From assembly GCA_020279385.1 (NCBI GenBank), contig GCA_020279385.1_4133.1: 51,819 nucleotides of DNA; one strand, 5' to 3'. Origin of the DNA: a phage. Shown here piece after piece: positions 1-51,819 of the stretch (positions within the stretch are counted from its first letter, which is position 1; each line of letters begins with the position of its first letter). The notes beneath the pieces were generated by a model. It was not told the origin of the DNA and did not search any database. It worked only from the letters and a program-made list of their open reading frames with translations. A program made the translations under genes and the position numbers.

Positions 1-1528
1 AATTTCTTTCTTCCAGCATTGGAAGCAAGTGCCCTTCTATCCTCTTCATTACGCCAGCCTGACCAACGAAAGGTTTTACCTTTCTCGCTGATTCGTACAG
101 GGCGCGAATATTCAGGATCCCTTTGTTCGCCTTGCCGTGCCTCGTGATCAATTCAATCAATTTGCCCATTTCAGCATCATCACCAGCATAACCAGAAGCA
201 TTTGCGGCGCTAATGTATGTTTTGCTCAATTCCTGAAACATGATCAACGCCTCTTGCATTGTTTCCACGTCGATCTCTTTCGACTTCTGCGGGTATCCAG
301 CAGGATTAAACCAGTTGCGGATAACATGCAGGACGGAAGCAAGCCTGATCACCTGTTTATCCATTTTACCAAGCGCACCGCGTAACATTGTATGAGAATA
401 CTTTCCTCCGTCTGCAAGATGCGGTTCCATATCCTGGCGAGCAATGTTGAGCACTCGCATAGCTGAACGGCTTATTTTCAGCGATATATTTGATTCGCTC
501 ATGATGTTATGCACCAATTGATAATATTGGGCTTTCAATTCAGAATCCACCGCCTCATAGGTAGAATCACCATTTTCATCAATGAATGAGCGACGGCCTA
601 AGAATGATTCCTCGCGGACCAACAAAAAACGCTCACTAACACCGATGCCTCGCGATCCAGCGTCCATGATTCCGCTTATCGTTTCATCCTGGGCTATAAC
701 GCTCATACATCCAAGCGCGCGAAAACTCATATTATTGTCAGCATTAGCACGGGCAATTGATACGTGACCATTATCCCACGCCTTAAGCACTAGCTCACTG
801 TTAGTCTTCCTTTCGCTATTTGCATAGGTCAAGCCTAACAGACTGTTAATACTTGTTGCTTCGTCAGATATTACGGCAAAGTTACCTTGCTTGTTGTTGA
901 TTTTCGCCAAGCCTTCTGGAGTTGTATCTGAAACAGGAAAAGTTATATCACACATTTTTTCCAGCTTTTCCTCCAGATCCTCTTTTTCCTGGTATAGAGA
1001 TTTCATATCAGCGCCGGATCTTTCGCTTTTCATCTCCTTTGCAAGACCTGCCAGCTTTGCCTGTATTTTCTTTCTTTCCTTGCGGCGTTGCTCGTTGATC
1101 TTCTCAACTTCCGCAATCATCGGAGCGATAGCCATGCTGTTGATCGCAGATTTACCAGTTGACGGCGGCTGGCTTGTAACGACGTAAAGCGCAGTCGGCT
1201 GATCGGTTCCGTGATAGTCAACCGTAAAACGTCCAAGCATAGCGGCAGAAATGCAGCCGATAAAGTGCATGTAAGCCGATGATTCAGGGAATTGAACGGA
1301 TCGCGCAATGCTGCGTGATAACTTGCCGACAACATCAATATCATTACCAAGAGAAATAACGGGGTAGCGATCGTGACCGCTATTCACATCCTTTACGTCG
1401 CCCCAAAAGCTGGACGACTGGCGATAGCCGTTAGCCTGAATTGATACGCGAACTGGTGAAAGGTTCTGGCTTTCAGCCATAGCGATTATTTGCTGTGGAG
1501 TTAATTTGTTCGTTTCTAATGAAAACAT
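1..1528 (-). CDS. Large hypothetical protein, at least 509 aa in window; C-terminus runs off the window start
   Basis: Uninterrupted minus-strand frame from ATG at 1528-1526 (AAGGAG RBS upstream) to position 1; absent from the ORF track because it has no in-window stop; function unknown. Confidence 0.7.
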   Translation of the reverse strand, partial: MFSLETNKLTPQQIIAMAESQNLSPVRVSIQANGYRQSSSFWGDVKDVNSGHDRYPVISLGNDIDVVGKLSRSIARSVQFPESSAYMHFIGCISAAMLGRFTVDYHGTDQPTALYVVTSQPPSTGKSAINSMAIAPMIAEVEKINEQRRKERKKIQAKLAGLAKEMKSERSGADMKSLYQEKEDLEEKLEKMCDITFPVSDTTPEGLAKINNKQGNFAVISDEATSINSLLGLTYANSERKTNSELVLKAWDNGHVSIARANADNNMSFRALGCMSVIAQDETISGIMDAGSRGIGVSERFLLVREESFLGRRSFIDENGDSTYEAVDSELKAQYYQLVHNIMSESNISLKISRSAMRVLNIARQDMEPHLADGGKYSHTMLRGALGKMDKQVIRLASVLHVIRNWFNPAGYPQKSKEIDVETMQEALIMFQELSKTYISAANASGYAGDDAEMGKLIELITRHGKANKGILNIRALYESARKVKPFVGQAGVMKRIEGHLLPMLEERN

Positions 1529-1580
1529 TCGTTAGCTTCTCCTTTGTGGGCCGTAAATTTTAACGGCCCAATACTACCCC

Positions 1581-1602
1581 GTTTTGTCAAAAAGTGCTAT
1601 TT
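1581..1602 (-). promoter_or_regulatory. Copy of conserved intergenic element AATAGCACTTTTTGTTAAAAC (variant), about 55 nt upstream of the 1528 start
   Basis: Read directly: reverse complement matches the element found in about 19 copies. Confidence 0.5.
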
Positions 1603-1813
1603 GATCCGCTCTATTGCAACCAGAAGTCGATCAGGCTGGCGGTCGCTGTAGCATTCTCCTGTAATCCCATCTTTAAACGTAAAGTAAAGCGCCTTATGAT
1701 ATGAAAAACCAATCAGCCAGCCTACCGCCGTTTTTTGATGGGCCTGACTATATCGCCAGGCTTGAAAGTCTTTGTGGTAGAATGCGTTACTTTGTAACGG
1801 TTTTCACTGTTTA

Positions 1814-2200
1814 TCACAGATATTTGCCCTCAAACAGATAACATCCGCCAGCAGAGAATCCGACCTCTTCACGGTACAGGTTCCAGCGGTCGCCGCACTC
1901 ATCAAAAACATAACCCGCAACGCTTCCAAGCGGTCGCCCTTTCTCGATCTGGTATCGCTTGCCCTGCTTAAAGTGCTTTTTGCACGGCATGTTATGATCT
2001 ACAAACGTGCAAAGAACGGTTTTTGTGTTAATGGCGCGGTAATCATCTCGGTTTGCTGGAAGCCAGCGGCTACCCTTAACAAGCGTCTTAACCTGGAACT
2101 CTTCCACCTCGATCACATCATCACTTCCTGCAATCTTCTGATAAACCGTTTTAAAACGGCCTTTCATCAATACGTTGGTTTCATTACAGATAACATTCAT
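1814..2200 (-). CDS. Hypothetical protein (128 aa)
   Basis: ORF with AAGGAG RBS before ATG at 2200. Confidence 0.6.
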   Translation of the reverse strand: MNVICNETNVLMKGRFKTVYQKIAGSDDVIEVEEFQVKTLVKGSRWLPANRDDYRAINTKTVLCTFVDHNMPCKKHFKQGKRYQIEKGRPLGSVAGYVFDECGDRWNLYREEVGFSAGGCYLFEGKYL

Positions 2201-2254
2201 GATCAGATCTCCTTTGTTTGTTCGATGTGATTATGCCAGGTTTTTACACCTGGC

Positions 2255-2276
2255 TTTTAACAAAAAGTGCTATTTT
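2255..2276 (-). promoter_or_regulatory. Conserved intergenic element copy; contains the TAG stop of the 2270-2956 gene
   Basis: ttttaacaaaaagtgctatttt on plus strand; hairpin ccaggt/acctgg and CATAAT lie between it and the 2200 start. Confidence 0.5.
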
Positions 2277-2956
2277 GAGTTTGACTCAAAGACGGCGCGA
2301 GCAAATCCGCGCGGAGTGAGGGAGCGTAGTTGCTTTGTTCTGGCAGACTTACCTCCTAAAAACTTCCAACCCCAAAAGAACATTACGCCCTCATCATTGG
2401 ATAACGGCTTGCGTTCCGGTTCGGTAAATCCGTTGCCGCACCAGATAGCCGTCCTTTTAGTGTAGCCATCCTTTAGCGGCATTTTGGGGTGAAATGACCC
2501 ATCGGATTCGTCCAGGTAGTTACCAAAATCGCGCGGATTGAAATAAAAATCCGGCTTGCGCCATAGCGTTGATAGTCGGCCTACCGGATTCTCAGCCATC
2601 CAGGGAACACCGAAATGATTTCCGACTTTTTCAACCATGATTGCATTTTGGAGCGCGATATGAATATCGTCTTCGCTGCGCACATGCTTACTTCCTGATT
2701 GGGCGAACATGGTGCAGTCTGGAAAGCCAAATACAATATCAGGTTTTGGAATATCCATCTTAATGATGTTTTCAATGAAATTTTCATCAATCCACATATT
2801 CACATAATGCAGATTTTCATGCTTCATTTTGATGAAATATTCTCCGTGATTGCCTTCGTCAGCGTTAAAGCAATAGCATTGATAACCAGCCTTCGCATAT
2901 TCAAGCAACATGATTCCAGATCCATCAAACATTGAGTAAGCAACTTTATTTCCCAT
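2270..2956 (-). CDS. Short DNA C5-cytosine methyltransferase-like protein with atypical catalytic motif
   Basis: F-D-G-S-G (motif I-like) and DIVFGFPDCTMFAQSG resembling the PCQ motif IV region, plus ENP (ENV-like); start taken at internal ATG just after the HNH stop; no target-recognition domain evident. Confidence 0.45.
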   Translation of the reverse strand: MGNKVAYSMFDGSGIMLLEYAKAGYQCYCFNADEGNHGEYFIKMKHENLHYVNMWIDENFIENIIKMDIPKPDIVFGFPDCTMFAQSGSKHVRSEDDIHIALQNAIMVEKVGNHFGVPWMAENPVGRLSTLWRKPDFYFNPRDFGNYLDESDGSFHPKMPLKDGYTKRTAIWCGNGFTEPERKPLSNDEGVMFFWGWKFLGGKSARTKQLRSLTPRGFARAVFESNSK

Positions 2957-3473
2957 GATTTTTATGATACCCCAATTCATTCTCGGCTTTACGTTTTGCG
3001 GCAACAGCATCTCCAAAACTGGAGAAACAACCTATATAAATCCTACTTCCTCGCTTTCCGCTTCCAACCCTTACAATCCACTTGCCATGTTTATTTTTAT
3101 GCACACCTGGTATGCCACTTGTATTGTTTTTCTGCTTTGATGTGTTTCGCATATTTCCTTTGTGATCTTTTAACTCAAAGTTTATTGCTCTGTTATCAGT
3201 CGTAATGTGATTTACGTGATCAACCTCCATTCCTTCCGGTATAGGCCCATAGTGCATTTCATAGCATATTCTATGAACTTTCAGGTTATAACGTTTTCCG
3301 TTTACAGTAAGTGCGGTTTCTAAATATCTGCCACCACTACCCAAAGAGCCAACCTCATTACCAGCATTACAAGCATTCCATTGTTTAACTCTTGATTGGT
3401 GAATATCTTTTCTTTCTTTCCAGAACAGCTTTCCGGTTTCTGGATTGTATGTAAAGTAATCGTGCCAATTCAT
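2946..3473 (-). CDS. HNH homing endonuclease with AP2-like DNA-binding region
   Basis: HNH-type His/Asn residues (EVDHVNH..N) plus C-terminal basic domain; paralog of 48048-48533; GAGGTGA RBS. Confidence 0.7.
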   Translation of the reverse strand: MNWHDYFTYNPETGKLFWKERKDIHQSRVKQWNACNAGNEVGSLGSGGRYLETALTVNGKRYNLKVHRICYEMHYGPIPEGMEVDHVNHITTDNRAINFELKDHKGNMRNTSKQKNNTSGIPGVHKNKHGKWIVRVGSGKRGSRIYIGCFSSFGDAVAAKRKAENELGYHKNHGK

Positions 3474-3481
3474 TCATCACC

Positions 3482-3706
3482 TCAAAACGGAAAACAGCGC
3501 GCACAACTAGGATCGAAATCGCATCCACAATCATTAACAATCATAGTGGGATCTGCAAATATTGCGCTTGATTCAAGATCCATATCCATATCACCTAAAG
3601 CCTCATCAAGAGTCTTAATTTTATATGCCACTTCAAGCGCCGCCTCTTTATTTAGTCCGGCATCTTCTGCCATTTGAAGGCGCTCAAAAAATCCGTCTTG
3701 ACTCAT
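3482..3706 (-). CDS. Hypothetical acidic protein (74 aa) with C-terminal Cys cluster
   Basis: ORF with ATG start; CGCDFDPSCARC motif. Confidence 0.5.
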   Translation of the reverse strand: MSQDGFFERLQMAEDAGLNKEAALEVAYKIKTLDEALGDMDMDLESSAIFADPTMIVNDCGCDFDPSCARCFPF

Positions 3707-3819
3707 CGCATAATCCCCTTAATAACAGCCAAGATAATAGCCAGGCCAGCAGCAGTAACCAAAAAGCCAACCGCGCCAATAATCGAATAAAAAAAGAAAT
3801 CAATAGCCTTATCTATCAT
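3703..3819 (-). CDS. Possible small membrane peptide (38 aa)
   Basis: Short ORF MIDKAIDFFFYSIIGAVGFLVTAAGLAIILAVIKGIMR with one hydrophobic helix; stop overlaps the next start (ATGCGATGA); RBS spacing poor. Confidence 0.3.
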   Translation of the reverse strand: MIDKAIDFFFYSIIGAVGFLVTAAGLAIILAVIKGIMR

Positions 3820-3860
3820 TTCCACCTCATTTAAAAGGCGGCAAAACGCCGCCATATTAA

Positions 3861-4088
3861 TTAAAGAGCACGCCAACTTTGAATATAGAAAGCGTTTTCT
3901 TCCAGTAATTCTTTTAACTGATCTTTATTGTATTTGCGCACCTTACCGCCTGGATGGATACCAATAAGATAGCCGCCTTTGCCCTCGGTGATAGTGATTT
4001 GGCTAATTCCACAAGACTTATCAAGTTTTACAGCCACGCGGTGATGAGCGTCAATAGTTGACACAATGTTTAAAACTTTTGCTTTCAT
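3861..4088 (-). CDS. Hypothetical protein (75 aa)
   Basis: ORF with GAGGAT RBS. Confidence 0.5.
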   Translation of the reverse strand: MKAKVLNIVSTIDAHHRVAVKLDKSCGISQITITEGKGGYLIGIHPGGKVRKYNKDQLKELLEENAFYIQSWRAL

Positions 4089-4196
4089 TTAAATATCCTC
4101 AATTGAAATATGAATGGCGTCGTGCTCTTTTTCCGTCGCCGCCGTAATGGTCATTTGCAGCCGATACCATCCATGCATTTTTGAAAATAAATAGCC

Positions 4197-4409
4197 TCAT
4201 TTCTTATTTTTCATCTTAAATTTATGGCCTGGAACACCAGCACCAATATACCCATCGTTGTATTCCATCAAATAAAGGTGAATACCATTATCTGAAATTA
4301 CATGAGGATCTTCTTTGAGATTTCCCATTAGTGGATATTCTTTTTCGCGCGTAAATTTCCAAATTGAGTTATAAGTTTCTACGCATTTAAGTTTTAATTT
4401 CTTTGTCAT
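4197..4409 (-). CDS. Hypothetical protein (70 aa)
   Basis: ORF coupled to the upstream gene. Confidence 0.5.
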   Translation of the reverse strand: MTKKLKLKCVETYNSIWKFTREKEYPLMGNLKEDPHVISDNGIHLYLMEYNDGYIGAGVPGHKFKMKNKK

Positions 4410-4690
4410 TATGCGATACCAGTTACGTTAAAACTTACAGCCTTTGTTGCGCTAAATACATAAGCATCAACAGCGCCGCCAAATACACGAATTTTACCCT
4501 GGCCGTACTGCGCATTCATATTTCGCCAAACCGTTCTATTAGAGCAGAATGCGCTACCAGTCTTAATAAGCGTATCCATCTCTTTTCTTAGATCGCGATA
4601 GTCCAGCCAGAATCTAAAGGCACGCTGTTTAATTCGCGCCGCCTTGATTTTTTCTCTTGCGCTATTGAAATCATTCTTTTCGTATGCCAT
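4409..4690 (-). CDS. Hypothetical protein (93 aa)
   Basis: ORF with GGAG RBS. Confidence 0.5.
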   Translation of the reverse strand: MAYEKNDFNSAREKIKAARIKQRAFRFWLDYRDLRKEMDTLIKTGSAFCSNRTVWRNMNAQYGQGKIRVFGGAVDAYVFSATKAVSFNVTGIA

Positions 4691-4887
4691 TAAATGATCT
4701 CCATGTATGTTTCAAAGCCATTTAACTTGAACAGGTCGTTTTCACATTTGCGCACGTTCCAAGTTAGCCCTGAGTGGTACGCATCCATATCATCAAGGTC
4801 AATGGTGATTTCAGCACCTTTCTTAAACAAACCTTTTTCGTGAGACTTGTCGCGCTTAACAACTTTAACATCAACCTGATTTTCCAT
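4690..4887 (-). CDS. Hypothetical protein (65 aa)
   Basis: Track ORF begins at GTG 4938; internal ATG at 4887 has GAGGAT RBS. Confidence 0.5.
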   Translation of the reverse strand: MENQVDVKVVKRDKSHEKGLFKKGAEITIDLDDMDAYHSGLTWNVRKCENDLFKLNGFETYMEII

Positions 4888-4942
4888 CTTTAAATCCTCG
4901 CTTGTTGTCGATGGGTGTAATATACCATTCAGGCGCACATCG

Positions 4943-4965
4943 TTTTTAACAAAAAGTGCTATTTA
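4943..4965 (-). promoter_or_regulatory. Conserved intergenic element copy immediately after the stop of 4963-5226
   Basis: ttttaacaaaaagtgctattta read on plus strand. Confidence 0.5.
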
Positions 4966-5226
4966 GTCCAGGAATTCGATTTCACGCTCTCCAGTTAACG
5001 GATCCACAAGCCAGAATCCGAGCGGTTCGCCGTGAACACCGCCATAGAATCCAAGCGCTGTCAGATCTTCACCTTTAACGAATACCAGGTTTCCGCTACG
5101 GCTTACGTGAGAAACGTTAACGATAACCGGAAATGTGCGATCCTTAAATGCAGGCCGCAGGGCGTAACATCCGTTGTTGAGCAAACGTGCTTTGCGCTTA
5201 ACTGGAATAGGTGCATTAATTTTCAT
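4963..5226 (-). CDS. Hypothetical protein (87 aa)
   Basis: ORF with AAGGAG RBS. Confidence 0.55.
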   Translation of the reverse strand: MKINAPIPVKRKARLLNNGCYALRPAFKDRTFPVIVNVSHVSRSGNLVFVKGEDLTALGFYGGVHGEPLGFWLVDPLTGEREIEFLD

Positions 5227-5452
5227 GGTTATTACTCCTTATCGTAAAGATTTAAAGACGTATAGTTTATTGCGGTAACTATATATCCGCATTGTTATTT
5301 CTCGCAGTGCAATATATTCCTTCCTGTTTTCCGGAAGACTGGCGAGCAACAACAGGCAGTATTTATAAGCGCGGTCAAGATTTCTTTCCGTGCCCCTGCA
5401 ATATCCCTTGTTGCGCCTGGAACGGTACAGCCATAACAATTTCTTGAACATT

Positions 5453-5662
5453 TCAGATACGCCCATACAGATCACAGACTTCGTTGATAAAATTGCTTTG
5501 CGCCCCTTTGTTGTCACGCTCAAGAATTGCGCGGCATTCAAACTTATGATTATGCACGATGACTACAACCATGTTTTCAGGCATTGAGCGGTTATAGCGT
5601 TGCGCATCAGTGATTAAAACATCCATACCCATCTCATGTGCTTTCTTGATCACATCCAACAT
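5453..5662 (-). CDS. Hypothetical protein (69 aa), paralog of 5650-5916
   Basis: ATG at 5662 with AGGAG RBS; C-terminal NFINEVCDL matches ADFINDVCLL of the neighbour. Confidence 0.5.
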   Translation of the reverse strand: MLDVIKKAHEMGMDVLITDAQRYNRSMPENMVVVIVHNHKFECRAILERDNKGAQSNFINEVCDLYGRI

Positions 5663-5916
5663 TTTTTCTTCTCCTGCAATAAGCAAACATCATTGATAAA
5701 ATCAGCACGGCCCTTAATGTTGCTGATGTGGAGCGTCTTTTCAGCGTACAGGCCATCACCTTCAATCACGATCATTACGCGAGTCGGTTTATTCACGGGC
5801 GCACACGAAAAGAGTGGGCGCGCCGGAAGAAATTTAGTAGCCACATCCAGGTTAGCCCTGGCGGCCCTGCAAAATGCCTCCGCCAGATCCAAATCATTTT
5901 CGGTAATCACCGCCAT
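5650..5916 (-). CDS. Hypothetical protein (88 aa), paralog of 5453-5662
   Basis: ATG with GAGGAG RBS; shared VxIEGD...FINDVC pattern. Confidence 0.5.
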   Translation of the reverse strand: MAVITENDLDLAEAFCRAARANLDVATKFLPARPLFSCAPVNKPTRVMIVIEGDGLYAEKTLHISNIKGRADFINDVCLLQEKKKCWM

Positions 5917-6188
5917 TACTTCTTGATCTCCTCACTGATAAATTTCAGCACCTGACGCAAGAAAACCTCGTTGTTGATAGTCGCTGGCAATTCTTCCTTC
6001 ACTTCTTGCGGCAGATAGATATTGCCGTGCCAGGTCAAGCAATCGTAGTTGATACGATAAGAGCAAAGCCACTCGCAATCGTTATCTGCTTCCCAAATGC
6101 AGAGTTGCAGAACATCGCCAAAATCTTCAACAGTCAGATCCAGACCGTGACGCTTAGCGAAGTTGAAAGTGGTTTTGCTGATGTTCAT
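5916..6188 (-). CDS. Hypothetical protein (90 aa), first gene of the leftward block
   Basis: ATG with AGGAG RBS. Confidence 0.55.
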   Translation of the reverse strand: MNISKTTFNFAKRHGLDLTVEDFGDVLQLCIWEADNDCEWLCSYRINYDCLTWHGNIYLPQEVKEELPATINNEVFLRQVLKFISEEIKK

Positions 6189-6247
6189 TTACTATCTCCT
6201 GAGCGGTTCGTTTTGATGTGTGTAATGTACCCGATCAGACGGCCTGA

Positions 6248-6269
6248 GTTTTAACAAAAAGTGCTATTT
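6248..6269 (-). promoter_or_regulatory. Conserved intergenic element copy upstream of the leftward block
   Basis: gttttaacaaaaagtgctattt on plus strand, about 60 nt from the 6188 start. Confidence 0.5.
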
Positions 6270-6298
6270 GACGGTTAGCGCCAGGATTGCGATCTAAA

Positions 6299-6390
6299 TA
6301 ATCAAAAGTAATCATTCGTAATCAAATCACGTCAAAATGATGATTGCCTTTGCAAATTTGATGAGAAAAGTAATCACGTTTAATCATTGG
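6299..6390. repeat. Iteron-like direct repeats of (G)TAATCA at about 10-bp spacing
   Basis: TAATCA at about 6299, 6309, 6319, 6371, 6381 plus inverted tgatgattg at about 6338. Confidence 0.5.
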
Positions 6391-6560
6391 TTGCAGGGGA
6401 GATAGTGAAACCTTCCCCTCTTTCCTCACTTTTCCGCCCGGCTGTCAGTGGTTGTTGTCTTTTGTTCACCCCTGTTACCGATTTCAGGCGGCGTGTTTCC
6501 GCGCGGTTTTCCGGTGTAGCGAAAACGGAAAAAACAAAAAAAATCCTATATAATACATTG

Positions 6561-6750
6561 AAAATAAAGATTATTTATTTATATATATCTATAATGTTTT
6601 CTTTTTGTTCTCACTGTTACAGTGCTTTTTTTTGGGTGTGGTGTGGTTGTGTGTTGGTATATATGGATAGTTGCGCGCGCGGCGGATTGCATATGTATAT
6701 ATACTTTTTCCGGCGGATTGCGTTAACAGCGTGAACAGAAAAATAACAGC
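6561..6750. repeat. AT/GT-rich non-coding element A, homologous to 36796-36974
   Basis: Shared blocks ttatttatttat, GT-rich tgggtgtggtgtggttgtg, catatgtatatata..ccggcgg, gaacagaaaaataaca. Confidence 0.6.
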
Positions 6751-6822
6751 CCTGAAATCAACAACTTGCGCATGATTTTGTAGTTTTTCGATATTGGTAA
6801 CGTTTTGAATACAACAAAAACA

Positions 6823-6850
6823 TTGACACGCACCAAATAGCTTTTATAAT
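6823..6850 (+). promoter_or_regulatory. Consensus sigma70-type promoter for the rightward early block
   Basis: TTGACA, 16-nt spacer, TATAAT, followed by GGAGGAAAGG RBS and ATG 6882. Confidence 0.65.
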
Positions 6851-6881
6851 GCGCCAACAGTCAACAACTGGAGGAAAGGAA

Positions 6882-7346
6882 ATGGAACAGAAGACCACTA
6901 AGGACTATTGCGATTGGCTTCGCGAGCTTGGTCGCCGCCTGGCTAGTGGCGATATTGAAGAGTATAAAATGTCACTAATTGACCTGGCCGGAATGTTAAG
7001 CGGTGACGACTGCTACAAGATCACGCGCAGTTCATCCTACAGCCGGACCATTATCAACCGCGTTCCAGAAGTAAGGGCCGCAGGTCGGGTAAGCATCAAG
7101 GTAGAGGAAACGGAAGATGATAAATTTTACGTTTTCCGCATGGTCCGCGAATCGAAAAGGAAAATCATCACACCCGAAGAATTGCCAGCCATCAAGGCAA
7201 GGGCGATCAAAAAGTTTGCCGATCGCTTACTGGCAGCAATCCCGAATATCGTTGACCTGGAAGGGGATAAACTGGCTGGGGCTTGCGAGGGCGTAAGCCG
7301 CTACCAGGATATGATCCGCGAAATCATCAAAGAGGAGGAGCAATAA
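6882..7346 (+). CDS. Hypothetical early protein (154 aa)
   Basis: Internal ATG with GGAGGAAAGG RBS; the upstream track ATG overlaps the -10 hexamer. Confidence 0.6.
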   Translation: MEQKTTKDYCDWLRELGRRLASGDIEEYKMSLIDLAGMLSGDDCYKITRSSSYSRTIINRVPEVRAAGRVSIKVEETEDDKFYVFRMVRESKRKIITPEELPAIKARAIKKFADRLLAAIPNIVDLEGDKLAGACEGVSRYQDMIREIIKEEEQ

Positions 7347-7606
7347 TGAAAAAGGCATTAATCGGCGTTTTGGCGGCAATGGCATTCCTGACCGGATGCG
7401 AAAAGGCATCAGAATCAACGGTTGTCGTAGGCGTGGAGTCAGATTTTAAAGTCGGTCGCCTGTTCACTGTTGACGGATGCACAGCATACAGATTCTATGA
7501 TAACGGTCGCGCGATCTATTACACCAACTGCAAAGGCGCAACGGATAGCACGTACAACAGCGGAAAGAACGTAATGCACCAGCAAGTCACAACAGATATT
7601 AAATAG
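7346..7606 (+). CDS. Putative lipoprotein (86 aa)
   Basis: MKKALIGVLAAMAFLTGC signal peptide with lipobox; GAGGAGG RBS; TAATG coupling. Confidence 0.6.
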   Translation: MKKALIGVLAAMAFLTGCEKASESTVVVGVESDFKVGRLFTVDGCTAYRFYDNGRAIYYTNCKGATDSTYNSGKNVMHQQVTTDIK

Positions 7607-7622
7607 CACTTTTTGTTAAAAC
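7601..7622 (+). promoter_or_regulatory. Conserved intergenic element copy containing the TAG stop of 7346-7606
   Basis: aaatagcactttttgttaaaac, then GC-rich dyad and CATAAT before the 7679 start. Confidence 0.55.
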
Positions 7623-7678
7623 GCCGGGCGCAAAGCCTGGCATAATAGCCTCATCGAAACGAGATTGAGGAAACAAAA

Positions 7679-7864
7679 ATGGCACGTCGCATCACCAAAG
7701 ACCTTAAAGTCCTGAACAAAGAAAACGTAGTTAAAATCCTGGTTATCTGGGGCTACAACGAAGAAGCAGCAAAGCAGAAGGTAGAGGCAGGTTATGACCT
7801 GGCTGTAAAAGCAATGCCAAACGACGACGCCAAAGGCATTGCAAACTATGTAGCTTTCTTTTAA
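7679..7864 (+). CDS. Hypothetical protein (61 aa)
   Basis: ORF with GAGGAAA RBS. Confidence 0.5.
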   Translation: MARRITKDLKVLNKENVVKILVIWGYNEEAAKQKVEAGYDLAVKAMPNDDAKGIANYVAFF

Positions 7865-7879
7865 TTAGCGGGTGAATAA

Positions 7880-8065
7880 ATGAAAACGAAATTAGTCCAT
7901 AAATCAGAAATCAAGATTGGCGATACCGTGATTCACAACGGCGAGCTTAGAACGGTTGGCAAAGAGTCAATAAGCCACGATGAATTTATGGGGATCTTGT
8001 TGTTCGGTGACTCTTATCGTCTTGGTTACAAGATGGTTGAGCTTGTGGAAGAGGTAAAATTCTAA
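7880..8065 (+). CDS. Hypothetical protein (61 aa)
   Basis: ORF with ATG start. Confidence 0.5.
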   Translation: MKTKLVHKSEIKIGDTVIHNGELRTVGKESISHDEFMGILLFGDSYRLGYKMVELVEEVKF

Positions 8066-8085
8066 ATAGCACTTTTTGTTAAAAC
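8064..8085 (+). promoter_or_regulatory. Conserved intergenic element copy
   Basis: aaatagcactttttgttaaaac containing the stop of 7880-8065. Confidence 0.55.
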
Positions 8086-8163
8086 TCGAAAACTATAACC
8101 AGGCATAATAAATCACATAGGGCGGCACGTCGTCGCCCACAAAACCAATCAGGAGAAAGCACC

Positions 8164-9057
8164 ATGTTAAAACTTGCTGACATTAAATTCCCGATCACCT
8201 TCGAATCTCGCGGCATTGGTCATTACATTTTTACTGATGAAAAAACATGCCATAAAGTTGATTTGCATAGCTACAAGCGTGCTCCATCAGGCATGGAGAT
8301 TGAACACTTCATTGATGCACATAACAAGCACTACAGCGCACTTAAAGACTATGGCTATGCAATGCCAGGCTACACATGTTTGCACTACAAGCCATATAAG
8401 GGCCAGGTGTTACCAGTGCGATCACCGGAACGCGCAGAGATTCCGATGGTCAATATGAAAACCTGCGACTACAAAAAGCTGTGGTGCTTAAGTCTGGACA
8501 ATATCAAGTATCCGATCACGTTCCACACGACTGGCAAGTCAACGATTCGCTACACATCGCGCGACAATGGCGTTTATAGCAATGGTCAGAAATCAGGGTT
8601 TAAGGTGGATTCCTTTGTTAATGGTCATAATAAATACAATCCGCACAATGAAAAAGATAAGATTTACTATGTGGAAGACATTACAAAACACTTGTTTGGA
8701 GAAACTCCATTCGGCGGCGGGAAGACGGCAGTTCAGAAAATCATTGGCGAGGAGATCCACAAAGCGGCTGCCGAAATGAAAGCGCCTGGAGGCTGGCGTA
8801 TTGATAAGAGCGCCTTTGCAAATCAAGAAATCGTAACGCAGGGCGCGATTGAAGATATGCCAGTTGCAGCCACGCTAAAAGGAGTCCGGCTTGATGATGG
8901 TGTGTGGTTTGAAGTAACGGCTACACCAAAGACGATCGAGATTCATGATGACGTTGTTATTCTTCTGCTTCACCACGGCGGCTATAAAAACCGGACGGTT
9001 GCAGGTGAGATCAGCATCAAGCGCGGAACGATGGTTAAGTGGAAGGTCAAAGTGTAA
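8164..9057 (+). CDS. Hypothetical protein (297 aa) with internal duplication
   Basis: AGGAGAAAG RBS; repeated segment LADIKFPITFESRG / LDNIKYPITFHTTG. Confidence 0.6.
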   Translation: MLKLADIKFPITFESRGIGHYIFTDEKTCHKVDLHSYKRAPSGMEIEHFIDAHNKHYSALKDYGYAMPGYTCLHYKPYKGQVLPVRSPERAEIPMVNMKTCDYKKLWCLSLDNIKYPITFHTTGKSTIRYTSRDNGVYSNGQKSGFKVDSFVNGHNKYNPHNEKDKIYYVEDITKHLFGETPFGGGKTAVQKIIGEEIHKAAAEMKAPGGWRIDKSAFANQEIVTQGAIEDMPVAATLKGVRLDDGVWFEVTATPKTIEIHDDVVILLLHHGGYKNRTVAGEISIKRGTMVKWKVKV

Positions 9058-9078
9058 ATAGCACGAATTGTTAAAACT
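9057..9078 (+). promoter_or_regulatory. Conserved intergenic element copy (variant aaatagcacgaattgttaaaac)
   Basis: Followed by hairpin gtggggccat..atggccccac with TATAAT in the loop. Confidence 0.55.
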
Positions 9079-9130
9079 CAAATGTGGGGCCATGTATAAT
9101 GGCCCCACTTTCAACGAAGGAGATAAAACG

Positions 9131-9349
9131 ATGTACATTAGCAAGAAGATGAAATGTGTTTCCGTTAACTATGCTTGCTCTGGCATGTTCAAGCCTGGCG
9201 AAATCTATACGGCGCAAAAACTGAAATCATCAACCGGATCTTTTTACGTGCCCAATAGTAAGGGGCATCGCATGTTCCTGAACGGCGGCGAAGGCACTAA
9301 GGTTATGGCACACGCTATGGTAATGGCTGAATTTGAGGAGGTTAAATAA
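9131..9349 (+). CDS. Hypothetical protein (72 aa)
   Basis: Internal ATG with AAGGAG RBS. Confidence 0.5.
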   Translation: MYISKKMKCVSVNYACSGMFKPGEIYTAQKLKSSTGSFYVPNSKGHRMFLNGGEGTKVMAHAMVMAEFEEVK

Positions 9350-9762
9350 TGGATGACTGCATGCCGTTTCCTGGATATAGAAATAAAGATGGTTACGGTC
9401 AGGTTTGCATAAATGGTGTAGTTGTTGGTGCTCACAGGTTAGCATATTGCAGAGCTAACAACCTTTCACTTAATGATATACGTGGAATGGTTGTAAGGCA
9501 TAGGTGTGATAATCCGCCGTGCTGCAATCCTGATCATTTGGAGATAGGGACGCAAAGGGATAACGTTATTGATTGCATAAAGCGAGGAAGGTTTAAAAGT
9601 AATGCTGGTGTTAATAATCCAAGAGCAAAATTGAATTACGACACAGCAGAAGAGATTCGCAAAGAGTACGCTAGCGGCGTAGTGTCTATGGGGGCGCTAG
9701 CTGAGAAATACATGGTTGGTAAAAGCACAATAAAAAGAGTTATTGACCGGAGCATTTGGTGA
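9349..9762 (+). CDS. HNH endonuclease
   Basis: HRCDNPPCCNPDHLEIGTQRDN motif. Confidence 0.7.
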   Translation: MDDCMPFPGYRNKDGYGQVCINGVVVGAHRLAYCRANNLSLNDIRGMVVRHRCDNPPCCNPDHLEIGTQRDNVIDCIKRGRFKSNAGVNNPRAKLNYDTAEEIRKEYASGVVSMGALAEKYMVGKSTIKRVIDRSIW

Positions 9763-10472
9763 TGAAAATTTATACATTTGAACTATGGGGCAATAAGTAC
9801 GAATTTACGACAAGCAAGCCTATTGTTGTGTGCGATCTCGACGGCACACTATCGGACGGATCGCATCGTTTGCATTTGCTGCCAACTGAAAACTTGCACC
9901 TTACGGAATCGTGGAGCGAATTTAACAGGGCCGCCGCCGGAGATTCACCGATTAAAAGCACGATCGCGGTTATTAACGGTTTATGGGTGTCGGGATTTGC
10001 CATCGTCATCTTGACCGGACGCAGCGACGAGGTTCGCTATGAAACCTGCAAATGGTTGAATGAGAACGGCGTGAAGTTTGACGAAATCATCATGCGCCGC
10101 CAGGAGGACAACCGAAAGGATACGGTTATTAAAGAAGAAGCCTTGCGCGCTATTGGCCTGGACAACATTGTTTGCGCCTTTGACGATTCGCCGAACGTGG
10201 TTAAGCACTTCCGCAGCTTGGGGATCACAACCTATCAGGTCACGGAATACGACAAGCCACGCGCTCACATACAATCTCACGGCGTGGAATCAATAAAGAT
10301 CACGAAGCGCGCCCGATTCGTCGGCAGCAAAGACAGCCTGGTCAATGCCAGCTTTATCAAAGGCAAGGTTTATGATGTTCATAGCCATGATAAAAACCGA
10401 TTCTTTTTGTGGGATGAAAAAGGTTTTGGCTGGTGCTTTAAGCATGACGACGGCGATTTTGTTAATGCGTAA
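9762..10472 (+). CDS. HAD-superfamily phosphatase (polynucleotide 3'-phosphatase-like) with extra C-terminal domain
   Basis: DxDGT motif (VVCDLDGTLSD); start overlaps HNH stop (TGATG). Confidence 0.6.
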   Translation: MKIYTFELWGNKYEFTTSKPIVVCDLDGTLSDGSHRLHLLPTENLHLTESWSEFNRAAAGDSPIKSTIAVINGLWVSGFAIVILTGRSDEVRYETCKWLNENGVKFDEIIMRRQEDNRKDTVIKEEALRAIGLDNIVCAFDDSPNVVKHFRSLGITTYQVTEYDKPRAHIQSHGVESIKITKRARFVGSKDSLVNASFIKGKVYDVHSHDKNRFFLWDEKGFGWCFKHDDGDFVNA

Positions 10473-10491
10473 TAGCACTTTTTGTTAAAAC
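10470..10491 (+). promoter_or_regulatory. Conserved intergenic element copy
   Basis: taatagcactttttgttaaaac then hairpin gggcttgcgttatagtaagccc. Confidence 0.55.
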
Positions 10492-10546
10492 ATCTCAACG
10501 GGCTTGCGTTATAGTAAGCCCATCAACAACAAACGAGGATTAAATC

Positions 10547-10810
10547 ATGGCTAACAAGATCGAGTTTTTTAAAGCGGTAGACATTATTGATGGCGCGCCT
10601 AGCTTCTTTGCCATCCATTCCATTGACGGCAAGGATATTGGGTACAACGTTATCCGTCGAGATGGAATCTCAAAACTTAGCGATCTGGTAGGGCGTATTG
10701 TGTCAAACGGGAAATGCGCATGGCCGGATTCGCCACGAGAGCCACGCCGCCGCGACATGGTAGATCCTGTTCTGCTTTACACCCTGGTAGTAGAAGGAGA
10801 AAATAAATGA
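10547..10810 (+). CDS. Hypothetical protein (87 aa)
   Basis: ORF with GAGGAT RBS. Confidence 0.5.
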   Translation: MANKIEFFKAVDIIDGAPSFFAIHSIDGKDIGYNVIRRDGISKLSDLVGRIVSNGKCAWPDSPREPRRRDMVDPVLLYTLVVEGENK

Positions 10811-10992
10811 TTTGGTTACTTGCTTTTTTGGTTGTTTTTCTTTACATTTCAGGCTTGTTTACGTTCCGCGCGTTGGTGAAATATTATGACGCGACATACA
10901 AAGACGATAAAATCGTTCTCGCTTTCTGGTTTGTTTGGGTGTGGTTAGCAATTTACGAGATCATCAGAGACAAACAGAAATTTGAGTGGTGA
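10807..10992 (+). CDS. Small membrane protein (61 aa)
   Basis: Two hydrophobic segments; ATGA overlap with upstream gene. Confidence 0.45.
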   Translation: MIWLLAFLVVFLYISGLFTFRALVKYYDATYKDDKIVLAFWFVWVWLAIYEIIRDKQKFEW

Positions 10993-11048
10993 TTCTTGCT
11001 ATGGCGCATTCATGCAGTGCGCCATGTTGAGAAAACCTAAAGGGGGAA

Positions 11049-11201
11049 ATGATGCGTAACTTTGAAAAAATCATTACCAAAAAGAAGCGTCGCGGGTACG
11101 ATGAGCATGTGGAGCTTGTGAAAAAGCAACGCAAGAAGCGCAACGAAGACAAGAAGCGCGGGAAAAAATTTAATGCGATTTTTCGCTATGGAGATCATTA
11201 A
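11049..11201 (+). CDS. Small basic protein (50 aa)
   Basis: Sub-threshold ORF MMRNFEKIITKKKRRGYDEH... with AAAGGGGGA RBS. Confidence 0.35.
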   Translation: MMRNFEKIITKKKRRGYDEHVELVKKQRKKRNEDKKRGKKFNAIFRYGDH

Positions 11202-11203
11202 TC

Positions 11204-11794
11204 ATGAAACGAGACATTATCATCCTTAATGGGCCGCCAGGTTGCGGGAAGGACACTATTGCAGCTTACCTAACGGGCCATCGTTACCCAGCGGTCAAGG
11301 CGTCATTCAAACAGCCGATGTTCGATATTGCTTTTTCTATGCTGGGCGTGTACCGATACGATGAATTTATGGACCTGTACAACGACCGAGAGCAAAAAGA
11401 AAAGCCTCAAGTTATCTTGGGCGGCAAGTCACCTCGACAATTCATGATCTGGATTAGCGAGGATGTAATGAAGCCAGTTTTTGGGGAACACTATTTCGGG
11501 CGTCGAATGGTTGAAGAGATTCACGAGATGTACCGAGATTTGGCGGTTGTGATCAGTGATGGCGGATTCCCCGAAGAAATCAAGCCGCTGGTTAAGGCAG
11601 GGCATGAAGTGCATATTTGCCGATTGCATCGCGACGGCTTCACGTTTGCTGGCGATTCGAGAGACTACATTGACCTGAGCGGTTATCACTATCGAATCCA
11701 TCACTATGATTTCCACTTGCAGGACGGTAAGCCGGAACTGGCTGTAAACGAGATCGTCAATGCTGTCAAATGGAAGCACACACAGATTAAATAG
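11204..11794 (+). CDS. P-loop nucleotide kinase (dNMP kinase-like)
   Basis: Walker A ILNGPPGCGKDT near N-terminus, similar in layout to phage deoxynucleotide monophosphate kinases. Confidence 0.6.
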   Translation: MKRDIIILNGPPGCGKDTIAAYLTGHRYPAVKASFKQPMFDIAFSMLGVYRYDEFMDLYNDREQKEKPQVILGGKSPRQFMIWISEDVMKPVFGEHYFGRRMVEEIHEMYRDLAVVISDGGFPEEIKPLVKAGHEVHICRLHRDGFTFAGDSRDYIDLSGYHYRIHHYDFHLQDGKPELAVNEIVNAVKWKHTQIK

Positions 11795-11809
11795 CACGAA
11801 TTGCTAAAC
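11788..11809 (+). promoter_or_regulatory. Conserved intergenic element copy (variant)
   Basis: taaatagcacgaattgctaaac followed by GC-rich segment and TATAAT. Confidence 0.5.
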
Positions 11810-11864
11810 GCGGGGCGCAATGCCTCGCTATAATGCAAACACCAATCAACGAGAGGAAATCACA

Positions 11865-12245
11865 ATGGTTAACATCAGAAAAATCCGCGTCGGCACTAAA
11901 TTCTTAGTTACTTACGCAATTCCAGATAGCGGAATGAAGAAGGGCCAGATTGTTAAGGTTGATAGCAAAAGATTCGGAATCCCTGGTATCAATGGCTATC
12001 TAATCAATAGAGATCTTGGATTCGACGGCTTCGCTATCCGTGCGCTTGAGGGTATTGTTGCCACTCTTAAACGAATCACTAATCATCGCGGCTGCCCAAT
12101 CAAGACGATTAAAGCGCCAATAAATTACGGCAAACTGGATAATCGTCGAATCCGCCGCCTGGCGCGTAACGCGTTAAAATTCCGTGGCGTAGGCGATGAT
12201 TTCTACTATGGATACAAGAGGATTGCGCGCAATGCTGGGAAATAA
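11865..12245 (+). CDS. Hypothetical protein (126 aa)
   Basis: Internal ATG with GAGAGGAAA RBS. Confidence 0.5.
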   Translation: MVNIRKIRVGTKFLVTYAIPDSGMKKGQIVKVDSKRFGIPGINGYLINRDLGFDGFAIRALEGIVATLKRITNHRGCPIKTIKAPINYGKLDNRRIRRLARNALKFRGVGDDFYYGYKRIARNAGK

Positions 12246-12344
12246 CAATAACGCAACGAATCCTAAGCCACCTTTTGATTTTCATTCCGCAATGATTGCG
12301 GTATTATCAATGCTACTTTTTCTTTATAGCATGAGGGCGCTACT

Positions 12345-12593
12345 ATGGTTTTTAACGCATTGAAACGACTGTTTAAGCCGGAATACCGGATCGTATTTTG
12401 CCGCGACTGTTCTACTTATCATGTGCAGCGACGCAGCTTAGGCGGCAATTGGCACTATGTTACAGATGACTTTTTCGGCATCATTGCCACTGAATTTAAG
12501 TATTACAGTGATGCCTATATGTACGTCAAGAAGCGCCACCGCTTACGCAAGTGTCGTTTTTCCGTGCTGATTCACGTTAATGATTGTTACTGA
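12345..12593 (+). CDS. Hypothetical protein (82 aa)
   Basis: ORF; Cys/His-containing. Confidence 0.45.
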   Translation: MVFNALKRLFKPEYRIVFCRDCSTYHVQRRSLGGNWHYVTDDFFGIIATEFKYYSDAYMYVKKRHRLRKCRFSVLIHVNDCY

Positions 12594-12600
12594 GGTGAAA

Positions 12601-12783
12601 ATGAAAACTGGTATTATTATTCTTTTCCTGATCCTTTTCGGTAGCCATTTAACCATTAACTATGAGGGCATTATGGCCTTTTGGGGCAACTTGATGGTTT
12701 TTGCCGCTGGTTCAATTACTGGCTACTCTGACGGGAAAAAGGACGGTGTTCGCAAGATGCTGATGGGACTTAAACAAAAATAA
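12601..12783 (+). CDS. Small membrane protein (60 aa)
   Basis: ATG with GAGGTG RBS; hydrophobic N-terminus. Confidence 0.4.
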   Translation: MKTGIIILFLILFGSHLTINYEGIMAFWGNLMVFAAGSITGYSDGKKDGVRKMLMGLKQK

Positions 12784-12794
12784 GGGGATCTGAA

Positions 12795-13085
12795 ATGGCA
12801 AACAAAACTTACCGCAAACTACTAGTTAACGCTTTTGAAAACATTGCGCAGTGTAACAAGTGGAACGACTCTAAACACTCGCCAGTCACAATGAAGCGCG
12901 CCGGATTCAAAAATGCTCGTTCATGGGCGCGAGCTTTCGCAGCTTGCTATATGCCGGATGGTGGACTAGGAGCGATGAACGATTTTTTGATCAACATGAT
13001 AGAGGAAGCTGCGCGAGAGGATCGACCGCTGACACAGCGAGATTTTGACGACTTCGCGCGCGATGAGCTTTACTATCTGAGCTAA
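12795..13085 (+). CDS. Hypothetical protein (96 aa)
   Basis: ORF with AGGGGA RBS. Confidence 0.5.
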   Translation: MANKTYRKLLVNAFENIAQCNKWNDSKHSPVTMKRAGFKNARSWARAFAACYMPDGGLGAMNDFLINMIEEAAREDRPLTQRDFDDFARDELYYLS

Positions 13086-13104
13086 TAGCACTTTTTGTTA
13101 AAAC
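13083..13104 (+). promoter_or_regulatory. Conserved intergenic element copy
   Basis: taatagcactttttgttaaaac then hairpin agggcatttgataaagtgccct. Confidence 0.55.
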
Positions 13105-13160
13105 TTCCGAAAGGGCATTTGATAAAGTGCCCTTATTGAAGCGAAACAGAGGAAAGCGCA

Positions 13161-13373
13161 ATGAAAATCAAAATCACCAAAATCGACACCATCAACGGCG
13201 ACGGATCAATCACTCTTGAGCAATGCGGTTTGGTTGTTGGTGATGTGCTGGAGGTTGACGGTCATTTCAGCGACGGATCTTATTGTGTTATTGCGCCGCG
13301 TAACAGTGAGTTTATCAAGGCTGGCGATAATATTAGTGTTAACCATGACGAATGCGAGGTAGTAGAAGAATGA
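13161..13373 (+). CDS. Hypothetical protein (70 aa)
   Basis: ORF with GAGGAAAG RBS. Confidence 0.5.
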   Translation: MKIKITKIDTINGDGSITLEQCGLVVGDVLEVDGHFSDGSYCVIAPRNSEFIKAGDNISVNHDECEVVEE

Positions 13374-13633
13374 TCACGATTAACCTGTCAGAGCAGCAAG
13401 CGCGCATTATGTTAGCGGCCTTTGGCTGGCGAGATGATGACGGCATCCAGGCAACGGTTAAAATTCCTGAGCCAGTTGCGCGTGAAGTTTTCATCCAGCT
13501 AGAACACGCATTTGATCCTGCTGGGACTGAGCAAGCGGAAACTGCCGCTTGGTTCGGAGAGAACGGATACAGAGATCAGCAAGTCGAAAACTGGAAGCGC
13601 ATAAACGAGACTATGGAGGAATCAGGTTTATGA
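13370..13633 (+). CDS. Hypothetical protein (87 aa)
   Basis: ATGA-coupled start. Confidence 0.5.
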   Translation: MITINLSEQQARIMLAAFGWRDDDGIQATVKIPEPVAREVFIQLEHAFDPAGTEQAETAAWFGENGYRDQQVENWKRINETMEESGL

Positions 13634-13944
13634 TTTACATTCACTACTACCAAATCGGAACTAACGAGAACAAAAAAGAGCATCGTTTCATCCACGATGA
13701 TTTGGACAAGGCAAAGGCCCAGCAACAGGTTTTAGGCGGCGTCATTCAGGCTTTTGAGCCTGTGGAAGATATTGAGTACCGCGAGCATTTAAAAGATGTT
13801 GTTATTGATGAGATCTCTTGCTTGATTGATGATATGACAAATCACGGCCCTGGTTCCCCGTGGGAAGATGCAGGATCTGTAACGTGGGATAAGGCCAAAG
13901 TTAAGACGCTAAACAACTTTCGAGAGATTCTCGACGGTTTTTAA
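13630..13944 (+). CDS. Hypothetical protein (104 aa)
   Basis: ATGA-coupled start. Confidence 0.5.
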   Translation: MIYIHYYQIGTNENKKEHRFIHDDLDKAKAQQQVLGGVIQAFEPVEDIEYREHLKDVVIDEISCLIDDMTNHGPGSPWEDAGSVTWDKAKVKTLNNFREILDGF

Positions 13945-14014
13945 TTAAAAACTCATAGCCGTTAGAGCGCCTCAATCGCATTCTAACGAGCTATTTTTCT
14001 GGTAAGGTGATTTA

Positions 14015-14143
14015 ATGGATGAGTACAAACAACCTTCGCAGTGGTGCAAAGAGAAGCAAGAAGAGGCACTGGAGCGCGGAGATGTGGAAGAGGCTATGAA
14101 CTATTTCAAACTTGCGGAAGAATGGAAGGGGAGAGGATACTGA
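14015..14143 (+). CDS. Small hypothetical protein (42 aa)
   Basis: Sub-threshold ORF MDEYKQPSQWCKEK... coupled to the next gene. Confidence 0.35.
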   Translation: MDEYKQPSQWCKEKQEEALERGDVEEAMNYFKLAEEWKGRGY

Positions 14144-14373
14144 TGTTCGGCATGAATGAGGCGCAATTCAACGCAGCTAAACGCCAGGCTAAAAAGTGCG
14201 GCGAGGCGATGAAAGCGGATGTGGAAAAGCGCGGGAAGTATGTTGATGAAGTAATGAAGGGCATCATTGCAGAACACTACCAGCCAATCGCGCCAATGTT
14301 GACGATCACTCAATTCATTTGGCTATGTGGTTACTTGCGTGGACGTTGGGGGAACGCTTTCGACAGGGAGTGA
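14143..14373 (+). CDS. Hypothetical protein (76 aa)
   Basis: Internal ATG with GGAAGGGGAGAGGA RBS. Confidence 0.5.
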   Translation: MFGMNEAQFNAAKRQAKKCGEAMKADVEKRGKYVDEVMKGIIAEHYQPIAPMLTITQFIWLCGYLRGRWGNAFDRE

Positions 14374-14402
14374 TTGACAACTCTTTCCTGATTGGTTAGC
14401 AT
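14374..14402 (+). promoter_or_regulatory. Sigma70-like promoter ahead of a structured leader
   Basis: TTGACA, 17-nt spacer, TAGCAT; downstream hairpins and T-run at 14463-14522. Confidence 0.45.
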
Positions 14403-14535
14403 GGCGTCGTTTACATAAGAGCGGCTTAGTCCGAACGCGTGACGCGATAGTCACACAACAACGGCGATATGCAGGAGGTTTTTGCAATGCAAAATAATCC
14501 GTAAGACGTATCGCCTTTTTTAATGGAGATCCAAA

Positions 14536-14769
14536 ATGATTAAATACAAATTAACCGTTTCTTTCCGTGATACCGTTATTCATCCTTTCTACAATAGCTT
14601 TGTTAACAGCTTTACAGTAGAAGCTACAGAGGATCAGTTAGACGGTGACGAAACTTGCATTTCTATCGGTAATGTTGCTTACCCGATTCACAACATTACC
14701 AGCATTAAGCGTGAGGTTGTCGCTGATGAATTACAAAGTGAAGATGACGATCCGGCGAATGGGGCGTAA
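14536..14769 (+). CDS. Hypothetical protein (77 aa)
   Basis: ORF with GGAG RBS. Confidence 0.5.
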   Translation: MIKYKLTVSFRDTVIHPFYNSFVNSFTVEATEDQLDGDETCISIGNVAYPIHNITSIKREVVADELQSEDDDPANGA

Positions 14770-14907
14770 TTGCCAATCATGCAAACAGGAATATGAATGC
14801 GTAGTTGATGCTCTTGATGAACTGGAAGCAGTAGCAAAAGCAAAAGAGCAATCAGGCGCTAATCCTGAAACACATCAATTTTCAATTAACCTTGTGAGGG
14901 CTTTACA

Positions 14908-15132
14908 ATGATCGCATTATCTTTCTGCATTGGTTTTATCATGGCTATCATTATCTTTTCCGTTGTCATGCGCTTTGCTTATAAGTTCGTGATTAATAAA
15001 GGTTGGTACGCTTCTGCAATCTGGAGCGAAAAACAAAAGAAATGGCTTGTACGTGGTCAATACCTGATGATCGGTAGCAAGATCCTAAATTCCATTCGAG
15101 CCAAAGATGGGAAAGTAAAATATACAGCTTAA
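14908..15132 (+). CDS. Small membrane protein (74 aa)
   Basis: Hydrophobic N-terminal helix. Confidence 0.45.
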   Translation: MIALSFCIGFIMAIIIFSVVMRFAYKFVINKGWYASAIWSEKQKKWLVRGQYLMIGSKILNSIRAKDGKVKYTA

Positions 15133-15138
15133 AAATCA

Positions 15139-15162
15139 CCCGCCGCACGGCGGGTTTTTTAT
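15139..15162 (+). terminator. Rho-independent terminator
   Basis: cccgccgcacggcggg hairpin plus T-run. Confidence 0.6.
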
Positions 15163-15210
15163 TGCCCGTTGTTTGGTATAATCAGGCATCTAACAAAAGG
15201 AGGATTAACA

Positions 15211-15738
15211 ATGGCTAAAAATGTTGAGCCTGCTGTAAAGGCATTAAATTTCAAAGAGTTATACAATAAAACTTATGGAGATATTGTTACACTAAACAAC
15301 CGCCACAAGTACACGCCGGAACAGGTTTTTGATATGGCGATCCGCTATTTCACTTGGGCCGAAGAGAATCACATCCAGGCGACTGAAACTGCTTCCTTTC
15401 AGGGTGACGTGTACGAGAGCAGAGTTTACAAGCCTCGCGTTTTCACGGTTAACGGATTCAGCTTGTATCTCGGCGTGACTGAGGCCGCCGTAAGCAAATG
15501 GCGTAAAGAGCCTGGATTCTGCGATGTGATGGAGTTTGTTGATAAGGTAATTTACGAGCAAAAATTCCAGCTTGCGGCAAACAACATGATTAACGCTGGA
15601 TTCATCGGTAAAGAGATCGGAGTAGAGAAGCCAGCGACAGTGAGCGTTGAAGCGAGCGCGGCAGCTAATGCAAGCATTGACGCAGTAACTGCCGATGAGG
15701 TGAAAGAGGCTGTGATTGATATTCTGGAGCAACTTTAA
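15211..15738 (+). CDS. terS: Terminase small subunit (putative)
   Basis: Internal ATG with AAGGAGG RBS; immediately precedes and overlaps terminase large subunit; HTH-like segment. Confidence 0.55.
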   Translation: MAKNVEPAVKALNFKELYNKTYGDIVTLNNRHKYTPEQVFDMAIRYFTWAEENHIQATETASFQGDVYESRVYKPRVFTVNGFSLYLGVTEAAVSKWRKEPGFCDVMEFVDKVIYEQKFQLAANNMINAGFIGKEIGVEKPATVSVEASAAANASIDAVTADEVKEAVIDILEQL

Positions 15739-17306
15739 TGATCATATGGGAAGATTTGACGGCGGCGCAAAAGCGAGCCATTAAAGAAATCAGTGAGCAT
15801 TCATTCGAAAAGATGATCAGAATCTGGTTCCAATTATTGCAGGGGCAAAAATTCCAGAGCAACTGGCATTTTAGCTTATTGTGCAGTGAGGTAGAGAAGA
15901 TCATCAATGGAGAGTCGCAGAATGTGATTTTCAACATTACGCCAGGTAGCGGCAAGACTGAGATTTTCTCGATCCACATGTCACCCTACGCGTCATTGAA
16001 AAGCCGGAAAGTGAGAAACCTTAACCTTTCGTTTAGTGATGGCCTTGTCCAGCAAAACAGCAACCGGATAAAGGAGATTATCGGTTCTCCTGAGTGGCAA
16101 GAGCTATGGCCTGGAAAACTGGCAAAGGCGAGCGCTAAAGATCTGATAGTCACCGAAGGCGGCAAGGTTAAATTGCAAGTTAACTCACGTTCTATTGGCG
16201 GCCAGGTAACAGGTTTGCGTGGCGGATATATGGATGATGGTTTTACTGGTATGCTGGTTCTTGACGATCCAGACAAGCCGGATGATATGCTTTCTAAGGT
16301 CAAGCGCGAGGCTATTCACATGCGATTAAAAAACACAGTGCGATCGCGTCGAATGAAAGACACCACGCCAATTGTTATGGTGCAACAGCGACTACACGTT
16401 AATGATTCCACCTGGTTCATGCTTAATGGCGGGATGGGTGGTATTGAGTTTAAAGTCGTTAGCATTCCGGCGCTGGTTACGAAAGAATACCGCGAAACGC
16501 TTCCTGATTGGTTGAAGCCTGAATTTGATCGTGATGTTCTGTCAAGTAAGCCAGTGATGATAGATGGCGTTGCTCATTATTCATTTTGGCCTGCGAAGGA
16601 AAGCGCGGAGGAGTTGCTTGCATTGCGCAATGCAGATCCTTACACGTTCGCCAGCCAATACCAACAGCAACCAATCGCGCTGGGCGGGAACGTGTTTAAA
16701 ACAGAGTGGTTCCAGTATTACGGCAGCGGCGAAAAATGCGCGCTTCCTAAACCGGATCGCTTTGAATACACATTTATTACTGGAGATACCGCGCAGAAGG
16801 CCGGAGAGCTTAACGACTATTCGGTTTTTTGTTATTGGGGGATGTATAAGAATCGCGTTTACTTCATTGATGGCATTCGCGGAAAGTGGGAAGCGCCGGA
16901 TCTTGAATTAAATTTTATTGCCTTCGTTAACCAGTGCTGGAAGCGCAATAAGGAGTGTGGCAGCTTGCGACGTATCCACATTGAGGATAAGGCCAGCGGC
17001 ACGGGTTTGATTCAGGGGGCCAAAAAGAAGATCCCGATTGATATAAATCCCGTTCAGCGAAACAATGACAAGGTGACGCGAGCAATGGACGCCGCGCCAG
17101 TAATGAGGGCCGGACGTGTGGCACTGCCAGAAAATCACCCCATGCTGCCTGAGATACTGGCAGAGGTTGCAGCATTCACTTTTGATGATTCTCATCCCCA
17201 TGATGATATTGTCGATAATATAGTTGATGCTGTTAACGTCGAAATGAACTTGGCAGATGATCCGGTGGCAAGGATGAAAAAGCTGGCTGGTCTACGCAAT
17301 AAATAG
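15738..17306 (+). CDS. terL: Terminase large subunit
   Basis: 522 aa; Walker A-like PGSGKT; position between small subunit and portal. Confidence 0.8.
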   Translation: MIIWEDLTAAQKRAIKEISEHSFEKMIRIWFQLLQGQKFQSNWHFSLLCSEVEKIINGESQNVIFNITPGSGKTEIFSIHMSPYASLKSRKVRNLNLSFSDGLVQQNSNRIKEIIGSPEWQELWPGKLAKASAKDLIVTEGGKVKLQVNSRSIGGQVTGLRGGYMDDGFTGMLVLDDPDKPDDMLSKVKREAIHMRLKNTVRSRRMKDTTPIVMVQQRLHVNDSTWFMLNGGMGGIEFKVVSIPALVTKEYRETLPDWLKPEFDRDVLSSKPVMIDGVAHYSFWPAKESAEELLALRNADPYTFASQYQQQPIALGGNVFKTEWFQYYGSGEKCALPKPDRFEYTFITGDTAQKAGELNDYSVFCYWGMYKNRVYFIDGIRGKWEAPDLELNFIAFVNQCWKRNKECGSLRRIHIEDKASGTGLIQGAKKKIPIDINPVQRNNDKVTRAMDAAPVMRAGRVALPENHPMLPEILAEVAAFTFDDSHPHDDIVDNIVDAVNVEMNLADDPVARMKKLAGLRNK

Positions 17307-17323
17307 CACTAATTGCTAAAAAG
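17301..17323 (+). promoter_or_regulatory. Conserved intergenic element copy (variant)
   Basis: aaatagcactaattgctaaaaag containing terL stop; followed by TATAAT and hairpin. Confidence 0.5.
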
Positions 17324-17335
17324 TTATATAATCAA

Positions 17336-17360
17336 GGCTGGATTTTTCCAGCCTTTTTTA
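17336..17360 (+). terminator. Terminator-like hairpin before portal
   Basis: ggctggatttttccagcc plus T-run, then GGAG RBS. Confidence 0.5.
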
Positions 17361-17376
17361 TTATGGAGATTTGACG

Positions 17377-18669
17377 ATGAGTGAAAAAACAAGGCTAGTT
17401 AAGGCCGATGGATACAACGAGATTTTCAAGGGCAGCAAGGGCAATGGGCGTGTGGAGTTGCCTTTCTTTATGCAAGGGTTCGAATACACCACGCACGCTG
17501 ATTTTTACATTCGCGACGGCCTAGCAAAACGAATCATCGACGTTGTTCCAGAAGAAATGGTGACGCCTGGATTTAATATTGACGGCGTGGAAGACGAGGA
17601 AAGTTTTAGATCTTTGTGGGATGAGAAGCGACTAAACGATAAAATCATTGATGCGCTTTGCTGGTCGCGTCTTTTTGGTGGCGCTGCAATCGTGGCAATC
17701 GTTCAGGATGGCAGGGCATTAAAGTCACCTGTAGCGCCTGGTGCAATCCTTGAAGATGTTCGCGTTTACGATCGCTTTCAGGTTCGCGTAGAAAAGCGAG
17801 AAACCAATCCGCGCAAGGTGCGATATGGTGAGCCATTGATTTACACCATTACACCTGGTGCTGACCTGCCAGAATACCAGGTTCACTATTCGCGAGTCTG
17901 TATTATCGACGGTGAGCGGCTACCAAATCAGCGACGTCAGTCAAATGATGGTTGGGGTGAGTCGATCCTGAATAAGCGACTTGTTGAGGCCATTTGTGAT
18001 TATAACTACTGCGAAAACTTAGCAACTCAATTGTTGCGACGTAAGCAACAGGCGGTATGGAAAGCTAAAGGTCTTGCTGATCTTTGTGATGATGATGATG
18101 GTGTTAACGCCGCACGTTTGCGCCTTGCTCAAGTTGATGATGAGGGTGGAGTTGGCCGTGCGATCGGCATTGATGCGGAAGATGAGGAATATGATGTTTT
18201 AAATTCTGATATTTCCGGCGTCGATTCATTCCTTGAAAAGAAGATGGATCGCATTGTATCTCTTTCCGGCATCCATGAAATCATCCTCAAAAACAAGAAC
18301 GTTGGCGGTGTTAGTGCGAGCCAAAACACGGCGCTTGAAACCTTCTACAAGCTGATCGATCGAAAGCGAAAGGAAGAATACAAACCAATCCTTGAATTTC
18401 TGATCCCGTTCCTGATTCAAGAGGAAGAATGGAGTATTCAGTTTGCGCCGTTAAGCGTTCCCAGCGAAAAGGACCAGGCCGAGATCTTGAACAAGAATAT
18501 TGATTCTTTGAGCAAGGCTATTGACGGTCAATTCATGGATACAGATGAGGCGCGCGACACATTGCGAGCCATTGCGCCTAACGTTAAACTAAAAGACGGT
18601 AATGACATTAAACTACCTGAGCAGGACGTAGAGCCGGAGCCAGGAACAACCGAGGGTAGCAATCAATGA
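17377..18669 (+). CDS. Portal protein
   Basis: About 430 aa directly after terL; track start is TTG, ATG at 17377 has GGAG RBS. Confidence 0.75.
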   Translation: MSEKTRLVKADGYNEIFKGSKGNGRVELPFFMQGFEYTTHADFYIRDGLAKRIIDVVPEEMVTPGFNIDGVEDEESFRSLWDEKRLNDKIIDALCWSRLFGGAAIVAIVQDGRALKSPVAPGAILEDVRVYDRFQVRVEKRETNPRKVRYGEPLIYTITPGADLPEYQVHYSRVCIIDGERLPNQRRQSNDGWGESILNKRLVEAICDYNYCENLATQLLRRKQQAVWKAKGLADLCDDDDGVNAARLRLAQVDDEGGVGRAIGIDAEDEEYDVLNSDISGVDSFLEKKMDRIVSLSGIHEIILKNKNVGGVSASQNTALETFYKLIDRKRKEEYKPILEFLIPFLIQEEEWSIQFAPLSVPSEKDQAEILNKNIDSLSKAIDGQFMDTDEARDTLRAIAPNVKLKDGNDIKLPEQDVEPEPGTTEGSNQ

Positions 18670-19421
18670 TAGTGAAAGGCGTCGTTAAACAATGGCGCTT
18701 TCCTGAAGCAAGTGAGCGGCAATTGCGCCGCTCAATTCAGGAGGCGATAAGGGATCTTGTTGTGCTGATGCGCAGCAAAACAAAGGAAATGAAATTTGAC
18801 GCGGACACCGAAGAAATCAACGCCGCAGAGGATGAGATTAGTAGCTTCGCGTTAAAGCTAATAGCTGGCATCGCCGCATCACTTCCGGTTATCGGCCTTG
18901 CTGTTTATAAATTCAACGCAAAGCAATTTATTAACGTAGCGAAATCAACGGGAGGCAAGTCAAATTCCGCCGTTATCATCCTTATGGCTATTGGGGCCAA
19001 TGCGAATGAGAGTTGGTATAGGACGCTATACGGTCAATGGCATGACATGACGATCGCATCTCTTCAAAAACTATTTGGAAACATCGTGTCTGACTGGTCA
19101 ACAAATATCAGATCGGCAAACTTTCGCGGAATGAGAGATGGTCAGGTTAATGAATTGGCTGGTAAGAGGTTCGCAGTTTATAGCTCTTGGGGTAAGACAA
19201 GGGCGGAAAACATCATAGGCGCTTGGAATAGTAGACTCATGCGCCAGCGTCTGTATGATGCAAAAGTAACTCATTATTTTTGGCATGGTATGCTTGATGA
19301 CAGAGAGCGATTGCAGCATGTACAATGGGAAGGTAAGCGCATTGCGCTAGATTCTGAACATGATTTTCCTGGTGAGCCTTTCGGTTGTCGTTGTTGGGCC
19401 ATACCAGATTGGAACAGTTAA
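18666..19421 (+). CDS. Head morphogenesis protein (Mu F / SPP1 gp7-like)
   Basis: ATGA-coupled to portal; C-terminal ...GEPFGCRCW motif. Confidence 0.6.
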   Translation: MIVKGVVKQWRFPEASERQLRRSIQEAIRDLVVLMRSKTKEMKFDADTEEINAAEDEISSFALKLIAGIAASLPVIGLAVYKFNAKQFINVAKSTGGKSNSAVIILMAIGANANESWYRTLYGQWHDMTIASLQKLFGNIVSDWSTNIRSANFRGMRDGQVNELAGKRFAVYSSWGKTRAENIIGAWNSRLMRQRLYDAKVTHYFWHGMLDDRERLQHVQWEGKRIALDSEHDFPGEPFGCRCWAIPDWNS

Positions 19422-19431
19422 GAGGTATTAA

Positions 19432-20547
19432 ATGAAAGCAAAACAAAGATTTGATAGCGCCAAAGTAAAGGCGCACTTTGATGATAACGGGTTTTTAGTT
19501 GATCGCCCTATCGTGGCGCGAATTGGTTTACAAGTCTATCAGACTCCTTTCGGTGAGCGCAGAGAATTTCGTCCTGCGTCCGAAGTATTCAAGGCCGACT
19601 CACTCGCCACCTTCGCAGGGAAGCCAGTCACGGTTGGTCACGTTACGGTAACTCCAGAAAACGCCGAAAAGGTTGTGGTTGGTTCTTGTGCTGGCGCTGG
19701 TGTGCCGAACGGGATCGGCGTAGAGGTTCCGTTAAGCATTTACTCAAAACGAGCAATCGAAAGCGCGAAGAAGCGAGACACGGCGGAAATTTCAGTTGGT
19801 TATACATCGGTTGATATTGATAAACCAGGCTGGGGCAATAATAAAACTGGTGAGTACGTTTTCGATGAGGATGTTAGCGAAGACTGGAAACCGGATTCTC
19901 CTGATTGGGTTAAGTTTGATGCAATCCAGACTGAAATCAAGGTAAACCACATCGCGTTAGTTTTCCGAGGTCGGGCTGGTATTGCAAAATTAAACCTTGA
20001 TAGTCAGCAAGATTTTCCGTATAGTGACGAAGTTATTAACAACAAAGAGGATCAAATCATGACTGTAAAAATTAAACTGGATGGCGCTGTAGAATTTGAT
20101 GTTCCGAAAGCAGTTGCGGATCACATTGAATCACTGAAAGCTGATGCCAAAGCGCAGAAAGAAAAGGCGGACGGCCTGGAGGCTGAGCGCGATGCACTGC
20201 AAACCAAAGTAGATGGCATTCAGGATCAGATTGATGCCGCAGTCAAGAAAGCAAAAGAAGATGCCGAGCAATACGCTCAATTAGTGGCAGACGCTAAAGA
20301 GTTAGGCATCAAGTGCGACGGCCTGGACGCTAAAGCAATCAAGGTTGCTTACATCAAAGAAGTTATGGGCAATGACGTTTCTGATAAAGCTGATGCCTAT
20401 ATCGAAACAGCTTTCGACATCGCTAAAAACTCTGATAAAATGGCGGCGCAGCGTAAGAGCATTAAAGGTGACTCTTTCGCTAATGAAAAACAGGATGACG
20501 CAGGTTCTAAGCTGAATCCTAACGCTCGTTTTGAGAAACTGAAATAA
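19432..20547 (+). CDS. Capsid scaffolding protein (possibly with N-terminal protease-like domain)
   Basis: C-terminal Ala/Lys/Glu-rich coiled coil; position between portal module and capsid. Confidence 0.5.
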   Translation: MKAKQRFDSAKVKAHFDDNGFLVDRPIVARIGLQVYQTPFGERREFRPASEVFKADSLATFAGKPVTVGHVTVTPENAEKVVVGSCAGAGVPNGIGVEVPLSIYSKRAIESAKKRDTAEISVGYTSVDIDKPGWGNNKTGEYVFDEDVSEDWKPDSPDWVKFDAIQTEIKVNHIALVFRGRAGIAKLNLDSQQDFPYSDEVINNKEDQIMTVKIKLDGAVEFDVPKAVADHIESLKADAKAQKEKADGLEAERDALQTKVDGIQDQIDAAVKKAKEDAEQYAQLVADAKELGIKCDGLDAKAIKVAYIKEVMGNDVSDKADAYIETAFDIAKNSDKMAAQRKSIKGDSFANEKQDDAGSKLNPNARFEKLK

Positions 20548-20559
20548 GGAGTAATTAAG

Positions 20560-21069
20560 ATGGCTAAAATTGGAGCAAGTTATTTTGACACTATGGCGCG
20601 TGCGCTTCCTGGTCAGGTATCCGACACGTCTGCATATAACATCGACGGCGCTTGCGTTCTTGACAAGGAAGACGGCATCCCAATCCTGGTTGGCGTGGCT
20701 GTTAAGCTAAAAGGCGTTGACTCAATGGGTAATAAGCTGATCGACGCTATTTCTGGTGGTGGTGATGTTCCTTATGGCGTTGGCGTTCGTTCGCACTTTC
20801 AAACTACGGCTGATAATGGTCGAATGGTTTATGAGGCTGGCGGCGGAATCAACGTTATGACTGAGGGCCGCGTCTGGATGATTGGCGATGATTCCGATAA
20901 AGGCAAAAAGCCAGAATATCGTGAGCCTGTAAAAATTGATGAAAACTCTGGCAAGGTGAAAAGTGCTGGCGCTATCAATACAAACTGGGTTTACACTGGC
21001 GATAAAACCACTTTTGGAACTGGCAATAATATGTTGACTTTGTTTGAAGTTCAGGTCTTCCCAAGCTAA
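20560..21069 (+). CDS. Capsid decoration-like structural protein, paralog 1
   Basis: Shares SxYNIDG..V and G..VW segments with 21120-21902. Confidence 0.4.
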   Translation: MAKIGASYFDTMARALPGQVSDTSAYNIDGACVLDKEDGIPILVGVAVKLKGVDSMGNKLIDAISGGGDVPYGVGVRSHFQTTADNGRMVYEAGGGINVMTEGRVWMIGDDSDKGKKPEYREPVKIDENSGKVKSAGAINTNWVYTGDKTTFGTGNNMLTLFEVQVFPS

Positions 21070-21074
21070 AATCA

Positions 21075-21100
21075 AGGCGCTCGCTTGAGCGCCTTTTTTA
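21075..21100 (+). terminator. Terminator-like hairpin followed by RBS
   Basis: ggcgctcgcttgagcgcc plus T-run then AAGGAG. Confidence 0.55.
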
Positions 21101-21119
21101 TTATGTAAGGAGAAATGAA

Positions 21120-21902
21120 ATGGCTAAAGATTATTCATCTGTTATGGGTCTTTCTTGCCCTGGTTGTTTGGTTGATTCTACTCGCTACAATATTGATGGT
21201 ACTGGCGTTTGTGGTTCTGAATCGATCATTGCTGGTAAGGTTGTTTTCTTTAAGGAGAGAATCGGCGGTTACAACATATTTGTTGACCACAAAGAGGAGG
21301 ACGCTGTGGTTGCGGGTGTTGCGCTAAGGAGCAACATAACAACGACAGTTAACGAGGAAGACGGGTATTCCGACTACAAGGAAGGAGACGCCATCAACAT
21401 TTTGACAAGAGGTGTTGTATGGTGTGTAACTCAAACAATTGAATCTCCCCCTGAGCATGGGGATCTTGTTTATGTTAACAATGATGGTTTTGTAGCAAAG
21501 AGTGATGGCGATGAAATCGTAGATGGCTGGATTTTTACTGGTGACTTCTACAAGTTTGATGAAACAATAAACATAGTCGGAGTCAGAATAACGCCGCTTT
21601 ATCATAGAAAATATCTTCTCACTGGTGCGATCATTGAGGCTGAAAATGGATACATAGAGGGAACAGAGACGATTGATAACGTCCAATTAAAGGTAACGGT
21701 TGTTCCGACTTGGGCTGATGACAAAACGGGTCAGTGGACAATTACAAATCCACAAGATCCAAGTGTTGCCAGTGTTAGCCGCACAGGTCTTGTTGTTCCT
21801 ACTGGTGTAGGAGGCAGAGTTAACGTCAACTGGACTGCTAATGATGGTTCTGGAGTTGCTGACCAGTTTGATATTGTATTTACGAAAACCGCTGGCGAAT
21901 AA
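21120..21902 (+). CDS. Capsid decoration-like structural protein, paralog 2, with C-terminal Ig-like domain
   Basis: N-terminus similar to 20560-21069; C-terminal beta-rich segment resembling bacterial Ig-like domains. Confidence 0.45.
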   Translation: MAKDYSSVMGLSCPGCLVDSTRYNIDGTGVCGSESIIAGKVVFFKERIGGYNIFVDHKEEDAVVAGVALRSNITTTVNEEDGYSDYKEGDAINILTRGVVWCVTQTIESPPEHGDLVYVNNDGFVAKSDGDEIVDGWIFTGDFYKFDETINIVGVRITPLYHRKYLLTGAIIEAENGYIEGTETIDNVQLKVTVVPTWADDKTGQWTITNPQDPSVASVSRTGLVVPTGVGGRVNVNWTANDGSGVADQFDIVFTKTAGE

Positions 21903-21927
21903 CTAATAGCATAAAAAAACATTGCAC

Positions 21928-21946
21928 GTTTAACAAAAAGTGCTAT
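21928..21946 (-). promoter_or_regulatory. Conserved intergenic element copy in reverse orientation inside the rightward structural module
   Basis: gtttaacaaaaagtgctat on plus strand; orientation opposite to flanking genes. Confidence 0.45.
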
Positions 21947-21952
21947 CATCTA

Positions 21953-21979
21953 GGCCGTTACATTTAACGGCCTTTTTTA
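21953..21979 (+). terminator. Terminator-like hairpin before major capsid gene
   Basis: ggccgttacatttaacggcc plus T-run then GGAGG. Confidence 0.55.
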
Positions 21980-21992
21980 TGGAGGAAACAAA

Positions 21993-22964
21993 ATGGCTAA
22001 AAAATATGATGAACTAGATGCTACGATTGTAGCGAATCATTTGCAGATTCAGGGCGTTAAGAGCGACGCTTCTGATATGGGTATTTGGACCGCTCAAGAG
22101 CTACACAAGATCCGCTCTACCGCATACGAGAAAGAGTATCCGGCAGGTTCCGCGCTTCGCGTATTCCCTGTAACAAACGAGCTTTCTGATACTGACAAGA
22201 CTTTCGAATATCAGACTTTTGATAAGGTTGGCTACGCGAAAATTATCGCCGACTACACCGATGATCTGCCGACTGTGGACGCGTTGATGACTTCTGAGTT
22301 TGGCAAAGTGTTCCGCCTGGGTAACGCTTATCTGATCTCCATTGATGAGATTAAAGCAGGTCAGCGAACTGGCAAGAGCCTGTCAACTCGCAAGGCTAAC
22401 GCTGCGCAAAATGCGCATGATCAGTTGATTAACTTCCTGGTGTTCAAAGGTTCCAAGCCTCATAAGATCGTTTCCGTTTTCGATCATCCTAACCTTACGA
22501 AAATTGCATCCAAAGGCTGGATGAGCAATGACGGCAATACCAAGTTCCCGCAGGTAGCAAGCGATGAACTGGAGGCCGCAATCGAAACGATCGAGGAAGT
22601 AACAAAAGGCCAGCACCGCGCGACTAACATCCTGATCCCGCCGTCCATGCGCAAAGTACTGACGGTTCGAATGGAAAATACCACTGAAAGTTATCTGGAA
22701 TACTTCCAGAAGCAAAACGGCGGTATCACTATCGACTCTATCGCAGAGCTTGAGGATATTGACGGCAAAGGTACGAAAGGTTGCTTGGTTTACGAAAAAG
22801 ATCCAATGAACATGAGCATTGAGATTCCAGAAGCGTTTAACATGCTTCCGGCGCAGCCAAAAGACCTACATTTCAAGGTTCCTTGCACTTCTAAGTGTAC
22901 TGGCCTTACGATTTATCGTCCGTTTACGATGGTGCTCATTACCGGCTTGAAAAAAGCTGAGTAA
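21993..22964 (+). CDS. Major capsid protein
   Basis: 323 aa in the expected position with strong RBS. Confidence 0.7.
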   Translation: MAKKYDELDATIVANHLQIQGVKSDASDMGIWTAQELHKIRSTAYEKEYPAGSALRVFPVTNELSDTDKTFEYQTFDKVGYAKIIADYTDDLPTVDALMTSEFGKVFRLGNAYLISIDEIKAGQRTGKSLSTRKANAAQNAHDQLINFLVFKGSKPHKIVSVFDHPNLTKIASKGWMSNDGNTKFPQVASDELEAAIETIEEVTKGQHRATNILIPPSMRKVLTVRMENTTESYLEYFQKQNGGITIDSIAELEDIDGKGTKGCLVYEKDPMNMSIEIPEAFNMLPAQPKDLHFKVPCTSKCTGLTIYRPFTMVLITGLKKAE

Positions 22965-22975
22965 TTAGATAACAT

Positions 22976-23003
22976 GGGGAGCCTTAAGGGTTCCCCTTTT
23001 TTA
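22976..23003 (+). terminator. Rho-independent terminator after capsid gene
   Basis: ggggagccttaagggttcccc plus T-run. Confidence 0.55.
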
Positions 23004-23020
23004 TTTATGGAGTACACAAA

Positions 23021-23287
23021 ATGAGCAAAAATTTAAAACTTAAAGTAACTGGCGTTTGCATGATTATTATGGACGGTAAGCGTTATCATCCTGGTGATGA
23101 AATTGAAATTGAATCTGAACGCATTAATGATTCCGCAGTTGAATACCTGATCGCTCGCGGTGATGTGGAAGTTAAAGACAATTCCGAAATTAACGAGCAA
23201 ATCAAGGCGAAAGCGGAGAAGAAGCGCAAAAAAGATCCTACCGAGGGCAAGAGCCGCAAAGAGCTAGAGGACGGCGGCGAATATTAA
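23021..23287 (+). CDS. Hypothetical structural-module protein (88 aa)
   Basis: ORF with GGAG RBS. Confidence 0.45.
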
Positions 23288-23333
23288 TAATTGGGGCGCT
23301 TATGCGCCCTTTGTCACATCTGGAGAAAACAAG

Positions 23334-23753
23334 ATGGTAGATGAATTTTACACAGACGCTGAAATCATGCAGCAAATCGTAAAGTTAGCGCCGCCAATGC
23401 AACAAGTTGATCCCGATTTAATTGTGGCATGGATTGAGCTTGCTAAAGAGTTTGTTTGCAAAAAGCGGTTTAAAAACTCATACCCGAAAGCGGTTGCGCT
23501 TTACACTCTTCACCTTATGACCTTAGACGGGGCAATGAAACAGGAAGGTGAAAGCGTAGAAAGCTATTCCCGCCGCGTTGCCTCGTTCACTCTGACTGGT
23601 GAGTTTAGTCAGACGTTTGATCGAATTTCTTCCGATACAAGCGGAAAGCAGATCCGACAAACGCCGTGGGGCAAAATGTACGAAGTGTTAAACCGTAAGC
23701 ACGGTGGCGGCTTTGGCCTTGTGACTGGATTGCGCCGGAGATGCTGCCGATGA
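23334..23753 (+). CDS. Putative head-tail connector protein
   Basis: Position and size; GGAGAAAA RBS. Confidence 0.4.
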
Positions 23754-24121
23754 ACTACAATGAGATTGCAAGAATGGCTACGGCTGGGATTAACTTTTTC
23801 AGCGACGCTAACGGTATGTTTAAGTGCATCACGCAGCAGGGCGGAGTTGAGATTATCGGCGGAGAGGAAGTTGCCAAGCCGGAGATTTCAGTGATGATAA
23901 AGGGGCTTGTTAGATCCCCTAGAACTAGAGAGGTTGACGGTGAAACAATCCGAGTAACCGACAAGTTGGGGATATTCACCAATGAAACTGAGATCAAAAA
24001 TGGTTATCAGATTGAAATTGATGGCGAACGTTATGTTGTCGTTGAAGCAAGACCAGTCAGGCAGACTAACATCACGGCAGCTTATCGTCCGATATTAAGG
24101 AGGATTGCTGTGCATGGCTGA
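23750..24121 (+). CDS. Putative head-tail joining protein
   Basis: ATGA-coupled start. Confidence 0.4.
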
Positions 24122-24557
24122 TAATTATAAGATCAGAGAATTTCACGGTGATATAAGCAGGTGGATTGATTCAGTAAGCAGCGGCCTTGTTGATTGCGTT
24201 GAAATGTTCGCGACAAACGTCCACGAGGATCTTGTAAAGCGCTCGCCAGTTGATACGGGCCGATATAAAGCTAACTGGCAGATAACAGCAAACAAGCCGC
24301 CTCTATATGCGCTAAACCAATACGATCGCGATGGTAGTAAAACCATTGCAGAAGGCAAGCGAGCAATATATGCAATCATGCGTGGCGGTGGCGCGGTGCG
24401 GTCAATCTATTTTTCAAACATGCTCATTTACGCCAACGCGCTTGAATACGGGCATTCAAAACAAGCGCCGTCCGGCGTACTTGGAATCGTGGCGGTAAAG
24501 CTGCGATCTTATATGGCTAAGGCAATAAAGGATTCGAGGGCAAAAAATGCACTATGA
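24114..24557 (+). CDS. HK97 gp10-like tail component
   Basis: VKRSPVDTGRYKANWQ and YANALEYGHS motifs; AAGGAGG RBS. Confidence 0.5.
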   Translation: MADNYKIREFHGDISRWIDSVSSGLVDCVEMFATNVHEDLVKRSPVDTGRYKANWQITANKPPLYALNQYDRDGSKTIAEGKRAIYAIMRGGGAVRSIYFSNMLIYANALEYGHSKQAPSGVLGIVAVKLRSYMAKAIKDSRAKNAL

Positions 24558-24948
24558 TTTAATGTTGGCGGCAAGAAAGGCGCTGGCGTCGGAATATGAA
24601 TCAAGATTCAAGATCTCCTATGAAAACGTTGATTTTGTGCCGCCTGGCGATGGTTCAATGTGGTTAAAATTTGACTACATGGAAGCGGACACGGATCGCA
24701 TATCTCTTGATAGAAAATGTGTTTCTTATATCGGTTTGGTTCAGGTTGGAATTGTCATTCCTCCTGGCGGCGGCACTGATAAAGCGCGTTTGCTGGCTAA
24801 AGAGATTGCGAGATTTTTCTATGATGGTAGAATGATTGAAACTGGCTATATTAGCGAGGGGGCAAACGTCCACGCATTACTAAAAAGTGAAACAGGTTGG
24901 TTCTTGCCGATCCGTTTCAGTGTTAGGCTTGATACAAAGGAGGAATAA
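24547..24948 (+). CDS. Putative tail completion/terminator protein
   Basis: Position upstream of major tail gene. Confidence 0.4.
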   Translation: MHYDLMLAARKALASEYESRFKISYENVDFVPPGDGSMWLKFDYMEADTDRISLDRKCVSYIGLVQVGIVIPPGGGTDKARLLAKEIARFFYDGRMIETGYISEGANVHALLKSETGWFLPIRFSVRLDTKEE

Positions 24949-24950
24949 TC

Positions 24951-25613
24951 ATGCACTTGCCTAATGGTTCTCAAATTTTCATCGGCGTTAATATGGGTGA
25001 TCCGATTCAGGCTACGGCTATTTCAAATGCTGATGATCCTGTTTTTACGACTGCAAACACTCAAAGCATCAAAAAAGGCGCTTATGTTCTTATTGAAACA
25101 TCTTCCTGGGGCAAACTTGTTAGTCGCGTGCTTCGAGTTAAGGAGGTATCAGATGATGCAAGCGTTACTCTTGAGGGTGTAAGCACGAAAGACACCAATG
25201 TTTTTCCGGCTGGTTCTAATACCGCAACTTTCCGAGAAGTAAAATCATGGGTAGAGATTCCTTGCGTACAGGATCTTGCGCAGGACGGCGGCGAGCAACA
25301 GTATTACACTTATCAGTGCTTGTCCGACGACCAGGAGCAGCAGCTACCTACCTATAAGAGCGCTGTTTCCCTGACGTACACCTTTGCGCACGAGTACGAT
25401 AACTCAATCTATCCTCTGCTGCGTAAAGCAGATGAAAGCGGCGAAGTCACCGCAATGCGTATGTACGTACCGAAAGCGAAAGAAATGCGTTGCTGGGCTG
25501 GCGTGCTGTCATTCAACGAGATCCCGCAAACTGCGGTTAACGAAATGGAAACCGTCTCCCTTTCTTGCTCGCTGAAAGGCCGCTACACATTCCTTCCTGC
25601 ATCACAGGGTTAA
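24951..25613 (+). CDS. Major tail protein (putative)
   Basis: 220 aa with AAGGAGG RBS, upstream of chaperone and tape measure. Confidence 0.55.
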   Translation: MHLPNGSQIFIGVNMGDPIQATAISNADDPVFTTANTQSIKKGAYVLIETSSWGKLVSRVLRVKEVSDDASVTLEGVSTKDTNVFPAGSNTATFREVKSWVEIPCVQDLAQDGGEQQYYTYQCLSDDQEQQLPTYKSAVSLTYTFAHEYDNSIYPLLRKADESGEVTAMRMYVPKAKEMRCWAGVLSFNEIPQTAVNEMETVSLSCSLKGRYTFLPASQG

Positions 25614-25618
25614 TCACA

Positions 25619-25643
25619 AGGGGCGTTGCGCCCCTTTTTTATT
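25619..25643 (+). terminator. Rho-independent terminator after major tail gene
   Basis: aggggcgttgcgcccct plus T-run. Confidence 0.6.
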
Positions 25644-25688
25644 TGATGTAATATTACCCCAACATTTAACCACTAAGGAGAAACACCA

Positions 25689-26003
25689 ATGGCTAAAATG
25701 AAATTGACTCTTGCGCCGCTTCCAGACTTCAAACTTCCAGTTAAATTTGTATTGCCTGATGGTAACGAGCAAAAAATTGTGTTCACCGTTAAGCATAAAA
25801 AGGCAAGCGAGATTCAAGAGCTTTACCAGAAAGAAGGTATTAAAGATCCTGAATTCATTATGAATGTTGCCGTAGGTTGGGATCTGGAAGAAGAATTCAA
25901 CGAAGAAAACGCGCAACTGTTAGTTGATTACTATCCTGGCGCGGCGCTGGCTCTCATGGGATCTTACTTAAGCGCTCTGGCAGGGCAGCGAGTAAAAAAC
26001 TAA
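25689..26003 (+). CDS. Tail assembly chaperone (G-like)
   Basis: Immediately upstream of tape measure; ends just after slippery A_AAA_AAC. Confidence 0.6.
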   Translation: MAKMKLTLAPLPDFKLPVKFVLPDGNEQKIVFTVKHKKASEIQELYQKEGIKDPEFIMNVAVGWDLEEEFNEENAQLLVDYYPGAALALMGSYLSALAGQRVKN

Positions 26004-26317
26004 AACGGGCGGTTTATCTGTACTACCAGAAGCCGCCCACAGATGCAGAGCTTGAGGCCGTAGGTTTAACCCGCGCAGACTATGAAGGCGAGGAACCGCC
26101 GGAAGTTATATTTGATGAATCAATGATGCAGTCATGGGATGTATTCTGCGCAATGCAGACTCAATGGCGATCTGCTGGTGGCGGCGCTTATGGCCTTGAT
26201 TACAATGTTTTGCCTATGTTGTTCAAAATCTATAGAATAGACGATGAAGAAATGGCATTGAACGACTTGCGGATCATGGAAAGTAAAGCGCTCGAAATGA
26301 TGCACGCAGGAAAATAA
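25689..26317 (+). CDS. Tail assembly chaperone -1 frameshift product (GT-like)
   Basis: Slippery heptamer AAAAAAC at 25994-26000; the -1 frame is open from the slip site to the stop at 26317. Confidence 0.5.
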
Positions 26318-26359
26318 ACGAGCGCCTTTTGGCGCTCTTTTCTTATCTGGAGGTACTTA

Positions 26360-29263
26360 ATGGCGGAACAATACGCAGGCTTGACGTTAGGCGTTGACGT
26401 TCAGCAGGTAAACAACGCAGTTAAATCCCTGAGGGATTTTAAGACCGCTTCCGAGGGTGCGGCTGATGGTCTTGAGTCTTTCGTCAATGAGGAGCAGATT
26501 GCACGACAGAGAGCCAAAGATTTGGCCTCCGAGCTTGCAAAGCAGAGAAAGGAATTTCAGAGCGTACAGGCCGCAATAGATCCGACTGCGGCAAAAATGG
26601 AGCGACTAAAGGTTGCGGCGGCTGATCTTGATAAGCTTTGGAAAAAGGGAGTGGTTCCAGACGAGACTTTTTTCAAGCTAAGCGAAATGATTGAGGCTCA
26701 GAGCAACAAGCTAGCGATAAACCGAAGGGCTTTAACCGAAGAAGGGAGAGCGGCGCTTGAGGAGTCAAAGCAGAAAGCAAAGGCTGCGGCTGAGGCTCAG
26801 AAATTCATTGCTGCGCTTGAAGCGCAATCGGCTGCGGCTGGCAAGACGCAATCCGAACTGATGGAAATGAAAGCGGCTCAACTTGGTGTAAGTGCTCAGG
26901 CCGCGCCATTCATTGCACAGCTTAAAGCGCAAGAAAAACAGATGAAGTTAACCGGAATTAGCGCAGGGCAATATAACCAGGCCATGCGAATGCTTCCGGC
27001 TCAGATCACTGATGTTGTAACGTCTCTGGCTTCCGGTATGCCTATTTGGTTGGTTGCAATCCAGCAGGGTGGACAGATTAAAGATTCTTTCGGCGGCGTT
27101 GGTAATACGTTTAAAGCGTTGTTGTCGTTTCTGAATCCGGTAAACGTTGGCCTTGCAGCCTTAGCCGTTTCAATGGGTGCTCTTGTTAAGGCTGGTTATG
27201 ATGCGTATAAATCACAACGTGACTTGCAAGAGGCATTGGTTCTGACTGGTGGATATGCTGGCACAAGCGGCGCACAGTTTGATAAGCTGGCGCAGGACAT
27301 TAATAACAGCACTGATGCGACGATAGGAAATATCCGATCCATCGCAACAGATCTTGCAAAGTCCGGCAAGTTCACGATTGATCAGATTAAAGCAATCACG
27401 AAAACCACCGCTCAGTGGTCAACTGTAACTGGTGAATCAAGTGACAAGATAACCGATTACTTTAATAAGATTGCTGGAGATCCGGTTAAAGGTCTTGCAG
27501 AGCTAAACGAGCAATTCAACTTTTTAAGCGAAGGGCAGTTAACTTACATTGCAGATCTTGAGAAAACGAAAGGCAAGACAGAAGCAGTAACGACGGCAAC
27601 AAAGTTATTTGCTGATGTTATGGATCAGAGGTTAGCTGAACTGGCGGACTCCGCAACGCCATTAGAAAAGATGTGGACTGACATTAAAAAATGGGCGTCA
27701 GATGCTTGGGGTTGGGTTGGTGATCATACTCTGGCGGCGCTTAACCTGATCATTGACGTTGTAGCTGGAACGGTTGAGCAGGTTCGTTATTTGCTTAATC
27801 AGGGTGATATTCTCATTGGTGAGTTTATTGTATCTGCAACAAAGGCTATGCAAAAAATACCTGGTCTTAATGGCGTTGGTGACTCAGTAATTGCACAGCA
27901 ACAGAATATTATCAATAACGCTAAGGAGAACAATAAGGAGCTATTAAAATCAATTGCCGAACGTAACGAGCGAGTCAAAAAAGGCGAGCAGGGTTACATT
28001 GACATGATGAAAAATCGTGCAGCGGTTGAACAGCAATATGCGACAAAAACAAAAGAGAATATCAGGAAGGAAGCCGAGGAATTAGCTAAGCGCGATAAAA
28101 AGCAAAAGGCTGAAAAAGCTAAGGTATCGGCTGGCGATAAGCTGGAAGAACAATATCAGCGTGATATCCTTGCGCTAGAAACTCAATTAAGAGTTTTGAA
28201 AGAGCACAAGACGATCACAGATACCATAAGCCAGCAACGTAAATCTTTATGGGCTGAACAAGCTAAAATTCAGATTTTGCAAGAAGCCTCAACAAAACGG
28301 CAACTTACTGATGAAGAAAAAAGCATTTTAGCCAACAAAGATAAGATCCTGGCGATGGCTGAACAAAAAGCTATTTTGGGCGATCAGATTGTTGCGCAAA
28401 CGCGCCTTAATCAGTTGCAAGATAGCTCAATCAAGTTTATCCAGCAGCAGAAAGCAGCAACGGAAGCACTAGCAAAAACCAGAGGGTTAAGCGAGCGTGA
28501 AGCAGCAAGAGCGGCGGAACGTGCAAAAGTTGAGGCTGATTATCTTGCAAAAGGAGGCAAGGAAGGAGATCCGCAACTCACAGCAATGATGGATGCATTA
28601 GACAATCGCTATAAAGAGGAAGATGCCAAACGTGCTGATTGGTTGGCTGGCGCTAAAAATGCCTTTGCGGAGTACGGCGAGGAAGCAATGAACATGTATG
28701 ATAATGTCGGCAACATTGCGAGCCAGGCGCTAAACGGCCTATCGCAACAAATGACTGATTTTTTGACTACTGGACAAGCCAGCTTCAAAGACTTTGCAAA
28801 ATCGATCATTAGCATGATTGTTGAGATGATCACAAAAATGGTTATCTTCAATAGCATTTCCGGCATGATGGGAGGCTCAACGTGGACTATGGGATCTCTA
28901 ATGAGCGGCTTCTCGTCTGGTGGGTACACTGGCGACGGCGGCAAGTATGATCCGGCTGGCATTGTTCACAAAGGCGAGTTTGTTTTCACTAAGGAAGCAA
29001 CGCAGCGAATCGGCGCTCGCAACCTTTACCGCCTGATGCGTGGATATGCAAACGGCGGCAGCGTTGGCGGCTCAGGTTACAGCAGGGCTTCAACTGGCGG
29101 CACTGGACTTGCTTACTCGTTCGGTGATATCAACGTTGATATCAACAACGGGAACGATCCAAAAGGAATGGAAACTGGTGTTAGAATGCTTGTTGCTGAT
29201 ATGCTCAAGCGTGAAATGGGTCAAGGCGGCAGCATTTACAATTTCGTTATGGAAAGGAGGTAA
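26360..29263 (+). CDS. Tail tape measure protein
   Basis: 967 aa, coiled-coil rich N-terminal half, Gly-rich C-terminus. Confidence 0.85.
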   Translation: MAEQYAGLTLGVDVQQVNNAVKSLRDFKTASEGAADGLESFVNEEQIARQRAKDLASELAKQRKEFQSVQAAIDPTAAKMERLKVAAADLDKLWKKGVVPDETFFKLSEMIEAQSNKLAINRRALTEEGRAALEESKQKAKAAAEAQKFIAALEAQSAAAGKTQSELMEMKAAQLGVSAQAAPFIAQLKAQEKQMKLTGISAGQYNQAMRMLPAQITDVVTSLASGMPIWLVAIQQGGQIKDSFGGVGNTFKALLSFLNPVNVGLAALAVSMGALVKAGYDAYKSQRDLQEALVLTGGYAGTSGAQFDKLAQDINNSTDATIGNIRSIATDLAKSGKFTIDQIKAITKTTAQWSTVTGESSDKITDYFNKIAGDPVKGLAELNEQFNFLSEGQLTYIADLEKTKGKTEAVTTATKLFADVMDQRLAELADSATPLEKMWTDIKKWASDAWGWVGDHTLAALNLIIDVVAGTVEQVRYLLNQGDILIGEFIVSATKAMQKIPGLNGVGDSVIAQQQNIINNAKENNKELLKSIAERNERVKKGEQGYIDMMKNRAAVEQQYATKTKENIRKEAEELAKRDKKQKAEKAKVSAGDKLEEQYQRDILALETQLRVLKEHKTITDTISQQRKSLWAEQAKIQILQEASTKRQLTDEEKSILANKDKILAMAEQKAILGDQIVAQTRLNQLQDSSIKFIQQQKAATEALAKTRGLSEREAARAAERAKVEADYLAKGGKEGDPQLTAMMDALDNRYKEEDAKRADWLAGAKNAFAEYGEEAMNMYDNVGNIASQALNGLSQQMTDFLTTGQASFKDFAKSIISMIVEMITKMVIFNSISGMMGGSTWTMGSLMSGFSSGGYTGDGGKYDPAGIVHKGEFVFTKEATQRIGARNLYRLMRGYANGGSVGGSGYSRASTGGTGLAYSFGDINVDINNGNDPKGMETGVRMLVADMLKREMGQGGSIYNFVMERR

Positions 29264-29265
29264 TT

Positions 29266-29619
29266 TTGGCTAACCTGGAAATGTTTAAGTGGTGTACACA
29301 AATCCAGAGCAGCGGCGGTAGCATGACCACTGAGGACAACGTTAGGGAGGTTGTTTTCGGTAACGGTTACACTCAAGTTGCATCCTCTGGATTCAACACG
29401 ACAAAGCGGAGCTTTACGGTTGTGTACGCTGGCGCTGATTACAAGGATGTGATCAGCTTTATGCAGAGGCATTTGATTAAGCCTTTCGCGTGGGTCGCTC
29501 CTGACGGAAATGCTGGATTATTCAGGGTTAAAACTGGAACAATCGCAGCTAAACCAATCTCCCCAACCACTCAGGAGGTAACGGCGACTTTCGTCGAGCA
29601 GTTTACCAGCATGGAATAA
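29266..29619 (+). CDS. Minor tail protein M-like
   Basis: Probable TTG start 7 nt after AAGGAGG; position after tape measure. Confidence 0.6.
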   Translation: MANLEMFKWCTQIQSSGGSMTTEDNVREVVFGNGYTQVASSGFNTTKRSFTVVYAGADYKDVISFMQRHLIKPFAWVAPDGNAGLFRVKTGTIAAKPISPTTQEVTATFVEQFTSME

Positions 29620-29624
29620 TCAAA

Positions 29625-29649
29625 GCCGCCTTTGTGCGGCTTTTTTATT
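29625..29649 (+). terminator. Terminator-like hairpin
   Basis: gccgcctttgtgcggc plus T-run. Confidence 0.5.
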
Positions 29650-29688
29650 GGTGCTACAATACGCAATTATCACAAAGGAGGTCTATCA

Positions 29689-30441
29689 ATGGCTACAGGC
29701 AAAGAAGAATTTGAAAACTGCTTACAGAGCCTTTACCCTGGCGAGATCATGACGCTTGTCGAGGTTGACGGCTCTAAGTTCGGCGCTGGCGTTTACAGGT
29801 TCCACAATGAGAACGTGCAATACACGCCGGAGGAGATTATGAGGGCGGTTGAGAGCGGCACGCTACCGCCTAAGGAAATTATTTTCCAGGGCGAGGCATA
29901 CGGTGCGCGGCCTTTCGGGATCACTGGTATTAGCTTTACAAGTGACGGCAAGGCCGGAAAGCCGGAGTTAACCCTGTCAAACATTGACAGCCAGGTATCC
30001 GCACTTATCCGATCATTTAATGGGATGATGCAAGCAAAGGTCACAATATGGGTAACGTCAAAAGAAATGATTCAGAGTGACGGCAGCGTAAAAGACGGCG
30101 CTTATCGTAAACTGGTCTACTACGTCGAGCGGCCTAGCTACTGCAACAAGAGCATAGCACGCTTTGAGCTTACATCGCCGTATGATATGGATGGTATAAT
30201 GATCCCTCCGCGAATCACTCAGAGCGTTTGCTATTGGGCGCAGCGTGGATGGTATCGAAGCGGAAAGGGTTGCAGCTATAACGGATCGCGAATGTTCGAC
30301 AAGGACAATAACCCTGTAACGGATCCGAGCCTTGACCAATGCGCGGGAACATGCACGGCGTGCAAACTGCGTTTTGGTGCGGATCAAGAGTTGGATTTTG
30401 GCGGCTGCGCCGTCGCATCACTTTTAAGGAGCTACCAATGA
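29689..30441 (+). CDS. Minor tail protein L-like
   Basis: C-terminal Cys cluster (CAGTCTACK...GGC); AAAGGAGG RBS. Confidence 0.7.
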   Translation: MATGKEEFENCLQSLYPGEIMTLVEVDGSKFGAGVYRFHNENVQYTPEEIMRAVESGTLPPKEIIFQGEAYGARPFGITGISFTSDGKAGKPELTLSNIDSQVSALIRSFNGMMQAKVTIWVTSKEMIQSDGSVKDGAYRKLVYYVERPSYCNKSIARFELTSPYDMDGIMIPPRITQSVCYWAQRGWYRSGKGCSYNGSRMFDKDNNPVTDPSLDQCAGTCTACKLRFGADQELDFGGCAVASLLRSYQ

Positions 30442-31154
30442 TTAGCGCAAAAATTAAACTGGAAATAATGCGCCACGCGCAGGACGTATACCCCGCCGAG
30501 TGTTGCGGGGTTGTAACCCAAAAGTCACGCGTCCAGCGATATCACCGAATCAAGAACGTGCATGATGATCCAGAAAATCATTTCTTGATGGACGCGGACG
30601 AGTACGCAGAAATTGAGGGCGGGGATCATGAAATTATCGCAATAGTTCACAGTCACACCGGAGACGGAGCAACCACGCTACCGAGCGCACACGATACTTG
30701 CATGTGCGATGAAATGGGCGTGACGTGGGTTATCGTTTCATTGCCAGAAGGTGATATGCGCATGGTGGAGCCTGCAACACGTCCTCTGATTGGTCGCCCG
30801 TGGTCGCTCGGTTCGTATGATTGCTGGGGCTTGATTATGGCGTGGCACAAGGAGCAAGGCGTGATCTTGAATGACTTTCGCAAGCCTTACGAATGGTGGA
30901 AGCCGGAGCATGGCGAAAATCTCTACCAGGAGAACTATCTGAAAGAGGGTTTCATTCCAACAGGCAAGGAGCCGGAGCCTGGCGATATGATCATAATGCA
31001 GCTTCAAGCGCCAGTATGGAACCATGCCGGAATCTACTTAGGCAACAATCAAATCCTGCACCATGCTTTTGGCAAGCTGTCAAGATCTGATATCTATTCT
31101 GGATGGTATCAGGAGCACACGGTAATGATTTGCAGACATAAGGAGCTAAAGTAA
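30438..31154 (+). CDS. Tail assembly protein K-like (JAB/MPN plus NlpC/P60-like)
   Basis: HSHTGDGA HxH motif then Cys/His peptidase-like segment; ATGA-coupled. Confidence 0.7.
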   Translation: MISAKIKLEIMRHAQDVYPAECCGVVTQKSRVQRYHRIKNVHDDPENHFLMDADEYAEIEGGDHEIIAIVHSHTGDGATTLPSAHDTCMCDEMGVTWVIVSLPEGDMRMVEPATRPLIGRPWSLGSYDCWGLIMAWHKEQGVILNDFRKPYEWWKPEHGENLYQENYLKEGFIPTGKEPEPGDMIIMQLQAPVWNHAGIYLGNNQILHHAFGKLSRSDIYSGWYQEHTVMICRHKELK

Positions 31155-31753
31155 TGCAGACACTAAAGAGAATTAAGCTTTCTGGCTCGCTGGGGCGGCG
31201 TTTCGGCGTTTTTCATGAGTTAGCCGTTGAATCATACCCCGAAGCGATTCGTGCGCTCTCCGTGGCGCTGGAGGGCTTTAAAGACTATATGCAAAGTGAA
31301 GTTGGATCGCGTATGCACTACGCTGTTTTTGTTGACGGGAAAAATGTAGGTCAGTATGACGAAAAGGCGTGGAAGTGCGGCAAGGAAATACGAATCATCC
31401 CGATCCCGTCCGGCTCAAAATCTGGCGGATTGTTCCAGGTTGTTTTAGGCGCGGCAATCATGGCTACGGCGTTCTTTACTGGCGGTGCATCGCTTGCCGC
31501 AATGGGCGCTCTCGCCTCCTCAGCGTTCATGATGGGCGGCGCGATGGTTTTGGGCGGTGTTATGCAGATGATATCACCACAGCGCGGCGGCATGCAGATG
31601 GAAGTTAAGAGCACGGAAAACAAGCCGTCCTACGCGTTCGGCGGAGCAGTAAACACCACGGCAGCAGGTTATCCGCTACCGCTGCCATACGGCTATCGAA
31701 CGGTTGGCGGCGCTATCTGGAGTTCAGGCAGCTACGCAGAGGACAAAGTATAA
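31154..31753 (+). CDS. Tail assembly protein I-like
   Basis: N-terminus MQTLKRIKLSGSLG; Gly/Ala-rich hydrophobic C-terminus. Confidence 0.6.
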   Translation: MQTLKRIKLSGSLGRRFGVFHELAVESYPEAIRALSVALEGFKDYMQSEVGSRMHYAVFVDGKNVGQYDEKAWKCGKEIRIIPIPSGSKSGGLFQVVLGAAIMATAFFTGGASLAAMGALASSAFMMGGAMVLGGVMQMISPQRGGMQMEVKSTENKPSYAFGGAVNTTAAGYPLPLPYGYRTVGGAIWSSGSYAEDKV

Positions 31754-31758
31754 ATCAA

Positions 31759-31782
31759 GCCCCGCATTGCGGGGTTTTTTAT
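31759..31782 (+). terminator. Rho-independent terminator
   Basis: gccccgcattgcgggg plus T-run. Confidence 0.6.
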
Positions 31783-31804
31783 TGGTTGCTATAATGCAAC
31801 CTCA

Positions 31805-31826
31805 AAACAGCACAAATTGTTAAAAC
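31805..31826 (+). promoter_or_regulatory. Divergent copy of the conserved intergenic element upstream of the J-like gene
   Basis: aaacagcacaaattgttaaaac followed by GGAGG RBS. Confidence 0.4.
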
Positions 31827-31840
31827 TGGAGGCCAAAACT

Positions 31841-34800
31841 ATGATAAGCGGCAATAAGGGCGGCTCCTCTAAGCCGTATACGCCAAAGGAGATGGAGGAC
31901 AACCTGATCTCCATCAACAAAATCAAGATCCTCCTGGCGGTTTCAGACGGAGAGGTAGACGGCGAGTTTTCGCTAAAAAATCTCTACCTTGACGACGTGC
32001 CAGTGCAAAACGCAGACGGCTCGCTTAACTATAGCGGTGTTAGTGCTGAGTTCCGGCCAGGCACTCAAACGCAGGACTACATCAAGGGGTTTTCAGACAC
32101 GTCAAGCGAAATCACGATTCAGCGAGATCTGGCGCAGAATAACCCTTACAGCATTGCGGTAACAAACAAATCACTATCTGCTATCAGGATCAAAATCCTG
32201 ATGCCTCAGGGCTACAAGCAGGAGAATAACGGCGATCTGGTTGGTGTATCAGTGCAATACGCGGTTGATATGGCTGTAGACGGCGGCTCGTTCCAGCGAG
32301 TTCTTACTGATACGATCACTGGCAAGACAACAAGCGGCTATGACCGAAGCCAGCGAATCGACCTGCCAGCATTCAACGAGCAGGTGATTTTGCGCGTTAG
32401 CCGAATCACTGCGGACTCTAACACAAGCCGAGTTGTTGACGCGATCAGATTGCAGAGCTATGCGGAGGTTGTTGATGCAAAATTCCGTTACCCTCTGACT
32501 GGTCTTGTTTACGTTGAGTTTGATAGCGAGCTTTTCCCGACTCAGCTACCGAACATTTCTATCAAGAAGAAATGGAAGCTGATCAAGGTTCCTGTTAACT
32601 ACGATCCAGATTCGCGCACCTATAGCGGATCATGGAATGGTTTATTCAAGACGGCGTGGAGCAATAACCCCGCCTGGGTTCTGTATGACCTGATCACCAA
32701 TCAGCGCTACGGACTAGACCAAAGGGAGCTTGGGATTGAAATCGACAAGTGGAGCATCTACGAGGCGGCTCAGTATTGCGATCAGATGGTTCCCGATGGT
32801 AAGGGCGGTTTAGAGCCTCGCTATCTTTGTGATGTGGTTATCCAGAGCCAGATTGAGGCGTTTAACCTTATCCGCGATATTTGCTCAATCTTCCGTGGTA
32901 TGAGCTTTTGGAACGGCGAGAGCCTTTCTATCGTGGTGGATAAGCCGCGTGATCCGTCTTACATTTTCAGTAATGACAACGTGGTAAACGGTGATTTTCA
33001 GTACACCTTTGCGAGCGAGAAAAGCATGTACACACAGTGCAACGTGACTTTCGACGACGAGCAAAACATGTACAGCCAGGATATTGAGGGCGTTTTTGAT
33101 ACTGAGGCCGCTTTGCGTTTTGGTCACAATCCGACAAGCATCACCGCAATCGGATGCACACGACGCAGCGAGGCGAACCGCCGAGGGCGCTGGATTCTCA
33201 AGACCAACCTGCGCAGCACTACGGTAAACTTTGCAACTGGTCTTGAGGGCATGATCCCGACAATCGGAGACGTGATCGCAATCGCGGATAACTTCTGGGC
33301 TAGCAACTTGACGCTTAATCTTTCTGGGCGCGTCATGGAGGTTTCAGGGCTGCAAGTTTTCCTCCCGTTCCGAGTTGATGCGCGGCCTGGTGATTTTATC
33401 CTGATCAACAAGCCGGACGGAAAGCCAGTTAAGCGCACTATTTCACGAGTTAGCGCAGACGGGAAAACTATTGAGTTAAACGTTGGCTTTGGTTTCGACG
33501 TTAAGCCGGACACGGTTTTTGCAATCGACAGGACTGATCTTGCATTGCAGCAGTATGTTGTCACTGGAATCACCAGGGGAGACGATACCGAGCAATTCAC
33601 GTACTCAATAACGGCGGTCGAATACGATCCAAACAAGTACGACGAAATTGATTACGGAGTGAACATTGACGACAGACCAACAAGCATTGTAAACCCTGGC
33701 GTGATGAAAGCGCCTGAGAATGTCCAGGTGTCCTCTTACTCTCGCATTGTTCAGGGGCAGAGCGTAGAGACGATGGTTGTTAGCTGGGATAAGGTCGAAT
33801 ATGCAAGCTTGTACGAGGTGCAATGGAGGAAGGACAATAGCAACTGGCTAAACGTTCCTCAGACTGCAAACAAAGAGGTTAGCGTTGAGGGTATTTACTC
33901 AGGCAACTACTTTGTGAGGGTGCGATCTGTTTCTGCATCCGGCAGCACTTCCCCGTGGTCAAAGATTGCAACCGCAACCCTGACAGGTAAAGTTGGCGAG
34001 CCAGGAGCGCCGATTAATCTTACAGCTTCTGATAATGAAGTTTTTGGCATTCGTGTCAAATGGGGTATGCCGGAAGGGTCAGGAGATACGGCTTACATAG
34101 AGCTTCACCAATCGCCAGATGGAGCGGTGGAAAACTCAAGTTTGCTTACGCTGATCCCGTATCCTCAATATGAGTATTGGCATAGCACGTTACCAGCGGG
34201 GCAAGTTGTATGGTATAGAATCCGCAGCGTTGACAGAATAGGCAACGTTTCCGGCTGGACTGACTTTGTTCGTGGCATGGCGTCAGATGATGTTGACTCT
34301 GTTTTAGGCGACATTCTGGACAAGATTTTTGATACCGAAGCGGGTCAAGAAATCAAAGAGAACGCCATAGACAGTGCAAACAAAATCAAAGACCAGGCGC
34401 AATCAATCATCCAGAACGCATTGGCAAACGATGCTGATGTGAAGTGGACGCGAGTACAAAACGGAAAGCGTAAGGCTGAATATGGTCATGCACTGGAGCT
34501 TATTGCTACCGAAACGGAGGCGCGAGTAACTCAAATCGAAGAGTTAAAGGCGTCAATTGATGAAGATATAGTTTCAAGTATCAAAACCGTTCAGGAAGCG
34601 ATTGCCAACGAATCAGAGACGCGAGCTACTCAAGTGCAGCAACTTGATTCTAAATTTACGAAGGAAATAGACGGCGTAAAACGAGATACGGCTGCAAGCA
34701 TTGGCGAGGTAAGGCAAACCATTACCAATGAATCAGAAGCGCGTGCGCAAGCCGTTCAGCAGCTTGACGCTAAGTTTTCGAAAGAGATTAATGACCTTAA

Positions 34801-35407
34801 CGATGCAATCAAGGTTGATGTTGAGGCGAACATATCAGAAGTAAGACAGGCTATCGCTAATGAGACAGAGGCAAGGGTTCAGGCTGACCAGGCTTTAACA
34901 GCCAAATTCGGAGACGTTGAATCAGCACTAGCCGAAAAACTTGATTCGTGGGCTAACGTTGATTCGGTTGGCGCTAAGTACGCTATGAAATTGGGCCTTA
35001 CTTACAAGGGACAGAAGTACAGCGCAGGAATGATCATGCAGTTGTCGCAATCTTCTCAAGGCTTGATCTCGCAAATCTTGTTTGATGCTAACAGGTTCGC
35101 GATCATGACTAGCTCTACTGGCGGAACGTTTACTTTGCCTTTCGTTGTTGAAAACAACCAGGTTTTCATTAACAGCCTGCTAGTGAAAAACGGGTCCATC
35201 ACAAATGCTATGATCGGTAATTATATTCAGTCGAATAACTTTGTTGCTAATCAGCAGGGGTGGAGGCTGGATAAAAATGGCAGATTTGAGAACTATGGTT
35301 CTACATCTGGAGAAGGGGCCATGAAGTTGACCAACGAAACGATAAGTGTACGGGACGCAAACGGGCGCTTGCGTGTTCAGATTGGTAGGCTTACTGGTAC
35401 GTGGTAA
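31841..35407 (+). CDS. Host specificity / central tail fibre protein J-like
   Basis: 1188 aa after the I-like gene; FN3-like segment; C-terminal coiled-coil repeats. Confidence 0.8.
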   Translation: MISGNKGGSSKPYTPKEMEDNLISINKIKILLAVSDGEVDGEFSLKNLYLDDVPVQNADGSLNYSGVSAEFRPGTQTQDYIKGFSDTSSEITIQRDLAQNNPYSIAVTNKSLSAIRIKILMPQGYKQENNGDLVGVSVQYAVDMAVDGGSFQRVLTDTITGKTTSGYDRSQRIDLPAFNEQVILRVSRITADSNTSRVVDAIRLQSYAEVVDAKFRYPLTGLVYVEFDSELFPTQLPNISIKKKWKLIKVPVNYDPDSRTYSGSWNGLFKTAWSNNPAWVLYDLITNQRYGLDQRELGIEIDKWSIYEAAQYCDQMVPDGKGGLEPRYLCDVVIQSQIEAFNLIRDICSIFRGMSFWNGESLSIVVDKPRDPSYIFSNDNVVNGDFQYTFASEKSMYTQCNVTFDDEQNMYSQDIEGVFDTEAALRFGHNPTSITAIGCTRRSEANRRGRWILKTNLRSTTVNFATGLEGMIPTIGDVIAIADNFWASNLTLNLSGRVMEVSGLQVFLPFRVDARPGDFILINKPDGKPVKRTISRVSADGKTIELNVGFGFDVKPDTVFAIDRTDLALQQYVVTGITRGDDTEQFTYSITAVEYDPNKYDEIDYGVNIDDRPTSIVNPGVMKAPENVQVSSYSRIVQGQSVETMVVSWDKVEYASLYEVQWRKDNSNWLNVPQTANKEVSVEGIYSGNYFVRVRSVSASGSTSPWSKIATATLTGKVGEPGAPINLTASDNEVFGIRVKWGMPEGSGDTAYIELHQSPDGAVENSSLLTLIPYPQYEYWHSTLPAGQVVWYRIRSVDRIGNVSGWTDFVRGMASDDVDSVLGDILDKIFDTEAGQEIKENAIDSANKIKDQAQSIIQNALANDADVKWTRVQNGKRKAEYGHALELIATETEARVTQIEELKASIDEDIVSSIKTVQEAIANESETRATQVQQLDSKFTKEIDGVKRDTAASIGEVRQTITNESEARAQAVQQLDAKFSKEINDLNDAIKVDVEANISEVRQAIANETEARVQADQALTAKFGDVESALAEKLDSWANVDSVGAKYAMKLGLTYKGQKYSAGMIMQLSQSSQGLISQILFDANRFAIMTSSTGGTFTLPFVVENNQVFINSLLVKNGSITNAMIGNYIQSNNFVANQQGWRLDKNGRFENYGSTSGEGAMKLTNETISVRDANGRLRVQIGRLTGTW
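34510..34920 (+). repeat. In-frame tandem repeats (about 42 aa each) in J-like C-terminus
   Basis: ANESETRATQVQQLDSKFTKEI / TNESEARAQAVQQLDAKFSKEI / ANETEARVQADQALTAKFGD. Confidence 0.6.
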
Positions 35408-35450
35408 AATCAAAGCGGGGCGCTTGCCCCGCATTTATGGAGGTTTAATA

Positions 35451-35762
35451 ATGGCTGAATATGGAATATCAACATGGGATGCAAACGGAAAATATAACAA
35501 CTACGGCATCAAGCCATCCGTTGTTGTTGGAATGTTCTCGCTTTCTACAGGCCAGGTTTCTGGCAGTTATACGTTTAATGTTCCTTCTGGATATAAACTA
35601 TCATACGCAATATCCCTTGATGAAGGTAGCAGCGCCGGAGATAGGAGAAAAATCACAATATCAGGCAACAAAATTACTATTTCAAATGCTGGATCATCAA
35701 TAGGTGCTGACATATGGCCTACAACAAAATGCGATGTTGTTGTTTTTTTGGAGACTGCATAA
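35451..35762 (+). CDS. Hypothetical tail-associated protein (103 aa)
   Basis: ATG with GGAGG RBS; N-terminus MAEYG..W.ANG resembles the next gene. Confidence 0.5.
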   Translation: MAEYGISTWDANGKYNNYGIKPSVVVGMFSLSTGQVSGSYTFNVPSGYKLSYAISLDEGSSAGDRRKITISGNKITISNAGSSIGADIWPTTKCDVVVFLETA

Positions 35763-36353
35763 ATGGCACAATACGGAGCAAGTTTAAAATTATCCAATGG
35801 CAATGTTTTCGTTACTCCTGACGCAAGTCCTTTGTGCCTTTATAGGCGAATGACGCTAACGTCAAGTTACCAATCAGTGACAATTCCATCTGGTAAGCCT
35901 GTCATGTATTTTGCTCGTGACGCTGACGGAATATCAATGGCCTTTAGAAATTCAGCAACAGAATTGTTGGTTGGGCCTGGAAATGGAGTAGGTTACATCT
36001 TTACTATTTTTACTCCTTCGCTTCCAAAATATGGAATGGCGATCTGGAATGCTCAAGGTCAACTAATATTAACAAATGAATCAAGGATTCTTACAGATCT
36101 TGTAAAGGTTGGCACCCCTGGAAATAAAGGTGGAATATACATAGATCAGACTCTTACAGGTTCTTATGCGGTTGCGCCACAATTGCTTGGTGCTATTGTT
36201 GGAATGGGATCTGCATCTATTTATGCCGCAACAAAATATAACGGAAGCACTACAAGGATTTATGGCAAGGCAGCCGGACAGCCTCCAGGAGCTCAAGGTT
36301 ATATTAATCACGGAAATATAATTACAGCAATAAAGACTGATATTTACGACTAA
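35763..36353 (+). CDS. Hypothetical tail-associated protein (196 aa)
   Basis: Coupled to the upstream gene; shares the YG..W.A.G motif. Confidence 0.5.
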   Translation: MAQYGASLKLSNGNVFVTPDASPLCLYRRMTLTSSYQSVTIPSGKPVMYFARDADGISMAFRNSATELLVGPGNGVGYIFTIFTPSLPKYGMAIWNAQGQLILTNESRILTDLVKVGTPGNKGGIYIDQTLTGSYAVAPQLLGAIVGMGSASIYAATKYNGSTTRIYGKAAGQPPGAQGYINHGNIITAIKTDIYD

Positions 36354-36388
36354 TTAAAAAGGGGCTTTTGCCCCTTTATTTTTATTTA
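36354..36388. terminator. Bidirectional terminator between convergent genes
   Basis: A-run, ggggcttttgcccc, T-run. Confidence 0.6.
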
Positions 36389-36613
36389 CAGACTGCAATC
36401 AGCGTTTTTAAAGTTATCAATGCTCACCCACTGAAAATTAAATGGATAGCCAGCCTTGACAAGAGTGCGGTCGCCAACTCGTTTTGCCCCAAAGATAGCA
36501 ACTGAATACTGCATTCCGCTATTTTCATAAATAGCCGTGCATTCACGTTTAGGCATATTTGCGCAACCAGTCAGCGCAACGGCTGCGATTAAAACTGCAA
36601 TTAACTTTTTCAT
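36386..36613 (-). CDS. Outer-membrane lipoprotein, candidate Cor-like superinfection exclusion protein
   Basis: MKKLIAVLIAAVALTGC lipobox; small; antisense immediately after tail genes; AAGGAG RBS. Confidence 0.5.
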   Translation of the reverse strand: MKKLIAVLIAAVALTGCANMPKRECTAIYENSGMQYSVAIFGAKRVGDRTLVKAGYPFNFQWVSIDNFKNADCSL

Positions 36614-36667
36614 CTTTTCATCTCCTTTGTTGTTGTTGGTTCAACTATACACGATTTTAAGGCGCGC

Positions 36668-36688
36668 GTTTAGCAAAAAGTGCTACTT
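36668..36688 (-). promoter_or_regulatory. Conserved intergenic element copy upstream of the lipoprotein gene
   Basis: gtttagcaaaaagtgctactt on plus strand. Confidence 0.5.
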
Positions 36689-36795
36689 GTTATTTTTTGT
36701 TTTACGGTGTTATCGAATTTAAGACGGCGTAAATTTAGCTCAAATTTTAGCCAATATAAGAACAATAAATAATCAATAAAATAGATATATACATA

Positions 36796-36974
36796 TAAAA
36801 TCAATAGTTTATTTATTTATGTATGTATATTTGTTTTTTCTTGTTATCTGTGTTTCTTGTGGTTTTGGTTGTTTGTGGTGATTTTTCTTTCTGAGTATCT
36901 GCATGTGCCATCATTCATGTGTATGTATATAATCCGGCGTATCTTAGAGAACAAGGGAACAAGAAAAATAACAC
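36796..36974. repeat. AT/GT-rich non-coding element B, homologous to 6561-6750
   Basis: tttatttatttatgtatgtat, tgtggttttggttgtttgtggtg, catgtgtatgtatataatccggcg, gaacaagaaaaataaca. Confidence 0.6.
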
Positions 36975-37055
36975 ATGTTAATCATTAACTTACGCGTCAG
37001 ATTTGTTTTCTTGCCATCTTAGAACGTTTAGAAAACAGAAAAAACAAAACAACTA

Positions 37056-37083
37056 TTGACTAAATCAACCAAATGGCTACAAT
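37056..37083 (+). promoter_or_regulatory. Sigma70-type promoter for the recombination module
   Basis: TTGACT, 16-nt spacer, TACAAT; spacer shares CCAAAT.GC with the 6823 promoter. Confidence 0.6.
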
Positions 37084-37113
37084 GCACACACAAAGCAACG
37101 AGGAGCATTAAAG

Positions 37114-38169
37114 ATGAGTGATTTTAACGCCTACACTAGCGAAGAAATGAGCAACGAGCTTTATCATGATCCTAACGCGTGGACGGCTGAATACGTCAGC
37201 GGTTCCAGCCTGGCGGAGATTTACAGCACTTGCCCGGCGTACTGGAAGTACAAGCCTCGCCAGGAAACTAAGGCACTTGTTTTCGGTACGCAGTCGCATA
37301 CCAATTTTGAAAGCAAGGAGTTATTCGAAAAAACATATCGCCGCGCACCGTCGCAGGATGACTTTAAAGATCTGATCACAAGCCAAACGGCGTTAGCTGC
37401 AAAGCTGAAATCTTTTGGCCTGAAAGGTACGACTGGTAAGCAGTACCCTGAATTGCTGGAAATGCTGTACAAGTGCGGTGAGGATCTCAATGTATGGTGG
37501 CTTATCGAAATGATGGCAGAATGCCAGGCCGCAGCGGACGGCGTGCAGTTAATCGACGCGAAAGATTATGATGCCTGTGTAGCGATGCGGCGCGTACTTG
37601 AGGCAATACCTGAGCATAATGCTTGCATGAATAGCCCAACCGCGCAGCGTGAAATGTCAATATTCGGGATCATCAATGGCGTAAAAGTTAAAGTGCGCCT
37701 TGATCACGTTGACGTAAACAAGGATGTAAAGGCCACAATCATTAACGGTTACGACGAAAAAGGCCGACCGATTTATGAAGAAGTCATCTATCCAGAAGCT
37801 GTGATTATCACTGACTATAAAACAACGGTTAGCGCAAATCCGGTTGACTTCCAGCGCCTGGCTTACAATCACGGCTATTATCTCAAAATGGCTTTGCAGC
37901 ATGATTTATTTAAAAAGGCGTATCCAGACGAGGAAAGGCCAGTAATCGTGAGATTGCTTGCTCAAGAGAAGAAAGAGCCTTACTTGCCTCTCGCATTCCG
38001 CATGAACATTGAGCAATTGAAGATCGGGCGTATCCAGTACATGAGCGTGATCAACAAGTTCAACGTTTGCCAACAGTTAGATGAATGGCCTTCGTATGCA
38101 AACGGACAACCAGAAATTGATCTTGATACTCCTGATTGGGTTCGTGCTCAATTCAGGCAGTATCTATGA
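37114..38169 (+). CDS. Recombination exonuclease (PD-(D/E)XK, RecE/RecB-like)
   Basis: VIITDYKTT nuclease motif; sits with annealing protein and SSB. Confidence 0.55.
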   Translation: MSDFNAYTSEEMSNELYHDPNAWTAEYVSGSSLAEIYSTCPAYWKYKPRQETKALVFGTQSHTNFESKELFEKTYRRAPSQDDFKDLITSQTALAAKLKSFGLKGTTGKQYPELLEMLYKCGEDLNVWWLIEMMAECQAAADGVQLIDAKDYDACVAMRRVLEAIPEHNACMNSPTAQREMSIFGIINGVKVKVRLDHVDVNKDVKATIINGYDEKGRPIYEEVIYPEAVIITDYKTTVSANPVDFQRLAYNHGYYLKMALQHDLFKKAYPDEERPVIVRLLAQEKKEPYLPLAFRMNIEQLKIGRIQYMSVINKFNVCQQLDEWPSYANGQPEIDLDTPDWVRAQFRQYL

Positions 38170-38230
38170 CAAACCAAACAAATAGCTAAACTTTTATAAT
38201 GGTTGGTGATATAATTCGCCAACCAGATAA

Positions 38231-38899
<669 letters not shown>

Positions 38900-38902
38900 T
38901 AA

Positions 38903-38926
38903 ACGGGGCGCTTGCGCCCCTTTTGT
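38903..38926 (+). terminator. Terminator-like hairpin
   Basis: ggggcgcttgcgcccc plus short T-run. Confidence 0.45.
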
Positions 38927-38942
38927 CATAGGAGAAAACAAA

Positions 38943-39395
38943 ATGCACGTTATTACAGGTGAGATCAGAAAAGAGCCAAAAGTAAAGCAAATGCCTAACG
39001 GCAGCACGCTATATGTTGTTGAGCTTTCCGAGCGATACAAAGACCGAGAGGGAAATTGGCAGTATACAAACTATGTGTTTTTCTTTAACGCGAAAACAGA
39101 CGGCCTGAATGGTTGGTATGCTGAGGCTTTCCAAGTAGGAAAGGTTATTTCTGTTTCCTGCGATACCTTGCGAGTTGAAACGAGAGAATACAACGGAAAG
39201 ATTTACAGCACCGTGCAGCCTGGCGGATTTGCAAACCTGCTATTTAGCCAGCGCGGAGAAAGCCAGCAACAATATCAGCAGCGAACGCAAGGAGGCTGGG
39301 GGCAACCACAACAGCAACAGCAACAAAATACTCAACAGCAGCCACAGCAAAGCAATCAGCCGCCGATTGACTTTGACGATGATATACCATTCTAA
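38943..39395 (+). CDS. ssb: Single-stranded DNA-binding protein
   Basis: Gln/Gly-rich linker and acidic tail ending DFDDDIPF. Confidence 0.8.
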   Translation: MHVITGEIRKEPKVKQMPNGSTLYVVELSERYKDREGNWQYTNYVFFFNAKTDGLNGWYAEAFQVGKVISVSCDTLRVETREYNGKIYSTVQPGGFANLLFSQRGESQQQYQQRTQGGWGQPQQQQQQNTQQQPQQSNQPPIDFDDDIPF

Positions 39396-39399
39396 TGAC

Positions 39400-39431
39400 A
39401 AAAAGCCCCGCATATGCGGGGCATTTTTTAG
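39400..39431. terminator. Bidirectional terminator
   Basis: A-run, gccccgcatatgcggggc, T-run. Confidence 0.65.
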
Positions 39432-39970
39432 TCTAACGTGGTTGGTTTGTTTACCAGTGCCGCTACAACCGCTTTTAACTCGTCAATTTCTTTTCTCATC
39501 TCATCGTTTTCCGCTTTCAGTTTCTTAACGTGGTGAATCAGTGGAACAGTGAGGCGGTCATACATAACGCCTTCCGCCACCATGCCATTACTTGAAGCAA
39601 TGGCAGGATCTTCTCCTTCTTGCAGCGGTCGCCAGTGAACGTACTCCGGCGCAATTTCTCCAACTTCCTCTGCAATCAGTCCGTACCATCCCCAATCTTT
39701 ACGGTCGCTTTCACAGGTTGACCGATACCACACAGGACGCATTTCAAGCATCAGATCCGCATATTCATCAATAACCGATTCTACGCTGCGCTTATAACGA
39801 GAAGAGGAAGTGGAGCGTAAAACTTGCGACACTCCAGCATTTGGATCAAGCCATAAGTTTGCTGATTGAGCGGTTGTGTTTAGTCTAAACAAATAAAATG
39901 CCTCGTTACCAGTCAGGGGGGTAAAAATTGCCACCATACCTTCCGCTATCCAACTCGGACGATAGATCAT
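39428..39970 (-). CDS. Protein with C-terminal peptidase S74-like intramolecular chaperone domain; probably the 3' part of a frameshifted fibre gene
   Basis: SDRKD...YGLIAEEVGEIAPEYV...YDRLTVPLI...coiled coil; no credible RBS; 65-nt overlap with upstream ORF across a G6/C6 run. Confidence 0.45.
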   Translation of the reverse strand: MIYRPSWIAEGMVAIFTPLTGNEAFYLFRLNTTAQSANLWLDPNAGVSQVLRSTSSSRYKRSVESVIDEYADLMLEMRPVWYRSTCESDRKDWGWYGLIAEEVGEIAPEYVHWRPLQEGEDPAIASSNGMVAEGVMYDRLTVPLIHHVKKLKAENDEMRKEIDELKAVVAALVNKPTTLD

Positions 39971-40166
39971 TTTGTTTTAGATACAGCTTCAACTTATTGT
40001 CAACATCAGTAGTTGATGCTTTTCCTGCAACATCCTGTTTTAGTGTCGAAACATCACTTTTCAGCTTCGTTATATCACCAGGAATAGTAGCAACATCCTG
40101 TTTTAGTGTTGAAACATCATTTTTCAGCCTCGTTATATCACTAGGTATAACAGTTACTGTAGCCAT
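39906..40166 (-). CDS. Small fibre-like protein with tandem 21-aa repeats; probably the 5' part of a frameshifted gene
   Basis: AAGGAG RBS; DITRLKNDVSTLKQDVA / DITKLKSDVSTLKQDVA repeats. Confidence 0.5.
   Translation of the reverse strand: MATVTVIPSDITRLKNDVSTLKQDVATIPGDITKLKSDVSTLKQDVAGKASTTDVDNKLKLYLKQNDLSSELDSGRYGGNFYPPDW
40028..40150 (-). repeat. Tandem 63-bp coding repeats
   Basis: caacatcctgttttagtgtcgaaacatcacttttcagcttcgttatatcacc repeated with few changes. Confidence 0.6.
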
Positions 40167-40178
40167 TTTCCTAACTCC

Positions 40179-40457
40179 TTAAGCCCATTCTCTAATCGGC
40201 TGATCTAACTCAACCACGTAGCCATTAAAAATTACGGCATCAAACTCATCATCAATGATTCGCACATTAACGAAATAGCCGTCGTTCTTTCGCGCAATCT
40301 CCTCGCCATCGTCAGATCGTGCAATTACTGTATAAGTATTGCCGATTACATCGAGCAGGATTGCATCCTGAATGGATTCGTTATCATCCCAATTAATTTT
40401 TCCTAAAAAGGCCGAAAACTCGGCCTTGTCTGCAAATTTTAATGTTAAATCACGCAT
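40179..40457 (-). CDS. Hypothetical protein (about 92 aa) between fibre genes
   Basis: ATG overlaps the tail fibre stop (TAATG). Confidence 0.45.
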   Translation of the reverse strand: MRDLTLKFADKAEFSAFLGKINWDDNESIQDAILLDVIGNTYTVIARSDDGEEIARKNDGYFVNVRIIDDEFDAVIFNGYVVELDQPIREWA

Positions 40458-42424
40458 TAAACAATTTCCCCCAATTGATGATCTGTTAGCGCCTTGTGCC
40501 ATATACGGAAGTTTCTAACGTGCCCGAAAAGATGGCGTTCGCCTGTACTTGTTTGTCCGCCAATCCTTATAGTGGCCGTCGATCTTATGTATCTCCATTC
40601 CGTTTTTGTTTCGCTTGATATTCTGGCATTACTTACACAGCAATTATTGTAATCACTCTTTACTCTCATTCCCATGATCATCTTTTTTAGTTTCGCATTC
40701 TCGTAAACCCTTCGGTTTGAGTTACCTATATCGCAATAAGGGAATCCGTCATTATCTCCCCCAGCAGACCCAAAAGCAAGAATAATTGCCGCTCCGGTTT
40801 GATGGCCGACTGTATCAAAAACACGCGGCGCTGCGTTTGGCGTTATACTCCAGTTTTTATGAGCTTCCACAAGCACTGTAAAAGGCAAATTGTAAAGGTT
40901 GTTTTTTATTGGCAATGTAACCATATCGCTTGCCCTTGTTGCCGGAGTTCCATCAGTGATAACCAGAGACGAAGCAGATGATCCGTTTTCAACTTGGGCG
41001 GTAGCTATAGTCATAAATTGACCTGCGGTAATATCCTGGCCTGCCCTTGCTATCATCTCAACGCGAGCATACATCTTTATATCTTCTGGTGCTCTATATG
41101 TACCCTGGAATAGTACCCATCCACCTGATTCTTGCTTTACATCATACGTCAAATTAACCCCTCCAGTCACATCAAGAGTGACAAGATCAAGCATCACATC
41201 AGCTATAAATATGTTTTCTTGTCCATCAGGACTGAGTTTGGAGAATCGCAATCTTAACCTAACTGGTGAAGAATATTCCTCGCCGATTCTTGCGCGTATT
41301 GAGATAGTTCCATACTCACCATTCGCAACATCCACTACGCGAGATGTACCAGTTGAAATTGCTGTGATCGGGCCAGTATCTTGACTTTCTTTATAAGTGA
41401 ATTTAGCGGAAGTTATACCAAATTCATCTGTAGAATCAGCTGATACGTCCAGTCTGTTTACGTTTCTATTCCATTTGTTCGGTGAATTGCTATTTATGAA
41501 GTTGTTTGTTCTCTGCCCTTCAATCAGCAATCCATCTCTTTCAAAACGCGGTTCATCAATTGCTGCAACAGTAAGAATACCTGATTTGTTAATGTATGTT
41601 GCAGTTGATGCACGTTTAAATTTGACAATCTTGTCGCCCGGCATCGTGATCTCATCATCACCTATGACAATCTTTTTGTATGACGGCGAGAATCCGGTGA
41701 TCATATCCAGGGAATCATTAAATGGTATCCACACGTCAGGCAGAGGCTGCAATAAATCTTTGTAAGGTTCTTCGGCCTGCTTTGCGTATTCCTCCGCTTG
41801 ATCTCTAGCACTTTCAGCACCTGTCTTTGCGGCATTCGCAGCATCACGCGCAGTTTCAGCGCCTTTTCTTGCAGTTTCAGCGCCAGTCTTTGCGGTATTT
41901 GCAGCGTCACGCGCGGATTCAGCGGCAGCCTTTGCAGTATCAGCACCTTTCTTGCTATTCTCTGCATTTGTTGCGCTTGTCTTTGCGTTATTCTCGCTAG
42001 TTTTAGCTGCCTTCTGGCTTGCTGCGGCTGCGTCAGCATTTGTCTTTACGTCTTCCTGGATCTTCTGTAGCTTATCCCAATCAAAATCCTTGATGATCTC
42101 AATAAATCCAGCAAACTCCGATTCCTTCCCCTGGTAATAACGCAACGTTTCCGCTACGTCTTGCGCAAGACCGTCAACCGTTAACGAGTCATGAAGCAAG
42201 ATCAGGTAATTTGTCTTCTTGACTACCGCGCCGCCAGTAGTAATTGCGCGAATGCTTGTATCGCTAATCACTTCCGTAATCACAGCAGCTTGCAAAGGTT
42301 GAGCAAGAAAGAAAATAGTTGCACCTGGGCGAATCAAGGTTAATTGCTCACGCCATTTTGTACCGTAACCAGTTACATAACCTTGCGCGTCCATAGACGC
42401 TTGGCCTTGTCTGTAAATCGCCAT
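40457..42424 (-). CDS. Tail fibre protein
   Basis: 655 aa from ATG 42424 (AGGAGG RBS); Ala/Thr/Lys-rich repeats; C-terminal lectin-like beta region. Confidence 0.65.
   Translation of the reverse strand: MAIYRQGQASMDAQGYVTGYGTKWREQLTLIRPGATIFFLAQPLQAAVITEVISDTSIRAITTGGAVVKKTNYLILLHDSLTVDGLAQDVAETLRYYQGKESEFAGFIEIIKDFDWDKLQKIQEDVKTNADAAAASQKAAKTSENNAKTSATNAENSKKGADTAKAAAESARDAANTAKTGAETARKGAETARDAANAAKTGAESARDQAEEYAKQAEEPYKDLLQPLPDVWIPFNDSLDMITGFSPSYKKIVIGDDEITMPGDKIVKFKRASTATYINKSGILTVAAIDEPRFERDGLLIEGQRTNNFINSNSPNKWNRNVNRLDVSADSTDEFGITSAKFTYKESQDTGPITAISTGTSRVVDVANGEYGTISIRARIGEEYSSPVRLRLRFSKLSPDGQENIFIADVMLDLVTLDVTGGVNLTYDVKQESGGWVLFQGTYRAPEDIKMYARVEMIARAGQDITAGQFMTIATAQVENGSSASSLVITDGTPATRASDMVTLPIKNNLYNLPFTVLVEAHKNWSITPNAAPRVFDTVGHQTGAAIILAFGSAGGDNDGFPYCDIGNSNRRVYENAKLKKMIMGMRVKSDYNNCCVSNARISSETKTEWRYIRSTATIRIGGQTSTGERHLFGHVRNFRIWHKALTDHQLGEIV
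41773..42013 (-). repeat. Low-complexity tandem repeats in tail fibre gene
   Basis: AKTSENNAKTSATNAENSKKGADTAKAAAESARDAANTAKTGAETARKGAETARDAANAAKTGAESARD. Confidence 0.55.
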
Positions 42425-42438
42425 TTGTAAAATCCTCC

Positions 42439-42458
42439 TAAATAGCACTTTTTGCTAA
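42439..42458 (+). promoter_or_regulatory. Conserved intergenic element copy, antisense to both flanking genes
   Basis: taaatagcactttttgctaa overlapping the tail fibre RBS; second partial copy taatagcatttt at about 42471. Confidence 0.45.
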
Positions 42459-42488
42459 TGACAATGCAGATAATAGCATTTTCAAGCG

Positions 42489-42515
42489 CAAAAAAAAACC
42501 CCGCATAAGCGGGGC
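42489..42515 (-). terminator. Rho-independent terminator for leftward transcript
   Basis: Minus strand ccccgcttatgcgggg followed by T9. Confidence 0.65.
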
Positions 42516-42530
42516 AATACTATCGGAGTT

Positions 42531-43460
42531 TTATAGCAGTGATTCGGGCTTGTAGAGTTTTCTTTCTACGCCCTGTTTAAAATTATCGTTAACAGGCATC
42601 ATTATGTCAAGCCCTCTTTCCTCTGCCGCGATTATCACATCACGATCATCTTTCCGGCAGACTACGCGCATTCTTCTTTCTCCTTTATATCTATGCGCAA
42701 CCATTTCAAGATTTGAAGGAGTAAAACAGGCCCACACCTCTTGACCAGTTGATAAATGAACATGCTGAGAATCAACCCAATCAAGGCACAAATAGATCGT
42801 CTTATCTGTGCTACCTGTTTTAACAACAGATCCGCGCGTGTAGTCGCGAGCTAAAAACCAATCCTTTCCATCCTCATCAATGAAAAGCACGTTACACATT
42901 TCATCATCCAGCCCGTCATCATGCACCAGGTGACAAGGTAGCGCGTGAATGTATCGACCATCCTTGACGCCGCAATCATAATGACAATCTTCCGGCGGAT
43001 ATATCCCTTCATAAACACTTAAAGGTGTGCGATCGAATTTTAATGTTTTTGCCATCACTTTTTCGCAGCATTCATGACTTGCCTGTTTCCCGAACGAGTA
43101 ACCAGAAGAACGCGAAGCGCGTTTGTTTGCTCTGATCCTGTAATCCTGCGGCACTTTTCCGAGGAATCGGCCCAAAATGTTGATGGCCTCGCTGTAAGGT
43201 TCGCCAGTTAATTTCATTAACCAACCGATCCCCGTGTCGTTGCCGCATACGTTGCAGATCGCGCCGCCGTCGCCCTCTTCATTTAGCTTATCAGTCCATC
43301 TAAAACGATCCTTACCGCCGCAGTGTGGGCAAGGTTGATGCTTTTTGTTGAAAACATCGCTATGCAGTCCGCAAATGCTTTGTAGTGCTTCACGCCATAA
43401 CCCCTTCATATATGGCAAAACATCTTCTTTCTGATAGGTCATAAAGTTTTCAGTATTCAT
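42531..43460 (-). CDS. DNA primase (zinc-ribbon containing)
   Basis: CPHCGG...CNVCG zinc-binding motif; start at internal ATG with GAGGT RBS. Confidence 0.6.
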   Translation of the reverse strand: MNTENFMTYQKEDVLPYMKGLWREALQSICGLHSDVFNKKHQPCPHCGGKDRFRWTDKLNEEGDGGAICNVCGNDTGIGWLMKLTGEPYSEAINILGRFLGKVPQDYRIRANKRASRSSGYSFGKQASHECCEKVMAKTLKFDRTPLSVYEGIYPPEDCHYDCGVKDGRYIHALPCHLVHDDGLDDEMCNVLFIDEDGKDWFLARDYTRGSVVKTGSTDKTIYLCLDWVDSQHVHLSTGQEVWACFTPSNLEMVAHRYKGERRMRVVCRKDDRDVIIAAEERGLDIMMPVNDNFKQGVERKLYKPESLL

Positions 43461-43515
43461 GGCAAACCTCAATAAAAAAGCCCAGCAAATATTATCATTT
43501 CGCTGAGCCTTATCA

Positions 43516-43992
43516 TTAGCTATTTGTGCTGTTATCACCTTTGTAGAATCGTCCGCCTGGTTCGTAGTCTGAATTTTTGACTACGCGCAACATCTCGTAT
43601 TTGTCGCAACGGGTAGTAAGAGGCTTACCGTTAGAATCAAACCGCAGATCTGGACGACAAAATGATGCGCGGTATCCTTTGCATCCATTATATTTGTAGT
43701 CGTTATGCACCTTTTGTGCTCCAGCGGCTGAAATCATACCACGCTTTCGCCATTGGTTAACGACTTGCTGAGATACGCGTAGACGTCGAGCCATAGCAGG
43801 AACACCGCCATAATACTCGATCAGAATATCCAAGCGAGATTTCAGGCTTGCTTTTACCTCATCTCGCAGGATAAGAAATCCGGTTCGGTGTTTTCGTGGC
43901 TTTTTGTCTTTACCTCGTCGCGTTCCGTTGTTACCGTTAATAGTGCGCTTGTCGATCTCACCCGTAGACACCGCAATTCGTGCATCTTTCAT
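43516..43992 (-). CDS. HTH DNA-binding protein
   Basis: Helix-turn-helix GGVPAMARRLRVSQQVVNQWRKRG; basic N-terminus; GAGGTGA RBS. Confidence 0.5.
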   Translation of the reverse strand: MKDARIAVSTGEIDKRTINGNNGTRRGKDKKPRKHRTGFLILRDEVKASLKSRLDILIEYYGGVPAMARRLRVSQQVVNQWRKRGMISAAGAQKVHNDYKYNGCKGYRASFCRPDLRFDSNGKPLTTRCDKYEMLRVVKNSDYEPGGRFYKGDNSTNS

Positions 43993-44002
43993 CTAGTCAC
44001 CT

Positions 44003-44023
44003 CATAGCATTTTTTGTTAAAAC
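44003..44023 (+). promoter_or_regulatory. Conserved intergenic element copy upstream of helicase
   Basis: catagcattttttgttaaaac, about 57 nt before ATG 44080. Confidence 0.5.
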
Positions 44024-44079
44024 AGTTTATTGTAATGAGTCTATTATATACTCCAAATGGCATTTTTTAAAGGTTTAAG

Positions 44080-46077
44080 ATGATTCCAAATATCGAAAAA
44101 CAAATATCAGCGTTAGGCGAGGCAGTAATAAAAAGCATCCAAGAGCGATTCACGGTTGGCAATATAGTGCCTTATCCTTATCAGTGCGTTGCGTATGCCG
44201 AGATCGCAAAGCGCATGAAAAACTATGAGCATCCTTTCTTTGTTAAGGCTTCTGTGTCGGCTGGCAAAACATTGATGTTTGCGATGGTTGCGGCGCAATG
44301 CCGCAAAATGGGATTGAAAATGATGGTCCTTGCTCGCCAGGCTGAAATTGTTGATCAGGATTCGGAAGAGATCAGCAATCTTGGCGTGCCAAACTCAATC
44401 TATTGCGCCGGACTGAAAACAAAAAGCGCATACTTTCCGATCGTGGTCGGTTCTGAGGGCACTGTAGTAAACGGATTGTTTAAGTCGTTAGGTGATTATG
44501 TTCCGCACGTTATCGGTATTGATGAATGTCACCAGGTGGATTGGGAGGATCTCGCGGACGCGATAGAAAATAATGAATCTTACCAGCAGATGACCACTAA
44601 GAAGGATTTGCCAGTACTGATTGGAGAAGAACAGCAATTTGATTCCAATGGCGATCCAATGTTCGGAACAGGGCGCACACAGTACACCGTAATAATCATG
44701 GAAATGATGCGCAGGTGTCGCGAGGCATACGGGCACGAATTGCGAATATTCGGTATGACTGGATCTGAGTTTCGCGGCGTGGTTCCAATACTGGTTGAAG
44801 ATAAGAACAAAAAGGGATTCTGGCGTGAGCAGGTGACTAACATAGACACAAACTACTTAATCAAATTTGGTTCTGTAGTGCCAACAAATTTCGGCGACGT
44901 AGGCGACCTGGGGTATGACCTTTCAGAGTTCGAAGCCAGTAGCGAGGATGGCGTTTCAGACTTTGACGCTAAAACATTGCGCAAGATGGAAGAAAAGATC
45001 CATCAAGACGCAACAATGACACAGAAAATCATGGCTAAAGTCCATGAGATATGCAAAGACAGGAACGGAGTTTTAGTTACATGCGCAGGGGAAAGACACT
45101 GCAAGGAGGCCGCCGCCGCACTTCCGCCAGGCGTTGAATACAGGATCATAACTGGCAAGACTGGAGACAATCAGCGTAAAGAGTGGCTGAGGGAGGCATA
45201 CGAGGGAAAAGTAAAATACATCTTCCAGGTACAGGCGCTTACCACTGGCGTTAACGTTCCGTTTTGGGATACTTCGGTAATACTGAGAAAGATAGGATCT
45301 CTAACATTGCTTATCCAGCTTTTGGGGCGCGGTATGCGACTGCTTAAGCAATGGCACATTGAGCAGGGATTCAAGAAAAAAGATCATCTTGTATTGGATT
45401 TTGCCGGTACTATGGATGAGTTAGGGGATTTGTATTTCGATCCAATCCTTGAGCAAGCGCAATTCCAAAAGAGATTTACAAACGGGAAAGAGCCTAAGAC
45501 TTGTCCGATATGTGGAACGCTAAACAGCTTTTACGCTCGCCGATGTATGCACGTAGACGATAACAGGAAGAGATGCGAGCATTTTTGGACTTACAGAATT
45601 TGCGAGGACCAGGTAGATCCGAGAACAAAAAAGATAATCAAGCGCGGTTGCGGAACAAAAAACGACGTAGTGGCGAGAGTATGCCGTTGTTGCGATATTT
45701 CTCTTGTCGATCCTAACGAGAAGTTAAGCGGTAAGCACTACACCAAAAACGATTGGTGCAACGTTAAATCTTTCCGCGTTGATATGACGAAAAACCAGAA
45801 AGGAATTATTTTTTGCTATGAGCTTGAGGCCAACGGCGACACGTTCAAGGCATACGAAAGATTTTTTCCTGAGTCAGAAAGCAACATTTGCCGGACGATA
45901 TGGAGAAAAATAGCATTGCAGCACATACCGGATCGCAAGATTGCTGGTATGGTGGCGAGCTATAGAAATGCTCGCAAAATAATGTCATACGCTCATCACA
46001 TCATGCCGCCTGTACGCGTAACGCATCGCAAAAACGGCAAAGGTGAGGATAACATTGCAAAACGGGAGTTTGTTTAA
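44080..46077 (+). CDS. SF2 DNA helicase with C-terminal Cys-rich zinc-ribbon domain
   Basis: Walker A SAGKT; motif II IGIDECHQ; C-terminal CPICG...CRCC. Confidence 0.8.
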   Translation: MIPNIEKQISALGEAVIKSIQERFTVGNIVPYPYQCVAYAEIAKRMKNYEHPFFVKASVSAGKTLMFAMVAAQCRKMGLKMMVLARQAEIVDQDSEEISNLGVPNSIYCAGLKTKSAYFPIVVGSEGTVVNGLFKSLGDYVPHVIGIDECHQVDWEDLADAIENNESYQQMTTKKDLPVLIGEEQQFDSNGDPMFGTGRTQYTVIIMEMMRRCREAYGHELRIFGMTGSEFRGVVPILVEDKNKKGFWREQVTNIDTNYLIKFGSVVPTNFGDVGDLGYDLSEFEASSEDGVSDFDAKTLRKMEEKIHQDATMTQKIMAKVHEICKDRNGVLVTCAGERHCKEAAAALPPGVEYRIITGKTGDNQRKEWLREAYEGKVKYIFQVQALTTGVNVPFWDTSVILRKIGSLTLLIQLLGRGMRLLKQWHIEQGFKKKDHLVLDFAGTMDELGDLYFDPILEQAQFQKRFTNGKEPKTCPICGTLNSFYARRCMHVDDNRKRCEHFWTYRICEDQVDPRTKKIIKRGCGTKNDVVARVCRCCDISLVDPNEKLSGKHYTKNDWCNVKSFRVDMTKNQKGIIFCYELEANGDTFKAYERFFPESESNICRTIWRKIALQHIPDRKIAGMVASYRNARKIMSYAHHIMPPVRVTHRKNGKGEDNIAKREFV

Positions 46078-46496
46078 TGGCTATAACTGATAAAGGAGAT
46101 TATCTTGAGTTTTACGAAAGAGATCCAACAGACACGAGAAAGGAAGTTAATCACCAGATAGATAGTTTTCAGTGGTTGACTTATGCTCATCCTTACTTGC
46201 TGGCGTGGCATACGGTAAACGAGAATGAGAAGTCGAAAGTAACGGCGATGATTGATCAGCAGTCCGGCTTGGTTAAGGGGGTAAGCGATTTCATCATCCT
46301 GATTGGTTCAAACGGAAAATACCCCTTTGCAGCGATTGAGATCAAACGAGTGAATAAATCAGGCAAGGGGAAAGCATCACCAGTCAGCGATGAACAAAAG
46401 GCTTTTTTGCGTCGCGTTCGCAGCTTAGGAGGATTCGCTGCGGTCGCCTACGGATTTAATCAGTTTAAGTTAGCTATTGAATACATGCTTAAATAG
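46077..46496 (+). CDS. VRR-NUC domain nuclease
   Basis: DFIILIG...AAIEIKR (D..ExK core); ATG overlaps helicase stop. Confidence 0.6.
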   Translation: MAITDKGDYLEFYERDPTDTRKEVNHQIDSFQWLTYAHPYLLAWHTVNENEKSKVTAMIDQQSGLVKGVSDFIILIGSNGKYPFAAIEIKRVNKSGKGKASPVSDEQKAFLRRVRSLGGFAAVAYGFNQFKLAIEYMLK

Positions 46497-46512
46497 CACT
46501 TTTTGTTAAAAC
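46491..46512 (+). promoter_or_regulatory. Conserved intergenic element copy
   Basis: aaatagcactttttgttaaaac with TAG stop of 46077-46496, then hairpin ggcgcgatggattgcgcc and CATAAT. Confidence 0.55.
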
Positions 46513-46576
46513 TGGCGCGATGGATTGCGCCATAATTCAATAACACGAGATGGCTTTTAATAGCGGAGAAATGAAA

Positions 46577-47302
46577 ATGGCTAAAGATATTTTAGATAAA
46601 GACACCCATGACGCATTCGTTAGCTTTGAGCAGTTGGAGAGAGAAACGTTTATAGGAAATGCTCTTGCAACTGGAGGCCATTACCAGGCAGTAAAGCCAA
46701 ATCAATATTATAAGGTAAGCGGCAACCGATACGCTGGAAGCACTACGCCGGACGTTGTGCGCGATATGTGGAGCACACCTCAAGAGATCGTGGAGTGGAT
46801 GGAATCAGAATTTGGCGAATACGATCTCGACGCGGCAGCAAGCCAGGAAAACGCAGTTTGCGAGAAGTTCTACAGCAAGGAAACAAACTGCTTAAAGCGT
46901 TGGTGGGGTAGCAACAAGCACGTATGGCTTAACCCGCCGTACAGCAACCCAACTCCATTTATCAAGAAAGCAATTGAGCAAATGGAGCACAACAACCAAA
47001 TTGATGTTTTGTTGCCATCCGACAACTCTACAGCATGGTTTTATGAGGCGCAGAAAAACGCGGCTGAAATTATCTGGATCACTGGCGAGGTTTACGAAGA
47101 GGGTGGAGTAGAATACTCCCGCACCGGAAGAATTGCCTTTGTGTCTGGATTGACTGGTGAGCCTGTGCAGGGCAACAACAAGGGAAGCGTGATTTTTGTC
47201 ATGCGCAAACTTAAAGAAGGCGAGGAGCAGAAAACGCGATACGTTAAGATCAGCGATATTTGCCCTTCTGTAACCGAACGTCGCGCACGCAAACGGAGCT
47301 AA
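46577..47302 (+). CDS. dam: DNA N6-adenine methyltransferase (Dam-like)
   Basis: NPPY motif (WLNPPYSNP); alternative ATG at 46571. Confidence 0.7.
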   Translation: MAKDILDKDTHDAFVSFEQLERETFIGNALATGGHYQAVKPNQYYKVSGNRYAGSTTPDVVRDMWSTPQEIVEWMESEFGEYDLDAAASQENAVCEKFYSKETNCLKRWWGSNKHVWLNPPYSNPTPFIKKAIEQMEHNNQIDVLLPSDNSTAWFYEAQKNAAEIIWITGEVYEEGGVEYSRTGRIAFVSGLTGEPVQGNNKGSVIFVMRKLKEGEEQKTRYVKISDICPSVTERRARKRS

Positions 47303-47306
47303 CACG

Positions 47307-47564
47307 ATGGAAAAAGAGAGAAGCGTTTATTTAAATGAAACTGGCGAGTGGTTGTTATTTCGCGCTATGGTGTGCGATGCACTTGATAAAAACCCTAACG
47401 TGAAAAAGATGATTGATTGCGATCCGTGGGAATTTTCAAGCGCATTAGATATGAGCTTTGAGGAGACAAGAAAACTCCCGCTTGAAAAATGGCACGAACA
47501 AATCAGAAATGACATGCAAGAGTTTGTCGATTCGTGGAATTTTCAGCACGGAATGATCCACTAA
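47307..47564 (+). CDS. Hypothetical protein (85 aa)
   Basis: ORF with ATG start. Confidence 0.5.
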   Translation: MEKERSVYLNETGEWLLFRAMVCDALDKNPNVKKMIDCDPWEFSSALDMSFEETRKLPLEKWHEQIRNDMQEFVDSWNFQHGMIH

Positions 47565-47583
47565 TAGCACTTTTTGTTAAAAC
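47562..47583 (+). promoter_or_regulatory. Conserved intergenic element copy with hairpin; inverted partner at 51265-51307
   Basis: taatagcactttttgttaaaac then cccggcctagtgtcggg and CATAAT. Confidence 0.55.
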
Positions 47584-47639
47584 GCCCGGCCTAGTGTCGG
47601 GCATAATTATTTCAACGAAGCAAACATGAGGAAATAAAA

Positions 47640-47819
47640 ATGGTGGTATTCGATAAACGCGCTTTTAACCTTGCTCAAGAAGTAGCAAAAGGTTCAGTGG
47701 ATGGCGGTTCAAAGGAAGGGTTCCAGTTTGATTGGGAGATCGCAATGTTTTTACTGAAAGTTGCATACGGTCACGCGCCAATTGAACAAGCGGAGGCATA
47801 TTATAAGCATGAAGGTTGA
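47640..47819 (+). CDS. Small hypothetical protein (59 aa)
   Basis: Sub-threshold ORF with GAGGAAA RBS. Confidence 0.4.
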   Translation: MVVFDKRAFNLAQEVAKGSVDGGSKEGFQFDWEIAMFLLKVAYGHAPIEQAEAYYKHEG

Positions 47820-48051
47820 GCAAGGAAGAGATGCGGTATGGAATCACGCTAAAGAATGCGGTATTGCCGACGATATAAAGAAGATCGCGCAATACTTTGA
47901 TATTGCAGATGTGAGCATAATTAGCGGCGATAAGATGACTTTCCTCAAGGAAAGGCCGCGAAAAATGGTAAGAGTTCCAGCAGTTCCAACAAAAATTGAT
48001 TTCAAATCTGTAATCGACAGCAGCAGAGAGCAAAGGAAAAGATTTAAATGA
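47809..48051 (+). CDS. Hypothetical protein (80 aa)
   Basis: Track ORF starts at TTG; internal ATG 47809 preceded by GCGGAGG. Confidence 0.45.
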   Translation: MKVEQGRDAVWNHAKECGIADDIKKIAQYFDIADVSIISGDKMTFLKERPRKMVRVPAVPTKIDFKSVIDSSREQRKRFK

Positions 48052-48533
48052 TAAATTGGAGTGATTATTTTGAATATAGAAATGGAATACTTTACTGGAA
48101 AGTAAGGAGAAATGGGAGAAATGGAGGAGTCAAACCTGGAGACGTTGCAGGGTGCAAAAATGAATATGGATATGTTTTAATAGGATTTAATGGAAAACTG
48201 CACTACAGACATTCAATAGTTTGGGAAATGCACAACGGTAAGATTCCAGAAGGATTTGTCATAGATCATAAAAACCCCGTTTGTGATGGAGAGGAGGCTA
48301 ATGACAATATCGACAACCTTAGAATAATACGTCATTCAGACAACCTTAGAAAAGGTTGCGGTAGAGTTAGAAAAAGCAATACAAGCGGAATAACTGGCGT
48401 TATGTATAATAAAAGAGATGATCTATGGGTAGCTTCAATATGCGTAAACTCAAATAGAATATCAAAATCATTCAAATCAATGGATGATGCTATAAATCAG
48501 AGGATGATTTGGGAATCAGAATACATAAAATGA
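48048..48533 (+). CDS. HNH homing endonuclease with AP2-like DNA-binding region
   Basis: MINWSDYFEYRNGILYWK N-terminus, HNH residues (IDHKNPVCDG..N); paralog of 2946-3473. Confidence 0.7.
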   Translation: MINWSDYFEYRNGILYWKVRRNGRNGGVKPGDVAGCKNEYGYVLIGFNGKLHYRHSIVWEMHNGKIPEGFVIDHKNPVCDGEEANDNIDNLRIIRHSDNLRKGCGRVRKSNTSGITGVMYNKRDDLWVASICVNSNRISKSFKSMDDAINQRMIWESEYIK

Positions 48534-48627
48534 GGATAGTTATCATGTGGCGCTTGTTTGTTCTACCGTTACCCGTTATCATCGCTGTTACAGTTATGTA
48601 CCATATAGTGATGAGATAGGTAGCAGA

Positions 48628-49743
48628 ATGAAAAATGTAAAAATTACAGATGAGCAATTCAAGATCGAACGGGCGGCGGGTAAGACATATAAACAGATCG
48701 CTCAAGAGTACGGAATGAATGTTAGAAGCGTCGAGCGTCGCGCGGCGCGTCTTGCAAAGCAAGGCCAGGTATCCACCATTGGAGCGCCTGGTTTTGGAGT
48801 TCATGGTGAGTCAGTAATGACTGACAAAGAAGGCAACATAATCCTAAAGTGGACTAAAACCAGCAAGGATAAAGAGCAATTAGAAGCATTAATGCGCGCA
48901 GCAATGGAGGCATTTAGCGAGGAAGTGCCGCGATTAGATCCGGTCCCATTACAGGAGCGCGACTATAACGAAACGCTTTCTTTGTATCCGATCTTTGACA
49001 TGCACTTAGGCGCTATGGCCCATAAGCACGAATGCGGCGAAAATTGGGATACTGCCACGGCAGAGCGCGTTATGAATAACTTTATCGACTATGCTTTAAT
49101 GTGCGCACCGGATAGCGAAAAGGCTGTCATCCTGATTGGTGGCGATATGCTGCATAGCGACGGCCTGGAGGCGGTTACACCTGCAAGCGGTCACGTACTG
49201 GATCAAGATAGTCGATATGCAAAATTGGTTTACGTTGCCATCCGTGCAATGCGACGCGCAATCAATAAAATGTTGTTAAAGCATAAACATGTTGAAGTCC
49301 AGATCGTAGAGGGAAATCATGACCAATCAGGAATGATTTGGCTACGCGCAGCGATGGCGGCAGCATATGAGAACGAGCCGCGCGTTTACGTTGATGTTTC
49401 TCCTCGCGTTGTTCACCACACGCAATACGGAAAAACTTTCCTTGCGTACCATCACGGGCACACAGTGCGTAAACCTGAGACTTTGCTAATGATGTGCGCG
49501 TCAGATTGGCGGGAGGACTTCGGAAACTCAAAAACGATGTATGCGCACGTAGGGCACTGGCATCACCAGACCGTAACAGAAACGTCGCTTGGCATCGTGG
49601 AGGTGCATAGCACCCTGGCGGCAAAAGACGCATACGCCGCGCGAGGTGGCTGGAGATCTCGACGCCGTGCGGCGGTTATCATTTACGACAAAGAGCATGG
49701 AGAAGTCGGGCGATTTGTTCACTATCCAGAAATGATGAATTGA
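48628..49743 (+). CDS. Metallophosphoesterase (calcineurin-like) with N-terminal HTH
   Basis: Motifs DMHLG, GGDMLHSDG, GNHD, HHGH, GHWHH; N-terminal HTH KTYKQIAQEYGMNVRSVERRAARL. Confidence 0.6.
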   Translation: MKNVKITDEQFKIERAAGKTYKQIAQEYGMNVRSVERRAARLAKQGQVSTIGAPGFGVHGESVMTDKEGNIILKWTKTSKDKEQLEALMRAAMEAFSEEVPRLDPVPLQERDYNETLSLYPIFDMHLGAMAHKHECGENWDTATAERVMNNFIDYALMCAPDSEKAVILIGGDMLHSDGLEAVTPASGHVLDQDSRYAKLVYVAIRAMRRAINKMLLKHKHVEVQIVEGNHDQSGMIWLRAAMAAAYENEPRVYVDVSPRVVHHTQYGKTFLAYHHGHTVRKPETLLMMCASDWREDFGNSKTMYAHVGHWHHQTVTETSLGIVEVHSTLAAKDAYAARGGWRSRRRAAVIIYDKEHGEVGRFVHYPEMMN

Positions 49744-49789
49744 TGAATTTTTATTTAAATCAATGACAAATTAAATCAAAAACTTGCAA

Positions 49790-49819
49790 AGGGGCGGCGT
49801 TTGTCGCCTCTTTTTTTTG
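49790..49819 (+). terminator. Rho-independent terminator
   Basis: ggggcggcgtttgtcgcctc plus T8. Confidence 0.6.
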
Positions 49820-49888
49820 TTTAATTTTTTACCATGTGCGTTTATCATGCGGTCAATATATTGACTTTAATTAATATGGAGAATAAAA

Positions 49889-50104
49889 ATGAAAGATTTT
49901 ATTAACGCAGCTACCGCCGGATCTGGCGGTTCATCTATCGCAAGCGCCGCTACAGGGCAGTTAACCATTGCTATTGCCAGCTTTGTTTTAATGGCTGCAT
50001 TCGGTGCATGGGGCGCTTACCTTCGCTGGCGTGATAGTAAAAAATTCCACGAGGCGATCGAAAAAGGTGATATTCAAAAAGCTATTGAGATTAGGGGCAA
50101 GTAA
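49889..50104 (+). CDS. Putative holin
   Basis: 71 aa, one transmembrane helix, charged C-terminus, directly upstream of endolysin. Confidence 0.5.
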
Positions 50105-50595
50105 TGAGCATAAAGAACAGGGTAGCGGCGGCGGCCTTTGGCGTTGCGGTTGCCTTGACTTCTCCACTTCTTGAAGAGATCGAAGGGGTAAGATACAAGC
50201 CATACAAAGATATTGCGGGAGTATGGACGGTTTGCGCAGGAATCACCGGACCCGATGTTATCCTGGGGAAAACGTACACTAAAAAAGAGTGTGATGCTTT
50301 GTTGGCTAAGCATATCAAGGTTGCTAAAAAGGAAGTTGACAAGCAAGTTAAGGTTGACATTCCTGATAGTATGCGTGCAGCAATGTACTCATTCACTTAC
50401 AATGCAGGTGTGGGAGCTTTCAGAAATTCAACAATGCTGAAACTCATCAACCAGGGGAAATTAAACGAGGCTTGCGATCAGCTTTATCGTTGGACTTATT
50501 ACCATAACCCAAAAACAGGAAAGCGCGAGAAGTCTAAAGGCTTACTTAACAGGCGCAAGGTCGAATACAAATATTGCACAATGGATCTGAGATGA
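50104..50595 (+). CDS. Endolysin (T4-lysozyme-like muramidase)
   Basis: [26 protein letters not shown] with catalytic Glu/Asp/Thr arrangement. Confidence 0.8.
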
Positions 50596-50987
50596 TGAAG
50601 AAATTTTTACTTACACCAATCGCAATGGCGGTGATCTTGTCTGGATGTTCAAGCGTTACGCCACTGACCGGATTAATCGGCAGTAAGCCGGAAATCACAG
50701 CGCAGGCTGGCGCGGAGAACGTGAAGCAGACAGTTGGCATTACAGCAAGGCAGGACGACAGCACAAAACAGGAAACCACAATAAAGGAATCTGCGGTTGA
50801 CAAGGTGGACACGTCCAGCAAGAAGGATTTCACAACATCAACCATTCAGGCCAATACCATCAAGGCAGACAAAATTCAGGTCGTGCAGGGTAATAACGGC
50901 AGATGGTACGATCCAGTAATCATATGCGTGGTTGTGTTTCTTGTGCTGATTTGTCTTTACTGGATAGAAAAGAAAAAGGAGGCTTAA
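50592..50987 (+). CDS. Unimolecular spanin (lipoprotein with C-terminal transmembrane helix)
   Basis: N-terminal lipobox LSGCSS and C-terminal hydrophobic helix; start overlaps endolysin stop. Confidence 0.6.
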
Positions 50988-51005
50988 TGCCTCCTTTATT
51001 TTTAT
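50975..51005. terminator. Bidirectional terminator at convergence point
   Basis: A-run, aggaggcttaatgcctcct, T-run. Confidence 0.6.
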
Positions 51006-51226
51006 GCGTCGGGCCACATATGAGTTTCGTTTGTTGGCTTGTTCGATTCATCGTACTGCCTTACTTCAATGCTGCAAGTGTCGCCATACATTTCTGCAAT
51101 CTTGCGCTCATTTTCAACAGCCGATTGCTCACTCCATCCAAAATCCCTGTCATAAATTGTCGGGATTTCAGCAGAAGATCCGTTGTCATGATTATATACG
51201 CGAACTACTAAAAACTTGCTGGACAT
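51002..51226 (-). CDS. Hypothetical protein (74 aa)
   Basis: ORF with ATG start. Confidence 0.45.
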   Translation of the reverse strand: MSSKFLVVRVYNHDNGSSAEIPTIYDRDFGWSEQSAVENERKIAEMYGDTCSIEVRQYDESNKPTNETHMWPDA

Positions 51227-51286
51227 AATTTTACCTTTTGGTTGTTTCGTTTCGATGAAACAAATATACCCGACACTAGGCCGGGC

Positions 51287-51307
51287 GTTTTAACAAAAAA
51301 TGCTATT
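51287..51307 (-). promoter_or_regulatory. Conserved intergenic element copy with hairpin, inverted relative to the 47562 copy
   Basis: gttttaacaaaaaatgctatt preceded by cccgacactaggccggg on plus strand. Confidence 0.5.
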
Positions 51308-51423
51308 CCATACGCTTTACCGTAACCAGTAATACACCATCATCATTGCATAAAACATGTTCAGTGGTGCTAAAAGCGCGCATATCTGAATAAAGTAGCG
51401 TAAGTAAAGCATGAATAAAATCC

Positions 51424-51819
51424 TCATGTGATATTGAATTTACGGCGCAGTGCTTCAAGATCTTGTCTATTAGCTTTTGCCTGGAACAATTCATCATCGC
51501 CCATCTCCCCTATTCTAGCCATATCCCTGATCCAGTCGTTGCGCATACCATCCAGGCTATACAATTCGAATCCGAAAGGCCGCTTTGACGATCCTTTGGA
51601 CCAGTATTTACCGCAGACCCCATCTATATAGCCAGCCGTCATCATTCTTGCGCAAAATTCCTTAGATGCAAGGCTGGCGAACATTCGCGGCGTAAGTCCG
51701 GCGGCCCGTGCGAGCCGCTCACATTCTCTATGCTGATAGATAAATTTGGCTATGTGCTGCCTGTTAAACCAGTCGTATGACTCACACCATTTATACAGAT
51801 CAAGCAAAAACATAATCAT
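51424..51819 (-). CDS. Hypothetical protein (131 aa), start at or beyond window end
   Basis: ATG at the last three bases of the window; purine-rich RBS would lie at window positions 1-15 if the ends are contiguous. Confidence 0.45.
   Translation of the reverse strand: MIMFLLDLYKWCESYDWFNRQHIAKFIYQHRECERLARAAGLTPRMFASLASKEFCARMMTAGYIDGVCGKYWSKGSSKRPFGFELYSLDGMRNDWIRDMARIGEMGDDELFQAKANRQDLEALRRKFNIT

What the first reader, a model, noticed from the sequence alone, without database searches (positions are those of the whole stretch)
48628..49743. Metallophosphoesterase fused to an N-terminal HTH beside the lysis cassette
All the calcineurin-like phosphoesterase metal-binding motifs are present (DxH, GDxxH.D, GNHD, HGH, GHxH) after a helix-turn-helix module. 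This could be an SbcD/Mre11-like DNA nuclease, a protein phosphatase, or a phosphodiesterase that degrades host signalling nucleotides as an anti-defence measure. I cannot tell which from sequence alone.
Basis: partly seen in the sequence, partly recalled or inferred. Interest (0 to 1): 0.5.

Follow-up and report, generated by a model that had tools for sequence, protein, structure and literature searches.

The report
HTH-tethered Mre11-like phage phosphoesterase
This T1-like coliphage gene encodes a DNA-binding helix-turn-helix fused to an intact two-metal phosphoesterase that most resembles the Mre11/SbcD DNA nucleases; it belongs to a very common phage family that databases already label "phosphoesterase / DNA repair exonuclease", but I found no experimental study of it.

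Summary
Window 48628-49743 (+) is a real 371-aa gene, 100% identical to the "putative phosphoesterase" of Escherichia phage tunzivis and orthologous to T1 ST16. It has an N-terminal three-helix HTH, a conserved beta-hairpin plus helix, and a metallophosphoesterase (MPE) domain. All metal-ligand motifs are invariant across relatives about 30% identical to it.

It belongs to PHROG 704, found in 2042 phage records and 5288 clusters at 50% identity. No paper I could search characterises any member.

- Motifs I and II (DxHLG, GDxxH) are the Mre11/SbcD type.
- The best profile and fold matches with long alignments are T4 gp47, SbcD, Mre11 and the PolD DP1 exonuclease.
- The HTH is kept in nearly all family representatives examined.
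- In its closest relatives the gene sits inside replication/recombination modules.

It is not a canonical Mre11/SbcD: it has no capping domain and no Rad50/SbcC partner.

The lysis-cassette adjacency recurs elsewhere. Here, however, a strong terminator (49788-49813), also annotated in T1, separates the gene from the holin.

A cyclic-nucleotide phosphodiesterase or a protein phosphatase is disfavoured but not excluded. This is an ordinary, already catalogued gene of moderate interest because its function is unknown.

The parts
48628..49743 (+). Gene for the 371-aa HTH-metallophosphoesterase (PHROG 704; orthologue of T1 ST16 and SECphi27 gp05)
   Evidence: ORF. PHROG 704 E 5.4e-149. 100% identical to the phage tunzivis 'putative phosphoesterase'. 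T1 and SECphi27 orthologues are annotated 'DNA repair exonuclease'.
48649..48759 (+). N-terminal helix-turn-helix (aa 8-44), LuxR/GerE/sigma-70 region 4-like
   Evidence: Sub-threshold Pfam HTH hits. Homologues reach E 1.5e-9. A family profile hits GerE and RhlR HTHs in the PDB. AF2 gives three helices. 144 of 147 family representatives have at least 60 residues before the conserved Trp.
48799..48918 (+). Conserved beta-hairpin (aa 58-78, with S62, G69, W75, K77) plus helix (aa 80-97) linking the HTH to the catalytic domain
   Evidence: AF2 secondary structure. G69 95% and W75 97% conserved in 148 sequences. S62, G69 and W75 invariant in A4.
48967..49740 (+). Metallophosphoesterase catalytic domain (aa 114-371). 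Motif I at 48997-49005, motif II at 49138-49161, family-specific loop TPxSGHxLDxDxR at 49177-49215, motif III at 49312-49323, motif IV at 49453-49461, motif V at 49552-49566
49788..49823 (+). Intrinsic-terminator-like hairpin (11-bp stem, 6 G-C pairs) plus T-run, between the gene and the holin
   Evidence: Flanking A/T-rich inverted repeat 49768-49782 / 49813-49827. T1 has an annotated rho-independent terminator directly after its orthologue ST16.
48048..48533 (+). HNH-type homing endonuclease immediately upstream. It is a variable insertion and not part of the enzyme
   Evidence: Most relatives match the query only from position 129 (window ~48528) onward, whereas EC167 and mar001J1 match throughout. 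PADLOC HEase models, E 5e-8.

Best explanation
The gene encodes an active two-metal phosphodiesterase of the nuclease branch of the calcineurin-like superfamily (Mre11/SbcD/PolD-DP1-like). It is held on DNA by its own N-terminal helix-turn-helix instead of by a Rad50/SbcC partner.

It is the last gene of the helicase / VRR-NUC / Dam early-middle gene block. It most likely cuts or trims DNA during the replication phase. Two sub-roles are possible: processing ends or structured intermediates of phage replication and recombination, or helping to break down the host chromosome for nucleotide supply.

What is shown: the domain architecture, the intact active site, the fold, family membership, and the genomic contexts.

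What is inferred: that the substrate is DNA, that the HTH binds DNA, that the operon ends at the terminator, and which of the two sub-roles applies. I put roughly 0.3 on phage DNA processing and 0.25 on host DNA degradation within the overall 0.55.
For: - Active site: all metal-ligand motifs are present and invariant across the family.
- Motif type: motif I 'FDMHLG' and motif II 'GGDMLHSD' (family consensus TDxHxGM, LGDFLHxDG). That DxHLG / GDxxH is the Mre11/SbcD form is established knowledge recalled from memory. It is consistent with the T. maritima Mre11 alignment 'sDwHLG ... GDllHs'.
- Profile comparison: hhalign of the family against T4 gp47 (SbcD-like) aligns 185 columns through all five motifs, probability 65%, E 5.9e-5.
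- HTH: retained in 144 of 147 representatives; longer variants simply add a second HTH.
- Context in the closest relatives is a replication/recombination module. In mEp010: O-like initiator | MPE | HNH | DnaB. In an E. coli prophage: Lin1244_N | ANT | MPE | DnaB. In Salmonella ST44: MPE | primase | helicase | PDDEXK | ERF | SSB. In an Edwardsiella podovirus: exonuclease | endo VII | MPE | a gene annotated dNMP kinase (no Pfam hit) | DNA ligase.
- In this window and in T1 the gene follows helicase, VRR-NUC and Dam on the same strand, and is followed by a terminator.
- Precedents for partner-less phage MPEs that degrade host DNA: T5 A1 (bioRxiv 10.64898/2026.04.02.716235) and mycobacteriophage A10ZJ24 gp48 (PMC12287305).
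- T1 is reported to degrade the host chromosome (references cited in PMC11447400).
Against: - No biochemical or genetic data for any family member turned up in six literature searches.
- Sequence links to characterised nucleases fall below significance: PDB profile search gives Mre11 E 0.13 and nuclease MPE E 0.96; TIGR04123 PdeM scores 16.5 bits against a cut-off of 150.
- There is no capping domain and no Rad50/SbcC gene.
- The family also occurs in temperate phages, where host DNA degradation is not expected.
- Contexts in more distant members are heterogeneous: next to lysis genes, next to terminase, or in nin-like regions.
- The link to T5 A1 is weak (hhalign probability 17-24%, separate PHROG).
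Confidence: 0.55

Rival explanations
1. Anti-defence phosphodiesterase. The MPE domain hydrolyses host immune signalling nucleotides (cyclic mono-, di- or oligonucleotides, or cADPR-type signals). The HTH is incidental or regulatory.
Against: - No match to any PADLOC model, and no literature support.
- A DNA-binding HTH conserved across the family has no obvious role for a small-molecule enzyme.
- Motif II is of the nuclease type (GDxxH).
- The gene behaves as a syntenic core gene of replication modules rather than as a variable accessory gene.
- From memory, known phage signal-degrading enzymes use other folds (Acb1, Apyc1, ring nucleases).
Confidence: 0.08
2. DNA-binding regulator or replisome organiser. 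The HTH is the main functional part (late-gene or replication control, or bridging initiator and helicase as the MPE-fold B-subunits of replicative polymerases do). The MPE domain serves mainly as a scaffold or sensor.
For: - The gene often sits at the early/late boundary, next to lysis or terminase genes.
- In mEp010-like prophages it sits exactly between the O-like initiator and DnaB.
- Polymerase B-subunits and DP1 are among the best fold matches.
- The HTH is sigma-70 region 4/LuxR-like.
Against: - Every catalytic residue is invariant over about 30%-identity divergence, unlike the inactivated B-subunits and Vps29.
- The HTH sequence is the least conserved part of the protein.
- Some members lack it altogether (Campylobacter phage F371, 317 aa; P0126, P0202).
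- T1-like phages carry a separate annotated regulator.
Confidence: 0.12
3. Protein Ser/Thr/Tyr phosphatase, analogous to lambda NinI (lambda-PP), acting on host or phage phosphoproteins.
For: Some database records annotate family members as 'serine/threonine protein phosphatase' (Salmonella vB_SenS-Ent3). In temperate relatives the gene lies in nin-like regions near NinB and NinG, where lambda carries NinI (the lambda gene order is from memory).
Confidence: 0.05
4. Late-acting, lysis-associated nuclease. It degrades residual host or unpackaged DNA just before lysis and is functionally coupled to the lysis cassette.
For: Lysis genes lie within about three genes of the MPE in 10 of about 18 inspected contexts from unrelated phage groups: this window, L047, L048, Bas85, RcMrWorf, L057, L058, Yersinia 126, Rhizobium Y21 and Vibrio 92E46-1.
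Against: - Here and in T1 a terminator separates the gene from the lysis genes. In T1 an HNH gene and another ORF also intervene.
- The closest relatives outside Drexlerviridae place it in replication modules far from lysis genes.
- In 24 dereplicated metagenomic loci, only about 5-6 had a recognisable lysis enzyme among the +/-3 neighbours.
Confidence: 0.1

Closest known systems
Mre11 / SbcD / T4 gp47 nucleases (MPE subunit of the Mre11-Rad50 / SbcCD complex)
   Different: No capping domain: the protein ends 59 residues after motif V. No Rad50-binding tail. No Rad50/SbcC/gp46 gene in the phage. An N-terminal HTH and beta-hairpin take their place. A conserved loop TPxSGHxLDxDxR follows motif II. 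It is a separate PHROG (704, against PHROG 100 for gp47). It does not reach any SbcD or Mre11 family threshold.
Archaeal PolD small subunit DP1 (MPE 3'-5' exonuclease) and the eukaryotic polymerase B-subunits
   Different: No OB-fold domain and no partner polymerase; T1-like phages encode no DNA polymerase. Only 14% identity. B-subunits are catalytically dead, whereas this protein keeps all ligands.
Phage T5 A1 (pre-early metallophosphatase, essential and sufficient for host DNA degradation) with its DNA-binding partner A2
   Same: A partner-less phage MPE with the same motif set (DIH, HDVHD, SNHD..S.WL, HGH, GHTH). Divergent A1 homologues start with sequences that look HTH-like by eye (not tested against HTH models). 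Function could be analogous: a DNA-binding module plus an MPE.
   Different: Homology is not established beyond the superfamily level: hhalign probability 17-24% and a confident alignment only around motif III. Separate PHROG 1745 with no cross-hit. A1 is 556 aa with a long unrelated N-terminal half, and it is a pre-early gene.
Mycobacteriophage A10ZJ24 Gp48 (cluster A metallophosphoesterase)
   Same: A phage MPE with the five motifs, shown to have phosphodiesterase activity and to disrupt host genomic DNA (PMC12287305).
   Different: I had no sequence to compare. No HTH is described for it. It comes from a different host and phage group, so any relationship to PHROG 704 is untested.
Pseudomonas nuclease MPE / PdeM (ligase-associated DNA damage response)
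   Same: A small stand-alone MPE nuclease. Weak sequence echoes around motif III (TIGR04123 E 0.0043; PDB 6nvo E 0.96).

Membership tests
Calcineurin-like metallophosphoesterase superfamily | Five ordered metal-ligand motifs (DxH, GDxx[D/H], GNH[D/E], H, GHxH) | tested here: met
   D124xH126, GD173xxH176, GN230H231D232, H276GH278 and GH310xH312 are all present. 0 of 200,000 shuffles reproduce the pattern. The residues are invariant in the family.
Calcineurin-like metallophosphoesterase superfamily | Beta-sandwich MPE fold | tested here: met
Calcineurin-like metallophosphoesterase superfamily | Pfam PF00149 gathering score | tested here: not met
   16.8 bits against a cut-off of 21.5 for this protein. 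Only 18 of 65 family members match at E<0.01. The family is divergent, so this failure does not outweigh the fold and motif evidence.
PHROG 704 ('DNA repair exonuclease') | Full-length match to the family profile | tested here: met
   E 5.4e-149, residues 5-370 on profile positions 3-389 of 390. Distant members from Rhodobacter, Burkholderia and Campylobacter phages hit the same PHROG.
Mre11/SbcD nuclease family | Mre11-type motif I (DxHLG) and motif II (GDxxH) | tested here: met
   FDMHLG and GGDMLHSD. They align to T. maritima Mre11 'sDwHLG ... GDllHs' and, with the motif II His not aligned, to T4 gp47.
Mre11/SbcD nuclease family | Significant sequence match to curated SbcD/Mre11 models or solved chains | tested here: not met
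   No Pfam or NCBIfam SbcD/Mre11 hit. Best PDB profile hit is E 0.13. hhalign to gp47 reaches only 65% probability.
Mre11/SbcD nuclease family | C-terminal capping domain and Rad50/SbcC-binding region | tested here: not met
Mre11/SbcD nuclease family | Rad50/SbcC-type ATPase partner encoded alongside | tested here: not met
   No such gene is annotated in the near-identical SECphi27 genome or in T1, nor next to the gene in any inspected context.
Mre11/SbcD nuclease family | Mn2+-dependent endo/exonuclease activity on DNA | not testable with these tools
   Requires biochemistry.
T5 A1 family (PHROG 1745, host-DNA-degrading metallophosphatase) | Profile-level homology to A1 | tested here: not met
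   A1 hits only PHROG 1745. hhalign of the family against A1, or against an A1 alignment, gives probability 17-24%, confident over 30-57 columns around motif III.
PPP protein phosphatases (lambda-PP/NinI, calcineurin) | GDxHG, GDxVDRG and GNHE motifs, and close fold similarity | tested here: not met
Class III cyclic-nucleotide phosphodiesterases (CpdA/Icc/Rv0805) | Family-level sequence match and cNMP hydrolysis | tested here: inconclusive
PdeM / nuclease MPE (TIGR04123) | Curated model cut-off | tested here: not met

The most novel reading that the evidence does not exclude
PHROG 704 proteins are self-targeting, Rad50-independent Mre11-like nucleases, and a widespread, unrecognised core component of phage DNA metabolism. 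Two versions fit the evidence. (a) It is the factor behind the classical T1 host-chromosome-degradation phenotype, a functional analogue of T5 A1+A2 fused into one polypeptide. (b) It is a DP1-like exonuclease that sits between initiator and helicase and trims or proofreads DNA for phages that borrow the host polymerase.
Probability: 0.2. Interest if true: 0.6.

Novelty: new variant of a known kind. Interest (0 to 1): 0.35.

Why it matters
The family is present in more than 2000 sequenced phages: Drexlerviridae, Jerseyvirus, Dhillonvirus-like phages, Casjensviridae, some Autographiviridae, Campylobacter and Vibrio phages, and E. coli and Burkholderia prophages. It includes model and therapy-candidate phages such as T1, SECphi27 and the BASEL set. 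Yet it carries only an automatic label.

If it is a DNA-tethered Mre11-type nuclease that works without Rad50, three things follow:
- It would define a new minimal architecture for this enzyme class.
- It could identify the nuclease behind T1-type host DNA breakdown, which bears on generalised transduction and on defence systems that sense DNA degradation products.
- It would be a conserved target for phage engineering.

If it turns out to be ordinary end-processing, the practical gain is a corrected annotation for a very common gene.

Tried and rejected
1. T5 A1 homology. I built an A1 alignment from 12 viral contigs and ran hhalign in local and near-global modes. Only motifs III-V and the C-terminal tail line up, at probability 17-24%. 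I keep it as an analogy, not as homology.

3. Obligatory coupling to the lysis cassette or to terminase. Contexts are heterogeneous, and a terminator intervenes here and in T1. Rejected as a rule, kept as a minor rival.

4. Defence-system relative. PADLOC gave no hit.

5. Search for operator-like repeats around the gene. Only short, chance-level repeats and the terminator stem were found.

6. Literature. Seven searches and eight papers read, covering Drexlerviridae, SECphi27, T1 host degradation, phage MPEs, Metis, PUA-Cal-HAD, Druantia/Zorya and anthracyclines. None gave experimental data on this family.

7. Mapping to classical T1 gene 2.5 (host-DNA-degradation mutants). This could not be resolved from the available text. 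My recollection of the genetic map leaves ST16 as one of several candidates.

8. A family-wide locus search with the 65-sequence alignment failed because no stretch was conserved enough. I replaced it with a sub-clade alignment.

Full report
**What the window is.** The window is essentially a complete genome of a T1-like coliphage (Drexlerviridae, Tempevirinae, Warwickvirus-like). The region around the finding is 96-99% identical to many such phages, and the gene order matches SECphi27 and T1.

**Checking the observation.**
- The ORF at 48628-49743 (+) encodes 371 aa.
- A longer frame starts at GTG 48547 and is used in one database cluster (P0001, 398 aa). Most of the 120 listed homologues are 370-380 aa and align from the ATG.
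- The protein is 100% identical to the 'putative phosphoesterase' of phage tunzivis. It is orthologous to SECphi27 gp05 and T1 ST16, both labelled 'DNA repair exonuclease' in RefSeq.
- The ordered pattern arose in 0 of 200,000 shuffles.
- The ligand residues are invariant in alignments reaching about 30% identity.
- Pfam scores for this protein are below threshold (Metallophos 16.8 against 21.5 bits; Sigma70_r4_2 E 0.0018).
- The HTH is still well supported. Homologues hit HTH families convincingly (Sigma70_r4_2 1.5e-9, GerE 2.4e-8, HTH_1 4.3e-6). A family profile finds GerE and RhlR HTHs in the PDB. AlphaFold2 gives a three-helix HTH at residues 8-44.

**Anatomy.** With a 142-sequence alignment the model reaches mean pLDDT 85.8. 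The parts are:
- HTH, residues 8-44.
- A short disordered linker.
- A beta-hairpin, residues 58-78, carrying the conserved S62, G69, W75 and K77.
- A helix, residues 80-96.
- A compact MPE beta-sandwich, residues about 114-371.
- A family-specific and highly conserved loop after motif II: T184-P-x-S-G-H-x-L191-D192-x-D194-x-R196.

The protein ends 59 residues after motif V, so there is no Mre11-type capping domain.

**The family.**
- PHROG 704 matches at E 5e-149.
- A full HMMER scan of 1.84 billion representatives finds 5288 clusters (1328 at E<1e-30), nearly all 370-420 aa.
- tblastn finds the protein in 2042 phage records. These include Escherichia, Klebsiella, Salmonella, Vibrio, Campylobacter, Rhodobacter and Flavobacterium phages, from several families.
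- 144 of 147 top representatives keep an N-terminal domain.
- Longer variants simply carry a second HTH.
- A few lack the HTH, for example Campylobacter phage F371 at 317 aa.
- No PDB chain is a significant sequence match.
- Six literature searches found no experimental work on any member.

**Which kind of phosphoesterase.**
- Fold search confirms the MPE fold but spreads across subfamilies.
- Other classes score lower: Rv0805 12.2, GpdQ 12.0, PP5 9.8, Pnkp phosphatase 8.8 (similar).
- At sequence level the only MPE chains that surface are T. maritima Mre11/SbcD (E 0.13, aligned through 'DwHLG' and 'GDllHs') and the Pseudomonas nuclease MPE.
- hhalign of the family against T4 gp47 aligns all five motifs (probability 65%, E 5.9e-5).
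- Motif II with His (GDxxH) and motif I DxHLG are, from established knowledge, the Mre11/SbcD form.
- PPP phosphatase motifs are absent.
- Taken together with an attached DNA-binding module, a DNA phosphodiesterase is the best-supported chemistry. It is an inference, not a demonstration.

**Not a canonical Mre11/SbcD.** There is no capping domain and no Rad50-binding region. No SbcC/Rad50/gp46 gene is present in SECphi27 or T1 or beside the gene in any context inspected. It therefore works like an Mre11-type nuclease at best, and it fails the membership tests.

**Genomic context in this window and in T1.**
- The gene follows helicase (44080-46077), VRR-NUC (46077-46496), Dam methylase (46550-47302), small ORFs and a variable HNH homing endonuclease (48048-48533).
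- It is followed by an 11-bp-stem terminator-like hairpin with a T-run (49788-49823).
- T1 has an annotated rho-independent terminator at the same place after ST16. There, an HNH gene and a small ORF also separate it from the holin.
- So the gene closes the replication-side gene block and is probably not co-transcribed with the lysis cassette.

**Genomic context in other phages.**
- The closest relatives outside Drexlerviridae (64-66% identity) place it inside replication/recombination modules.
- In mEp010 the order is CI | Cro | O-like | MPE | HNH | DnaB | NinB.
- In a common E. coli prophage it is Lin1244_N | ANT | MPE | DnaB.
- In Salmonella ST44 it is MPE | primase | helicase | PDDEXK | ERF | SSB.
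- In an Edwardsiella podovirus it follows an exonuclease and endonuclease VII. It precedes a gene annotated as dNMP kinase (no Pfam hit) and a DNA ligase.
- In more distant members (about 40% identity) it is often the last gene after the lysis genes, or just before the terminase, or in nin-like regions.
- A Pfam count over the +/-3 neighbours of 24 dereplicated metagenomic loci is heterogeneous.
- Lysis adjacency is therefore recurrent (about 10 of 18 hand-inspected contexts) but not a rule.

**Role.** Two sub-roles fit.
- Processing of phage replication or recombination intermediates. This is supported by the replication-module contexts and by presence in temperate phages.
- Contribution to host chromosome breakdown and nucleotide salvage. 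T1 degrades host DNA (references in PMC11447400). T5 A1 (bioRxiv 10.64898/2026.04.02.716235) and mycobacteriophage Gp48 (PMC12287305) are precedents for partner-less phage MPEs that destroy host DNA.

T5 A1 shares the motif set, and its divergent homologues start with sequences that look HTH-like by eye. Profile comparison does not establish specific homology.

**Rivals.**
- A signalling-nucleotide phosphodiesterase is not excluded structurally but has no positive evidence.
- A protein phosphatase is unlikely.
- A purely regulatory or scaffolding role is contradicted by the invariant active site.

**Verdict.** The gene is an already catalogued, very common phage gene whose architecture (an HTH-tethered, Rad50-less Mre11-like MPE) is an uncharacterised variant of a known enzyme kind. 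Interest is moderate: the family is large and unstudied, and the experiments are straightforward, but nothing here is very surprising to a specialist.

Noticed in passing
window 48048-48533 (+): An HNH-type homing endonuclease sits directly upstream of the phosphoesterase gene. It is present in EC167 and mar001J1 but absent from most near-identical relatives, which align only from about 48528 onward. Homing endonuclease genes also flank the orthologous gene in T1 (ST15), mEp010 (L146), Salmonella SeF1 (L049), a Vibrio phage (L061) and metagenomic loci L056 and L057. The gene therefore looks like a recurrent homing target.
   Followed up: partly
window 47584-47602 (+) and 51286-51268 (-): Nearly the same terminator-like hairpin (GCCCGGCCTAGTGTCGGGC/T) occurs twice, on opposite strands. 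One copy follows the 85-aa ORF at 47307-47564, and the other lies beyond the lysis cassette.
   Followed up: no
L001:14672-15208 (SECphi27 gp33; T1 ST64 equivalent): The gene annotated 'polynucleotide kinase' in T1-like phages matches only the HAD-type PNKP 3'-phosphatase domain (PF25109, E 1.6e-20). No kinase domain is detected. The Yersinia phage neighbour of the MPE (L059:5220-5678) is the same.
   Followed up: partly
L040, L042, L044, L045 (IMG/VR contigs) and L002:1706-3376 (T5 A1): The C-terminal half of T5 A1 carries the same five-motif set (DIH, HDVHD, SNHD, HGH, GHTH). Its 40-49%-identical metagenomic homologues begin with HTH-like sequences by eye (not tested against HTH models). This hints that A1-type host-DNA-degrading enzymes may also be HTH-MPE proteins.
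   Followed up: partly
window 48547-48627: An in-frame GTG 27 codons upstream gives a 398-aa ORF, and one database cluster uses it (P0001). Conservation supports the ATG at 48628, so the longer form is probably a start-site mis-call.
   Followed up: yes
L147:1-1416 (Salmonella phage ST44/ST65): The large terminase gene carries intein/homing-endonuclease domains (Hom_end_hint, LAGLIDADG) inside Terminase_3.
   Followed up: no
window 49768-49827: The terminator stem after the gene is embedded in a longer A/T-rich inverted repeat (49768-49782 / 49813-49827). The structure could terminate transcription in both directions.
   Followed up: no
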